A stretch of 64,000 bases of DNA from an uncultured Acidobacteriota bacterium. GTDB taxonomy: Bacteria > Acidobacteriota > Vicinamibacteria > Vicinamibacterales > 2-12-FULL-66-21. Where the stretch lies: positions 10,023 through 74,022 of the forward strand of contig CAVYTY010000022.1 of NCBI GenBank assembly GCA_963771395.1, in the 5' to 3' direction. Below the pieces are notes generated by a model. The model was not told the DNA's origin. It worked only from the letters and a program-made list of their open reading frames with translations, and did not search any database. The translations under genes were made by a program, and so were the position numbers. Shown piece after piece: positions 1-64,000 of the stretch; the stretch's first letter is position 1; each line of letters opens with the position of its first letter.

Positions 1-571
1 GCAGCTCCGCCGCACGCACGGCCAGGCGCTCTTCCTCGATAGCGCCGTTGATGGCGCCAATCTCGTCGCGTTCGATCCCGCGAATCCGGTCACGATCGGC
101 CGCAGCTTTCGCGATCAGTGGCTGCAGGGCCAGCCATACCGCGTCCGCACCGCTGGCGAGCTCCTTCTCTCCGTCGGTCAGACGGACCGGCACACCGATG
201 AACGGCCCATACTCTCGACGCTCGAGATAGACCGCCTCCCGCGGCAGGCTTCGGCTCTTGATGTCGGACTCGTCGATCCAGCGGAAGTCGGCGCTCGACA
301 AGTCGCGGTTCCCCAGTTTCAGCTGGATTCGATGGACCCTGGTGGTCGGCGACCCGCTCTGAGGAATCGCCTCGCGCGCCGCGAGCTCGCCAAGCAGCAA
401 GGTGCCGTCGGCGAGGGTCAATCGGACGAGCGGCTTGGGCCAGAAGAAGCCCAACCCGTTGGTCAGAATGAGGCCAATCATGGCGACGATCATCAGCAGG
501 CTGATGCCGAGCGCGGTGCCCGTAAACCAGATTGCCGGGTCGCCTCGCCGAAGAGTTTCTCGGAGCGTCAT
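1..571 (-). CDS. pstA: Phosphate ABC permease PstA, long form; 3' end runs off the window
   Basis: Manual translation from ATG 571, which overlaps the pstC stop: MTLRETLRRGDPAIWFTGTALGISLLMIVAMIGLILTNGLGFFWPKP, typical of long PstA. Directly follows pstC. Confidence 0.8.
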   Translation of the reverse strand, partial: MTLRETLRRGDPAIWFTGTALGISLLMIVAMIGLILTNGLGFFWPKPLVRLTLADGTLLLGELAAREAIPQSGSPTTRVHRIQLKLGNRDLSSADFRWIDESDIKSRSLPREAVYLERREYGPFIGVPVRLTDGEKELASGADAVWLALQPLIAKAAADRDRIRGIERDEIGAINGAIEEERLAVRAAEL

Positions 572-2835
572 CAGAGCGCCCTATACCGCTCGCGCAGGCG
601 CTGCCGCACGAGCTCGGCCACCGTGTTCACGGTGAAGGTCAGGACGAAGAGCAGGGCTGAGGCCAGAAAGAGCACGCGATACAGCGTGCCGCCCTCCGGC
701 GCTTCCGGAATCTCGACCGCGACGTTCGCGGACAAAGTGCGAAAGCCGTTGAAGATCGACCAGTCCATGACTGGCGTATTGCCGGTCGCCATCAGCACGA
801 TCATCGTCTCGCCGACCGCACGGCCGAAGCCCACCATGATCGCCGAGAACACGCCGGGGCTCGCAGTTGGCAGCACGACCCGCACGGCGGTCTGCCACCG
901 GCTCGCCCCGCAGGCGAGCGAGGCAGCGACCAGGTTCGACGGCACGCTCCCGAACGCGTCTTCGCAGATGGTGAAGATGATCGGGATGACCGCAAAACCC
1001 ATCGCCACGCCCACGACGAGGCTGTTGCGCTGGTCGTAGGTGAGGCCGAGCGTGGTCGACAGCCACTGGCGCGCGTCGCCGCCGAACAGCCAGATCTCGA
1101 CGAACGGCGCTATCGCAAATGCCACCCAGCCGCCGATGAGGAGCATCGGCAGGATGACCAGCAGCTCCGCCCCCACCTTGACGCGACGCCGCAGCTTGCG
1201 TGGCAGGACGTTCCAGACGAGGAGCCCCGACGTGCCGAACAGCGGAAACATGATGCCGAGCAACATCACGCCCACGAGGTTGCGCTCGACGACAGCGGCC
1301 AAATACAACCCGGCGACGAAGCCAATGACGACGCTCGGCAGCGCCGCCATGATCTCGACGGTCGGTTTGATGCGGGCGCGCAGGGACGGATGCACGAACT
1401 GCGAGGTGTAGAGCGCCCCCAGGACTCCGAGCGGAATCGCAAAGAGGAGCGCATAGAACGTCCCCTTGATCGTGCCGAACACCAGCGGAGCCAGACTGAT
1501 CTTCGGCTCGAAATCGTCGGTCGCGGCGGTCGACTGCCAGACGTACTCGGGCTTGGCGTAGCCCTCGTACCAGACCTTGCCGAACAAGGTATGGAGACTC
1601 GCCTCAGGATGGGGATTGGCCAGCGCGAACCGATCGATCTCGCCGCCCACCCTGGCAACGAACAGGCCATCGCTCTTGGGGGTCATCACCAGACCCTGCA
1701 CTGCGCTTGCGCCCGGTATCGTCGCGAGCGTACGGCCGGAGGTTTGATGGCGCAGGAGTACAGGACCGTCCGATCCGGCGGTCGCAAACGTGCGATCCCT
1801 CGTCGACGCCGCGATGGCGGCCACGGCTGTGCCCTGCGGAGCGAACTGCGCCGCCCGGACCATGGCCTGGCTCTCTTCGGTCACGGGCGCCCGGAACCAG
1901 GCGCTCACCTGCCCGTCGCCGGTTCCGGCGATGAACGTATTGTTCCCGATGATGTATTCGAGGGCCGTGATGGGCGACGCGCCAACGGGCGACACATCGG
2001 TGAGCGTCGCCGTTTCGCCCAGCAGCCAGTGATACACCTCGCCCCGATCCGTGCCCGCGATGGCCGTTCCCGTTCGCCCGACGCGTACGGCGGTGACCTT
2101 GTGACCATCCCCGGCTCGGACGAGCGCTCGACGCTCCTCGCCTCCGTCGTCGAGCCACCAGAGTGCGACCTCGTTGTCGGACACCTGGCCGGCAACAAAC
2201 TTGCGCTCGCCCTCTTCGAGATACGACACGCGTTGGGCGGCACGTGCTTGAGGATCGAGCGACACGATGCCTCGCTCCCGGACATCGACTTTCACGCTGG
2301 CGATGGCGCCGTCCTGATGCACCGGCACGAAGCGCACCTGCAGGAGCGCCACGCGGCCGTCGGCGGCGCCTGCGGCCACGAAATCACCCAGCAGCGATCG
2401 AGAGGAGGCGATGACGGTCGCGCCAGAGAGCGACGGTGGGCTGACCTCGAGCTCACGCGCCCCCGAACCCCGATTGAAGAAGGCGACTTTACCGCTGGAC
2501 TCTACCGTGTACACATAGCGGCCGAACTCGTCGCTGCCAAGCGCCCGGCGCTCCATCGTCCCCGCTCCCGCGCTCTCGCCCAGGCGAAGCGTGCCCGCAA
2601 GCGTGGTCGACGCCGGCTTGAACAGCGGAACGGCCTCCGCGCCAATGAACACCAGGATGCCGACCACGCTCAGGACAACCGCGATACCGCCAAAGGTGAT
2701 CACCCCCACAGCCGCGCGATCGATTCGCTTGAGCCGCTTGATGCGGCCAGCGGCCCCGGCCATTTGCCGGCGAACGGACGATTCGCCGGCAAGGAAGGCG
2801 GGACCCGGTTGATTCTGAGCTGCAGACACACTCAT
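571..2835 (-). CDS. pstC: Phosphate ABC permease PstC, long form with periplasmic beta-propeller-like insert
   Basis: 754 aa. C-terminal permease motifs (KPTVEIMAALPSVV, EDAFGSVP, GRAVGETMIVLMATGNTP) and WQSTAATDDFEPK typical of long PstC. Confidence 0.92.
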   Translation of the reverse strand: MSVSAAQNQPGPAFLAGESSVRRQMAGAAGRIKRLKRIDRAAVGVITFGGIAVVLSVVGILVFIGAEAVPLFKPASTTLAGTLRLGESAGAGTMERRALGSDEFGRYVYTVESSGKVAFFNRGSGARELEVSPPSLSGATVIASSRSLLGDFVAAGAADGRVALLQVRFVPVHQDGAIASVKVDVRERGIVSLDPQARAAQRVSYLEEGERKFVAGQVSDNEVALWWLDDGGEERRALVRAGDGHKVTAVRVGRTGTAIAGTDRGEVYHWLLGETATLTDVSPVGASPITALEYIIGNNTFIAGTGDGQVSAWFRAPVTEESQAMVRAAQFAPQGTAVAAIAASTRDRTFATAGSDGPVLLRHQTSGRTLATIPGASAVQGLVMTPKSDGLFVARVGGEIDRFALANPHPEASLHTLFGKVWYEGYAKPEYVWQSTAATDDFEPKISLAPLVFGTIKGTFYALLFAIPLGVLGALYTSQFVHPSLRARIKPTVEIMAALPSVVIGFVAGLYLAAVVERNLVGVMLLGIMFPLFGTSGLLVWNVLPRKLRRRVKVGAELLVILPMLLIGGWVAFAIAPFVEIWLFGGDARQWLSTTLGLTYDQRNSLVVGVAMGFAVIPIIFTICEDAFGSVPSNLVAASLACGASRWQTAVRVVLPTASPGVFSAIMVGFGRAVGETMIVLMATGNTPVMDWSIFNGFRTLSANVAVEIPEAPEGGTLYRVLFLASALLFVLTFTVNTVAELVRQRLRERYRAL

Positions 2836-2858
2836 GGCGTAGTCCGGCGAAACGCTAA

Positions 2859-3848
2859 CTACTGCGTCCCCTTGACTCCGCTGATCTTGCCGAGCTCCTC
2901 TTTGACCAACGCCGCCGTCAGCGGCATGTAGCCATCCTTCACCACGGCCTCCTGGCCTTCCTTGCTCAGCACGAGCTTCAGGAACTCCAGCGGTAGCGGA
3001 TCGAGCGGCTTCCCTGGGGCCTTGTTGACGTAGACGTACAGGAAGCGGGCCAAGGGATACTTCCCGCTGGTCACCTCGTCATACGTGCCTTCGTAGAACG
3101 GACCGGTGGGCTGCTCCGCGAGCGGCACGGCTCTCACGCCAGACGTCCGGTAGCCGCTGCCGCTGTAGCCGATCGCGTACCGATCCTCGGTGATTCCCTG
3201 GACGACCGACGCCGAGCCCGGCTGCTCCTTGACGGTGTCCTTGTAGTCGCCGTTCTTGAGGACCACCTCTTTGAAGAATCCGTAGGTACCGCTCGCCGAG
3301 TTGCGGCCGTAGAGACCGATGGGCCTGGCGGCCCACTCGCCCTCGAGACCGAGCTGCCCCCACGTCGTGACGTTGGCCTTGAACCCTCGTTTGCGGCTTT
3401 TCCCGAAGATCGCTTCGACTTGTGCCAGCGACAGCTGCTTGATGGGGTTGTCTTTGTGGACGTACACCGCCAGCGCATCGAAGCTCGTCCTCAGCTCGGT
3501 CGGCTTGTAGCCATACTTCTGCTCGAACTGATCGATTTCGGTTGAGCGCATCGTCCTCGACATCGGACCGAACTGCGCCGTGCCGGCGATGATCGCCGGC
3601 GGCGCCGTGGACGACCCCTTGCCTTCGACCTGCACCTTGACGTTCGGGTAGTACTTCCGGAACGTCTCGGCCCAGAGCGTCATGAGGTTGTTCATCGTGT
3701 CGGACCCGATGCTGCTCAGGTTGCCTGAGACCCCGCTCGCCTTCTGATAGCCAGCAATCGCCGGGTCCACCTTCAACACCTGGCGGGCCGACGTCCCGAG
3801 CGTCGTCACAGCCAGGAGAGCCGCAACAGCAAGAAATACGCGCTTCAT
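2859..3848 (-). CDS. pstS: Phosphate-binding protein PstS (copy 1)
   Basis: Signal peptide MKRVFLAVAA; motifs GSDTMNNL, GKGSSTAPPA, GRNSASGTYGFF, YPLARFLYVYVNK. Confidence 0.93.
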   Translation of the reverse strand: MKRVFLAVAALLAVTTLGTSARQVLKVDPAIAGYQKASGVSGNLSSIGSDTMNNLMTLWAETFRKYYPNVKVQVEGKGSSTAPPAIIAGTAQFGPMSRTMRSTEIDQFEQKYGYKPTELRTSFDALAVYVHKDNPIKQLSLAQVEAIFGKSRKRGFKANVTTWGQLGLEGEWAARPIGLYGRNSASGTYGFFKEVVLKNGDYKDTVKEQPGSASVVQGITEDRYAIGYSGSGYRTSGVRAVPLAEQPTGPFYEGTYDEVTSGKYPLARFLYVYVNKAPGKPLDPLPLEFLKLVLSKEGQEAVVKDGYMPLTAALVKEELGKISGVKGTQ

Positions 3849-3905
3849 GTTTGTTCCTTCCTTGTCGCGCGTGTCGAGCTGGTTTGTCATCCGTTGCCGC
3901 GTCCC

Positions 3906-5373
3906 TCAGAAGATGAATTGCGCCTGCAGGCGAAGTTCGTTGTCCTTCCGCTTGTTGCTGTTCGTTGCGCCGAGACCGGTCTCCACGCGGCCGAAGTCCA
4001 TCTGGAACTTGAGCGTGTGGCGGCGATAGTAGTAGTTGATACCCCCGCGGATCTCCTGGATGTCGTCGTTGGTGATGAGATCCGAGAGCTCGCGCTGGCC
4101 GTATCGGACGGCGGCTTCCCACGTGCGGAACTGATTGAGCATCATGCCGGCCTGAAGATAGCCGCCATTCGAGTCGAACTTCGCCCCGCTCTCGGGCGTT
4201 CGCCTGCGGTAGAAGTACTCCCCGGTCGTTGAAAAGCCCTTGAACTTGTAGACGCCGTCGATCCCGACGGCGGTCGACTTCAAGTCGATGCCTGTCGTGG
4301 TCCCATGGAAGTCGTTGCTCTCGAAATTGAGGCCGAAGGCATACAGCGCAGCCGTCGTCGATTCGAAGTCCGCCTCCGAATACAGCGCGCCGCTGACCCA
4401 GGCGCGCTGCGCCAGCACCTGGTTCCCGTTCGGCTGCCACATCAGGCGGGCGTTGTACTGGAACTTGTCGTTGTCGTTGCTCGGCCTGTTCAGCCCGTTG
4501 CCGTTGAACATGCCTACTCGGTACTCGATCTTGTTGCTCCAAACGGCGCCCTGGACCGACACGCCAATGTCTCGCCCGCGCTCGTATTCATCGGCCACGA
4601 GCGAGCGATCGACGAACTGCTGATTGCCGGACGACGTCATCTGCTGCCGCCCGAACGGCACTTTGTACTGTCCGAAGACGATGCGGAACTTGCCCATCCC
4701 CTGCGGATCCCACGCGATGTTGGCGTCCTCGAGAATGGCGCCGACGTTGGCCGGCTGCGCGCCGACGTTGGCGCCAACGGCCGCCCAGTTCAGCTGCAGC
4801 TCATAGGACAGCTTCGGCATTGGGAGTCCGCGGCGAGGGAGCCACTTCGGTGGAATCCAGAACCACCCCTCGAGCTTGAACTTGGCACGACGGATGCGGA
4901 ACGAGCCCTTCGAATCGCCCGCAGCGCCCGTTCCTGGCAGAATCGGCGAGAGGTCGTCCGGGAATTCGTGCGTGTATCTCGGCTGAATACGGTTGGAGAT
5001 CTCGAGGTAGGCGAAATCGGTCGTAATCCTCGTCTTGCCATCGCGCCACTCGACGCGCTGGAGCGGCGCGGGAGGCTCGGGAACGGGCTCAGAAATCCCG
5101 TGCTTGAAGAAAAAGAGCTGGAGCGCCCGCTCGGTGTCGCCGACTACGGTCTCGCCTTTCGGGCCCGACGCCAGGTCTCGTGACGCCCCGGCCCATCTCG
5201 CCCGTCTTCTCGAATCTGTCGGCCTCTTCCGCGATGTTGAAGACGTAGATGCGTCCGTCCTTGGCGATCTCCTTGTAGTAGAACCCCTGCGCATCCGCGG
5301 ACCGCGCGCCGACGAGCACCGCCAATAGCGCCGACAAAGCCCAGCAGACCGTTCCACGCCACGATGCTCTCAT
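3906..5373 (-). CDS. Phosphate-selective porin (OprO/OprP family); frameshift near 5165
   Basis: FRIRRAKFKLEG and GQYKVPFGRQQMTSS motifs, C-terminal Phe. The signal peptide (MRASWRGTVCWALSALLA) is in another frame. First gene of the pstSCA operon. Confidence 0.82.
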
Positions 5374-5604
5374 GCGCTGATCTCCTTCAGCCCCTTCCCG
5401 GAATCCCGGTGCCCGTCTGCCCAACGCTCGCACCACCGTATCTCAATGCGTCTCCAAGCCGACGACGACCGCGTAAAACGCTCGCCCGCGCGTCGTCCTC
5501 GCTCCATAGCGGCACACGTCGGTGCGCTCAAAGTGCGGCAGCGGCTCTGTCGATCGATTGGATGATGCGAGTAAGGCCAGACCTCAGCAGCCTATTGACT
5601 GCAT

Positions 5605-5642
5605 GTTATCGGCGAGTGACGCCCAGGTTACGGTGAGGTTAA
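5605..5642 (-). promoter_or_regulatory. Pho-box-like array of four half-sites at 11-bp period
   Basis: + strand GTTAT(5605), GTGAC(5616), GTTAC(5627), GTTAA(5638); reads TTAAC/GTAAC/GTCAC/ATAAC on the minus strand, upstream of the porin-pstSCA operon. Confidence 0.65.
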
Positions 5643-5830
5643 TTCGCCGTGTCAGTGCAGCGTGGCGGAGTGTCATTTGCGGTCCCTCTCTCGACTTCTC
5701 GTGCCGGGCACGATTTAACTCTGATGAAACGGGAGCGTTGCAGGTGGTTCACAGCCGCTCACTACTGTGATGGCGCGCGATACGCACATCCAGCCGATCG
5801 GACGCCAGCATTTCTCATCAGAGGGAGAAC

Positions 5831-8800
5831 ATGAACCTGCACCGCAACATTGCACGTTTGGTTTTGTACGGCGCCCTGGCGCTAGTGACTGCCGCGCCCG
5901 TCGCGGCGCAACAGACGGAATCGCGAATCGTCGGCAAGGTCACCGACGCCAGCGGCGCCGTGCTACCCGGAGTGACGGTCACGATTACAGCGACCCAGAC
6001 CGGAGCGGCGCGATCGGTCGTGACCGACGCCGAGGGCCGCTACATCGTCACGAACCTCCCGCCAGGCCAGTACGAAGTGCGCGGCGACTTGAGTGGGTTC
6101 GCCCCGAACCGCGGCGAGATCGCCGTCGGCGCCGGCGACATCAAGCCGCTCGACCTCTCGCTCGCCGTCGCCAACGTCGCAGAAGCCGTCAGCGTCATGG
6201 CCGATGCCACGGTGATCGACACGACATCGGCGAAGATCGGGGTCAACGTATCGCCCGAGGAGCTCAAGAGCCTGCCGGTCAACGGCCGGAACTTCGCCAA
6301 CCTCATGACGCTGGCGACGGGGGCCACGAGCGACGGCAACGGCGGCTGGGCGAGCGTCCGGTTCAACGGCAAGTCCAATCAGCAGAACTACCTGAACTAC
6401 GACGGCGTGGACGGCAGCTACGTCTGGGACGCGAGCCCGGGCTATCTCAACGCCACGGGCTCGCAGTTCCGGCTGCAGACGTCGATGGAATCGATCGCCG
6501 AGTTCAGGGTCAACTCGGGCCTGGCGCCGGCCGAGAGCGGTCTCGGCGCGGGCGGCAACATCACCGTGATCAGCAAGAGCGGCGGCAACCGGTTCAACGG
6601 CTCGCTCTTCAACTACTTCCGCAACGACGCGCTCGATTCCGCGAGCAAGTACGATGACCAGAAGCAGGATCTCGAGTTCAATCAGTTCGGCGGCTCGGTG
6701 GGCGGCCCGATCGCCGCGAACAAGACGTTCTTCTTCGGCAGCTACGAGGGCCTGAAGCAGACGATCGGCCTCTCGTTCACTGAGGCCGTGCCGAGCGCCG
6801 AAGCCATTCGCCGCATCCAGGCCGGAGAGCCTGTCGGCAGCGGCTCCGGCCAGAGCCCGGCGCGGACGCAGGCCGTGGCTCCGCTGCTTGCCGGCTTCCC
6901 GCAGGGCACGGTCGCCACCGCCAACCCGCTCCTGGCGCTCGCCACGCTCACCACGCAGGCCGAGCAGACGGAGCACGCCATCTCGGCTCGCGTCGATCAC
7001 CGCTTCACGAACAACCAGTCATTGTACGCGCGCGTGCTCTACAGCGACGGCGACGTCGACACGCCGGATCGGACCGTCACGCCGAGACGCGTGCACGCTA
7101 CGCAGCAGCCGCTCAACGTGGTGCTCAACCACCAGTCGCTCTTCGGCACGAACGTGATTAACGAAGCACGGGTCGGATTCAACCGTCCGAGGTACAACGC
7201 GATCGCGTTCGGCACGCCGGGGTACGACCCCACGCAGGTGTCGCTCTCAGGCACGGTGACCTCGCAGTCGATCGACGCCCGCGGCACCACCGGCGTCGCG
7301 CGGAGCGGGCTGCTCGTCCGCGCCACCAGCAACGCGTCGACCAACGGGCAGTCGTACGACCCACGCTCGATTGCCCTCAGCGACACGGTGACGATCTCGC
7401 ACCGCGCGCACACGTTCAAGTTCGGCGGCGAATACCGGAACATCGCGTCGCAGTTCCAGTTCCTCGGCAGCAACGAGATCACCTACGGCGGCATCAACGA
7501 GTTCATCGACAATCGGCCGACGCAGGTGGCCGTCTCGCTCGAGTCGCCCGTCTTCACACCGGAGCAGTACTACCTCATCGGCTTTGCTCAGGACACGTGG
7601 CGCGTCGGGGGCCGGCTGACCCTCGAGCTCGGCCTCCGCTACGACTTCTACTCGGTGGTCAAGGAGAAGGATCAGAAAGCCAAGCCCTTCTTCATCGAAG
7701 AGAACGCGTTCGGCACCGACCCCGACAACTTCTACAACCCCGACAAGAACAACTTCTCTCCGCGTCTCTCCGCGGTCTACCAGTTGAGTGACAAGACCGC
7801 GATCCGGGCCGGCTACGGACTCTTCTACGGCCCCGGGCAGTTCGAGGACCGTATCCAGCCGATCGAAAACTTCATCGAGCGGCGCCGCGTGCAGTCGACC
7901 GACGTCCCGGGAGGCGGGCTCGCCTATCCCGTGGACCCGGGGATCTACCGCAACCTCCTGTCGGTCCGCGGCTACACGCACGAGCGGCCCGACGAGTACA
8001 ACGTGCAGTACGGCGCGAGCCTCTCGCACGAGCTCCCCGGCGCGATCAACCTGACTGTCGGCTACACCGGCAGCCAGGGCCGCGACATGTTCCTCCGTGG
8101 CGTCGCGAACACGTTCGACAACGTGACGCGCGTGCGGCCCGTCCCGTCGGTCGGCCAGGTCGACTACAAGACCTCGGGCTGCCTCGATGGCCTCATCATC
8201 AATGGAAATCCCATCAGCGGCTGCGGCGAGGCCAGCTACGACGCGCTGCAGATCGGGTTGAGCCGGAGATTCCGCTCCGGCTTCAGCGGCGGCCTCAACT
8301 ACCAGGTACTCGCGCAACAAGGGGACGACCCAGGGGTCGAACGAAGCGGCAACCGCGGCAAACACGTTCGACTACAACAGCGAGTTCGGCCGGAACCCGA
8401 CCGATATTCCACACACCTTCAACGGCTCGCTCACTTACATGCTGCCCTTCGAGGGGCTATGGGCCGGCGGCTGGCGCGTGGGCGGCATCGTGAATGCTCG
8501 AAGCGGCGTGCCGATCAACGTCACCATCAACAGGCCGGATACGGTAACTGTCGGCGGCGTCACAGTGACCAACGTCCCTGGCGGCAACACCCGCGGCACA
8601 CTGCGCCCGGACCTGGTCCCCGGCGTCGACCCGTATCTGAAGGACGGCGTGCGCTGGCTCAACCCGGCGGCCTTCGCAGCGCCGTTGCCGGGCACGTTCG
8701 GCAACCTGCCGCGCAATTTCCTTCGCGGGCCTGAGTTCTGGCAGGTCGACCTGATGACCAGCAAGGATTTCCGGTTTGGCCAGAACCAGGGGGTTCAGGT

Positions 8801-8996
8801 CCGGCTCGAGATCTTCAACATCATCAACCGCTTGAACTACGAGAACCCGGCGGCCGCGCTGCCCGCAGGCACCATAGGTCAGCCGTTCACGGACGCCGTG
8901 GCCGGGACGTTCGGCTACATGCTCGGGCCGCTGAACCGGACCGTCGGACTCGGAACCGCGCGCCAGACACAGCTCGCGATCCGCTACTTGTTCTGA
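5831..8996 (+). CDS. TonB-dependent receptor (Oar-like, carboxypeptidase-regulatory-like N-domain); frameshift near 8305
   Basis: GKVTDASGAVLPGVTVT, LPVNGRNFANL, ISKSGGNRFNGS, NQFGGSVGGPI; ends RQTQLAIRYLF in the second ORF (8439..8996). Confidence 0.88.
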
Positions 8997-9004
8997 GCCG
9001 AGAC

Positions 9005-9093
9005 CTGGGATCGGGGGCAGGGATCCGGGGATCGGCGTAACTCGAACAGAGGGAGATTCCCCGATCCCTGGATCGCTGATCTCCGATCCCTGA
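9005..9093. repeat. GGGATC/GATCCC short-period inverted repeat (hairpin)
   Basis: Left arm gggatcgggggcagggatccggggatcgg; right arm ccccgatccctggatcgctgatctccgatccc. Lies just after the receptor stop. Confidence 0.65.
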
Positions 9094-9094
9094 T

Positions 9095-9121
9095 TTTACG
9101 CTCCTGTAACATCGGTGTGAC
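9095..9121 (+). promoter_or_regulatory. Pho-box-like array
   Basis: TTTAC(9095), GTAAC(9106), GTGAC(9117) at 11-bp spacing upstream of pstS2. Confidence 0.6.
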
Positions 9122-9228
9122 CGAGCCGAAATCGGCCCCGCCTATCATTCACACATGCGGCCGGATCGTCGCCCGACAGATGTGCCTGGCGGTCTGGGGC
9201 GACGCGAAGGGTTGCGAAAGGTGATTCC

Positions 9229-10263
9229 ATGTCAGCAGTAGCGAGGATTGCAAGTGTGTCGCTCGTAGCGCTCGGTCTTCTGGGTAGCGTCGCGTGCGGT
9301 GGCAGCGGCACCGAGGGCACGCCCGGCGCAGCACCAGGAGCCAAGGTCATCACCGCGGACGGGTCGAGCACTGTGGCTCCCGTGACCGAAGCGGTCGCGG
9401 AGGAGTTCCAGAAAGCCAATCCTGGCACGCGGGTGACGGTCGGAACCTCGGGCACAGGCGGCGGCTTCCAGAAGTTCTGCCGCGACGAGACCGACATCTC
9501 CGATGCATCCCGCCCCATCACTCCCGCCGAGACCGCGGCCTGCGCGAAGACCGGTGTCGCGTACATCGAAGTGCCGGTGGCCTACGACGGGCTCGCGGTC
9601 GTCGTCAACCCCAAGAACACGTGGGCCGCGTCGATGACCGTAGCCGAGCTCAAAGCGCTGTGGGAGCCGGCAGCCCAAGGCAAGGTGATGCGCTGGAACC
9701 AGGTTCGCCCGGCCTGGCCGGATCGTGAAATCCACCTGTTCGGCGCGGGCGTCGATTCCGGGACGTTCGACTATTTCACCGAAGCGATCGTCGGCAAGAC
9801 CAAGGCGAGCCGCGGCGACTACACGTCGAGCGAAGACGACAACGTCATCGTCCAGGGCGTGAGCGGCGACGAGAACGCGCTGGGCTATTTCGGCTTCGCG
9901 TACTACGAACAGAATCACGACAAGCTCAAACTCGTGGCCATCGACGATGGCGTCGACACCAACGGACAAGGGCCGATCGCGCCGTCGCCGGAGACGGTGA
10001 AAAACGGGACCTACCGCCCGCTCTCCAGGCCCATCTTCATCTACCCCAAGGTCAAGGCGCTCGATCGGGCCGAAGTGAAGAACTTCGTGGACTTCTACCT
10101 CACCAAGGGCATCCCGCTCATCCGTGAAGTCGGGTATATCCCGCTGACGGATTCCGAATATGGCATGGTGCGGAAGCGGTTCAGCGATCGCAAGACGGGG
10201 TCGATGTACGAAGGCGTCGACAGTCACAGCCAGGTGACGCTCGAGCAACGGCTGTCCCGGTAG
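9229..10263 (+). CDS. pstS: Phosphate-binding lipoprotein PstS (copy 2)
   Basis: Lipobox SVAC; [43 protein letters not shown]. Confidence 0.93.
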
Positions 10264-10281
10264 ATCGCACGGACGCTCGGG

Positions 10282-11174
10282 ATGACGAAACGACGTCTGC
10301 GCGGGGTGGTCGAGTTCATCATCGAGCGGATGCTGTTTCTCTGCGCCGCAGGCTCGATTCTGGTCACCGCCGGGATCGTTCTGGTGCTGCTCTTCGAGAC
10401 CGCCGCCTTCCTCAGCGAGGTGCCGATCACCGAGTTTCTCTTCGGCACGGTCTGGACGCCGCTCTTTTCGACAAGCATTTCGGCGTCCTCCCGCTGGTGA
10501 CGGGCACGCTGCTCGCCTCGGGAATCGCCATGCTGATTGCGCTGCCGGCCGGCCTCATGACCGCCGTCTATCTCAGCGAGTACACGCCATCGATCGTCCG
10601 CAGAACGGTCAAGCCAGTCCTCGAGCTGCTGGCAGGAGTCCCCACAGTCGTCTACGGTTACTTCGCGCTGCTCTTCGTCACGCCAAAGCTTCAGGCCATC
10701 ATGCCGGGGCTCTCGGGCTTCAACGCGCTGAGCCCGGGCATCGTCATGGGCATCATGATTCTGCCGCTCGTGTCGTCGCTCTCGGAGGATGCCTTGAGAA
10801 GCGTGCCGAACGGCCTGCGCGAGGGCGCCTACGCGCTCGGCGCGACCCGGATGGAGGCGGCGCTTCGTGTCGTCCTCCCCGCCGCGTTTTCAGGCATCTC
10901 TGCGGCGTGCGTGCTCGCTGTGTCGCGCGCGATCGGCGAAACCATGATCGTGGCGATTGCCGCAGGACAGCAGCCTCGCCTGACACTCGATCCCCGCGTG
11001 CCTGTTGAGACAATGACCGCCTACATCGTGCAGGTCAGTCTGGGAGACACGCCGGGCGGCACGATCGAGTACCGCACCATCTTTGCCGTCGGCATGCTGC
11101 TCTTCGTCAGCACGTTCGTGCTCAACCTGTTCTCGAACTGGTTGCGCGAACGCTTCCGGGAAGAATACGAATGA
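10282..11174 (+). CDS. pstC: Phosphate ABC permease PstC (copy 2, short form); frameshift near 10470
   Basis: ORFs 10282..10500 and 10497..11174; [26 protein letters not shown]. Confidence 0.9.
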
Positions 11175-12063
11175 CGTCGACTACAGCGGTGGCGACGGCG
11201 ACCGGAGAAGTCTCAACACCGGCACACGGCGCGCGCGCGACTGGCTGTTCGCCTTGTTCGGCCTGTTGTCGACGCTGCTCGGCCTCGTCGCGCTCGGCGC
11301 CCTGCTCTACGACGTCATCTCCGACGGTGCCGGCCGGCTGTCGTGGCAGTTCCTGACCAGCTACACCTCCCGTCGCGCTGAAGACGCGGGGATCTATGCG
11401 GCGCTTGTCGGCAGCATGTTCGTCATCGCCCTGACGGCCGCCATCGCCATCCCGCTGGGAGTGGCGGCCGCCCTGCACCTCGAGGAATATGGCGGGCGCG
11501 GCCGACTGTCGCGCCTCATCGAGATCAACATCTCGAATCTTGCCGGCGTGCCCGCCATCATTTACGGACTGCTCGGTCTGGGCCTGTTCGTCCGAACCAT
11601 GGGCATGGGACAGAGCGTGCTGGCTGGCGCGTCAACGCTGGCGTTGCTCGTGCTGCCCGTCGTGATCCTTTCGACACGGGAAGCGCTCCGCGCGGTGCCA
11701 AGTTCGCTCCGTGAGGGTTCGTACGCGCTCGGCGCGACGAAATGGCAGACCATGTGGCATCAGGTGCTGCCGGCGGCCTTTCCCGGCATCCTCACCGGCC
11801 TCATCCTTTCGCTGTCGCGGGCCATCGGCGAAACCGCACCGCTCGTCACGATCGGCGCGCTGACCTACGTGCCCTTCGCACCAGACAGCATCTGGTCGCC
11901 GTTCACCGTGCTCCCGATTCAGGTCTTCGCCTGGGTTTCCCGTCCTCAGGCATCCTTCGCTGAAAATGCCGCCGCAGGAATCCTCGTGCTGCTCGGCTTG
12001 CTGCTGGTCATGAACGCCACGGCAATCGCGCTCAGGGATCGCCTGCAGCGTCACACGCGTTGA
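11171..12063 (+). CDS. pstA: Phosphate ABC permease PstA (copy 2); probable frameshift near 11210
   Basis: ATG overlaps the pstC stop; [24 protein letters not shown]. Confidence 0.9.
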
Positions 12064-12087
12064 GAGGGGGAAGCCGACCTCACGCTG

Positions 12088-12125
12088 TTAACTCACAATT
12101 AACCCCCGCGTCACGGCTCAGAAAC
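12088..12125 (+). promoter_or_regulatory. Pho-box-like array upstream of phoB
   Basis: TTAAC(12088), TTAAC(12099), GTCAC(12110), GAAAC(12121) at 11-bp period. Confidence 0.65.
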
Positions 12126-12236
12126 CTGCCTTGGATACCCTCCATGGAGGATGTCAGATCGAAGGGTGTTGATCCATGGAGCAGAGCGTTGATGCCAAGT
12201 CGGGTGGACGAGAGCGGCTGGCGGGACCGCCCGGCG

Positions 12237-12942
12237 ATGAGCCGAACCCCCCGTGTTCTCGTCGTCGAGGACGAGCAGGACATCGCCGGCCTCATCAAGC
12301 ACGCGCTCGAACGGTCGGGAGATGGACAGGTGGAGATCGTCAGCAGCGGGGACGCGGCACTCCGGGCGGTGACAGAGAACACACCCGACCTCGTGATTCT
12401 CGACCTCAATCTTCCGGTGCTGAGCGGCACGGAGGTCTGTCGCATCCTGCGCGGCCGACCGGCTACCGCCAACGTGCCGATCATCATGCTGACGGCCCGC
12501 ACCGGCGAATCCGATCGCGTCACGGGACTCGATCTCGGCGCAGACGACTACGTCACCAAGCCGTTCAGCCTGCGCGAGCTGGCCGCCCGCGTGCGAGCCG
12601 TGTTGCGCCGCCGGCAGCAGGGGTCAGCGATCGGCGCCAACATCTACACGGGCGCGCACCTGACGGCCGACTTCGACGCCGTGGCCATCTCGGTGGACGG
12701 CAGCAGCCGTGCGACTGACACGGCGTGAGTTCGAGCTCCTGAAGTTCCTCGTCGAGAACCGCAATCGCGTGCTGTCGAGGGACCGTCTGCTCGAGCGGGT
12801 GTGGGGGTACGACCGCTTCATCGAAACGCGATCGGTCGACGTCCACGTCGGCCGGCTGCGCGCCAAGCTCGGCGCCGCGGGGCAACAGATCGAAACGGTT
12901 GTCGGACTCGGCTACAGGTTCGTGGAGGAGCCGGCTCTGTAG
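12237..12942 (+). CDS. phoB: OmpR/PhoB-family response regulator; frameshift near 12705
   Basis: Receiver domain ([26 protein letters not shown]) and winged helix ([33 protein letters not shown]); pst context. Confidence 0.8.
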
Positions 12943-13099
12943 GGGTCAGGCAGTGAATCGTGAATCGTTGGGCCGGCAGAGCTTCCAGAACGAACTTACC
13001 TACTGATCATTCCGTGGGCTGTGGCTTGGGGGGCACGAGGAATAGGGCAGGGTCGAGCGCACATGCTCGATCCTTGAACGCGACCGTGAGAACGTCTGT

Positions 13100-13324
13100 T
13101 CAGCTCGGCTGGGTCTGCAGCCAGCCGCTATCTTCCAGCTCGGACACCTGACGGGACATCATCAACACCGCGCGCTCGACCCGGTGCCAGTCGGTGTAGT
13201 GCACGCGCCGCACCACTTGACTGTCCTGCTCGACGCGCACTTCCCAGCCTTCGCTTCCTGCCTCCGAGATCGTGAACCGCTTCGTGTGACCTGCCTGACT
13301 GAGTTCCTTGGCGAACATTTTCAT
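13100..13324 (-). CDS. Small hypothetical protein (74 aa, ends ELEDSGW...)
   Basis: GGAGGGAG ribosome-binding site before ATG 13324; MKMFAKELSQAGHTKRFTISEAGSEGWEVRVEQD. Confidence 0.65.
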   Translation of the reverse strand: MKMFAKELSQAGHTKRFTISEAGSEGWEVRVEQDSQVVRRVHYTDWHRVERAVLMMSRQVSELEDSGWLQTQPS

Positions 13325-13393
13325 CTCCCTCCATCCGCTTGCGAACCGCTCTGCCCGACGCCTTCTTTGTACCCCGTTAGACGCTGGAAGGGC

Positions 13394-13411
13394 TGTAAAT
13401 TCCATGTAAAT
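13394..13411 (-). promoter_or_regulatory. Direct repeat at 11-bp spacing (Pho-box-like)
   Basis: tgtaaat-tcca-tgtaaat, i.e. ATTTACA twice on the minus strand, upstream of 13100..13324. Confidence 0.5.
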
Positions 13412-13569
13412 AGATTTTCGGGCGTTTGCACTTACTTATCTGTCAACGACTTAGCGCCGATCCGAGCTTCAGGCTGACCTTCAGAGACAGGCCGCCGATG
13501 GGCACCCCACGACCAGTCAAGGACTCCCGTGATATCGCTGCAGCGGGGTTGGCGTAGCATTGACCGGCC

Positions 13570-14824
13570 ATGCGACTCAACCTGACAGCAGCGTTTGTTT
13601 TGGCGGCGTGGCAGCTCGGGCAACTCAGCTCGGCAGCACAAACGTCGAGGCCGCAGCCCGTGACGCGTCTCGACGGCCGCTGGCGATCACGTCGTGCTGG
13701 AGATCCAGGTCACGATCGTGCAGCGCGCGACGTCGCCGCGGTGGGCGCTGTCGAGGTAAGAGTCGACGGCCAGTACGCGCAGCACGTCCTGATGACGCCC
13801 GGCACCGGCCGCACGACCTATGACGCGCTGCTCGGACCGCTCGCCGGTGGCGATCACCGGATCACGCTCGAACGTTCGCCGCTCTGGAGCTGGCCGGCAG
13901 GGCTGGAGATCGCGAAGGTCTCCGGCTCGAGTCGTGGCGTCGGCGTCGGAAGCCGGCGTCGTCCTGGGCCACTCCCCCACGCTCGGCATCCGCGCCGACA
14001 CCATCGGCACCGCGAGCGATGTGCCGCTCGTCCTCTATGCCGAGGACGACCGCCGCAATGGCCGGGGCTGGATTCGCTACAGCGTCATCATCAGCCACGA
14101 AGACGGGGGAACGCCGGCACCGGCGCTCATGGCGCGCTGGGGACGTACGACCGACATCGAGCTGATCTACGAGGTCGAGATGGACGGCGCGCGGCTCGTG
14201 CAGGACAGGTTCCAGGGGCCCGATCACGAAGTCCGCGCATTCGGCGGCCCGCGCGAGGGGCAACATCCCGTTCTCCTCGTCGCCACCTTGAACAACATGT
14301 TCATCGATCGCGGGAAGAGCCTCGCGACCGTGCGGCCGCTGCCGCGCAAGGTCAACCTCGATCGCCGGACGCGCGAGTCGGTCATGGACGACAATCCATG
14401 GATCTACCCGCTGATGGCCCGCGAGCTCGTTGCGGAGAAGCGCATCGGCACGCAAATCGAAGATCCGCGCGAGTTCCTCTATGTCGAGGCCGGGCTCGAT
14501 CTCCTGCACGCGGCGGCGAGCGTCAAGGTCGGCTCCGATGCGGACGGCTGGAAGGACTCGACGCGAGGCCGCGCGGATCTCGCGGTCAATCGAAACGGCT
14601 GGGTGCGAATCGCGGTGCACGCGCCGTCGCGCGCCGCAACGCTCAAGTGGGAGTGCCGGGCGATCCCGAGCGCACCGGCGGGCGCGGTGCCTCGCTGCCA
14701 GATCGAATGGGGCCGGGTCTTCCGACTGGGTCAGGACTATCTGCCAGGCGAGAATGTCATCTCGCCCGGCAGAGTCCAGCTTGGCGTGGGGCTCAGCGAG
14801 GCCGTGCCCCTCAAAGACCGGTGA
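13570..14824 (+). CDS. Secreted hypothetical protein, frameshifted
   Basis: Signal-like N-terminus in ORF 13570; continues in ORF 13820..14824 (YSVIISHEDGGT, RWGRTTDIELIY). Confidence 0.6.
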
Positions 14825-14827
14825 CGA

Positions 14828-14890
14828 AATCCGCGTGATCCGCGGAATCCGCGTCCCGTGGTGATCCGCGGAATCCGCGTCCCGTGAGCC
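14828..14890. repeat. ATCCGCG short-period repeat with a perfect 26-bp tandem duplication
   Basis: gtgatccgcggaatccgcgtcccgtg at 14835-14860 and 14861-14886, between convergent genes. Confidence 0.8.
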
Positions 14891-14923
14891 CGTGGGTTCC
14901 GCGCTCGCACCCAGCACCCCTTT

Positions 14924-17168
14924 TCACTGCAACAGCTTCCTGTAGCGCACGAGGCGCGATTCGAACTCGCCGCCGTCGTTGTCGAGCGCCACCCAGAGGT
15001 CCCCTCCCCACGTCACGGCGAGGCCCTCCACCTTCTCGTACGGGGTGAACTGCGGCTGCACGTCCCTCAGCAGGCGCTTGGTGACGGTCGAACCCGCGAT
15101 CGATGTCGGCGACACCGCCGTCGCGATGTCCTCGGGCACGAGTCCCTCGAGCGTGAAGGTGTAGACCCGCTTGATCTGCCCATTGGCGGCGAGCTGATTG
15201 TCGCGCTCGATCACCGCGTAGACATCCTCGCCGCGCCTGGTGCTTCCGGCCAGCACGATTTCCGACAGCCCGATCGTGAATGACGACGGTTCGAGCGGAT
15301 AGAAGAACGCTTCCCACTTTTCCAGGGCGAGGTCGTAGCGCGCGATGCGCGTGTGCAGAACTGGCAGCCCCGTGGCGGCAACCGTTTCGCCGCTGTAGGG
15401 GCGCTGGACGGCAACCAGAAGATAGCGGCCGTCGCGCGACACTGTCACGCCTTCGAAGCCATTGCTCGTCACGCGTCCGCCCGGCGCATCCACGTCTGGC
15501 GGCAGGAAGATCTCGCGACGAATCCCGCCCTTCGCATCGACCTGGATGAGCGTGTTGCGAGTGGCGCTGGCGTTGCCCTCCGAGGCCAGCCAGAAGCCTG
15601 CGTTCCGTTTCGGCCGCTCGATGGACGTATCGATGGCAATGCCTTCGAGGTCGAACAACTCAGGCACGCCGCCTCGTGTCACGGGCATGCGATCACGAAT
15701 GCGGGCGAACGAAGTCGCCGACATGTATGCTGAAGATGCTCGAGGGCAACGCGTTGTCGGGCACCGCGTAGAGCACGTCCGGCTCGTGCAGACTCGGCGC
15801 CAGGCCCGAGAGTGCGCCCCACGGTTCGTCGACGCCGCTCGAAAAGATCGTCGGCTGATCGGCGGATGGATCCCAGCGTCCGGACACGCCCTCGAAGATC
15901 GAGATGCTGCCGTCCTGATCGTCGCCCTCGTTGGCAGTCACGAACAAATTGCGCGAGGGGATGGTCAGGAGACCCTCCGGCCCCTGACCTGTGGACAGGA
16001 GCTGGACAAAGCGCGGACGGTGCCCGCCGTCGAGAGTGTAGACCGCGACGAAGGCGCCTCGCTCCGATCCCACGAACATGAACTCGCGCGATCCGTATTC
16101 GTCGATCACCAGCGATTCGGCTTCGATGCCCTTCGCGTCGGACCGGGCGTCGGGATAGTGACCGAACTGCACGGCTGTCGCTTCCAGTTCGCCATCGTCG
16201 TCAAAGAGCACGGCGCCGCCGGGCGCATGCGCGCTCCAGCCCCGTCCGCCGGTGAAGTTGTCTTCGCCCTCGTCGGCCGTGAAGATCGTGGAACCGTCGC
16301 CACTCCAGGCGATCGCGTCAGGCACTCTCGCGCCAGCGTTCGGCACCGACGGCAGCTTGTCCGCCGGGTACGTGTCGGTGAACGAGATCCGGGAGTCGTC
16401 GCTCAGGTCGGCGGGCCTGTTCGCGATCACGCCGGCCGAGAACAACTCGTCCAGCTTCGGCGCCGCAGGGTTCCTGATGTCGATGATCGCGATGCCGTTG
16501 TTCTCCTGCAGCGTGACGGCGACCTTCGTGCCACGAATGCTGACGAACTCCGGCTGGGGATCGTCGACGGCGATCAGGCCCGCGGCGCTCAAGGCCGCGG
16601 CGTCGTTGAACGTGACTGTCGCGCTGGGCGAGTGGGCGAAGTCAGCGAGGTTGAGGCGGACGATCTCGACGTACCCCTTGCCGAGTGCACCCTCATTCTC
16701 GATGGCGATGACCGCCACCAGCTGGCCACCTACTTTCGTGACGGCCACAGAGTCGGGCCCCTCACCGATCGTCCGCTCGCCCACTTTTGTAAAGGTGGAC
16801 AGATCGATCAGGATCAGCTTGCCCGGTTGCACGCAGCCCACGGCGAGATTGCCGACGGGAAGGACCGCCACGCTTGTCGGGTCGCCCCCGGCGCCGAGCA
16901 CGGCGACCTGCTGCGGCTGGCGCGGATTGCGGATGTCGACCAGGCCGAACCTCTTGCCGATCGCATCGGAGTAAACCAGATACTTGCCGTCGCGCGTCGC
17001 GGACACGATCTCCGCGCTCGTCGCCCCCGGCACGTTGAACGTCCCCACCTGCCGGAACGAGCCCACGCCAAACCGATCGTCATCTCCATGGCCGCCGTGC
17101 GCCAGCGGAACGGCGCTCACGACAACTGCCGCGGCCGCACACGCGAGCACATTCTTCATCATCAACAT
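14924..17168 (-). CDS. Secreted beta-propeller phosphatase (choice-of-anchor-I-like plus phytase-like esterase domain); frameshift near 15720
   Basis: Signal peptide; DPQPEFVS, VTLQENNGIA, RSDAKGIEAE, FDLEGIA, NGFEGVT, EKVEGLAV, DNDG. Confidence 0.75.
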
Positions 17169-17258
17169 CGACATCCTCCGGATTCTCAACTGGTCGGAGG
17201 ATTATCGAGAACGCCCGCACGGGCGGATGTGAAGACGATGAAACGAAACTGTGAATTC

Positions 17259-17774
17259 TTACTCCGTTGGGGCGGGCTTCGAGGCGTCCGCTTTCCCGAT
17301 GGAGTCCAGGTGGCGCTGCAGCGCCATCCGATCGAGCATCTCGAGCCGCAGGCTGGTGAAGATCTTGATTCGCGCGTCGAGCTCCCCGAACGCCTTGGTG
17401 AAAGCCCGCGCCTTGACCTCGTCAGAACCGACGACTGCCGCAGGATCCTCGATTCCCCAATGGGCGGTCATCGGTTGACCGGGCCAGACCGGACACACTT
17501 CGGCGGCCGCGTCATCGCACACCGTAAAAACGAACTGCATCGGGGGCGCGTCGGCGGTCGCGAATTCGCTCCAGCTCTTGCTCCGCAGGTGATCGGTAGC
17601 CAGGCGGTGGCGGCGGAGCGTCTCGACGGCCAGAGGATGCACCTCCCCTTTCGGATGACTCCCGGCGCTGAACCCCTGGAAGCGGCCTTTGCCCCAGAAA
17701 TTCAGGAGAGCTTCGCCCATGATGCTGCGCGCGGAGTTGCCGGTGCAGAGAAACAGGACGTTGTAGGAATCCAT
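17259..17774 (-). CDS. arsC: Arsenate reductase (LMW-PTP family)
   Basis: VLFLCTGNSARS, TVCDDAAAEVCPVWPG, HWGIEDPA. Confidence 0.92.
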   Translation of the reverse strand: MDSYNVLFLCTGNSARSIMGEALLNFWGKGRFQGFSAGSHPKGEVHPLAVETLRRHRLATDHLRSKSWSEFATADAPPMQFVFTVCDDAAAEVCPVWPGQPMTAHWGIEDPAAVVGSDEVKARAFTKAFGELDARIKIFTSLRLEMLDRMALQRHLDSIGKADASKPAPTE

Positions 17775-17800
17775 CTCGTTTTCCTCAGGCGCCTGAACTG

Positions 17801-17862
17801 TATACGCTAACACGCATATGACAAACTCTAGGCCGCCCGTGGTATATTTGTCAACGCGAATA
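17801..17862. promoter_or_regulatory. Two imperfect 6-6-6 palindromes, putative ArsR operators
   Basis: TATACG-ctaaca-CGCATA (17801-18) and TATTTG-tcaacg-CGAATA (17845-62) in the divergent arsC/arsR gap. Confidence 0.55.
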
Positions 17863-17863
17863 C

Positions 17864-18355
17864 ATGAACAAGCCGCTCGACAGGATGGCCGCACTGTTCC
17901 AGGCACTCGGAGATCCGACGAGGCTGCGGATCCTGGGTCTGCTGCTGACCGGCGAGGTCTGCGTCTGCCACATCCACGAGAGCCTGCGCATTCCTCAGCC
18001 CAAGGCCTCGCGGCATCTGGCGTATCTGCGCCGCGCCGGACTGGTGGATACCCGGCGCGAGGGCTTGTGGGTCTACTATCGACTCGCCGAGTCGGAGAAT
18101 GCTGTCGTTAGCGCCGTCAAGGAGTCTGTCACCGCCGCGCTCGGCCACTTCGAAACCATTCGCAAGGATACGGGCCGTCTCCAGAAGAAAACCGGTTGCA
18201 GTCTTCCGAGTCCATCGCCACGCGGTCCTGCGGATGTCGTGAACCGGCTGTCGCGCCGCCGCCGGGGCCTGCCGCCGAGCGACTACGGCGAACGCGAGAG
18301 GATCCAGCCGACCGTCGCACCACCGGCAACGAGCCAGCTCGGGTTGATCGAGTAG
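17864..18355 (+). CDS. arsR: ArsR/SmtB transcriptional repressor; C-terminus uncertain
   Basis: FQALGDPTRLRIL, EVCVCHI, SRHLAYLRRAGLV, WVYYRL. Confidence 0.88.
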   Translation: MNKPLDRMAALFQALGDPTRLRILGLLLTGEVCVCHIHESLRIPQPKASRHLAYLRRAGLVDTRREGLWVYYRLAESENAVVSAVKESVTAALGHFETIRKDTGRLQKKTGCSLPSPSPRGPADVVNRLSRRRRGLPPSDYGERERIQPTVAPPATSQLGLIE

Positions 18356-19469
18356 CGAGTCAGCGCGACGAGGCTGAGGCTCGCCATCACAACGGGCAGC
18401 GGCGCGCGAAGTGTCGCCGCGCCCAACTGCCACGTCACGGCGGCCATCATCGCCAGCGACGCGACATTCACGCCGTCGAGGACGGCCCCCGCGACGCGAG
18501 ACCGCCTCAAGCGCGGCACCAGCGGACCGCTCAACGCCACGAAGACGAACGCGGGAAGAAAGATGCCCACCGTCGCCACCGCCGCGCCGCCTGCCCCGCC
18601 GAGAAGATAGCCAACGAAGGTCGCCGTCGTGAAGAGTGGACCCGGCGTGACCTGCCCCACCGCGACCGCGTCCAGCAGTTGCTGCTCCGTCAGCCAGCCA
18701 AGACGCTCGACCACATCGGCACGCAGGAACGCGAGCAACACGTAGCCGCTGCCAAACAGCACTGCGCCGATCCTGGCAAAAACCAGAAACAGGGACCACA
18801 GCGGGACCGCTGGGCCGGCAGCGCCGCCCGCGAGTACAGGCGGCCGTCAATCCCGACCCCAATCCCCACCATGACGTCCATCCGCCAGCAATGCCCACGA
18901 GCGCAGAGGCCCGGGCGCGACGCTGGAATCCACTCCCGGAGACTGCGCTGATCACGCCCGCGACCAGCAGCACGATGAGCTCGTGGACACCGGCCAGAAG
19001 GGCCACGAGCGCGCCAAGACCGAGCAGCTGCCAGATCAACCGACTTCACAGCGGTCCGACCGAGCTGCCACAGCGCCGAGACGACGACCGCGATCACGAC
19101 CGGCGCGATACCGTGCAGCACACCTGCGACTTGAGGAAGGGCCCCGTATCGTACATAGGCCCATGCGATGAGGCCGACGATGAGTGAAGACGGGAGGATG
19201 AAGCAGGCCCCGGCCACGAAGAGTCCCGGCCAGCCATGCCGCGCCATGCCGATGTGAATCGCCAGCTCGGTCGAGTTCGGCCCGGGGATGAGGTTCGTCG
19301 CGCCGAGGTAGTCGAGAAACTGTTCGCGCGACAGCCATCGCCGACGGCGCACGACCTCGTCCTCCATCATCGCGATGTGCGCCGCCGGTCCGCCGAAAGC
19401 AGTCGTTCCGAGCCGCAAGAAGAGTGCAGCGATATCGAGGAGCGACGGCACGCCCTGCCCGGCGCTCAC
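18283..19469 (-). CDS. chrA: Chromate efflux transporter, two CHR domains, frameshifted
   Basis: LGTTAFGGPAAHIAMM, TNLIPGPNSTELA; second domain LFGSGYVL, GQVTPGPLFTTATFVG. Confidence 0.88.
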
Positions 19470-19593
19470 GGGCGAGGTACATCCTTCGCCGCTGACAGAC
19501 CGCACAGTGGCGACATCGCCGGGCGGGACGCCAGGCGCGCGACTGCTTCATCGCCGGACGCGACGCGGCGCAACCCACCATGCATGGCGTTGT

Positions 19594-21684
19594 TCAGCAC
19601 GTCGACTGGCGCCCTACGGCCGGCGGCCGGCCTGCCCGATTCGCGGGGACTGATGATGGGCGTGCCGCGGACGGCAGCGCGTAACTGCCGCGCGTGGCGC
19701 GCAGAACCTTCAGGAAGACGTCGGAGTTCTCGTACACCCCGGTGAACTGCCACGCGCCGGGGCCGGAGGCCGACAGCGGCACGTCCGACGCCGTATGACC
19801 CGAGATCGTGTGACCGAGCGAGGCCGTGTCGCCCGGACATCCCGCGGTTGATGGGCACGGTGTCTCGCCGTTCTCGATCGTGCCCCTGACGAGAAACCCG
19901 GGCATCGCGGCGCCGCGCGTTGTCCTGTTCTCGCTCGTCTCGCCGGACCCGTCCCGCGCCGGGTTGGCCACGCTCACGGCAGGCTTCCCCTCCGCCACCG
20001 CGGCTTCCTGCTGCAGCCGGTTCGACACCCAGTTCTCGTAGTGATCGGGACCCGCGGCCCATCCGAGCAGGATCTTGCGCGACGGATCCGGATCGACCGG
20101 GAAGCCCCGCTCGTCCACTTGATAGTTGGGAAAGAAGTTCAGCTCCTGCTCCGGCACGAACCGGAACACGGCCGCATAATCGCGCACGGCCTTGCCGAGC
20201 ACGTCTGGCGCGTAGCGCTCGTTGCCGACACCGACGATGCCGAGACCGCCGGTTTCGTGGTCGGCCGCCACGATGACGAGCGTGTCGTTGGCCGGATCGC
20301 GATCGGTGTTCGTGCGCCGCGCGAAGTCGAGCGCGACCTGCACGGCTCGATCGAACTCGATCACGTCCCAGATCATTCGCTCCGCGTCCAGCGCGTGCGC
20401 GCGCTTGTCGATCGATGCGCCCTCCACCATCAGGTAGAACCCGCTCGGGGAATGCGCCGAGAGGCTGCGCAAGGCGAGGCGCGCCAGGTCTTCGAGCATC
20501 GGTGTGTCGCGGTACGGGGCGTTGGCCGGCCGGGCGAGCTCGTCGCTGTAGCGGCCGGCGCCGACCTTGTCGAAGGCGACAGGCAGGTGTGTCGCATGGA
20601 AGAGACCCAGAATCCTCGCCGGAGGCGCGGCCGCCGTTGACAGGCGCGCGACGTCGTGCGCGTTGCCAATTCTCGAGTATCCCGCGCGCTCGAACTCGTC
20701 TGCGAGCCGCCGGCTGTCGGTGCGCTCGCCTCCCGCGTCCTTCGGCATGAAGTGTTTCGCGCCGCCGCCGAGCAGGACGCTCACGCCGTTGACCTCGCGC
20801 TCGTCGAGGAAGCGATCGGCGATCCCCGATCCGGCGAACCGATCCGACGTATGAACTGCGTTGGCGGCAGGCGTCGAATCCGTCACGTCGGCCGTCGTCA
20901 CGATGCCGACGTTGAAGCCGCGGCCGCGGGTGCGCTTCAGGAGCTCGCCGATGTACTCCATGCGGGGATTGTCGAAAGCGTCAGGGGTGTTGTCGGGAAA
21001 GACGCCTGACTGTTGATTGGCGTTCTTCTGTCCGGTCGAATACGCGGCCATCCCGGGAGAGGAATCGGTGATCGCAGAGTTGAGCGACGGGGTCATGACG
21101 AGGCCGGTGACGTCGAGTGTGTCCATCGCCAGCCGGCCGTTGGCCTTTCCGTTGTGCAGGCCGCGCGACACGAGCCGCGCCGCCGTCCGGTTCGCGATGC
21201 CCATGCCGTCACCGAGCAGCAGGATCACGTTGCGCGCCGAGGCGGCCGGCCCCCTGGCCTGCCAGGCGGCGACGGTCAGCCGGACCGTCGCGCGGGCACC
21301 GTCGGCCGTCCGCGCTTCGATGACCAGCGGCCCCGCCACCGCGACGCCGAAGTCGCGCATCAGGTAATTGGTCGTGTTCGGTGGAGCGGCACCGGCCCGG
21401 TGGACCGGCCGCACGCTGCCGTCGGTGCCCGTTCCGCCGGCGCCGCGCTCGCCGCCGGCGCCAGCCGCAAGGATGTTGAGGCCCGTGACGTCCTTGCCAT
21501 TGATGGAGACCGTCAGGCCTCGCGGAGGCTCGGCCCCCTCCGCGGTCGCTTCGACCCGGACATCGACTCGCTGACCGGCCGCGAGCACGCCACCATCCGG
21601 CGGCATGATGCGAATCCGCGTCGCCGCCGACGCCGGCAGGACTCCCAGGCATACGCACAAGGCCGCACCAGTCGTGAATCTCAT
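19594..21684 (-). CDS. phoA: Alkaline phosphatase (PhoA family) with N-terminal extension
   Basis: NVILLLGDGMG, catalytic Ser in ITDSSPG, TDSTPAA, MVEGASIDKRAH, ADHETGG, GHTASDVP. Confidence 0.88.
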   Translation of the reverse strand: MRFTTGAALCVCLGVLPASAATRIRIMPPDGGVLAAGQRVDVRVEATAEGAEPPRGLTVSINGKDVTGLNILAAGAGGERGAGGTGTDGSVRPVHRAGAAPPNTTNYLMRDFGVAVAGPLVIEARTADGARATVRLTVAAWQARGPAASARNVILLLGDGMGIANRTAARLVSRGLHNGKANGRLAMDTLDVTGLVMTPSLNSAITDSSPGMAAYSTGQKNANQQSGVFPDNTPDAFDNPRMEYIGELLKRTRGRGFNVGIVTTADVTDSTPAANAVHTSDRFAGSGIADRFLDEREVNGVSVLLGGGAKHFMPKDAGGERTDSRRLADEFERAGYSRIGNAHDVARLSTAAAPPARILGLFHATHLPVAFDKVGAGRYSDELARPANAPYRDTPMLEDLARLALRSLSAHSPSGFYLMVEGASIDKRAHALDAERMIWDVIEFDRAVQVALDFARRTNTDRDPANDTLVIVAADHETGGLGIVGVGNERYAPDVLGKAVRDYAAVFRFVPEQELNFFPNYQVDERGFPVDPDPSRKILLGWAAGPDHYENWVSNRLQQEAAVAEGKPAVSVANPARDGSGETSENRTTRGAAMPGFLVRGTIENGETPCPSTAGCPGDTASLGHTISGHTASDVPLSASGPGAWQFTGVYENSDVFLKVLRATRGSYALPSAARPSSVPANRAGRPPAVGRQSTC

Positions 21685-21705
21685 GGACTTATCACCACTC
21701 TCGCG

Positions 21706-21940
21706 TCAGGACTCGTCCCAGGCGCCGTCGCGGAAGAGCGTCAGCGCGACGTCAACGTTGCTCCGCAGCGCCTGCTTGATCGCGGGCCACGTCTTGTCGC
21801 ATTTCAGCAGCGTCTTCCACGAGTGCAGGTGCTTCGGCTTGTGAAAGTCGCTGTTGGCGACATAGGGATAGTGCTTGAGGCTGGTGACGGAAAACAAGTC
21901 GTCTCGATTCGCCGCTTCCCAGACGTCGACGAGGTCCGAG
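21706..21940 (-). pseudogene. C-terminal fragment of a PHP-family phosphoesterase
   Basis: DLVDVWEAANRDDLF and YVANSDFHKPKHLHSWKT; no N-terminal HxH region before the glgC promoter. Confidence 0.6.
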
Positions 21941-22150
21941 AACGTATAGACGGGGCGGGAATTCGTAAACCGGCGCTGTCGTCCGGTGGGCGGCGAGGGC
22001 GTTCGACACCTGCAGCGTGAGACTATCTGCTCACGGTCACGTGCCCCCTCGGTGCCGACCACCGGCCGACGGCCGGTATCCCTACATTCACACACGCATG
22101 TAACGGTCCGACGACGGCCGCGTTTCTCCCGTGCAAGATAAGATGAAGCC

Positions 22151-23407
22151 ATGAACGACGTGTTGACCCTGATCCTCGGCGGCGGGCGCGGAACGCGCCT
22201 GTTCCCGCTGACGCACATGCGCTCGAAGCCGGCCGTCCCGCTCGCGGGCAAGTACCGGCTGATCGACATCCCGATCAGCAACTGCCTGCACGCCGGCCTC
22301 GAACGCATCTTCGTGCTGACGCAGTTCAATTCCGCATCGCTCAACCGCCACGTCGCGCAGACCTACCGGCTGGACATGTTCTCGGAGGGCTTCGTCGAGG
22401 TGCTCGCCGCGGAGCAGACGCCCGACAACTCTGACTGGTTCCAGGGCAGCGCGGACGCCGTGCGACAGGCGGCGCGTCATTTCAAGGGCTTCGACGCGGA
22501 CTATTACCTCATCCTTGCGGGCGACCACCTCTACCGCATGGATTTCAACGAGCTCCTCGAGTCCCACATCGAGGGGAATGCCGACATCACGATCGCCGCG
22601 CAGCCGGTCACGGCCGAACATGCCACGCAGATGGGGATTCTCAAGTTCGACGACCTGGGCGAGATCACAGGCTTCGAAGAGAAACCGTCACTCGAGCGCC
22701 TGGCCCAGATCGGCGGGAGCACTCCGAAGGGCGTCATCGCGGGCGGCGCTACGCACGAGAAGCCATTCGTCGCGTCGATGGGCATCTACGTGTTCAACCG
22801 CGAAGTCCTGCTCGAGATACTCGACCAGCCCGGCATCGACTTCGGCAGGGAGATCATCCCGAAAGCGATTTCCACTTACGCCGTCAGCCCGTACGTGTTT
22901 CGCGGCTACTGGGCTGACGTCGGCACGGTCGACTCGTTCTACGAGGCCAACATCCACTTGACCCGGCGCGGGGCGCCGTTCAACTTCTTTCACCCCCGCT
23001 GGCCGATCTACACCCACCCGCGGTTCCTGCCGGCCACGCGAGTGTTCGAGAGCCGCCTCGACTCGACGATCGTCGCCGAAGGGTGTTATCTCGATCGCTG
23101 CGCGATCGCGAGCTCCGTCGTCGGTATCCGCACCAAAATCTGTCCCGGCGCGAGCATCACGCGATCGGTGCTGCTCGGCGCCGACGTCTACGAGGAGGAC
23201 GCGGAGGCGCGCGCCATCCCGCTGGGAATTGGCCGCGACGTGGTGCTGGATCGCGTGATCGTGGACAAGAACGCGCGGATAGGCGACGGCGTCCGGCTCG
23301 TGAACGAATCGGGCGTCCAGCACGCCGACGGGGACGGCTACTACATCCGGAACGGCATCATCATCGTTCCCAAGGGCGCGCAGCTCCTGCCCGGCGTGGT
23401 CGTCTGA
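22151..23407 (+). CDS. glgC: Glucose-1-phosphate adenylyltransferase
   Basis: LGGGRGTRLFPLT, KPAVPLAGKYRLIDIP, WFQGSADAVRQ, GDHLYRMD, ASMGIYVF. Confidence 0.95.
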   Translation: MNDVLTLILGGGRGTRLFPLTHMRSKPAVPLAGKYRLIDIPISNCLHAGLERIFVLTQFNSASLNRHVAQTYRLDMFSEGFVEVLAAEQTPDNSDWFQGSADAVRQAARHFKGFDADYYLILAGDHLYRMDFNELLESHIEGNADITIAAQPVTAEHATQMGILKFDDLGEITGFEEKPSLERLAQIGGSTPKGVIAGGATHEKPFVASMGIYVFNREVLLEILDQPGIDFGREIIPKAISTYAVSPYVFRGYWADVGTVDSFYEANIHLTRRGAPFNFFHPRWPIYTHPRFLPATRVFESRLDSTIVAEGCYLDRCAIASSVVGIRTKICPGASITRSVLLGADVYEEDAEARAIPLGIGRDVVLDRVIVDKNARIGDGVRLVNESGVQHADGDGYYIRNGIIIVPKGAQLLPGVVV

Positions 23408-23432
23408 GTAGGGGCGGTTCCAGAACCGCCCC
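23408..23432. terminator. GTAG-type REP-like hairpin or bidirectional terminator
   Basis: gta-GGGGCGGTTC-ca-GAACCGCCCC, a perfect 10-bp stem between convergent genes. Confidence 0.6.
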
Positions 23433-23438
23433 GCCGCA

Positions 23439-24965
23439 TCAACGTTCCGGACCCGTCGTGCTATTGCTCCGCGGGGGCTTGGTGACCAGGATGCGATCGA
23501 GCTCGTCGCCCTGTTCGGAGATCTGCTTCAGCGTCAGCCGCCCGCCATCGACATCGACCACCGTGAACGAGTACACGTCACTCACGAGCTTTGTCGTGTA
23601 GGGCTGCCACGTCGGCACGTTGTCGGTCTGGTCCGGATCATAGGCGCCCGCCCCGCCGGCGCCAGTCACGATGTACAGCACGCCGTCGGGAGTGGTGTCG
23701 CCCACTCCATCGAACGTGTCGTCGATCTCGAAATCGCCGTCGACCACGTAGGCGTTGCCAGCCTTGAAACTGCCGTCAGGCGCCGGCTTGGCGAGGAACT
23801 TGAGCGGGCGCGTGCGCTGGTAGTTGTGCACGTGGCCGTTGAACACGACGTCGACGCCGCGGTGCTCGAGTATGTCGCTGATGAGCCGCATCTGCTGCTC
23901 GGTGAAATGCGCGCGAGACGAATTGAACGGCGGGTGGTGAAAGACAACGAACTTCCACGTGGCGTTGCGGGCCGCCGCCAGATCCCGCGCCAGCCAGTTG
24001 CGAAGGTAGGCATCCGACCAGTCGACGTGTCGGTTCGAATCGAGGAACGTCCAATGGGAGTTGCCGTAGTCGAAGGAGTAGTTGGCCATTCGCGGGAAGG
24101 TCGATCGGATGATCCCGAGGTGGGTCTTGAGGCGGTCCGCCGGGCCTTTGATCACCGGAGTATTCGGTATTCCAGGCTGCGTATACGGGCCGTTGAGCGG
24201 AAGTGCCCACGCCAGGAAATACGCCTGCCCGTCAGGATCGCGATCGAGATCGCCCGTACCGGCGTCGTGGTTGCCGTAGGCGCCGAACGACAGGCGCGAG
24301 CGGATGAGCGGCGCCCCTGTTTCCGCGCTCGCCGCGTCCGCGTTGTAAATCGGAAAGTACTTGGCCCGATACTCGGCCATGCGACCCGTCGAATAGACGA
24401 TGTCACCGGCAATGGCGAAGAAGTCAGGTTGCGCCCGGTGCATCTGATGAACGATGCGTCTCTCCTGTTCCGTATCGGCGCCGGTATCACCCGTGACCGC
24501 GAAGCGGTACGGCTGGTCCGCAGATGCGCGGGTCTTGCCCTTCGCGGTGAAAACGACCTGACTGTTCCTCGACACGCGATATTCGAACTCGCGGCCCGGC
24601 TCGAGCCTCGTGAGCGGCACATTGAACAGCCGGTAGAGACTATCCGGCGTCTCGACGAGCCGTCCACCGGTCACGATCGCAGAACGCCACGGATCGCTCT
24701 GCCGCTGCCGTACGTCGACGCTCCACTTCGCGCCAGCGTCGTTCGCGGCCTGCCACAGCACGCGCACGGGCTCCGAGGGCGAGAGTTTCGGCAGATCGCC
24801 GAGCTGCAAGTACGGCTTGACGATGAACGGGCTGTCCGGCGCCCCCGTCGTCTGATCGGCAGCAGGCAGCGCCATTCCCGCCATCGTCGCGAGGACGGCA
24901 AGCATTGCGAGCGCGCCCAGCGAACGCCCGGACCGGGCGACTCCAACCGCAACGAGTGGCATCAT
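23439..24965 (-). CDS. Secreted metallophosphoesterase (purple acid phosphatase-like)
   Basis: GDTG, GDIVY, GNHD, FHHPP and GHVHNYQR motifs; GAGGAG ribosome-binding site. Confidence 0.88.
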   Translation of the reverse strand: MMPLVAVGVARSGRSLGALAMLAVLATMAGMALPAADQTTGAPDSPFIVKPYLQLGDLPKLSPSEPVRVLWQAANDAGAKWSVDVRQRQSDPWRSAIVTGGRLVETPDSLYRLFNVPLTRLEPGREFEYRVSRNSQVVFTAKGKTRASADQPYRFAVTGDTGADTEQERRIVHQMHRAQPDFFAIAGDIVYSTGRMAEYRAKYFPIYNADAASAETGAPLIRSRLSFGAYGNHDAGTGDLDRDPDGQAYFLAWALPLNGPYTQPGIPNTPVIKGPADRLKTHLGIIRSTFPRMANYSFDYGNSHWTFLDSNRHVDWSDAYLRNWLARDLAAARNATWKFVVFHHPPFNSSRAHFTEQQMRLISDILEHRGVDVVFNGHVHNYQRTRPLKFLAKPAPDGSFKAGNAYVVDGDFEIDDTFDGVGDTTPDGVLYIVTGAGGAGAYDPDQTDNVPTWQPYTTKLVSDVYSFTVVDVDGGRLTLKQISEQGDELDRILVTKPPRSNSTTGPER

Positions 24966-25232
24966 GCCTGTCAGCTCCTCAGTCGGCCGGGCCCGGCTCC
25001 GTCCGAGCAGGACGGTACAGCCTCTCCCGGACCCGTGCTCGCGTGCCGGGACGCGCCGCACCGTGATGCAGATGTTCCACCTCGTTGACGCGCTCGTCAA
25101 GTGGCGAACCTAGAGTCGGACGTGCAGTTGGGCGACGCGGCTCGCGGTTCGCTTGCCGCGCGGAAGAGCTCCGGAGGCCGAACGGCTAGCAGCGAGCAGC
25201 GGACAGCGACAAGGCACAATGAGGAGGCCACG

Positions 25233-25442
25233 ATGGATCCAGATCACGTCAGAGAGGCGCAAACACGAATAGAACGAGAGTACCGTGAACTGCCCGGACT
25301 GAGTCTCACCGAGCGTCAGGTGCGAAAACTGTGGGGACTCCCCGGCGATCTGTGCGAAGCGGCGCTCGACGAACTGGTCCGACGGGACTTTCTTGTTCGG
25401 ACAGCGGGCGGAACGTTCTTGCGTCGCACAACGCTCCTTTGA
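25233..25442 (+). CDS. Small winged-helix-like hypothetical protein
   Basis: GAGGAGG ribosome-binding site; EYRELPGLSLTERQVRKLWGL...ALDELVRRDFLVRT. Confidence 0.65.
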   Translation: MDPDHVREAQTRIEREYRELPGLSLTERQVRKLWGLPGDLCEAALDELVRRDFLVRTAGGTFLRRTTLL

Positions 25443-25458
25443 GGGTGCGTCGGCAGCT

Positions 25459-25716
25459 TCACGATCGCAGACAGGTCCATCCGCGATCCATCATGCGCGT
25501 ACGCCAGCGGTCTGCCAGCGCAAACGCCTGCTCATGTCGCTCGCAGCGTTCGGCCCGCAAGAGATCGCCGTCCATCAGCACCTGCAGTTCCAGCCCATCC
25601 GCCAGGGCCAGCAGGACGCAGCGCGCGGTGGATTCGCCGCGTTTCAACATCCACGGCGTGCCAATATCACGCTGCACTCGATCACGGTCAGGAGCGGCCG
25701 CTCGGGACTCAGCCAT
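25459..25716 (-). CDS. Small hypothetical protein (paralog of 26946..27228)
   Basis: DIGTPWMLKRGESTARCVLL...FALADRWRTRMMDRGW. Confidence 0.65.
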   Translation of the reverse strand: MAESRAAAPDRDRVQRDIGTPWMLKRGESTARCVLLALADGLELQVLMDGDLLRAERCERHEQAFALADRWRTRMMDRGWTCLRS

Positions 25717-25839
25717 GGCACACCTCGTAGGGAGCGACTCCGGTGCGGAACTGCACCCATGCATCCTACGCGGCGGGCACGATCACTACGTGAATCCCGC
25801 GTAACAACTGTGTGTACTCCCCGTCCTGCGCCGAAGCGC

Positions 25840-26683
25840 TTACCGCAGCAACAGCTGAGCCAGCCCGAGAAACAAGAAGAACCCCATACTGTCTGTGATG
25901 AACGTGAGCATCACGCTCGCGCCCTGGGCGGGATCCCGACGGGCTCGATGCAGAATCAGTGGCACGGCGATGCCGGTGACGGCAGCGACGATCAGGTTCA
26001 GCAGCACCGCCGTCATCATGACCGCCCCCAAGGCCGCATCCCGGTAGAGGACGAAGGCGAGCAGCCCCGTCACGGCCCCCCACATGAGTCCGTTGACCAG
26101 GCTGACGGTCAGTTCCTTCCGGATCAATTGCCCGTGCTGCTCGCGGAGCTGGTCGAGTGCCAGAGCGCGGATGACCAGCGCGACGGTCTGATTACCTGTG
26201 TTTCCCCCGATACTGGCGACAATCGGCATCAGGGCGGCGAGCGCGACGACGCTGGCGATCGTCTCCTCGAACTGTGAGATGACGCGGGAGGCGAGGAACG
26301 CCGTCACGAGGTTGAGGGCCAGCCAGGGCCAGCGGTTCTGTACCGACTGGCGAACGCTCGCAAACAGACCCTCCGCACCGCGCAGGCCGGCGCGGGTCAG
26401 CGCCAGCTGCTCGGAAGACTCGCGCAGATAGTCCATGACCCGGTCGATGGTGATCCGGCCGACGAGCTCCCCGCGATCGTCTACGACCGGCGCAGACACG
26501 AGATCGTATTTCTCGAACGCCTTCGCCGCCTGCGCGGCCGCATCCTCAGGAGCTTCGCCGGAGAGAAATGCCAGGTCGTCGGCGTCGAGCGTGCGGAGCG
26601 CGCCCACGAGCTCGTCGCGATTCAGTTCCTCGATGAGCGAGGCTCGAACCGCCTCGCTCGCCTCGACAGGCTTCGGCTGACAT
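25840..26683 (-). CDS. mgtE: MgtE-type Mg2+ transporter with shortened cytoplasmic region
   Basis: One CBS domain (FEKYDLVSAPVVD...GRITID); membrane domain RWPWL, MPIVASIGGNTGNQT, TFITDSMGFF. GGAGGG site before ATG 26683, with an indel just after it. Confidence 0.8.
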
Positions 26684-26945
26684 GATTCCCTCCCCCTTCT
26701 CGACAGACCGCTGGAATGTGAGCGGCTTCCTGACGCAGGAGAGAGCGTACCACTGGCCGGTGCCGGTTCAGTTTGCGGCGCTCGCGTGAATTCGTCACGT
26801 CAACGAATCCGCTGCACACGCTTGCCTGTCAGCTGAAGAGGAGCGGACGACCGGAATGTCGGCCAAGGGGTTGCCGGCGCGCGGTATCGCACGTCACGGC
26901 ACGAGCAGAGAGCCTGTCTGACCTGGGCGACCGACGCCGATCCGC

Positions 26946-27228
26946 TCACCGTCGTGTGATACCGTCGGCTTTCTTCCAACCGTGTTCGGCCATCCGGCCT
27001 CGCCACCGTTCCGCGAGCTCGAACACTTCGTGCTGGATCTCGCAGCGCTGCGACAACAGCAGTTCGCCGTTCACGAACACGTGCAGCTCGCACGCCTCCG
27101 CAAACGCCAACAGCGCGCACCGTGCGGTGCACTCGTCCGCTGGAGGGTCCACGAGTCCCTATGTCCTCTCCCTGGCTTCCCTCGGTGAGCGCCGGAGATG
27201 CGTCGCGCATTCTTCTGACCTCGACCAT
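26946..27228 (-). CDS. Small hypothetical protein (paralog of 25459..25716), two indels
   Basis: Reconstructed DIGT-WTLQR-ECTARCALL...FELAERWRGRMAEHGW. Confidence 0.6.
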
Positions 27229-27420
27229 GGAGATCGTCGCTAACGGACTACCTGCACGCAGTATGGGGCGTGCGGATGATCACAGCATGACGTTGTGCAA
27301 CGAACGCGCAGGCGGGTGCGTCTCGCAGACGCGTGCAATCGCAGTCCCGTGCTCGGCGTCACGCAGAAATGTTCCAGACGAGGACAAGATAAAGAGCGCC
27401 CTGGTGCGGTAGCGAGGGCT

Positions 27421-28398
27421 TTACCGCGACAGAGGTCCGTAGGCCTTCGCCGCCACGTCCGGGAAGTCCGTGAACACACCGTCAACGCCCAGCTGGCGGA
27501 ACTGCTCGAACTCCGCCTCGGGTTTCCCCTGGTAGCCCGCCGGCAGGAACTCCTTGTCGACACGAATGGTCCAGACGTGCACCAGAAGTCCCAGCGCATG
27601 CGCGCGAGTCACCAGATCGGTGGGCGTGCCAAGCGACCCGTCCGGATTCACCGGCACGAGGAGACGCTTTTCCGGCCCGATGGCATCGGCGTACTCGGTG
27701 ATGCTCTTCAGCCCACTGCCTTCGACCATCGCGGCGCCGCTGACGAGTTGGACGAGCCGCACTTCCGTCTTCCGCCGCAGCTCGCGCAGGTTGCCCTGCT
27801 CGAACGACTGGATGAATACCGGCGCATCACGGCGATTCCAGCCGTGTCTGGTCAACGACGCGAGCAGAGGCTCCTCGAGCGGCAAGTGAATGCCGCGAAA
27901 GTACGTCGGGTGCTTCGTCTCGGGATAGATTCCGACGGGCCGCCCACGGGCGCCGCCGAGCTGCTGCGCGAGCGCGATGACTTCGTCAAACGTGGGGATC
28001 TGAAACTGGCCATCATAGGCGTGCGACCTGAAGGTCAACCGCTCCCGCGCGCGAAGCGTTTTGACCTCCGCCAGCGTGAAGTCTTCGCTGAACCAGCCCG
28101 TCAGCGACTGGCCGTCAATCGTCCTGGTGCGCTTGCGCTCGGGAAACCGGTCCGCGACATCCGTCGTCCCGCTGATTTCGTTCTCGTGCCGCGCAATGAG
28201 GACACCGTCTTTCGTCGAGACGAGATCCGGCTCGATGAAATCCGCGCCCATCTCTACCGCCAGGCGATAGGCCTCGAGCGTGTGCTCGGGACGATGCCCA
28301 CTCGCGCCACGGTGCGCGATGATGAGCGGCCTCGGCGGAGCCGTCGCCGCCGAGGCCGAGGCGAAGAGCAGGACCAGTACGACGGAGCGCCCTACCAC
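27421..28398 (-). CDS. glpQ: Glycerophosphodiester phosphodiesterase
   Basis: IIAHRGASG..PEHTLEAY, FIEPDLVSTKDG, IYPETKHP, FIQSFE, GVDGVFTDFPD. GTG start overlaps the receptor stop. Confidence 0.92.
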   Translation of the reverse strand: MVGRSVVLVLLFASASAATAPPRPLIIAHRGASGHRPEHTLEAYRLAVEMGADFIEPDLVSTKDGVLIARHENEISGTTDVADRFPERKRTRTIDGQSLTGWFSEDFTLAEVKTLRARERLTFRSHAYDGQFQIPTFDEVIALAQQLGGARGRPVGIYPETKHPTYFRGIHLPLEEPLLASLTRHGWNRRDAPVFIQSFEQGNLRELRRKTEVRLVQLVSGAAMVEGSGLKSITEYADAIGPEKRLLVPVNPDGSLGTPTDLVTRAHALGLLVHVWTIRVDKEFLPAGYQGKPEAEFEQFRQLGVDGVFTDFPDVAAKAYGPLSR

Positions 28399-31300
28399 AG
28401 CAGCTTGAACCCGAGCTGGAGCTGGCGCGGATCGTAGGTGGAGGTAATCGTGCCGAAGGCGGCGGCGCTGCGGTTGCCATTCGGCGCGCGGAAGTTCGTA
28501 CGGTTCAGCAGGTTGAAGGCCTCGAAGCGGAACTCGAACTGCGCCGGACCGCCGAGGGCGAACCGCTTGGAGGCCGCCAGATCGAACTGCCAGAACATCG
28601 GGCCGCGCACGGAGTTGCGGGTTGCGTTCCCGAACGGCTGGCTGGGATCGGTCGGAGCGACCACGCATGCCCTGTTGAACCAGTTGTTGATCGTGCGCTC
28701 GGCGCCTGAGGCCATCGGGTCGCACGTCACGTTCGGACGGTAGTTGTTCGCGCCGCGGAAGTCCTGGACGATGCCGGAAACCACGGCCGTCGCACCGGGG
28801 CTGTAGGTGAACGTGACCGGCTCTCCGGCGAACATCGAGTTGATGCCCGCGAGCTGCCAGCCGCCGATGAACGCATCCATCAGCGGTGATGCGCCCGACC
28901 CCCAGCGGCGGCCCGTCCCGAACGGCAGCGACCACACGAAGCTCGTGGTGCTGTTGTACGGCTGGTGATAGTTCGACAACCCGAAGTCCGCCTCCATGTT
29001 GCGGAAGTCCTGCGGCGCCGGGAAGTTGCCATTCGAGTTCTCGAGCGACTGCGCGCCGTTGTCCTCGGTTTCCGAGAGCGTCAGCGAGCTCAGCAGTGTC
29101 AGCTCGCGGCTCATACGCCACTCGAACTTGGTCTGCAGGGCCTTGTAGCGGGACTTGCCCCCGTTGAACGCGTAGGTGATGTCGGAATAGCTGGGGTTGG
29201 GGCGGCGGTCCTGCAACTGGATCGTCCCAGCGGAATTGTTCGGGAACGCCTGGTTGTAGTTGGCAAAGAGCAGCAGATCCTCGGCCCGGTTCCCCACGTA
29301 TGCGACGTCGAGCAGCATGTTGTGGCGCAACTCGCGCTGAACGGAGATGTACCAGCTCTGAACCGGGCTCGAATGGAAGTCCGGTGGCATGTAGGTGATG
29401 TTCGCCGTCAACGGGTTGAACTTCGACGGGTCGGCAAGGCCAACCGGGTAACCCTGTTCCGCTGGCACGAACGAAGGCGAGGTCGGCAGCGTCTGGTTCA
29501 CCACCGCGTTGACCACCTGTGGCCCGTTGATGGGCAGGATGTCTCCACCGCCGGCGCGGCTGAAGTGCACGTAGCTGACGCCGTAACCGCCGCGAACGAC
29601 AGTGCCCGGAGTCACCGTGTAGGCGAACCCGAGCCGGGGGCCGAAGTTGTTCCGGTCGGGGTTGATCAAGCGCGCGATCGTAAACCGAGCCATCCTTCGC
29701 CAGGATCATCGAGTTCGTCGCCGGATCGAAGTTCGACAGCACGTTGTTCTTTTCCCAGTAGGGCGTCGAGTACTCGTAGCGCAGGCCCAGGTTCAAGGTC
29801 AGCCGGCTCGTGGCGCGCCAGTCGTCCTGCACATAGGCAAAGTGCATGTTCCGGCGGAGGTCCGCCACGAGCACGCTGCTGAGCGCGTACTGCGCGCGCA
29901 GGCCGAGCATGAAGTCGGCAAGGTTGTAGAGGTTGCTCGAGGCGGCGCCGGTGGGACGGGTGAACTGACCGTTGTACGTATCGCGGCCGTAGAGCGGGTT
30001 CACGTCCTGCACCTGCGTGTCAATCCGCTGGAATTCGTATCCACTCTTGAACGAATGCGCCTTCATCGTCCAGGTGTAGTTCACTTTCGGGTTGTAGACA
30101 GTCGGGTACTGCCACTGCGGATTGGTCGCCTGCCGACCGAGGTCGGAGTAACCCGTGATGAGCTGCGTCGGAAGACCGCCCGCGATACGGCTGTCGGTGG
30201 GCAGACCGGGCAGGCCGAACGCATCGAGCGCGCTCTCGCTGCCAAGCGCCGGCGGGTCCTTGCCGGCCTCGGTCCACGAATAGCCGAACCGCACCTCCAG
30301 GAGCGACGTAGTACTCGGTACCCACGTGCTCCCCAGGACCAACTGGCGGTTGCGCGCGTAGATGTGCCCGTTGCCGGCGCCGCCGGACGGCAGCGGAATG
30401 TTCGGCTGATCGTCGGTGGTCAGATTCCGAAACCCGTAGCGACCGAACATCGAAAGGGACGGGCTCGCCTGCAGGTCGATCTTGCCCCCGGCCTTGTTGG
30501 AATCAGCGGTGAACTGCTGCAGGCTGCTGTAGTTGTTCGTGGTGCCGGAAACGTTCGTGTCGGGGAGCGCCGACAGGACCTCGCGCGCAAAGGCGGTCAT
30601 CGGGATCGAGGCACCGGCCGGATACACGACGCCGGTGCGCGGGTCGCGCACGTCGACCGACATGATGCCCTGCCGCTGCGCCGGCGTGGCAATGGTCGCA
30701 AAGCCGGTCGCCTTCCGCGTCTGGCGCAGGCCCTCGTAGTCAGCGAAGAAGAACGCTTTGTTCCTCACGATCGGACCGCCAACGACTCCGCCGAACTGGT
30801 GCCGATCGAGCTCGGGTTTGCCCGTCGCCGGCTTGAAGAATCCTGTCGCATTCATGCTCGTATCGCGGAGGAAGTCCCAGCCGCTGCCGTGCAGCGCGTT
30901 CGTGCCGCTCCGGTAGTTCACGTTGATCGTCGCTCCCGCGGCGCGGCCGTATTCCGCGCTCAAGTTGTTCGTCACGACCTTGAACTCGCCGATGGCGTCC
31001 GGTGACGGCTGCATGACCTGGTTCGAAAAGCCCTGGTTGCTGGTGCCATAGGCATTGTTGTCGACGCCGTCAATCAGGAAGTTGTTGAAGGGGCTCCGCA
31101 GGCCGTTCACGTTCAACGCTCCCTCACGCGGCGTGTTGCCGGTCGTGAGCGACGACCCGGCGAGCTTCACGCCGGTCGTCAGCAGTGCCAGCGACGAGTA
31201 CTCGCGCGAGAGCAGCGGCAGCGCGCGCGTCTGATCGCCGGTGATCACCTGGCCCCGCTGGCTCGAGTCTGTCTCGAGCAGCGGCGACGACGCCGTCACC

Positions 31301-31647
31301 TCGACCTTCTCGGTGACCTGGCCCACCGGCATCTGCAGATCCACGCGAAGGCGCGCGCCAACCTGCACGACGACGTTCTCGACCAGTGCCAGCGCGAACC
31401 CGCTCTTTTCAGCGGTGACGACATAGATACCGGGCTTCACCGCGGGAAACTCGAAGCTGCCGTTGTCGCTCGACGTCCTGACGACGGAAATGCCCGTGTC
31501 GACGCCGGTGAGCGTGACTTTGGCCGTAGGGACGACCGCGTTGGTGGCGTCGCGGACGGTGCCAACGACGGTCGCCGAATCAAACTGCGCCCGCGCCGTC
31601 GAAGCCGTCAAAAGCACCGCGAATGCACAGAAAAGTCCGACACGCAT
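28392..31647 (-). CDS. TonB-dependent receptor (Oar-like); frameshift near 29670
   Basis: GTVRDATNAVVP, NNFLIDGVDNN, HQFGGVVGGPI, then DRNNFGPRLGFAY through PRQLQLGFKLLW. Confidence 0.88.
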
Positions 31648-31737
31648 GGATGCACCTCGAGTGGAAGTTTCTCTAGGCGAAAACCTATCGGTTTTGTGCA
31701 ACGGCCGCAAGAACTGAATGCAACTTGGGCGTGAACA

Positions 31738-31932
31738 GGTTCAGGCGGCTTCGCTCCTGAGTTCAGGGGGCTTCGCTGCTGGTTCAGGGGTCTTCGCTCC
31801 TGGTTCAGGGGGTTCAAGGGGTTCAAGAGGTTCAAGGGTTGAACTTCTTGAACCTCCTTTCAAACCGCACTTGAACCCGTGACTCTGAACCCCATTGAAC
31901 CCCCTGAACCAGAGAGCGAAGAAACCTGAACC
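31738..31932. repeat. GGTTCA/TGAACC short-period long inverted repeat
   Basis: Left arm has about three 21-nt GGTTCAGGGGNCTTCGCT units then 9-nt GGTTCAAGN units; right arm has TGAACC units including the reverse complement of the 21-nt unit. Confidence 0.85.
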
Positions 31933-32096
31933 ATCCCACCCTTCATCCCGTCGTCCCCACGTTCGTCACGAAACGTGTCCGATCGTTTCGCACGCGCACA
32001 CTTGCAAACGAGAGTGCTGCCGCTCACGTCTAAGCACGCGATAACACCAGAACGTGCCGTGCGCGCCCCGAGCGCCCGACGTAGAGGAGACGCGTC

Positions 32097-32639
32097 ATGC
32101 TCTCATTGCTGACTGTGGGACTCGTGGTCGCACTCGTGCCCGCGGATCCGGCCGCGCCCGCACCGTCCTCGGCGATCTCGCCCGCGCACTTCCTCCTGCT
32201 GAACGCGCCCGACCGTCGCGTGCGCGCGCCCGAGGCCCGCGTCCAGTTGTTGCTGGCCGAAGGGCTGCATCGTTCACGCACGTTCGCCTCGCTCATGACG
32301 GCGCTCAACCGGACCGACGTCATCGTGTATGTCGAATCCGTGATGACCCTGCCGAAGGACACCAACGGGCGTTTGACGATGGTGCCGCGCGGCAAAGGCG
32401 AGTTCCGCTACCTGCGCGTGCAGATCCGCGCCGACCTGTCGAGGCAGGAGTCCATCGCGCTCATCGGGCACGAACTGCAGCACGCGCTCGAGATCGCCGA
32501 GGCCACTGAGGTCCGCGACTCGACGAGCCTGGTCAGGTTGTACGAGCGGATCGGACACATGAGCATCGGAGACCATGCGTACGACACCGAGGCCGCACGC
32601 GACACCGGCCGCGTGGTCCGGCGGGAGCTGGCCAGCTAG
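32097..32639 (+). CDS. Secreted hypothetical protein with HExxH zinc motif
   Basis: GAGGAG ribosome-binding site, signal peptide, ALIGHELQHALE. Confidence 0.7.
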   Translation: MLSLLTVGLVVALVPADPAAPAPSSAISPAHFLLLNAPDRRVRAPEARVQLLLAEGLHRSRTFASLMTALNRTDVIVYVESVMTLPKDTNGRLTMVPRGKGEFRYLRVQIRADLSRQESIALIGHELQHALEIAEATEVRDSTSLVRLYERIGHMSIGDHAYDTEAARDTGRVVRRELAS

Positions 32640-32679
32640 TCTGGTGTTTGAATTCAGGAGATAGGAGATAGGAGTTCGC

Positions 32680-33213
32680 GTGGTGCTGCAAAAGGCAGAT
32701 GCAGACCCAGCGCGAGCACGTCTCGCCGACAGGCTCACGACCGAGCAGCAGCTCGGGCTGGCCCGCGCCCGAGCGCAGCAGATGCTCGACGAGCAGGCCA
32801 AGTGCTGGACCGACGCGTTGCGGCCCGAGCTTGCGGCGCAGGGCATCCGCTTCCTCGAACCGACCGAGTACCACGACAACCTCTCGCTGTTCCTCGCCGG
32901 CCATTTTCAGCGCGAGATCGCCCCCGTGCTGACGCCGCTGGCGTTCGACCCCGGGCATCCGTTTCCGCACAGCTCCAATCGCAGCAAGAACTTCGCGGTC
33001 GCAATCAAGCACGAGGGACGGACGAAGTTCGCGCGGATCAAGCTGCCGCCGGTGCTGCCCCGCTTCATCCAGCTCCCGGCGGCGTTCGCCGGCGGCGGCA
33101 CCGCCTTCGTCTTCATCGAGGACGTCGTGTGCGCCAACGGCAGATCTTCCACTGCGAACGGAGTTCACCCAATCTTTCCTTCGCGAGCTTCGTGTTCTTT
33201 GCCGTCTTCGTGA
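32680..33213 (+). pseudogene. ppk1: Internal fragment of polyphosphate kinase 1, no catalytic domains
   Basis: LRPELAAQGIRF, PVLTPLAFDPGHPFPH.SN.S.N, FARIKLP..LPRF, FIEDVV..N match the PPK1 N/head region; the ORF ends after about 177 aa. Confidence 0.75.
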
Positions 33214-33279
33214 TGCGCCGTCGGCCGTGATGTGCCGTCGGCCGGTAGTTGTGAGATGGCTTCTGGACCGTCGGCGACT

Positions 33280-33780
33280 CTAGACGAGCTTGCGCAGCAT
33301 CTTTGGCGTGATGAACCAGCAGAGAGCGCCCTTGCCCTTCGGAGGGAAGATCGAAAAGTCGATCCGGCAGATCGCGCCCTTCTTGAACGAGAGCGGCACC
33401 TTGGCGCCGATCAGAAACGCGGCGAGCTCGCCCATGTTCGGCTCGTGCCCGACGAGCGCGATGCGGGCCTTCCGCATGTGCTTGCCGAGCTCGTTCATCA
33501 CGGCCGCCGGGGACCCGGCGGGCGTCAGCGCATCGGTGTTGGCGATCGGCGGCGTCGACTTCATGATCTCGGCAAACACGTCCGCCGTCTGGCGGGCGCG
33601 AACGAGAGGACTCGACAGAATCTGATCGAAGCCGACGTCGAGCGCCTCGAGCGCCTTGGCTTCCTTGCGCAGGCGCGCGATACCATCGCTCGTCAGCGGC
33701 CGCTTTGAATCGTCGGGGTATTCTTCGCCGCGTTCGGCCGCCACGCCGTGTCGAATCAGATACAGCTCCAACGTCGCCAT
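33280..33780 (-). CDS. sixA: Phosphohistidine phosphatase SixA
   Basis: LYLIRHG, RPLT, SSPLVRARQTA, LVGHEP. Confidence 0.92.
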   Translation of the reverse strand: MATLELYLIRHGVAAERGEEYPDDSKRPLTSDGIARLRKEAKALEALDVGFDQILSSPLVRARQTADVFAEIMKSTPPIANTDALTPAGSPAAVMNELGKHMRKARIALVGHEPNMGELAAFLIGAKVPLSFKKGAICRIDFSIFPPKGKGALCWFITPKMLRKLV

Positions 33781-33793
33781 TCGGGTTCTACCT

Positions 33794-34762
33794 CTACTGA
33801 CCCGCGGCCGGCCCGATCGAACGCGCCGGTGCGCGCCTCACGGCAGGGCGCGCTTTGAGCGTCATCTTCAACGCGCGGGCGCGGTGCGCCAGCTGCGGCA
33901 CCACCACCGCCCGTGTCGTCTCGACCACCTCCGCCAGCTTCGGCAGCGCAGCAATGTAGCGGGCATGCAGGTGCCGGCACTGCTTTTCGAGCGCCAGGCT
34001 GATGATCTCGAGTCCGCCGTCGGGCCGCGACCGGTCGGATGGCTTCGCCTGCACGGCGGCGACGTGCGTCTGCAGCACCTGCAGGTCGTGCAGGCGGCCG
34101 AGCGTGTCCTGCGCGCGCTTCACGGCGCGAACGGGCGCCGACGCCGACTTCACGCCGGCATCGAATGCGAGCTCCATCGCATAGCGAAGCTTCTTTGCCG
34201 CGATGCGCACCTGGTGCAGTTGCTCGGGCGCATACATGTGCCCGGCCGCCGCCATCGCGGCGGCGAGAGCCTTGGACCTCTTGAGCAGCCGCGCGCCGAG
34301 CGCGTCGCGCCATGCCTCGGACCCGGTCTCCGCCAGCACCTCGCCATCGCGCCCAGACGCCGATCGAGCTTCGAGAGATTGACGTGGTCGAGACGCTTGA
34401 GCATCACGGCCCGCCGCGCGTCCCTCTCGGTGATGACACGGCCGCGGACGTCCTCGAGCGCGGGACGCGGCAGTGTCTCGTCCGCGACGAGCTCGTCGAG
34501 GATCTGGATCGTGACATCGAGCTCCCGGACAGTGCCGAGCGCCGTCGTCAAGGACCGGATCTTGCGGCGGGCCTTGCCCGCTTTGGTGCCCTTGACGCCT
34601 GAGGTCAGTACCGGAACGGCTTCCCGTAAACGCCGTGATGCGACGCGTGCCTGATGCACCCCGTGCCCGTCGCCCTGGACGGCGCCAGGGAGATGGCGTT
34701 TGAGCGCCGCGGCGCGGCGCGCGAGCAATCGGCTCGCGACAGTGAGTGTTTCTGCGGTTCAT
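33794..34762 (-). CDS. CHAD-domain (polyphosphate-binding) protein, frameshifted
   Basis: VHQARVASRRLR, LGTVRELDV, LHQVRIAAKKLRY, QDTLGRLHDLQV. Confidence 0.85.
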   Translation of the reverse strand: MNRRNTHCREPIARAPRRGAQTPSPWRRPGRRARGASGTRRITAFTGSRSGTDLRRQGHQSGQGPPQDPVLDDGARHCPGARCHDPDPRRARRGRDTAASRARGRPRPCHHREGRAAGRDAQASRPRQSLEARSASGRDGEVLAETGSEAWRDALGARLLKRSKALAAAMAAAGHMYAPEQLHQVRIAAKKLRYAMELAFDAGVKSASAPVRAVKRAQDTLGRLHDLQVLQTHVAAVQAKPSDRSRPDGGLEIISLALEKQCRHLHARYIAALPKLAEVVETTRAVVVPQLAHRARALKMTLKARPAVRRAPARSIGPAAGQ

Positions 34763-34835
34763 GGTAGGATCGCGACTCAACTTGAGAGAAAACGGCCAGT
34801 AAAGTCAACAAACTCGCGGCCGGCTCAGCCAGTAT

Positions 34836-34851
34836 ATAACGGCCATGTAAC
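34836..34851 (+). promoter_or_regulatory. Pho-box-like pair upstream of ppx
   Basis: ATAAC(34836) and GTAAC(34847), 11 bp apart. Confidence 0.45.
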
Positions 34852-34889
34852 GAAACAAGCCCGGAGAGCTCAGCCCAGCCGCCTCCCGC

Positions 34890-36486
34890 ATGCGTATCGC
34901 TGCCATCGACATCGGAACCAACTCGATCCACATGATCGTGGTCCAGGTGCGCCCCGATCTGTCCTTCGAGGTCATCGACCGCGAGAAAGACATGGTCCGG
35001 CTCGGCGCCGGCGGCCTCGACGGCCGCAGCCTGACGCCCACCGCGATCGAGCGCGGCGCTCCAGACGCTGTCCAAGTTCCGGCGCATCGCGGAATCGCAC
35101 AAAGTCGACGAGATCGTCGCCTGCGCCACGAGCGCGACGCGCGAGTCCGACAACGGCGGCGACTTCATCGCGGAGGTCGATCGGCAAACGGGGATCCGCA
35201 TCCGCGTCATCTCCGGTACCGAGGAAGCGCGACTCATCCACCTCGCTGCCGGCTACGGCGTCGACATCGGCGCCACCACCGCGGTCGTCGTCGACATCGG
35301 CGGCGGGAGCGTCGAGATCACGCTCGGGACATCCACGCACTTGACGGTCGGCCGCAGTTTCAAGGTCGGCGTCATCCGGCTCACCGAACGGTTCGTCAAG
35401 AGCGACCCGATCGCCGGAGGCGACGAACGCCGGCTGGTCAAGCACCTCACTCGCGAGATGGGCAGCCATATCGATCAGATCGTCGGTAAAGGCTTCACTC
35501 GGGTGATCGGCACGTCCGGCACGATCTTGAGCCTCGGCTTGATGGCCTCGACCGAGGACGGCGAGCCTCCCGAGGATCTGCGCAATCGCCGGGTCAGCGC
35601 GAAGGCCCTTCACCGTCTCAGAAAGCACCTCGTCGAATCGGACATCGAGGAACGTCTCGCGACGCCAGGCATGGATCCCCGGCGCGCGGATCTGTCGGTG
35701 GCCGGTTCGGTCCTCTTCGACACGATCATCCGCCGGCTCGGGACCAATGAGTTCACGCTGTGCGATCTCGCCCTGCGCGAAGGCATCGTGCTCGACTACA
35801 TCCACAAGCAACAGCGCCCGCATCCGCAAGGTCGAGCGCTACCCCGACGTCCGGCGCCGCAGCATCGTCGAGCTTGGAGAGCGGTGCGGGTACTGGTCGG
35901 AGCATGCACAACAGGTCGCGAGGCTGGCGCTGAACATCTTCGATCAGACGCGCGGCGTGCACGGGCTGTCGGACCGGGAGCGGGAGTGGCTCGAGTACGG
36001 TGCGCTCCTCCACGACATCGGCGTCCACATCAGCTACGAGCGTCACCACCGCCATTCGTATTACTTGATCAAGAACGGCGACCTCCGCGGGTTCGACCCG
36101 CAGGAAATCGAGGTCATCGCGCTCATCGCGCGCTACCATCGCCAGGCGACCCCGAAGAAATCGCACGAGGGCTACGGCGATCTGAAGGGGCCGCTGCGCA
36201 AGACCGTCAAGATCCTCTCGGCCATGGTGCGGCTCGCCGAAGGCCTCGATCGCAGCCACGCGCAGGCGCTCGCGGGCATCGACCTGTATCCGCGCAGCGA
36301 CGACTACATCGCGCGCCTGCGCGCCACGGGCGACGCCGAGCTCGAGCTCTGGGCCGCCAACCGCCACGTCGCGCCCCTCGAGCGATTGCTCGGCAAACCG
36401 GTCCGCTTCGAGGTCGCCGGCAACGAACTACAAGGACGCGTGGTCGACGGCACACCGACCACTCGGTTACAGAACGCCAATGCTGA
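34890..36486 (+). CDS. ppx: Exopolyphosphatase Ppx/GppA with HD domain; frameshifts near 35050 and 35810, end approximate
   Basis: AAIDIGTNSIHM, ISGTEEARL, DIGGGSVE, GTSGT, ALREGI, ALLHDIG..HHRHSYYLI. Confidence 0.9.
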
Positions 36487-37178
36487 ACAACCTGACGACG
36501 CGCCACGAGTATCCGGGAAAACTGTTCGTGGTCGAAGGCATCGACGGGTCCGGAAAGACGACGCAACTGGCGCTGCTGGCGAAGTGGCTTAGCGCCGCCG
36601 GCCACCCGGTGTTCGTCACCGAGTGGAACTCGTCGGCGCTGGTGAAGGCCGCGACCAAGTCGGGGAAGAAGAAGAACTCGCTGACGCCCATGACGTTCAG
36701 CCTGTTGCACGCGACGGACTTCGCCGACCGGCTGCTCTACAACATCATTCCGCCCCTCAAGGCCGGCATGATCGTGCTCGCCGACCGTTACGCCTACACG
36801 GCGTTCTCGCGCGACGCGGCGCGCGGCGTCGATCGGCGCTGGGTGCGCGAGCTCTACAGCTTTGCGGTCCGGCCGGACCTCGCGGTGTATTTTCGGGTGC
36901 CGATCGAGGTCTCCGCCGACCGTCTCCTCGCCCGCCGCGTGAAGCTCAAGTTCTACGAAGCGGGCCTGGACATGGGCTGGAGCACGAACGCGGTCGAGAG
37001 CTTCAAGATATTCCAGGGCAAGGTGCTCGAGGAGTACGACCGGATCGTGGACGAGTTCGAGCTGAGCGTCATCCCCGCGAGCGGCAGCATCACGGAACAG
37101 CAGCGGACCTTCCGCAAAATCGTTTCTCAGCATCTGGCAATCGAGGACACGAATGACGAGCTCGACGAGCTTGCCTGA
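36480..37178 (+). CDS. Thymidylate-kinase-like P-loop kinase A (intact Walker A)
   Basis: VEGIDGSGKTTQ, HATDFADRL, ADRYAYT; overlaps the end of ppx. Confidence 0.85.
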   Translation: MLNNLTTRHEYPGKLFVVEGIDGSGKTTQLALLAKWLSAAGHPVFVTEWNSSALVKAATKSGKKKNSLTPMTFSLLHATDFADRLLYNIIPPLKAGMIVLADRYAYTAFSRDAARGVDRRWVRELYSFAVRPDLAVYFRVPIEVSADRLLARRVKLKFYEAGLDMGWSTNAVESFKIFQGKVLEEYDRIVDEFELSVIPASGSITEQQRTFRKIVSQHLAIEDTNDELDELA

Positions 37179-38029
37179 CGGAGCGCCGCACCGGCGCGAC
37201 GGATCGCTGACAGGACGGCGCCAACGGCGGCGCCGGCAGCTACTACGGCAACGGGATCCCGTACCTGCCGATCGCGGGTTACCCCGGCAAGATCATCGCC
37301 GTCGAAGGGACCGACGGCGTCGGCCGGTCGACGCAGATCACGCTCCTCCGGGAATGGCTCGAGGTGCAGGGGTACGGCGTGATCGAGACCGGGTGGACGA
37401 GGTCGGAGCTGATGCAGCCGACGATCGAACTGGCCAAGTCCAGCAATACCCTGAACAAGCTGACGTTCGTGCTGCTCTACGCCACGGACTTCGCCGATCG
37501 GCTCGAGAAAGAGATCATCCCGGCGCTCAAGGCCGGCTTCATCGTGCTGTCGGATCGCTACATCTACACGGCCATGGCGCGAGCCGGCGTGCGCGGCGTC
37601 GACCGCACCTGGATTCGCAGCCTGTACGGGTTCGCCATCGCGCCGCACCTCGTGTTCTATCTGAAGATTGACGAGAAGACGCTCATCCGCCGGGTTCTGC
37701 AGGCCCGCGGCATGGACTACTGGGAGTCGGGCATGGACATGAAGCTCGGCGACGACATCTACGAGAGCTTCCGGGCCTATCAGAAGGCGCTCTTGAAGGA
37801 GTACGGGTCGATGTCGGAGGAGTTCGGGTTCCGGGTCCTCGACGCCCGGCGCAAGGTCGACGTCATCCAGGACGAGCTGCGGCGTCAGATTGGCGCGTTC
37901 CTGGCCGAGAGCGACATCACCACCGGGCCGAAGCGGAGCCGGCAGGCGCAGCGACGCCGTAAAGCCTGGCTGTTTACATCGAAATTTACACCAGCGAAAT
38001 TGCCCGGAAACTGGCACCGGATAGGCTGA
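37153..38029 (+). CDS. Thymidylate-kinase-like protein B (degenerate Walker A); indel near 37200, true stop possibly near 37962
   Basis: Frame is open from 37211: YYGNGIPYLPIAGYPGKIIAVEGTDGVGRSTQ, YATDFADRL, SDRYIYT. Confidence 0.82.
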
Positions 38030-38083
38030 CAGGGTCGGTATGAGCCCTGTCATGAACGCTGGCTGACCCCGGATCGACCTGTC

Positions 38084-38946
38084 GTGCAGACAACCCCGCC
38101 CCCCTGACCGTCACTGTCCGTCCCCAGTCACCGCAGTCGACGGATCACCCCGTCTCGATCGACGTCCAGGGCCTCAACTTCTTTTACGGGGCCAAGCGGG
38201 CGCTCGAGAACATCAGCATCGGCATTCCCGCCAAGCTCGTCACGGCGTTCATCGGACCTTCGGGATGCGGCAAGAGCACGTTCCTGCGGACGCTCAACCG
38301 CATGAACGACATCATCGCCGGCACGCGCGTCGAAGGCCGCGTGCTCATCGACGGGGACGACATCTACCGGCCCGGAACCGACGTCGTCGCCCTGCGCCGA
38401 CGGGTCGGGATGGTGTTCCAGAAGTCGAACCCCTTCCCGAAGTCCATCTTCGAAAACGTCGCCTACGGGCTGCGGATCAACGGCCTCGCCGCCAGCCGCG
38501 CCGACCTGAACGGCCGCGTCGAAGAGAGCCTCCGCCAGGCCGCCATCTGGGACGAAGTGAAGGATCGGCTTCACGACTCCGCGAATGCGCTCTCCGGTGG
38601 CCAGCAGCAGCGGCTGTGCATCGCGCGGGCGCTGGCCGTCAAGCCCGAGATCGTGCTGATGGACGAGCCGGCTTCGGCCCTCGATCCGATTGCCACGCAG
38701 CGCATCGAAGAGCTGATCTATCAGCTCAAGACGCAGTACACGATCGTCATCGTGACGCACAACATGCAGCAGGCGGCGCGCGTGTCCGACCGTACCGCGT
38801 TCTTCTGGCTCGGCCGCCTGATCGAGCACGGCCCGACGGACCGGATCTTCACGAACCCGGCTGAGAAGCTCACGGAAGACTACGTGACAGGCGATTTGGT
38901 AGCTTCGGTATCAGCGTCAGCTCAGCTTCAGCTGGCAGACGGCTGA
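38084..38946 (+). CDS. pstB: Phosphate ABC ATPase PstB; both ends affected by indels
   Basis: [57 protein letters not shown]. Confidence 0.93.
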
Positions 38947-38970
38947 TGCTGATGGCTGAGAGCTGAACTC
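38908..38970. repeat. TCAGC/GCTGA short-period hairpin between pstB and phoU
   Basis: atcagcgtcagctcagcttcagc followed by gctgatgctgatggctgagagctga. Confidence 0.6.
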
Positions 38971-38976
38971 ACGAAC

Positions 38977-39658
38977 ATGGCCGAGCGTATCGTGCCCCAC
39001 TTTCAAGAGGAGCTGGAACAGCTCAAGACTCGCCTGCTCGAAATGGGCGGGCTGGCCGAGGACCGCGTCCGCTCGGCGGTCAAGGGCCTCGTGCAGCGCG
39101 ATGCCCCGATCATCGATCGCGTCCTCGCGCGGCGACGGCCCGATCAACCAGCTGCACATCGAAATCGACAGCCGGTGCTTCAAGCTCCTGGCCCTGCACC
39201 AGCCGATGGCCGTCGACCTGCGGGCGATCGTGGCGGCCGTCAAGATCAACACCGACCTCGAGCGCGTCGGCGACCTGGCAATCAACATCGCCGAGGCGGT
39301 GCGTCGCTACATGCGGAACCCGCCGGTGAAGGAGCTCATCGACATCCCGCGGATGGCCGAGATCGCTCAGCGGATGCTGCGCAACGCGCTCGACGCGTTC
39401 GTGCGCCGCGACACCGAGCTCGCGCACGGCGTGCTCAACGAGGACGACACGCTCGATGCGCTCAAGACGCAGGTCTTCCGCGAGCTCCTGACCTACATGC
39501 TCCAGGACCCGCACACGATCGAGCCGTCGCTCGACCTGATCCTGATCTCGCGGCACCTCGAACGCATCGGCGACCACGCCACGAACGTCGCCGAAGACGT
39601 CATCTTCATGGTGTCGGCCAAGGACGTGCGCCACCACGCGGGCGAAGTCGGGGCCTAG
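38977..39658 (+). CDS. phoU: Phosphate signalling protein PhoU; frameshift near 39130
   Basis: LLEMGGLAE, HQPMAVDLR, DLERVGD, LERIGDHATNVAE. Confidence 0.92.
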
Positions 39659-39735
39659 TCGGCTCGGCTCTGGGCTCTTTTCCCCCTTTTTACCTGCCAC
39701 CTTTCCTCCTCCCGCCATTGATACAATGGCCGGGT

Positions 39736-39924
39736 TTGGCGGAGACTGAATCCCTCTGCGTCCACTGCCGGCGCCGGCGGGCCGACCCGCTGTGGCAACC
39801 CTTCTGCAGCGAACGGTGCCGGATGGCGGACCTGGGCCGGTGGCTCTCAGAGGACTACCGGGTGCCGGACGACAATCCGCAGGACGTGCCAGACGACGAC
39901 GCTGACGGAGAGAACGACCGTTAA
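39736..39924 (+). CDS. yacG: DNA gyrase inhibitor YacG
   Basis: CVHC...PFCSERCRMADLGRW. Confidence 0.8.
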   Translation: MAETESLCVHCRRRRADPLWQPFCSERCRMADLGRWLSEDYRVPDDNPQDVPDDDADGENDR

Positions 39925-39949
39925 TCACGCGAGCTGACGTAGATTCCGC

Positions 39950-41233
39950 ATGGCCGACACGCTCACGATCACCGACAACCGCACCGGCAAGCAGTACGAG
40001 ATCCCTATCCAGGACGGCACGATTCGGGCCATGGATCTGCGTCAAATCAAAGCTGTCCCGGACGAGTTCGGGATGATGACGTACGACCCGGCGTTCATGA
40101 ATACGGCGGCATGTCACAGCCGGATCACCTACATCGACGGCGACAAGGGCGTCCTGCTCTATCGGGGCTATCCGATCGAGCAGCTGGCCGAGCGCAGCGA
40201 TTTCCTGGAGACCGCGTATCTCATCCTCTTCGGCGAGCTGCCCACGGAGCCCAGCACCAGCAGTGGACCCTCGACATCACGCAGCACACGATGCTGCACA
40301 CGAACATCTCGAAGCTGATGGAAGGGTTCCAGTACGACGCCCACCCGATGGGCATGTTCATCAGCACCGTCGGCGCGCTCTCGACGTTCTATCTCGACGC
40401 CAAGGACGTCTTCTCGAGCGAGTCGCGGCGCCTGCAGACGATTCGCCTCATCGCCAAGGTCCCGACGATTGCCGCCTACGCTTATCGCCACTCGATCGGC
40501 CGCCCCTACAACCAGCCCGACAACGACCTGAGCTACTCGGGCAACTTCATCAACATGCTCTTCAGGATGACCGGGCAATTACACGGTGAACCCGGTCCTC
40601 GAGCGCGCGCTCGACGTGCTGTTCATCCTGCACGCCGATCACGAGCAGAACTGCAGCACCAGCACGATGCGGAACATCGGGAGCGCGCAGGCGGACCCGT
40701 ACTCGTGCCTCGCCGGGGCCGCCGCGGCGCTCTACGGTCCGCTGCACGGCGGCGCGAACGAGGCCGTCCTGCGGATGCTGACCGAGATCGGCTCGCTCAA
40801 GCACGTGCCCGCGTTCATCAAGCGGGTGAAGGGCGGCGACGGCCGCCTGATGGGATTCGGCCATCGCGTCTACAAGTCCTACGACCCGCGCGCGGCGATC
40901 ATCAAGCGGATCGCGGACCTCGTGTTCGAGGTGACGGGCAAGAACCCGCTGCTCGAGATCGCGCTGGAGCTCGAGCGCATCGCACTCGAAGATGAGTATT
41001 TCGTCTCGCGGAAGCTTTATCCCAACGTCGACTTCTATTCGGGCTTGATCTATCAGGCGATGGGGTTCCCGGTCGACATGTTCCCGGTGCTCTTCGCCAT
41101 CCCTCGCACGGCGGGATGGATCGCGCAGTGGGAGGAAATGCTCCTCGACCCGGACCAGAAGATCGCCCGCCCGCGCCAGATCTACATCGGGTCGGCCCAA
41201 CGTGATTACGTGTCGCGCGAGAAGCGGCGCTGA
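39950..41233 (+). CDS. gltA: Citrate synthase; frameshifts near 40250 and 40575
   Basis: [52 protein letters not shown]. Confidence 0.95.
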
Positions 41234-41250
41234 CCGCGCGCTCGGCCTCC

Positions 41251-42236
41251 ATGACAGAGCGGAGCGCACACGTCATCGTCCTGAGGCCATTCGCGGCCTT
41301 GACCGTGGTGCTGCTCGTCAGCCTGGCGTGCGTGCCGGCGCAAACGCCCACGGCGGCGCCCGCCGCGATGGCGTTCGACGGCGCGCGCGCGCTCGAGCAT
41401 GTGCGACAACTGGTGGCGATCGGGCCGCGCGTCGCCGGGAACGCCTGGCGCCGAACAGGCCCGCGACTACATCGCCGCGCAGATGAAGGCCATCGGCCTG
41501 ACCGTCGATGAGCAGGCGTTCGACGCCGCGACGCCCGGCCGGTCCGACGCGGATGGTCAATCTGCGCGTGACCCTCCCGGGCGGCGACGGCCGATCGCAG
41601 GGCCCTTCGACAGGCTCACGGCAGGCTCGGCTGATCATTGCCGGCCACTACGATACGAAGCGATTTCGCGAGTTCACCTTCGTCGGCGCCAACGACGGCG
41701 GGATCGAGCACCGCATTTCTCATCGAGATCGCCCGCGTCCTCAAGGACCCGGAGGAACGCGCTGCCCATCGAGCTGCTCTTCCTCGATGGTGAAGAGGCC
41801 GTCGTCGAGTGGCAGGGCACCGATCACACCTACGGCAGCCGATACTACGTCGACGCCGCCCGCAGGGCGGGCACGCTCTCGCAGATCAGCGCGCTCGTCC
41901 TCGTCGACATGATCGGCGACCGGGATCTGCGGATCTCGCGGGAGGTCGAGCTCGACGCCCTGGCTGACCGACATCATCTGGGCCGCGGCGAAGCGGCTGA
42001 AGCGGCCGGAGTTCCTCGATCGCGAAACGCCGATCGAAGACGACCACCTGCGGTTCCTCGAGGCGGGCGTGCCCGCCGTCGACATCATCGACCTCGACTA
42101 CCCCGCGTGGCACACGGCCGGCGATACGCTCGACAAGGTGTCGGCGGCATCGCTGCAGGTCGTGGGCGATGTGCTGCTGGCGGCGCTGCCGGATATCGAG
42201 AAGCGATTGGTCGAAGCCGAGACGTCGATGAAGTGA
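41251..42236 (+). CDS. M28-family peptidase or glutaminyl-cyclase-like lipoprotein; several frameshifts
   Basis: Lipobox SLAC; AGHYDTK, GANDG, FLDGEEA, DMIGD, EDDH, WHTAGDT. Confidence 0.82.
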
Positions 42237-42408
42237 CGCGGCGTTGGATCGGCAGCGCCTGCGGCCCGAGCGCGTCGCGAAGCGCTGCGCAAGAGCTGAG
42301 CGCGGAGTGGGCCGCGAGCGCGAGAAATCTGCGATCGCGAGTTCGCGTATCTCTGCGTGCTCGGGGAACCCGCTCTTCAGCTCGCTCCGGCCGCAGGCGC
42401 TGCTGATC

Positions 42409-43609
42409 CTATCGAGCTCTCGAATCTCCGCCTCCTCCAGAACACTCGACGACCCCTTGGCCTTCGCGAAGATCCGCTCGACGATCTCGTCGGTCACCGG
42501 CAGGCCGCGCTTCTCCAGCCAGAAGACGACGTTCGACTTCCCCGACATCGGGCCGACTTCGATCTCCTGCTCGCGGCCGACGAGGCTGGCCGGCACGCCG
42601 GAGTAGACCGCGTCCACGAGCGCCTGGTCCTTCTTCCGGAACGCCTTGATCACGGCGGCGGCGTGCACGCCGGTGGCGGTGCGGAACGCGTCGCGTCCGA
42701 CGACCGGATAGTTCGGCGGAATCGGCACGCCGGTCGCCTGCGAGACGGCCCCGCAATACTCGACGAGCGCCGACAGGTCGCGCTCGATATAGCCCATCAG
42801 CACCAGGTTCACGAGCAGCATGTCCATCGGCGTGTTGCCGACGCGCTCGCCGATGCCGATCCCGGCACCGTGGAGCCGCGTCGCGCCGGCTTCGAGCGCC
42901 GCGAGCGAGTTGATCACCGCCAGGTCGCGGTCACGATGGCCGTGCCAGTCGATCCCGACTCCGCCGCCGCACTCCTCGACGACCTGCGCGACGAACCGCA
43001 CGACCGCCGCTGCGCCCGCCGGCGTCGCGTGGCCGACGGTGTCTGCGATGCACACGCGTGCCGCCCCGGCTCGGATCGCCGTCGAATAGAGCCGGCGCAG
43101 CGTCTCCGGGTCCGCGCGCGTCGTGTCTTCGGTCACATACAGAACCGGCAGCCCCTCGCGCACCGCGAAGGTGATGGCCTCTTCGGTCAGCTGCGAGGAG
43201 CTGATCGATCCCCCATCCTTCGGCGTACTGCCGCAGCGGGCTCGAGCCGATGAACGCGCCGCACTCGATCGGAATCCCGACCCGCTGCGAGATCTCCGCA
43301 ATCGGCTCGATGTCGGCGACGAGCGTCCGCGCCGCGCAGTTGGCCGCCACGCGCAGCCGCTGATCGACGATCTCGCGCGCCAGCCGCTCGACGTCCCGTG
43401 CGACGTGCGGCCCCGCGCCGGGCAGGCCGATGTCCGCCGTGTCGATCCCGAGCGCGTCGATGAGATGCAGGATGCGCAGCTTCTCCTCGATCGTCGGACA
43501 CTTCACCGACGGCGACTGCAGTCCATCCCGCAACGTCTCATCGTCGAGGAGGACGGTCGGCGGCTTCGGATCGGAGGTCGCTGTTCCAGTCGTAGATCAG
43601 CGGGTGCAT
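42409..43609 (-). CDS. LeuA-family (DRE-TIM) synthase without the C-terminal regulatory domain, frameshifted
   Basis: DETLRDGLQSP, IADTVG, WHGHRDR, GIGERVGN, GVHAAA, GPMSGKSNV. Confidence 0.82.
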
Positions 43610-43891
43610 GGCGGCGGACGGTTCCAGAGGAGGCGGATGGTCACCATGCCCGCCAGGAGCAGCAGGCTGGCCCAGAGCGTCGAGATCCAGGCCGCGTCCC
43701 GGACGGCGATGTCGAGCGCCGTGGTCAGATCCACCCACGGTCCGAGCCCGAGCTGATGGATGGCCTGTCTGAACAGGTAGATCTGGGTGCTCCGCGCGAG
43801 GAGCAGGTCGTACAGGCCGTTCCAGACGACGAGCGCGACGATGAGCCAGAGGATGACGGCGATCCGTTCCCGCCGTCCGAGCGGCGGTCAT
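43597..43891 (-). CDS. Small membrane protein (two transmembrane segments), indel near start
   Basis: Reconstructed IAVILWLIVALVVWNGLYD...WASLLLLAGMVTIRLL; overlaps both neighbours. Confidence 0.55.
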
Positions 43892-45497
43892 GATCCGTAG
43901 CGCAGGACCATCGCGGTAATGTCGTCGTTCTGCGCGGCGCCCTTGGCGAACTCGCGCACGTCGAGGAACAGCGCCTCGAGGAGCTTCTGCGGCTCGAGCC
44001 CCAGGTTGGGCTGAACGACCGAGAGGATGCGGCCCTCGCCGTACTCTTCGCCTGTGGCCGACAACGCTTCGGAGACGCCGTCGCTGAAGACGATGAGCCA
44101 GTCGCCGTGGCGCCAGCGTGACGGTCTCCTCTTCGTAGTGCGCGCTTTCGAAGAGGCCGACGATCGGCCCGCCGCACTCCAGCCGCCGGAACCCGTTCTT
44201 GCCGACGATGAGCGGCGGGTTGTGCCCCGCATTGCAGTACAGCAACTGGCCGTTCGCGCGCAGCGATCCGTACATCAGCGTCACGAACCGCGACTCGATC
44301 CCGCGGCGATAGAGCGCGAGGTTGACTTTGCCGATCGTGCGCGACGGCGAATCGCTGCCTGCCGCCTGCGCCGCGAACATGCCCTGCATCATCGCGCTCA
44401 GGAGCGCCGCGGGGGGGCCCTTGCCCGCGACGTCGCCCAGCGCGAACCCGAACGACCCGTCGGAGAGATCGACGTAGTCGTAGAAGTCGCCCCCGATCGA
44501 ACGGCACGGCAGCGACGAGGCCGCGGCGCGGAAGTAGGCGCCCGACCGGCCGGCCTTGGGCAGCAGCGCCTGCTGGATCTCGGCCGCGATCCGCATCTCC
44601 TGCTCCATCCGCGCCTTCTCCATCGTTTCGCGGTAGAGGCGGGCGTTCTCGATGGCGACGGCCGCTTCGGTCGCGAGCGTTTCGAGCGCGGCACGCGTGG
44701 AGTTGGACAGGAGCGATCCCTTTTCGCGGCTGTCGAGATAGAGGACGCCGATCCGGCGCTCCTCGCCCACGGCTTCGGCGCGATCGAGGTACCTGACGAG
44801 CCTCAGCGGCACACAGAGGACGTTGCGGATGCCGAGCGCGACGGTGCCCATGTGCACGTTCGCGAGATCGCCGTCGAGCAGGTCGGCGACGATGCGGGGC
44901 TCGCCGGTGCGGAAGACCTCCTCGGGAATCTTGCGGCTCGTGGCGAAGCTGCCGCCGGGAATCGGGTTGCGTCCGCGCGAGCGCGCCATCTTGAACTCGA
45001 GCTCGTCGGTCGGCGCCGCCAGCATGATGAAGCCGCGCTCGGCCCCGCTGACCTCGATCGCCGAATCGAGCACCAGCGCCAGCACGTCGTCGAGGACGCG
45101 GCCCGACCCGAGCGCGCGCAGGCCTTCGAGGAGCGCGGCAATCTGGCGAAGGTCGCCGATGGCGGTCGTGGTGGCCTTGTCGACCGCCGGCGCGCTGTCG
45201 GCGAGCAGGAACACCATCTCGGCTCCGCCGCTGCGGCCGAGCCGGACGCGGTCTCCGTGCACCAGCGGCCGCTCGGTCACCTGTTCGCCGTTGACATAGG
45301 TGCCGTAGCGCGAGTTCTTGTCGCGGATCAGGAACTGGTTGTCCTCGCGAGTCGATCTCGGCATGATCGCGGGACACTTCACTGCCGGCAAGCCGGAGAT
45401 CGTTGGTTTCGCGCCGGCCGATTTCGAAGTGCCCTTTCGAAATCGGGACGATACGTCGGCCCAACGCGTCGGTGACTTCGAGGCGGGCATCGGACAT
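43888..45497 (-). CDS. FHA-GAF-PP2C (SpoIIE/RsbU-like) phosphatase, frameshifted
   Basis: FHA (IGRR, VSRDHA, SRYGTYVNG), GAF, then GGDFYD, GDVAGKG, NAGHNPP, SDGVSE, DDIT. Confidence 0.88.
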
Positions 45498-45533
45498 GGA
45501 ATCGGAAATTATTGCACTTTCCTGGCTCAAACC

Positions 45534-45815
45534 TCAACGGCTGCCGGAGGATTCCGAGCACCAGAACGACCAGGGCCGCGCCAATCGCGAGCCCGGCGGC
45601 CAGTTGGGGGAGTTCGGGGTCGCGGCCGTCCGCGAGACCTGTCCCATGTAGAGGGCCAGCAAAAGGAGAACGATGAGCATCCCGGCCGCCAGGAACGGGC
45701 TTCGTCGCGGCTTGACCGCGACCGCCTTCCGCACGGGATCGCTCGTCCCGGCCCCGCAACGAAAACAGACGATCGCTTTGTCGGCGATCTCGGTTCCACA
45801 CTGACGACACTGCAT
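45534..45815 (-). CDS. Zinc-ribbon membrane protein
   Basis: CRQC...CFRC followed by a hydrophobic segment. Confidence 0.6.
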   Translation of the reverse strand: MQCRQCGTEIADKAIVCFRCGAGTSDPVRKAVAVKPRRSPFLAAGMLIVLLLLALYMGQVSRTAATPNSPNWPPGSRLARPWSFWCSESSGSR

Positions 45816-46003
45816 TGCTGTAACTTTACCCTTAGACCTGTCTCACAGCCCAGCAGCCTCTCACGCGGAGTCCGCCGCGGGCGCAGAGGAACTACCTTGG
45901 ATCTGGCCGAGCGTCCTTCGGCGCGCTCTGCGGTGAGAGGCTTCTGGACGCGAAGACCAAACGACGCCGAATCCGTCATTGCCTCAGTCCGTCGACGCAC
46001 GCG

Positions 46004-46847
46004 TCAGCCGTCGCCCTCATACAGCGGCTTCGCACTGCTGCCATCAGCGATCAGCACGAGACCGAACGTGCAGACGATCGTCGCGCCGGTCGGCAGGTCG
46101 AACTGGACCGAGCGAAGGTACATGCCGAGCATCGACACGACCATGCCCATCACCCAGCCGATCGCCAGGCGCTGGGCCGATGCGCCTCGGCGTAGAGCAT
46201 GCCGCCGACCGACGGCACGATGAGGTAGCAGAAGACGAGCAGGACGCCCGCGATCGCGACCGAGCGACGTGACGACGAGTCCGAACGACGCGTAGAACAG
46301 GAAATCCCAGAAGCGCACCGAAATGCCCCTGGCGGCGTCCGCGTCCGGGTTCAGCGAGATCTCCAGGAACGGCTTCCGGAAGATGTAGTGGAACAGGCCG
46401 ATCGCGACGTAGATCGCGGCCGTCATGCCACACTTCGGGCCACTGACACGGACGAGGATGTTGCCGACGAGCATGTCCTTGAGGTGCTCGGCTCTGCGAC
46501 GTCGACTTGCTCATCGCCAGGATGACGGCCGCCGAGGCGACCGCGTACGAGATGCCGATGATGGCTTCCTGCGGGATCTGCGCCTCCTGGCCCTTGACCA
46601 TCGCAGAAGATCACGGCGCCGATGAGCGTGAATCCGAGGCTCATCCAGTAGACGGCGCGGATGCGTGCGCGTCATAGCCCTGCCAGCACCGCGATGGCGC
46701 GCCGAGCGAGGCGATCTGCGCGAGCGAGAGGTCGACGAAGATCACGCCCCGCTCGACGACATGCAGGCCGAGATAGGCGTGGATGCCCGCGATGATCAGG
46801 CTGGCGACGAACGCCGGGGCCAGGAACGAGACGATGGTCCAGTCCAC
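46004..46847 (-). CDS. Metal (Zn/Mn-type) ABC-3 permease; several frameshifts
   Basis: HAYLGLHVVERGVIFVDLSLAQ, QEAIIGISYAVA, WDFLFYASFG, DLPTGATIV. Confidence 0.8.
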
Positions 46848-46853
46848 GATCGC

Positions 46854-47786
46854 CTACTTTCCCGTTGTCTGTTTGAGCGCGGTGGACCAGCAGGTTGACA
46901 TCGTAGTCGAACAGCTGAATGTAGTCGGTCACTTCCTTGGCGCCGCCCGACCGACGGCGCCATCACGAGGACCTTGCCCTCGACCTGATCTCGGCGATCG
47001 CCTGGGGCGTTTTCAGATCGAAGTACGGCTCGACGGCGATGAGCTTGGCCCCTTGCCGCTTCATCTCGTCGATCAGTTCGAGGGTGTGCGAGGGCGACGG
47101 CGGGATGCCGGGTTTCGGTTCGACGTAGCCCATGACCTCGAGACCGAAGCGCTCCATGAAGTTCGGCCACGAACGATGGTAGGTGACGAGCTTCGTGCCC
47201 TTGTAGGGCGCCATGGCGGCGTCCCAGCGTTTCTCACCAGCGGCGAGACGCGTGTCGAAATCGGCGTAGCGCTGCGCGAAGTACGCCTTGTCGGCCGGAG
47301 CGAGCTCGCTGAACTTGGCGAGGATGGCCTGGGCGATGCGGCGCCCGTTCCCCGGCTCGAGCCAGTAGTGGGGATTGCCGAGCGGATGCACGTCGCCCAT
47401 TGCACGGGTGATTTGCCCGGTCGGCAGTTCGAGAATGCGGACGTTCAGCGAGGCGTCGAGAAACCCCGCGCCGCCCGGCTGGATCCTGGCATTGCGAGCG
47501 CTGTTCTGATGAGCGGAGGCAGCCAGCCGATCTCGAGCTCGCGGCCGACCGCGATGAGCACGTCGGCGCGGCTCAGGGCCAGGATGAAGCTCGGCTTCGC
47601 ATCGACGAAGTGCGGATCCTGGTAGCCCTTCGCGAGGGCCGTAACGGCGATCTTGTCGCCGCCGACCTCACGCGCGAGCGACGCCAGATCCTCGGTGGTG
47701 GCGACGATGGTGAGCTTGCCCTGGGCATGCGCCGCAGGTGTGAGCGCCATCAGGATGGCGATTCCGAGCCAAATCAGCTTTCTCAT
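46854..47786 (-). CDS. Metal ABC substrate-binding protein (ZnuA/TroA family), frameshifted
   Basis: QDPHF..AKPS, ELEIGWLP, GDVHPLGNPHYWL, YHRSW, EPKPGIPPSPSH. Confidence 0.88.
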
Positions 47787-47897
47787 TTATGTCAACCTCT
47801 TCAATGCTGCAGGAGCTGCCGACTGAACGCCGGAGCAAACTTCGACGGCAGCCCGGCACGTCCACAACGTCGGACAGCTGTCTCACGCCGTTGATTC

Positions 47898-48007
47898 CTG
47901 ACTTCCACTCCGACTGCGCGACTCTGACTCGCGACTCCGACTCACGACTGCCGACTCGGACTGGGGACTGTGACTGACGACGCTCGACTGTCGACTGTCG
48001 ACTGTCA
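47898..48007. repeat. GACT-core 6-7-nt period tandem repeat
   Basis: cgactgcgcgactctgactcgcgactccgactcacgactgccgactcggactggggactg...tcgactgtcgactgtcgactgtca. Confidence 0.8.
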
Positions 48008-49327
48008 AAATACATGCGCCCCATGCGCCCCTATCGAGAACAGGAACTGGAAGAGCACCTCGTTCGCCGTGACGTCCTCGGCGTACCGCGTCCTTCGGTA
48101 CTGTCCGCGGATTTGACTGAACTCGCTCGGCCAGTAGGTCAGCACCAGCGACGGTCCCTTGTCGACGAGCGACCCGTCGTGGGCGCGCTCGGACCAGTCG
48201 TAGCGGGCGCCGGCGAACCAACGGCGCGCGAACTGGTACTCGCCGCTGGCATACATACCGAAGGCGCTGACGTTGCCGTCCTCCTGACCGCGACGGCTCC
48301 AGAAGAGCTCCGTTCGCCCCTGGAACCGGCGATAGATCGCGCGGCGCAGCGGACGATAGCGGAAGGTGGCATCGACGCCGACGAGCCGCGTGGTGAAATC
48401 AGGCCCTGCGTCGTTGGTGCCGTAAGCGACAGACCCGCCGATGTCGACGTTGGTCGATTCCGTCACGTCCCGATAGCCGCGAACGCGACCGACCCAGCTC
48501 ACGTCGCTCCGTTCGTAGGATTTGAACTGGCCGGACGACCCCGCGTAGACCTCGCCGGTTGCTTCGAGGAACATGACCGAATTGGGGATCAGCTTCGCGA
48601 CCGACACGCCCGCGTCCGACAGCCCCTCATCGCTGCCGAAGAGGTTCTTGACCATGAGCGGCGCATCGACCCAGGGGAGCGCATGCGCGTGCAGCGTGTT
48701 CACCTTGCCGACCTGCTGCTTGAGCTTCCCGACCTTGGCGAGCAGGCCCCCGGGAAGCGCCGTGAGCGTCAGGAAGCCTTCTTCAATCTCGACACCCTCG
48801 GGAGAAAAGGCGAGAAAGAAATCCGCGCGCGCATAAGGATCGACAACCGCTTGAAACGTCGCTTCGGCCTCCTGAAGTGCAAGAGCCGGGATCGGATTGA
48901 CGGTGTTCTCTCCAGCCGCCCCGACGAAGTTGCCGATGACTGCCATGTCCGGGTTGAAGACTTTGGACGCCGCACTGGAGTTGCCATAGACCGGAGGCGT
49001 GCCCGTCGCTCCGCCTCCGCCCGCGGCGCCTGTCGGGACCTGCACAGTTGCTGGCGGGGCCGGCGCGGCGGCTGCCTGGCTGGGCGCGGCCGCCGCCGCC
49101 CCCATGGCCGTGAGTTTCTCCTCGAGCGCCGCGAGTCTCGCGCCATAGGCGTCGCGCACGGCCTCGAACTCCTTTCGCAGCGTGTCGAGCTCGTCGCGCA
49201 CCGCTGCCTGTTGCGCTTGCGCCGGGGGCGCCGGCACCTGCGCGGCAGCTGGAAGCGACAGTACCAGCAAGCCTCCGGCGCATGTCATGACGCGCACCGC
49301 CCTGACGATTGGAAACGTCGAAGCCAC
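48005..49327 (-). CDS. Outer-membrane beta-barrel of a metal-uptake operon
   Basis: GGAGG site with GTG start; coiled coil, FNPDMAVIG, VDPYARAD, NTLHAH, PSEFSQIR, C-terminal IGAHGAHVF. Confidence 0.75.
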   Translation of the reverse strand: MASTFPIVRAVRVMTCAGGLLVLSLPAAAQVPAPPAQAQQAAVRDELDTLRKEFEAVRDAYGARLAALEEKLTAMGAAAAAPSQAAAAPAPPATVQVPTGAAGGGGATGTPPVYGNSSAASKVFNPDMAVIGNFVGAAGENTVNPIPALALQEAEATFQAVVDPYARADFFLAFSPEGVEIEEGFLTLTALPGGLLAKVGKLKQQVGKVNTLHAHALPWVDAPLMVKNLFGSDEGLSDAGVSVAKLIPNSVMFLEATGEVYAGSSGQFKSYERSDVSWVGRVRGYRDVTESTNVDIGGSVAYGTNDAGPDFTTRLVGVDATFRYRPLRRAIYRRFQGRTELFWSRRGQEDGNVSAFGMYASGEYQFARRWFAGARYDWSERAHDGSLVDKGPSLVLTYWPSEFSQIRGQYRRTRYAEDVTANEVLFQFLFSIGAHGAHVF

Positions 49328-49422
49328 CTGTACCTCCAGGCGATAGGAAATAAGGATTCCCGTTGAAACGGCAACGAATTGGCCGGGCGCACGGCCCGGA
49401 TCGTTGGAAAGAGACGGTGCGA

Positions 49423-49710
49423 TCAGCCGATGGCTGGCGGCGATCGTCCAGAAGAGGCGCGGAGGGGAGCCGAGTGGTTCCAGGCAGCCGACAGGAGAAT
49501 GGCGCGGCCGGCATCGCGCAGGCCGATACCGTCGAGCCCAACCGCCCAGGCGGCGGTTTCGCCCGACGAGCCCACTACACACGTCGTGCAGTGGGTCGAG
49601 GACTTGAGGTGGCAGAGGACGTCATGATGCGCCAGCGGCAGGAGCGCGGCCGCCAGGACGTACGCGGCGAGCAGTGCCCTCGCGAGAACGCCGCACCTGG
49701 CCGGGTTCAT
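49423..49710 (-). CDS. DUF2946-like leader peptide (transmembrane segment, His/CxxC, RSPP)
   Basis: LLAAYVLAAALLPLAHHDVLCHLKSSTHCTTC...SSGRSPPAIG; TATACT just upstream of the ATG. Confidence 0.65.
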   Translation of the reverse strand: MNPARCGVLARALLAAYVLAAALLPLAHHDVLCHLKSSTHCTTCVVGSSGETAAWAVGLDGIGLRDAGRAILLSAAWNHSAPLRASSGRSPPAIG

Positions 49711-49732
49711 GACGCTTTCAGTATACCGGAAT

Positions 49733-49907
49733 GGGTTCAGGGGGGTTCAAGAGGTTCATGAGGTTCATGAGGTTCAGGGGAGGGTTCAGGGGGTTCGGAG
49801 TGGGGTTCAAGGGGTTCAAGGGGTTCTTTAGGTTCAAGGTTCATCTGCTGAACCTTTGAACTCTCCTGAACCCCCTGAACCCACGAACCCCTGAACCCAC
49901 CTGAACC
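49733..49907. repeat. GGTTCA/TGAACC short-period long inverted repeat
   Basis: About 9-nt GGTTCA units at 49733-49843, then TGAACC units at 49849-49907. Confidence 0.85.
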
Positions 49908-49926
49908 GTAACGTTATACTCCGACT

Positions 49927-50589
49927 ATGTTTCCGGTCAGCGACGTCATCCCCTCACGCACGACTCCGGTCGTCACCATCAGCCTGATCGCGCTGAACGC
50001 AGTCGCGTTTCTCTACGAGCTCACGTTGAGTGACGCCGGCCTGCAGTCGTTCGTGCAGAGCTACGGTGTCGTGCCGGCGCACTTTTCGTGGCCGGCCGTG
50101 GTGACGAGCATGTTCCTGCACGGCGGCTGGCTGCACATGCTGGGCAACATGCTCTACCTGTGGATCTTCGGCGACAACGTCGAGGATCGGTTCGGGCACA
50201 GCCTGTTCGTGCTGTTCTACCTCGGCTGCGGGGCCGCCGCGGCGCTCGGCCAGGTCGCGACGAGTCCCTTGTCACTCGTGCCGATGGTTGGCGCAAGCGG
50301 CGCGATCGCCGGCGTCATGGGCGCCTACTTCGTCCTCTTCCCCCACTCGCGCGTGCTGACGGCGGTGTTCATCGTGTTCTTCATGGACCTCATCGAGATT
50401 CCGGCGATCTTTTTCCTGGGCATCTGGTTCCTGATGCAGTTCTTCAGCGGCGTCGGTTCGCTCGGCTCCGATGCGGCCCTGGGCGGCGTGGCGTTCTGGG
50501 CGCACATCGTCGGGTTCGGCGTCGGAGCGGTCGCCGGGGCCGTCTGGAGAACGGTGGAAAGCAGTCGGCGGGAACGGTGGGATTACTGA
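49927..50589 (+). CDS. Rhomboid intramembrane serine protease
   Basis: SMFLHGGWLHMLGNMLYLWIFGDNVED, GASGAIAG, AFWAHIVGF. Confidence 0.92.
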   Translation: MFPVSDVIPSRTTPVVTISLIALNAVAFLYELTLSDAGLQSFVQSYGVVPAHFSWPAVVTSMFLHGGWLHMLGNMLYLWIFGDNVEDRFGHSLFVLFYLGCGAAAALGQVATSPLSLVPMVGASGAIAGVMGAYFVLFPHSRVLTAVFIVFFMDLIEIPAIFFLGIWFLMQFFSGVGSLGSDAALGGVAFWAHIVGFGVGAVAGAVWRTVESSRRERWDY

Positions 50590-50621
50590 ACGGACAGGTT
50601 CAAAGGGTTCATCGGGTGAAC

Positions 50622-51635
50622 CTACGACTTCACGCGAGCCCGAATGTCTTTGTTGACGCGGGCGAGCTCGATCATCAAGCGCTCGAACTCCTGTTGGTAC
50701 TCGGCAGGGCGCAGAAAACTCCGGCGGACCTTCAGCTCGTCGAAGTCGCTCTCGAGCGCGGCGCGCTTCTGCAGGAGCTTCAGCAGGACTTCGTCGGTCG
50801 GCTGGGCACCCGGCAGCGGCTCGTCGAGGTAGACGTGACTGGAAAGCGATCCGTCTTCGCCGTTGCCGCCCGCGTCCCGGCCCACGCCGTCGCCGTTGTC
50901 GTCGAGCAGTGCCCGCTCAGTGGCGAGCTGGCCCCGGCGCTGGTAGTGCCGCCGCACCTCGCCGGTCGCCGCGGTGAACGCTTCCCAGATCGAAATCCGA
51001 TTGTTCTTGTCGATGTCGGCGGCGTCGCTCCGGAACGCCTTGATGAAGTAGTCGGGGAACACCGTATCGAACCGTTGCGCCACCGTGTCGGTTGCGGTGA
51101 TCACGACGCGACGCTCGCCCGTCAGGCGCTCGATGAACGGAAAGCTCGCCGATGAGGTGTTGACGAACACGACGCGGCCCGGAAGCCCGGCAACGAGCTC
51201 CGCCCATTGCGACGACTCCAGATCGGCCCCGACGAGGTTGAACTTGGCGTCGACGCCGTCGTACGTCCCGTGACCGATGAGCACGACAAACAGAAGGTCG
51301 TCGCGCGTCATCGCGCGCCGCACGGCGTTGAGATACTGCCGGACGTTCGCGGCTGTGGAGGCCGAGGACGGGGCGGGCGTATCTGACAGCACCGTGAGAC
51401 GCTCCCGATCGATCTTCATCCGATCGAGGAGCACGGCGGCGAGATCCCGCGTCCAGGCGGCGTACTGTGTCGCGTACTCCGGCCCGCCGCTCGCTCCAGA
51501 TACGATGAGGGCATACCGTTCGCCGGCAACGGCCGTCAACGGCTGTGTGAGGAGCGCGGCTGCGGCGGCCGCGCAGACCCGGCCGGCCTTCCGACGAAAG
51601 CCGGAAGCCACGGTGTCAATGTTCCTGTCGCTCAC
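50622..51635 (-). CDS. Secreted hypothetical protein with caspase/legumain-like fold
   Basis: YALIVSGASG, VLIGHG, FVNTSSAS, VVITAT; C-terminal coiled coil. Confidence 0.65.
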   Translation of the reverse strand: MSDRNIDTVASGFRRKAGRVCAAAAAALLTQPLTAVAGERYALIVSGASGGPEYATQYAAWTRDLAAVLLDRMKIDRERLTVLSDTPAPSSASTAANVRQYLNAVRRAMTRDDLLFVVLIGHGTYDGVDAKFNLVGADLESSQWAELVAGLPGRVVFVNTSSASFPFIERLTGERRVVITATDTVAQRFDTVFPDYFIKAFRSDAADIDKNNRISIWEAFTAATGEVRRHYQRRGQLATERALLDDNGDGVGRDAGGNGEDGSLSSHVYLDEPLPGAQPTDEVLLKLLQKRAALESDFDELKVRRSFLRPAEYQQEFERLMIELARVNKDIRARVKS

Positions 51636-53894
51636 TTGAGCCCCCACGTCCGTCTCAACACCCATTCAGTTCCGAGCAGCATCAGTATCGCCGCAAATGA
51701 CCATCCCGTGTGCCAGAGGTCGCGGCGGACGGCCAGCGCGGCCGCCGGCACGCCAGCCTTCAGGATGTTCGCCAGGCCCGGCGCTTGATCCTCGGCCAGC
51801 ACGCGGCCGCCGGACAGAGCGGCAAGCCGCTCGAGGAACGCCTGGTTCACGCGCGGGTCGGTCATCTCGAGATCAGCCCCGCCGACAAGCACCGCCGCGC
51901 TGGCCGTTCCGACGCGTGTCGTTCCCTGTCGGACGTCCACCGAGAGCTTGACCACACCGGCGTGCTCCGCGCGTGCGTGTGCGACGTAGTGTGCGTCACT
52001 TCCCCGGGCGGTGTCTGGTCCAGCCCGGAGCGACTCGACGCGACCATCCGGCGACGTGACGAGGACATCTACGGTGACGTTCTTCAGTGGCTCGAACGCC
52101 GCAGTCCTGGCAAGCACTCGCACCGGAAGCGTATCCCCTGGCGCGGCACCCGGCTCGACGCTCACTTGTATCGGGTCGCCCGCCGGAAGCGCGAGCCAGC
52201 GCAGCGCCTGCTTCCAGAACGTGTCGTACGCGCGATCTGTTGCGGGCAGCCAGCATGCGCCACCGCCAGGACGCCTCGCCGGCGAAGACCATCGACCGGC
52301 CTTCGCCGAATCGTTGCACCGCCACCAGCGCGCGGGGCGTGCCGCCGGGTCCGTTCGTCACGGCCAGCACGCTGGCGCCCGGGCGAGGACCGCCGAGCGG
52401 CGCAATCGAGGCCAGCGCCGGCACGGCTCCCATCGCTTCCGCGTATCGTCGGCTGCCGCGGCGAGCTGCATCACGGGGTGTGCTTCGCCGGCCGGCGTGA
52501 GCGACACTCGATTCGCCCCCGCGTGCCGACCGAGGCGGGCATCGCCATCGCCGCATTGGAGTCGGCCGTCGTCGATCGTTCTGCCCGCGGCGCTGCCGCC
52601 GAGCTCGTTGAGGTCGAGGGGAAGCACGTCCTCGAGATCAGCTGCCCGCGAGTCCCTGGCGCAGGAACGACCGCGCGCCGAGCACGAGGAGGCCGCCGCC
52701 GCGCTCGCCGACGAAGCTTCGCGTCGCTTCGAGCTGGCCCTTGCGTGAACTGATGCCCTTCGACGTTGGCGAGCACCACCGCGTCGTAGCGAAACAGCGC
52801 CTCGCGGGTCGCAGGGTATCCAGCAGCGAGGCTGTCGCTCCGCGACTGCGCGGCCTGAATGTAGAAGGTATCGGCGCCTTGCTCGTTCTTGCCCTTGCGC
52901 ACGACCGAGTCGATCTCGATGCCGCGATCGGATGTCCATGCGCGCTTGAGAAAACTGTGCTCGAACCCGGGCGCACCCTCGACGAGCAGGACACGGCGGG
53001 TTCTCGAGGGGGGTTGAACGAGGGTGCTGCGCGCGTTGTTCTCCGGCACGAGCTCGCCTGCCGCGACGGGAGTCTCGACGGTGTACACCGTCGGCGCGCC
53101 GCGACCCGGCGACACGTGAAAAACCTCGCGCACGGGCGAGCCCTCCGCCGCCGGCGTCACGCGCCTCACGTCGATGGGACGGCCGTTCTCGAGCAGGCGC
53201 AGCTCGATTGGCGCGTTCCCCAGCCCATGGCTCACCGCGGACACCGCCAGGTCGACCCGCGAGTCGTCCAGGATCGCTTCAGCGGCCGTCACGCCGAGGA
53301 TCTCGCGATCCTTGCCGGCCGTGGGTGATCCGACGGCCACCGTGTAGATCGGCGGCCCACCCTCCGCCGCGCGCTCTCCTGCCCCACTCGTGTCCCCGCC
53401 GTCAGACAACAGGACGACGCCCGCCACCGCCCGGCCCCGATACCGGTCGCGAATCCCCGGCGAGCGCCCCCGCGACATCGCTTCGCCGTCGCGGCTGGCG
53501 GAAAGCTGCGCCGGCGCCACGGGCGCGATCGCGTCGCCGAAGCCGAGCACCTCGACGTGAAACTGCGATTCGAGCGCCGGCAGCAGCCGATCGACAACTA
53601 TCCGCCGCGCCGAATCGATCCGCCGGCCGCCGGCAGGTCCTCGATGCTCATGCTCCGGGACGTGTCCACGAGAATCGCCACGATGGCGTCGCGGGCGTCG
53701 GCGTCGGTGCCGCGGGCGACAGGGCGGAGCAGAAAGACGACGAGCGCGAGAAGGGTGACGAAGCGGAGCGTCACGAGGACCGTGCGCCGCGCCGGCGGCA
53801 ATGTGCGGCGGTTGTAGGCGAGCCACGCGACGAGGCCGGCGCCGACGACGATGAGGCCGAGCGCCCACCAGGGGAGAGGGTTGGCGAAGGACAC
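51632..53894 (-). CDS. Membrane protein with vWA and glutamine-amidotransferase-like domains; several frameshifts
   Basis: ILVDTSRSMS, LLSDGGD, ELVPENN, VLLVEG, GGGLLVLG, SWRWRM, EWVLRRTWGL. Confidence 0.7.
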
Positions 53895-53900
53895 GCCGGC

Positions 53901-56900
53901 CTACTTCTTCCTGGCCAGCGATTCGTAGTATCGGGCGATCAATTCGTCGATAGTCGTCTGGCACACGGTCGCTTCCGCCGGCGTTCAGACGGTCCTGCAG
54001 GCTTTTCCGCGCCGCTCGGCGATGACCGACGCCTCGTACCTGTCGAGCGCGGAGTCGACGTCCTTGCGCAGCGATTCCCACTTCGAAAAGTCCTGCTTGA
54101 AGGCTTCCGTGCCCTTGTCGACGGCACTCCATTCGTGCTGCTCGGGGGTCGCCCCGCCGAGTGCCGTGCCGGGCGAGCCGCGCTCGAGCCGGGATAGCGA
54201 TTCACGCGCCCCCTGCAGCTCCTTCGCGTACTGCTCGCGAAGGCGCTGCGCGTCTTGCCCTTGGTTCGGGTTGCCGCCGGGCGCTCGTGCCCTCGCCCGC
54301 CCGGCTGCCGGTGCGCCCTGGCCCTGTCCCTGGCGCCCGGCCGAGTTCCTGGCGTCAGCCTCGCGCACCTGGCGCTCGAGCCGATCGAGGCGGTCGCGCA
54401 TCGCGCGCGCCTGCTCGAGCTCGCGCGACAAGTCCTCGGCACCAGCGCGGCGCCGCCCAGTTGATCGACGATCTGGTCGAGGGCCCGCGCAATCTGCTGT
54501 TCGGCCTCCGCCGCTCCCGGCCGAGGCGCGGGTTTGGCGGCGCGTCCAGCCGCGCTCTCCGCGCCGCCCGGGTCGCGCATCTGCCTGGCGGTCTCACGCA
54601 TGCGGCCGGCAATCTGCTGTCGGGCAATCTCTCGTGCCGCCGCGGCCGCCGGCGCTTCTTTGCCGGACGGTGCCTGCGGAGACGGCTTGTCGGCGCCCGC
54701 GAGCCTGCTCGGCCGTGCGCTGCAGCGCATCGACCCGATCGGCGAGCTTGTCTTTCTCCCCGGAGAGCCGCCTCCAGGCATCGGCGTTCGCCGCGATCGG
54801 CGCCCTTCGCGAGCCGGGCCGCTTCGCCGGCGATGCGCCGCTGCTCGTCGGCGATCTGCTGGGCCTCGAGGCGCAGTTCACCCGGCGGCGCGCTGCTGCG
54901 CCTCCGGGTTGTCGCGGCGCATCTGCTGTTCGAGCTGACGGAGGCCGGCCGCCGCACGCTCGCCCCGGTCCGCGGCGGCTGCCGGCGACTGTCGCTGCAG
55001 CTCCGCCCGCTGCGCTTCGCATCTGCTCGGCTCGCGTCGCGCATCGCGCCGCCCCCGGCCTGAGTTGGCTGCGGCGATGCGCCACGCTGCGGTTGGCCGC
55101 CCTGCTGGCCCATCTGGCGCGTCAGCTCCTCGGCCTGTTGGCGAAGCTCCTCTTGCTCCCGCGTCAGTTTTTCGAGCTGCCGCTTCAGCTCGTCGCCGGA
55201 CGGCGCCGCATTGGCGAGCTCGCGTTGCCGCCGGCTCAACTCTTCCTGCCGGCGGGCAAGATCGCGGATGCGGTCGAGCGCGCTCTCGCCTTCCTGCTTG
55301 TCGGCGCGCGCGTCGGTCTGCGAGCGCGTCTCGTAGTTGGTGCGCTGCTGCCGCTGCAGCTCCTTGTCGAAGAGCGCCGAGAGGTCCTGGCCCTGCCGGC
55401 CGAGCCCACCCATCGAGGCCCCGGCCTGCTGCGCCACCTCGCGTCTCCTCACCTCGGCCTGCGCCTGCAGCAACCCCTGGAGCGCGGCCATCTCGTGCGG
55501 CAGCGCCTCGTCGGTGCGCCGCCCCTCCAACTGATCGATGGCGCGCGTCATCGCCGAGATCGCCGCGCCCACCGGATCGGACGACGGCCGGACGCCCTAG
55601 CTGACGCGGGGGCGTCAGCTGCTGAGGAAAGCGGATCGCTCCGCGTCCCCGTCCCGTGCGGGACGCCATCTGCTCGGCGCGACCTCTTCAGTTCGGCCTG
55701 CGCCGCGGCAATCGCGGTGATGTCGCCGGCCGAGCGGCCCGCGCCCGACGCCGCGCGCCGCTCGATGTTCCAGGTCGCGTTGATGATCTCTTTCTGCGCG
55801 GCCACGAGCGTCTCGATCTGCTCGCTCGCCATGCCGGACATGGCCTGGCTCTGCGACAGCACGAACTCCTCGGAGAACGGCCGGACCTCGAGGAAGAACA
55901 TGTCGCTTCTGGTCTCGGTCGGCCGCTTGCCGCGCCCGACGTCGCGCGCGCGGGCATAGTAGGTGATGACGTCGCCCGGCTGAACGCCGAGATCCTCGGC
56001 CGCCAGCGTGTGCGTTCCGGCCCTGGCGCGGTCAGTGCCGTTGGTTCGATCGAAGGGAATGACCTTGGGCTCCCGTCCTGCTACGGCGTACACCAGCTCG
56101 AACCGCGAAATGCCGTAGTCGTCTTCGGCTCGCGCCTCGATCGCCACCTCCTCGAGCGGCGTGATCTGCTGGTCGCCCGCGGGACGGAGGATGCGCACGT
56201 CCGGCGGCCGGTCGTCCATCACCCGCAGAAAGTACTCCGTGTCGCCCGAGGTGCGGAGACCATCGCGATCGGTGAGCCCGATGCGATACGAATCGTCTCG
56301 CGCGAGGACCAGATCCCCTTCGAGCACGCGGTCGCCCGTCGGCTGCAGCGCGCCGGACCCGCCTGCCTTGACGCCGGCCGCGAACACCATCTGGCCCGAC
56401 GCAATCGGCTTGTCGGTGTGCACACGCACGCGGACCTTCGTGCCCGCCGGCGCATAGATATCGCCGCCGTCGCGTTCCTCGCGCGGCGGGAGGTTGGCGA
56501 AGGCCGGATACTCGTACCTCAGGTCGATCCGCGCCACGCGCGGGCCGAAGAGCGCCGTGACGGTGTAGTCCGCCGAGCGCCTCGAGCCGGCGGTCACCCG
56601 GTATCGGAAGGTGCGGTCGATCGACTCGAACGAAAACTGAAAGCCTTCGCCGTCCGGCGTCATCGCCACGGTGCGCGCGTCCGGCCCGGCTTCGACAGTC
56701 AGGCGCGGCGTGAAGCGCGTCAGAAGCTGCGGCCCGCGCGCACCGACGCCCGGATCGTCAGCGGCTGGCCGGCGGGCACGCGCGCATCGCCCGGCAGGAC
56801 CTGCACGTGAATCGAGCTCGGGAAGACGGTGATCCATGCGGCCTCGGACGCCGTCGCCAGCACGGCCACGCGAGCGCGATGGACACGGCGAGCACGGTCA

Positions 56901-57376
56901 TCCCAGCCACCGCCTCCGCACCCGCACGTCGCAGCGCGCGGGCCGTCACGATGCCGGCGGCGCCGATGGCCTCGAGGCGCCGAACGGCCGATTCCACGAC
57001 CAGGTCGCGAAAATCGACGGACTCCGACTGTCCCACGGCGTCCACGGCGCTCACCAGCACATCGTCGAACGGGGCCACATCGGTTCGCGTCGCGACGCGC
57101 TCTTCGACGAATCGCGCGATCTGCGCGGTTGCGGGGCGTCCGGCCGAGCCGCCATGCGGTCATGGCGACGGCTGCCAGCACAGCCAGGCCCATCGTGGAC
57201 GCCAGCACCATCAGCGCGCCATCGTCTGGCGCGAGCCACGCGGCCAGGGCGACACCCGCCAGCACGGGCGCGGCGGCGAGCACGGCTCCGCGGCCCACCG
57301 CGCGCAGAACGACCTCGGCGCGCCATCGGCGCCGGACGCTGAGGAGCAACGAGCGGAGCTGGTCGTGGACTGTCAC
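53901..57376 (-). CDS. DUF4175-like large membrane/coiled-coil protein; several frameshifts
   Basis: YEYPAF, DDRPPDVRILRP, AEDDYGI, GDVITYYARARD, VRPFSEEF; Gln-rich coils; ends PDDYRRLIARYYESL-like. Confidence 0.65.
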
Positions 57377-59258
57377 GCGCGCCCTACTACTGATTCTGCA
57401 ACCAGTGTAGCAATCATCAGGACCAGACCGTACTGCCAATAGCTCTGTCGCGACTCGGTCTGCTGAGCCTGGTTATCCGGGCGTTTGGTGACGTCGCCTC
57501 GCCCGATCGCCGCACCATGCCCTCGAAATCCATCGGCGCCGCATCCGATCGAGCGCGCTTTCACGCGCGTCGACGTTGACTGCAAACGGTCGATTGTCCG
57601 GAGCTCGATACACGCCCGGGACCTGGCGCGTCCCTGCGGGCGCCTGGGCTACGGTGTACTCCCGGGGCTCGCGCCGATCGCCGGCCACGTAACGCAGGGC
57701 TTCGATCGCGAACGGTACGAACGCGGGGTGCAGTGGAAAGTCGTTCCATCGGCGGTCGACGTCGGAGGCAAAGAGCACGACGCGTCCCTGTCCAAGCGGC
57801 CGCTCGAGCAGCGCAGGCGATCCGTTCGAGAAGCGCGCCACGATGGACCAGCCCTCGGGCGACACGCGCCACGACGCGATCGAACCGCACCTGACCGAGG
57901 TTCGCGGCCAGGGCGCCGAACGGCCGGAAGATCGGATGGCGCAGGTCGGTCGCCGCGAGCGTCAGCGGCCCGCTCTGCTCGACCGCCGTCAATGCCGGCT
58001 GCCAGCCCGTCATCTCGGCAAGAACCGCGACCTCGAGATCGGACGCCGCGGCGACGAACAGCCCGCCGCCGCTCTTCACGTAGGTCATCAGCCGATCGCG
58101 CGCGGCCCGCTCGAGCCCGCGGGTCGACAGCAGCGCCACTCCCCGATAGTTCGACACCTCGTCGTCCGACATGGCCGAAACGCGCGCGATCCGGAGACGA
58201 CCTCGACGGCATCGGCCGACGTGGTGGCGAGCGCGCGCGACACGTACAAGAGCCGCCGGCCTGCCGCTGGCTTTGTACAGCGCCGGCTCATCGGCCGTGA
58301 TGATGAGCGCCTTCGGGGCACCACGGGATCCGAGCGCGACGAACCGCGCGTTGTCGGCCGGCAGCCCCTCGGCATCGTCGACGCGACGCTGAGCGTGCCG
58401 GCGTCCGGGGCACGCCACACGATCGACGCGTCGATCGTCGCGCCGGGCGGTGCGGTATAGTCGGCAGCCGCGACTTCCTGTCCGTCGAGCAGGGCCCGGA
58501 CACGGCCGGTGCTGCGCGGTTGCGCCGCCGTTTCGGATCGTGGCGACAACGCGGTCGGCGCCAACGGTCGCCGCCGTCACGGCGAGGTTGCTGGGGACGC
58601 CGTCCTTCGAGACGTCTTTGACGTCGTTCGAAGACGTCCTTGACGTCCAGCACCCACCCCGCCGGCAGCGAGGACGAGGACTCCCCTTCCCAGCCTGCGC
58701 GCTGCAGGTCGGTGACGACGACCAGCCGTCCCGGCGCACCGGCGGCAATGTCGAGCGCCTGTTGAAACACCGGGCCGTAGCGTGTCGCGCCGAACCCGGG
58801 GGCAAGCCCGTCGAGCGCCGCACGGGCGTCCTGCAGCGCCGCCGGGCGCGGCGATCACATCCGCGCGATCATCGAACGCCACGACCGCGATGCGTTCGCC
58901 GCTGGCGGCCTGGTCAATCGCCTCGCGAGCCAGCTCGAGTGCCCGGGCAAAGACGCCCGGCGCGCCCATGCTGTAGGACCGATCAATCGCCACCACCCGC
59001 ACGGGTGCGGGCGCCGCTCCCTGAACATAGGGTCTGGCAAACGCAGCGGCGAGCAGCAGCAGCGCGACGACGCGCGCGACGAGCAGGAGGAGATCACGAA
59101 TCCGGCGGCGATCGCGCGCGCTCGACCGGCGCCCGGTGCAACAGCCGAACCGCCGTGAACGGCACGTCTGGTGCCACGTCGCGCCGCAGGAGGTGCAGCA
59201 CGATGGGGATCGCGATGGCCAGGCCGCCGAGCAGGAAGGCTGGATACAGGAAAGACAT
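57373..59258 (-). CDS. BatA-domain plus vWA protein; several frameshifts
   Basis: MSFLYPAFLLGGLAIAIPIVLHL, LLAAAFARP, AIDRSYSMG, VVTDLQ, WNDFPLHPAFVP. Confidence 0.78.
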
Positions 59259-59341
59259 GGTTCAGGGGTTCATAGGGTTCATTAGGTTCAAGGGGTTCAA
59301 GGGGTTCATTGGGTTCATAAGGTTCACGGGTTCGAGGTTCA
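59259..59341. repeat. 9-nt period TGAACC tandem repeat (single arm) inside an operon
   Basis: On the minus strand it runs from the DUF58 stop TGA(ACC) to TGAACC-ATG of the BatA gene. Confidence 0.85.
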
Positions 59342-60251
59342 CTTGCGCCGGGCGCGCGCCGCAAGGTACGCCGAGCAAGGCGAAATCGAGCGGCTTCGAT
59401 GTGTCGAGCTGCCGGTAGTCGATGCCGGCACCCCGCAGATCGCGTTCGTATCGCCGCCTCAGCTCTTCGAGCGCGTGCAGGTATGCCGACCGGATGCTCG
59501 TCGGCTCCGCGGTGACTTCGTCGGCGCTCTCGAGGTCCTTGAAACGCGAGGAGCCGTGGAACGGGAACGTCAGCTCGTTCGGATCGAGCACCTGAAACAC
59601 GATGACGTCGTTTCCGCGGGACCTGAGGTGCTTGAGGCCCTTGATGATTGGTTCCGGATCGTCCAGCAGATCCGAGATGAGCACCACGAGGCTGCGCCTG
59701 ACCAGCGCCTCGGCCAGCTGCTGCAGCGGCCGCCCGAGATCGGATCGTCGGCCGGGCTCGAGGCGTTCGAGCGCGATGAGCAGACTATGCAGGTGTCCGC
59801 GCCGCGCACTGGCGGGCAGCCGGAACACAATCTTGTCGTCAAACGCGATGAGGCCGGCTGCGTCGCGCTGGCGGTTCATCAGAAACGCCAGCGAACCGGC
59901 GAGCACCGAGCCGTATTCCATCTTGCTCATCGCCGCCGCGCCCCGGTAGGCCATCGACGCGCTGACGTCGAGCAGGAGATGACACTCGAGGTTGGTGTCT
60001 TCCTGGAATTTCTTGACGTAGTGCCGATCGCTGCGCGCGTAGACCTTCCAGTCGAGCGTGGACAGGTCGTCGCCCGGGAAGGTACTGCCGGTACTCGGCG
60101 AACTCGACGCTGAAGCCTTTGTAGGGACTCCGGTGCAGCCCTGACAGGAACCCCTCCACCACCGTCCGCGCCTTCAGCTCCATGGTCCCCAGCCGCGCGA
60201 TGACGGCCGGATCGAGGAACCTCAGCTCGCGTGGGTGGAGGTCGCGGGCAT
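59339..60251 (-). CDS. DUF58 protein, frameshifted
   Basis: [42 protein letters not shown]. Confidence 0.9.
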
Positions 60252-60254
60252 CGG

Positions 60255-61301
60255 CTACATCCCGCTCTGCGGCACGGGCACCGCTTCGAGCAGCCGCTCG
60301 ACAATCGTGTCGGGCGTGACGCGCTCGGACTCGGCGTAGAAGTTCAGAATCAGGCGGTGCCGGAGCACGGGCAGCGCCAGCGCCTGGATGTCGGCGACCG
60401 ACACGTGATAGCGCCCGTGAATGAGCGCGCGGGCCTTCCCCGCCAGGATGAGGGCCTGTGACGCCCGCAGCCCGGCGCCCCACTTGACCCAGTCGGTCAC
60501 AAACGCGTGGCCGCCCTGCCGTCCCGGCCGCGACGCGTCGACGAGCCTGACCGCATACCGCGCGATCTCCTCGGCGACGATGACCTGTCGCACGAGCTGC
60601 TGGATCTCGAGGATCTCCGACCCGCTCAACACCCGCAGCGGCGTCTCGGTCGTCACGCCGGTCGTCTGCGTGACGACCCTGACCTCTTCGTCCTCGCCGA
60701 GGTAGGTCATCACGATATTGAACATGAAGCGATCGAGCTGCGCCTCGGGCAGCGGATAGGTGCCTTCGAGCTCGATCGGATTCTGCGTGGCCAGCACGAA
60801 GAACGGCCGGTCGAGCGCATAGGTGCGCCCGGCGGCCGTGACGTGGTACTCCTGCATCGCTTCGAGGAGCGCGGCTTGCGTCTTGGGCGGCGTACGGTTG
60901 ATCTCGTCTGCGAGGATGATCTGCGCAAAGATCGGCCCCGTCACGAACCGCAGCGATCGGTGGCCGTTCTCCTCGTCGAGGACCTCCGTGCCCGTGATGT
61001 CGGCGGGCATGAGGTCGGGCGTGAACTGGATGCGCTTGAACGACAGGTCGAGAATCTGCGCGACGGTCTTGATGAGCAGCGTCTTGGCGAGGCCCGGGAC
61101 ACCGGTGATCAGGCAGTGCCCGCCGGTGAACAACGCGATGAGCACCTGATCGATCACCGGGTCCTGCCCGACGATGACCTTGCGGATCTCGGCGAGGATG
61201 CGCTCGCGCCCCTGCGCGACGCGTGCGGCCACTGCGGCGATGTCTCCCGAGGGCGAGTCTGTCGTGTCCGGCCGTGGGCGGATGGTCGTCAGCGGGTTCA
61301 T
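60255..61301 (-). CDS. moxR: MoxR-family AAA+ ATPase
   Basis: [64 protein letters not shown]. Confidence 0.95.
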
Positions 61302-61308
61302 CAATTGA

Positions 61309-62128
61309 TCAATGCGTCAGCGAGTAAACGATTTCGTTGATCTGCATCCGGTAGGCCTGCGCGGTGAACCGGACGTACCCGGGATATTCGGCCGCGTTCG
61401 ACCACTCCCAGCCGTCGCCCATGTCGGTGTTCCAGTTGATGAGGACCATCGCGCGGCCGGTGTCGTCTTCGATGGCGCGCAGGCGGGCGACAAAACCGGC
61501 CTTCTCCCACGTCCGACCCTGCAGAAACGACCCGAGGCCGGGCGTCTGCGGATACTCGTCGATCTTGTAGAAGCAGTGAAAGATCGGATGCTCCGGCGGC
61601 AGATCGACAATGGCGCGATCCGGAAAGACCCGCTTCATCTGCCGCTCGAGGTTCGCCCACTCGATCGGACCGTGGAAGTCGTCGAACGTCATCGTCCCGC
61701 CGCGCAGCAGGAACTCGCGGAGAATCTCGACCTCGTTGTCCTTGGGAATCCAGGTGCCCGGCTCGACGAGGTAAATCCAGGGATAGGTGAAGAGCGCCGG
61801 GTCGTCGATCGACACGACCGCGGGCTCGTTGACCTGGATCGACGTGACCGTCTTGACGCGTCTCGAGAGGTTCTGCTCGGCCGCCGGGTAATCGATCGTC
61901 CAGCACTCGTCGTAGGTGTCGCAGCCCGAGAGCCCCGGCAGCTTGGACCCGTCGTAGCGGATGCGCGCGAACGTCCACTGCAGACCGGCAAACCGGCTGT
62001 CGACCCGCGCCGCGTTCTGCGCGCCGGCGTCGTCTGGCGCCAGCACTCCGGTCGCGACCCAGAAGAGCACGCTGGCCGCGCCCAGGACGAGATGCCAGTC
62101 GCGCGAGACCCGGTCGGCGTGTCGTCAT
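61309..62128 (-). CDS. DUF4159 protein; indel near start
   Basis: FARIRY, WTIDYPAAEQNL, LREFLLRGG, DDFHG, HPIFH, NTDMGDGWE. Confidence 0.85.
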
Positions 62129-64000
62129 GGCAACCTGGGTTTGTCCCTGGACGCCGGCGCCTGACCGCCATCGATAGCCTTGAGCAGCAGGTCCTGCGCG
62201 CGCTCGAAGCTCGGCGCGATCTCGAGCGCGGCGAGCGCCTCCCGTTTGGCATCGGCCGCGCGGCCCGCGAGCAGGTAGCTCTCGGCCAGGTCGCAGTGCG
62301 CCGAGGCGCGATCGGCCGGACCGATGGCGAGCGCCACCTTGAACTCGCGCATGGCGACGGCCGCGTCGCGCGACCGGATCGCCACGCGGCCCAGCCCGGT
62401 ATGGCCTGCCGCGTCGAACGGATCGAGCTCGACGATCCGATCGTTGGCAAAGGCCAGGACGCTCTGATCGCCGGTCTTCGCCGCGAGCTCGGTCAGCCGG
62501 CGCGCCGCGTCGATGGCGTTGTGATCGTGGACGAGCAGGGCCCGGTATTCCTTGATGGCGCGAGCCGGATCGCCGAGCTGCTCCGCGAGGCGGCCCATGA
62601 TCGCGTGCGGGCTGTCGGCGCCGGTCGCGATCGGCACCAGCGCCGCGGCCTTCTCGAGCGGCTCGAACGCCTCTTTGTCCCCCTGCTTGGCCAGCGCCGC
62701 GCCGAGGGCCAGCTGCGCGCGATAGCTTCCCGGCCGGTCCGCCGCGGCCAGCTTGAGCGCCGCGATGTCGCCGCTCTGGCGATCGTCGACCGGTTGCAGG
62801 CTTGGCCGGCTTGGCACACGTCTTTCAGCGCCGCGCGCAGAGCGCCGAAGCGCTGGTCCAGCATCTTGTCGAACGTCCCCTGTAGCTCGTCGATGGAGAT
62901 GCCCAGGCCTTTGCTGATCGGCGGCGTCGCCTTCGACGCCGTCGCCGTAAAGGCGCAGGAGCGTGCGCAGCGCCGCCTCGCCGCGCGTCGCGACGATGTG
63001 CTCGACGAGCAGCGACGCCTGGTAGTACGAGAGCGCGATGGTGTCCGGCTTGGTGAAGCCCGAATTCAGATCGCGCAACTTCAGCACCTGCCCGCGCTCG
63101 AGCGCCAGCACGAAGGGGATCTTCCATGTCGCTGCCCCACGACGGCTTCTCGCGGCGTTCTTCGTAGACGGAAATGCCTTCGGTCAACCAGCGCGGCACG
63201 CGTTGATTGGACATCTGCAGCGTGACCACGTGCGCGAGCTCGTGCCAGAGCGTCTCCTGCCAGGAGAAGTCCCGGGCGGCTTCTTGGCCTTCGGCGAGTC
63301 CATGCTCACGACGCGGCCGAAGCAGGCGCCCAGCGCGCCGACGAGGCCGGGGAGCCCGAGGTTGCGGACCGCGAAGTCGTCGTGGACCGGAAAGACCTCG
63401 ATGAGGATCGGCCCTTTCGGCGTGAACTCGTACGCCGCGGACAGCTTCTTGAAGGCGTCCTTGCGCCAGCGGGATGGCGTACTCGCGCAGGACCTTCGCC
63501 TCGCCCGGATCGAACTTGAACACCAGATCGCCGTCCGCCACGACCTCGAACTTCTCGAGCTTGTCGAGCAGACCGAGGAGATTGATCGTCACGCGGTCGA
63601 AGGGAAAGGCCTTGAACGCGGCGTCGAGCACGCGCCGCGCTTCGCTCTCGTCGCCCGTTCGCATGAGGTGCAGACCGAGATCGGTCTGCGCGCGGATATT
63701 CGACGGTGACAGCGCGAGCGCGCGCCGCGTCAGCGCAACGGCCTCGTCGAAGCGATAGAGGCGCGCGGCCAGATCGCCGGCGACGCGGTAGACCTCGCCG
63801 AAGGCCGGATTGATGGCGAGCACGCGCGCCACCTCCGCGTCGAACGTCGCCTTGTCGTCGCGGACGTAGGCAATTGCGCCGACGAGCGCCCGGGCATCGA
63901 GGTGCGAATCGTTCTGCGCGAGCACGCGGTCGATCCGCTCACGCGCGGCAGCATAGCGTGTGTTGTCGAGCTCGAGTTCGGCGAGGAACAAGTGCGCGTC
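62125..64000 (-). CDS. TPR protein with gluzincin (peptidase MA-like) domain; 5' end off the window, frameshifted
   Basis: TPR helices, TLWHELAHVVT, PRWLTEGISVYEE, SYYQAS. Confidence 0.78.

Follow-up and report, generated by a model that had tools for sequence, protein, structure and literature searches.

The window analyzed here, a 64,000-nucleotide stretch of DNA from an uncultured acidobacterium, harbors a phosphate/polyphosphate island in which two genes, designated A and B, follow ppx. The features of the island are listed below with their positions in the window.

32683..33139, + strand: ppk1 relic, which matches only positions 57-202 of the 673 of profile TIGR03705 (93.5 bits, under the cut-off)
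33280..33780, - strand: sixA (phosphohistidine phosphatase); TIGR00249, 86.2 bits (cut-off 74.5); Pfam His_Phos_1
33794..34728, - strand: CHAD-domain protein gene, in two frames; Pfam CHAD on both ORFs (E 1.9e-14 and 7.9e-19)
34890..36592, + strand: ppx (exopolyphosphatase), in three frames; TIGR03706 on the middle piece (E 7.3e-50), PRK11031/PRK10854 on the C-terminal piece
36480..37178, + strand: A, putative cPPK3-type (catalytic) subunit; intact ORF of 232 aa
37153..38029, + strand: B, putative rPPK3-type subunit; open frame 37211-38029, 272 aa
38302..38946, + strand: pstB; TIGR00972 (E 5.6e-96) over profile positions 50-246, with the N-terminus upstream in another frame
38977..39658, + strand: phoU, in two frames; TIGR02135 on 39101-39655 (profile 45-211), 187.6 bits against a cut-off of 130.25

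The divergent sixA and CHAD genes lie upstream of ppx-A-B, and pstB-phoU lie downstream. An earlier note on this DNA had placed A and B between CHAD/sixA and pstB-phoU, and profiles identify these neighbors as named. The note also described A and B as overlapping both each other and the end of ppx. The overlap with ppx stands: the ppx frame is free of stops up to the ATG of A and ends at 36592, which is 113 nt inside A, and the position of this stop is conserved in 12 of the 12 genomes compared. The overlap between A and B holds only if a break in the linker of B is an error. The open frame of B contains no ATG, GTG, or TTG before the GTG at 37364, which follows the P-loop. In relatives, B starts with an ATG (MTSS...) that overlaps the end of A by 26 nt; in the window, a linker of variable length carries a 34-nt insert and a 6-nt gap, which put the ATG at 37153 out of frame with the body of B. 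A scan of positions 32000-40000 for sigma-70-like promoters found 0 sites. Terminator-like matches in the same interval were uninformative.

Both A and B match Pfam PF02223 (E 2.4e-22 and 8.9e-23, respectively) and are 43% identical to each other over 213 residues (E 1e-54), a likeness too strong to be due to chance. They are thus paralogous genes of the thymidylate kinase (TMK) fold, as had been proposed. The motifs noticed earlier are present in the translations. A contains the Walker A sequence GIDGSGKTT, VLADRY, FYEAGLD, and KSGKKK; B contains an N-terminal YYGNGIPY, GTDGVGRST, VLSDRY, and YWESGMD; and ATDFADR, DRY, and a (Y/W)E(A/S)GxD motif are common to both. The Walker lysine, DRY, KKK patch, and basic lid of A are features of the catalytic type (c-type). 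Across 24 aligned c-types, the P-loop lysine (K26) and the DRX residues (D102 and R103) never vary; in this residue-level comparison, the KKK patch and basic lid residues of A also recur in c-types. The KKK patch recurs in P0234, a representative of the Sulfolobales type that is 43% identical to A.

Comparison with solved structures revealed that A is most similar to STK_15430, the cPPK3 homolog of Sulfolobus tokodaii (PDB 2plr/5h70; E 3.5e-53, 183 bits), whereas the top canonical Tmk structure scored 59.7 bits. The corresponding values for B are 159 bits with 2plr (E 1.4e-45) and 58.8 bits with the top canonical Tmk structure. Against TIGR00041, the NCBIfam equivalog for dTMP kinase (cut-off 83.25), A and B scored 79.5 and 78.8 bits, both under the cut-off. 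A separate canonical tmk was found on another contig of the genome (G000:C24:14921-15451), where it scores 107.8 bits with TIGR00041 and 111.6 bits with PF02223. Canonical Tmks share the fold, Pfam family, P-loop, DRY, and lid with A and B. The pair differs from them in its score below the cut-off, its separate clade, and its polyphosphate gene context; the genome's own Tmk differs from A and B at the TEWNSS/TGWTRS stretch and at the F(S/A)R(D/A) stretch after DRY.

The tie to PPK2 enzymes drawn in the earlier note does not go beyond a common P-loop fold. With the PPK2 profile PF03976, neither A nor B gave a hit at an E value of 0.01 or below. The same profile does match two real PPK2 loci elsewhere in the genome, on contigs C30 and C2. 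Membership of A and B in PPK2 was rejected.

The earlier note had also referred to a two-subunit polyphosphate kinase beside ppx in Sulfolobus. This enzyme exists. Höfmann et al. (bioRxiv 2024, 10.1101/2024.08.28.610084; J Biol Chem 2026, PMC12995831) describe in their main text Saci_2019 and Saci_2020, two proteins annotated as thymidylate kinases and encoded beside ppx, as a heteromeric family-3 polyphosphate kinase (PPK3). According to that account, Saci_2019 has PPK activity and Saci_2020, inactive alone, activates it; the two form an α2β2 complex that lacks dTMPK activity. PPK3 is related there to PPK2 through the common P-loop fold only (PMC12995831). Like the locus in the window, the Sulfolobus acidocaldarius system (SaPPK3), as published, comprises two tandem TMK-fold paralogs next to ppx; sixA and CHAD belong to its cluster, a canonical tmk is encoded separately, and its catalytic type has the intact P-loop, DRX, and basic patch seen in A. 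The locus described here differs in that sixA and CHAD are divergent from ppx, pstB-phoU follow directly, and ppx overlaps A by 113 nt. The published analogy with class II PPK2 (P. aeruginosa PA3455), in which an active P-loop unit is joined to an inactive paralogous unit thought to drive oligomerization (PMC12995831), extends to A and B with the difference that the units are fused in PA3455 and encoded by separate genes here.

The polyphosphate kinase idea for bacterial pairs adjacent to ppx is not new. Bacterial operons with PPX, SixA, CHAD, and Pst neighbors are predicted in the main text of the PPK3 paper to encode PPK3 (PMC12995831), and Acidobacteriota are named among the bearers of PPK3 in that of the preprint (10.1101/2024.08.28.610084). 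The soil acidobacterium pair therefore adds a member to a family that is already known.

Surveys of other genomes revealed that the pair and its context are widely conserved. Of the 41 genomes compared from this taxonomic order, 23 have the tandem arrangement of a c-type followed by a regulatory type (r-type); every genome with A has B adjoining it. Synteny from sixA through ppx-A-B was found in 10 of 10 neighborhoods of that order, and linkage to ppx and sixA extends to several other phyla; of 32 loci from other lineages, ppx was detected beside the pair in 16, and sixA in 14. The tandem pair is also present in Melainabacteria, Elusimicrobiota, Planctomycetota, Ignavibacteriota, Bacteroidota, Goldbacteria, Sumerlaeota, and Margulisbacteria. 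In quick trees with SH-aLRT support (85 rows), A and B group in a PPK3-like clade (SH-aLRT 98), and the canonical Tmks encoded by these genomes fall outside it. A lies within the bacterial c-type clade, and B belongs to an r-type clade with a support of 99. A search of representatives yielded 306 clusters at E≤1e-30, 1911 at E≤1e-10, and 9407 at E≤1e-3; more than 7,900 clusters at 90% identity were found at E≤1e-10 among 8,000 candidates scored. The PPK3 family is very common in soil Acidobacteria.

Family membership, gene context, and a separate true tmk, all read from sequence, thus place the pair in the PPK3 group, and we consider it very likely that A and B are the two subunits of a thymidylate kinase-derived PPK3 of the S. 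acidocaldarius type. The clade, the partner genes, and the separate tmk support the proposal of the earlier note that the pair would be a bacterial polyphosphate kinase with catalytic and regulatory subunits and not a dTMP kinase. From homology, we infer PPK3 activity, and the direction of the reaction, formation of the heteromer, and role of B are likewise predicted. In the proposed mechanism, A would be the catalytic subunit, transferring the terminal phosphate from polyphosphate to ADP or from ATP to polyphosphate. If it works like SaPPK3, A would mainly generate ATP from ADP and polyphosphate when energy charge is low, and would build polyphosphate only when the ATP/ADP ratio is high. B would be a non-catalytic, regulatory partner that assembles with A and activates it. 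The two genes may be co-transcribed with ppx within the phosphate/polyphosphate island.

Prediction of the A+B complex, folded as a 1:1 pair only, gave a score of 0.41 versus 0.00 for the best of three controls, which lends weak support to a heteromer. The prediction runs agree in at least 93% of contacts, with a partner pLDDT of at least 80. The mark used for complex prediction is reached by 58 of 80 solved complexes and by 2 of 110 mismatched pairs; scores of 0.60 or less comprise only seven of those 80 solved complexes and both of the mismatched pairs. Because Tmk homodimers are among the solved structures, the score of A+B may reflect likeness only.

In examining B, we found a difference from the published regulatory subunits. 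The rPPK3s are described in the main text of the PPK3 paper as lacking the arginine of DRX (PMC12995831). This loss is not seen in B, which retains DRY (SDRY) and whose Walker lysine is replaced by Arg. Neither the preprint nor the JBC paper mentions this Lys-to-Arg change in its main text. The account of Saci_2020 as a dead scaffold is not directly transferable to B, since B keeps DRY and has the Walker Arg; in this comparison, bacterial r-types were aligned with B and Saci_2020 is represented by its published description only. All 13 aligned r-types, drawn from several phyla, carry GTDGVGR and DRY unchanged, and for the most part they also conserve ATDFADR and the lid stretch YWESGMD. The residue at the Walker position is Arg in all 24 r-type genes examined outside Margulisbacteria. 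The Margulisbacteria r-type has NKY, and hence no DRX, together with a Walker Lys (5 of 5 loci). This NKY type falls outside the Arg-type clade in quick trees; an AU test did not reject a single r-type clade (p 0.339), a group that was named after the tree had been seen.

Archaeal rPPK3s were sought as well. A search of genome contigs with putative r-types for archaeal rPPK3 returned bacterial MAGs only, and a metagenome search with the Sulfolobales-like P0234 returned one unrelated locus at 32% identity. Two candidate archaeal rPPK3s, P0261 and P0197, were dropped: their relatives are Margulisbacteria, and the Atlas clusters of P0261 are bacterial.

The conservation of B bears on a rather unlikely alternative, in which B is active alongside A, or has its own activity or ligand, and provides a second nucleotide- or polyphosphate-binding site in place of a dead scaffold. 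B could then be, for example, an ATP/ADP sensor or a kinase with another nucleotide preference, and the enzyme would be a hetero-oligomer of two functional P-loop proteins. The constraint on the P-loop (EGTDGVGR), DRY, and the ATDFADR and YWESGMD stretches is uncommon for a purely structural subunit, and the Walker position holds Arg consistently and no random residue. However, B is devoid of the KKK patch and of the basic lid residues common to A and c-types. Replacement of the Walker lysine by arginine in P-loop kinases usually abolishes phosphoryl transfer while nucleotide binding is kept, which counts against an active B. Saci_2020 by itself is also inactive, according to the published main text (PMC12995831).

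A second and quite improbable alternative is that the polyphosphate island is decaying in this genome, with ppk1 reduced to a relic and ppx, CHAD, and B as pseudogenes. Indeed, ppk1 is deleted at both ends, the assembly splits ppx over three frames and CHAD over two, and the ATG of B is out of frame. However, contigs from soil short-read runs (at least 93% likeness) contradict exactly the breaks in ppx and CHAD: they lack one base at 35050 in four of four runs and at 35809 in two of four, and contain an extra G after 34345, the site of the CHAD break, in four of four. The frameshifts in ppx and CHAD are therefore probably assembly errors. The comparison spans these breaks, and the B linker (37153-37215) lies outside the coverage of the contigs. 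Other genes in the window, namely pstB, phoU, citrate synthase, and a TonB receptor, are split too; such breaks, together with a completeness of 82% in 30 contigs, are what a long-read assembly shows when it has not been polished. Moreover, A is intact and 97-98% identical to the A proteins of congeners.

That A and B are ordinary, redundant dTMP kinases located by chance beside ppx is extremely improbable: their PF02223 match, near-threshold TIGR00041 scores, and close relatives named "dTMP kinase" in public annotations would fit, but they are far nearer to the PPK3-type structure than to any Tmk, the genome carries a canonical tmk above the cut-off, the stretches after β2 and after DRY differ from its own Tmk (in an alignment not mapped to dTMP-contact residues), linkage to ppx/sixA is conserved across phyla, and, according to the main text of the PPK3 paper, PPK3s do not conserve the residues with which dTMPKs bind dTMP, and characterized homologs have no dTMPK activity (PMC12995831).

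The ppk1 relic beside the operon is the sole PPK1-like sequence in the genome. It carries the Pfam PP_kinase middle domain (E 1.2e-22) and corresponds to residues 88-227 of the 700-aa PPK1 of a congener; the 5′ end and approximately 1.5 kb of the 3′ part are lost. These limits were obtained by blastn and tblastn against the intact ppk1 of genomes G006, G003, and G012, and a contig from soil run X1 bridges the 3′ junction (32942-33230). Four congeners have an intact ppk1 at the same spot, one has a relic of another form, and in two the gene is absent. According to the main text of the PPK3 paper (PMC12995831), PPK1 and PPK2 are both missing from most genomes with PPK3; the genome described here carries PPK2 genes as well as the ppk1 relic. 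Polyphosphate in this bacterium need not be made mainly by PPK3, because two PPK2 loci are present and 13 of 23 PPK3-bearing relatives have ppk1.

Under the favored assignment of A and B to PPK3, the observations on B and on ppk1 can tentatively be combined. It is possible, but doubtful, that most bacterial PPK3s use an Arg-type sensor r-subunit and that PPK3 has been kept through repeated loss of ppk1 in the genus. This r-subunit, of a type undescribed in the published main texts, is marked by an invariant Walker Arg, an N-terminal (F/Y)(Y/F)GxG(L/I/V)PY arm, and full conservation of DRY and of the core of the lid. In contrast to the DRX-less Sulfolobus scaffold, it would be a sensor under constraint that probably binds nucleotide and, according to energy charge, determines which way the kinase runs. 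With independent deletions of ppk1 from the same island, the genus would show in progress the "in situ replacement of PPK1 by PPK3," which is put forward as a proposal only in the main text of the PPK3 paper (PMC12995831).

The pair would represent one more polyphosphate kinase labeled "dTMP kinase" in databases, a name that its close relatives bear in JGI and NCBI records. Its regulatory subunit, of a bacterial kind consistently unlike the characterized one, is of modest value for polyphosphate biology. The genus offers natural variants in which ppk1 is intact, half-deleted, or absent beside an unchanged PPK3. These variants may be used to ask which enzyme makes polyphosphate in abundant soil bacteria, a use that is likewise of modest value.

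Two tandem forward-strand genes of the thymidylate kinase (TMK) fold, A and B, constitute a system that is a member of the published family-3 polyphosphate kinases (PPK3), whose preprint already lists Acidobacteriota among the few bacterial homologues (10.1101/2024.08.28.610084). The Sulfolobus precedent named in an earlier note, two TMK-annotated subunits beside ppx, is real: Saci_2019 (cPPK3) and Saci_2020 (rPPK3), annotated as thymidylate kinases, adjoin ppx in an operon that includes sixA and CHAD, and form an a2b2 polyphosphate kinase (SaPPK3) that favours ATP from ADP and polyphosphate (polyP) and is without dTMP kinase activity (PMC12995831). According to the same source, STK_15430 (PDB 5h70) is a cPPK3 homologue, PPK3 neighbourhoods contain PPX, SixA, CHAD and PstC/S, and both subunit types are encoded in all predicted PPK3 operons. 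The note's reading of the pair as a polyP kinase is supported, though already in print. Among the matches listed for PPK3 and polyphosphate in literature from 2024, titles and abstract openings place the TMK-derived family only in the two versions of Höfmann et al. (J Biol Chem 2026 and its preprint); several others are enzyme-cascade papers in which "PPK3" is an enzyme label.

The island, whose part of the window has a G+C content of 64–69%, is laid out as the note described:

34890-38029, forward strand: ppx, then the two TMK-fold genes A and B
36480..37178, forward strand: copy A, intact ORF of 232 amino acids with GIDGSGKTT, ATDFADR, VLADRY, FYEAGLD and KSGKKK
37211-38029, forward strand: open frame of copy B, with YYGNGIPY, GTDGVGRST, ATDFADR, VLSDRY and YWESGMD
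upstream, reverse strand: sixA (TIGR00249, 86 bits)
upstream, reverse strand: CHAD gene
downstream of B: pstB (TIGR00972, E 5.6e-96)
downstream of B: phoU (TIGR02135, 188 bits)

Pfam Thymidylate_kin matches both A (E 2.4e-22) and B (E 8.9e-23), and the two share 43% identity (E 1e-54). Against all PDB chains, the best match of A is the S. tokodaii "probable thymidylate kinase" (2plr, 4nzy, 4rzx, 5h70; E 3.5e-53, 183 bits, residues 13–217), and B matches the same protein (E 1.4e-45, 159 bits); the best canonical Tmk in the PDB reaches 59.7 bits with A and 58.8 bits with B. Both fall just under the NCBI curated dTMP-kinase cut-off of 83.25 (A, 79.5; B, 78.8). A separate canonical tmk, the third PF02223 gene of the genome, is present at C24:14921-15451 and lies above that cut-off with 107.8 bits. 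In two quick-search trees (95 rows, LG+G4; 100 rows, C20 mixture), A and B group separately from the canonical Tmks encoded in the same genomes, their clade having an SH-aLRT of 98 for 85 rows in the first. In the second, A belongs to a bacterial catalytic-type (c-type) clade of 35 rows (support 87), B to a regulatory-type (r-type) clade of 31 rows (support 99). Of 1.84 billion cluster representatives searched, 306 clusters matched at E<=1e-30, rising to 1911 at <=1e-10 and 9407 at <=1e-3. PPK3-like domains also occur in fused form in cluster representatives of 450–700 amino acids (P0122, P0127, P0149, P0152) and 1178–2575 amino acids (P0153, P0174, P0190, P0192); one 460-amino acid chain joins c and r domains and has a degenerate second P-loop, and others are domains within very long proteins of unassigned make-up.

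From their sequence features we take A to be of the catalytic type and B of the regulatory type. A has the Walker lysine and DRY, a lysine patch (KSGKKK, aligned with KAKKKK in P0234, the Sulfolobales-type representative) and a basic lid (RLLARRVKLK); across the 24 c-types aligned, its K26, K63, D102, R103 and R148 do not vary. B is without the lysine patch (AKSSN there) and the lid basics, and has arginine at the position of the Walker lysine. No variation in EGTDGVGR or DRY occurs among the 13 r-types aligned from several phyla, and among the r-types of 32 loci, Walker-position arginine and DRY occur in all 24 outside Margulisbacteria. The strong constraint on the P-loop and DRY suggests that B may have kept the capacity to bind a ligand, either a nucleotide or phosphate. 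The motif (F/Y)(Y/F)GxG(L/I/V)PY recurs in 7 of the 13 aligned r-types, again from several phyla. All five Margulisbacteria r-types have a Walker lysine and NKY replacing DRY. The r-subunit of these loci (L045-L047, L049, L050) is of a second kind; its partner is a normal c-type, and ppx, sixA and CHAD went undetected in the 6-kb flanks. The NKY form lies outside the Arg-type clade in the trees; a single r-type clade was not rejected by the AU test (p 0.339).

B is a putative orthologue of Saci_2020, judging by gene order and the published statement that all predicted operons encode both types. It differs from the rPPK3 of Höfmann et al., which has lost the arginine of the DRX motif, in that DRY is kept. 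The Lys-to-Arg change in the P-loop is not mentioned in the main text of the paper or the preprint; the supplements may show it. Prediction lends weak support to an A+B complex: the pair scored 0.41 versus 0.00 for the best of 3 controls, a pass that may reflect likeness to the solved Tmk homodimers. Contacts agreed between runs to at least 93%, with a partner pLDDT of at least 80. Of 80 solved complexes, 58 met the mark applied, as did 2 of 110 mismatched pairs; only 7 of the 80 did so with a score of 0.60 or lower, as did both mismatches.

Only gene identities and linkage are directly established for the island; the activity, reaction direction and heteromeric state of A and B are inferred. 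By homology, A would exchange phosphate between ADP/ATP and a polyP chain end, with B as its binding partner and activator. Ppx would trim polyP, and SixA is a phosphohistidine phosphatase. CHAD is a polyP-binding module, and pstB-phoU would link the island to phosphate sensing.

This linkage is conserved, as a survey of gene neighbourhoods revealed. A full A-type gene occurs in 23 of 41 genomes of the same order (the window's own included) with 78–98% identity, and a B-type gene lies directly behind it in all 23. The sixA..ppx-A-B synteny was found by blastn in 10 of 10 neighbourhoods examined. Near-identical proteins are recorded under organism names that include "Vicinamibacterales bacterium" and "Acidobacteria bacterium", often with the annotation "dTMP kinase". 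Three r-type representatives, used to query one genome per species, yielded 32 loci, whose gene content was assigned by blastp against the window's genes. Among these loci, tandems of c followed by r occur in Margulisbacteria, Melainabacteria, Elusimicrobiota, Planctomycetota, Ignavibacteriota, Bacteroidota, Goldbacteria, Sumerlaeota and Acidobacteriota. Of the 32, 16 have ppx and 14 have sixA, with the caveat that a distant ppx may escape detection and that several of the contigs are short. The usual order is sixA-c-r-ppx; Acidobacteriota have the window's order, followed by pstB-phoU.

The overlap of ppx with A, also claimed earlier, is borne out. The ppx frame has no stop ahead of the ATG of A and ends 113 nt within A in each of the 12 genomes compared, so this long overlap is real. 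Through the shared stretch (36480-36592), unusually long for a conserved overlap, Ppx has an Arg-rich tail, read in the +2 frame of the P-loop region of A.

Several genes of the island are broken: ppx is split over three frames, and CHAD, pstB and phoU over two each. Citrate synthase and the TonB-receptor/GDPD stretch are likewise split, and breaks recur about once per kb in unrelated genes, also at 38130-38302 (pstB), 38977-39101 (phoU), 39950-41233 (citrate synthase) and 27421-31710. We compared 32600-38100 with Logan contigs from four soil and rhizosphere runs of three studies, which derive from strains at least 93% alike and of which one run may be the source sample. The base at 35050 is missing in contigs of all four runs and that at 35809 in two of four, and an additional G follows 34345 in all four; these sites are exactly both ppx breaks and the CHAD break. 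Because soil contigs contradict all three, the breaks are likely consensus indel errors. The assembly (7.16 Mb, 30 contigs) resembles an unpolished long-read consensus, a possible reason also for its completeness of only 82% by marker genes. Adjoining the polyP island, 27421-31710 on the reverse strand is a single long open frame that combines a TonB-dependent receptor N-terminus (CarboxypepD_reg, Plug, beta-barrel) with a glycerophosphodiester phosphodiesterase (GDPD, E 5e-48), probably two phosphate-scavenging genes fused through frame errors.

The frame of B contains no ATG, GTG or TTG ahead of GTG 37364, itself behind the P-loop. In related genomes (congeners), B starts at an ATG (MTSS(T/M)SLP...) that overlaps the last 26 nt of A. 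The same ATG is found in the window at 37153, but the linker behind it, which varies in length, has a 34-nt insert along with a 6-nt gap that together put the ATG out of frame. This linker, from the B start codon to YYGNGIPY (37153-37260), has inserts of 0, 8, 34 and 48 nt among congeners; the 48-nt insert of G003 (L011) is in frame and the 8-nt insert of G006 (L014) is out of frame. The window's version is absent from the contigs compared from all four runs.

Directly upstream of sixA lies the only PPK1-like match of the genome (profile positions 57–202 of 673, window 32701-33135), which we compared with intact genes of congeners:

32683-33139, forward strand: ppk1 relic, residues 88–227 of 700 kept
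L028 (G006), 10882-12981: intact ppk1
L029 (G003): intact ppk1
L027 (G012): intact ppk1

The window has lost ~0.33 kb on the 5' side and ~1.5 kb on the 3' side. Intact ppk1 occupies the same spot in G003, G006, G010 and G012, on the ppx-A-B strand ~3.2 kb upstream of A; it is in 2–3 pieces in G001, G008 and G009, and a different relic (residues 15–118) remains in G004 (L031). G005 and G007 have no ppk1 at this spot. Since the end points differ, the deletions suggest independent events. An X1 contig from the soil and rhizosphere runs spans the 3' junction (32942-33230), and an X3 contig fits until 33137 and then diverges, as would a strain with ppk1. A 180-amino acid ORF (32097-32639, forward strand), signal-like at its N-terminus and bearing the motif HELQH, has no match in Pfam or NCBIfam; it is kept upstream of ppk1 in congeners.

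The PPK3 pair is kept in congeners whether ppk1 is intact, a relic or gone (G004, G005 and G007 included). Among the 23 PPK3-bearing genomes, ppk1 was found in 13 (one in three pieces), as relics in 2 and not at all in 8. The window's genome also encodes a two-domain PPK2 (C30:122200-123682, reverse strand), whose N-terminal domain falls in two frames, as well as a single-domain PPK2 (C2:145180-145878, forward strand), so PPK3 is not its sole polyP-nucleotide phosphotransferase. With these genes and the ppk1 relic it differs from most PPK3 genomes of Höfmann et al., which are without PPK1 and PPK2 (PMC12995831). Two features go slightly beyond the published main texts: a regulatory subunit that has Arg in its P-loop and retains DRY, and, next to the operon, a ppk1 relic that is polymorphic. 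Höfmann et al. suggested in situ replacement of PPK1 by PPK3 (PMC12995831), and the states of ppk1 among congeners fit several stages of such a replacement.
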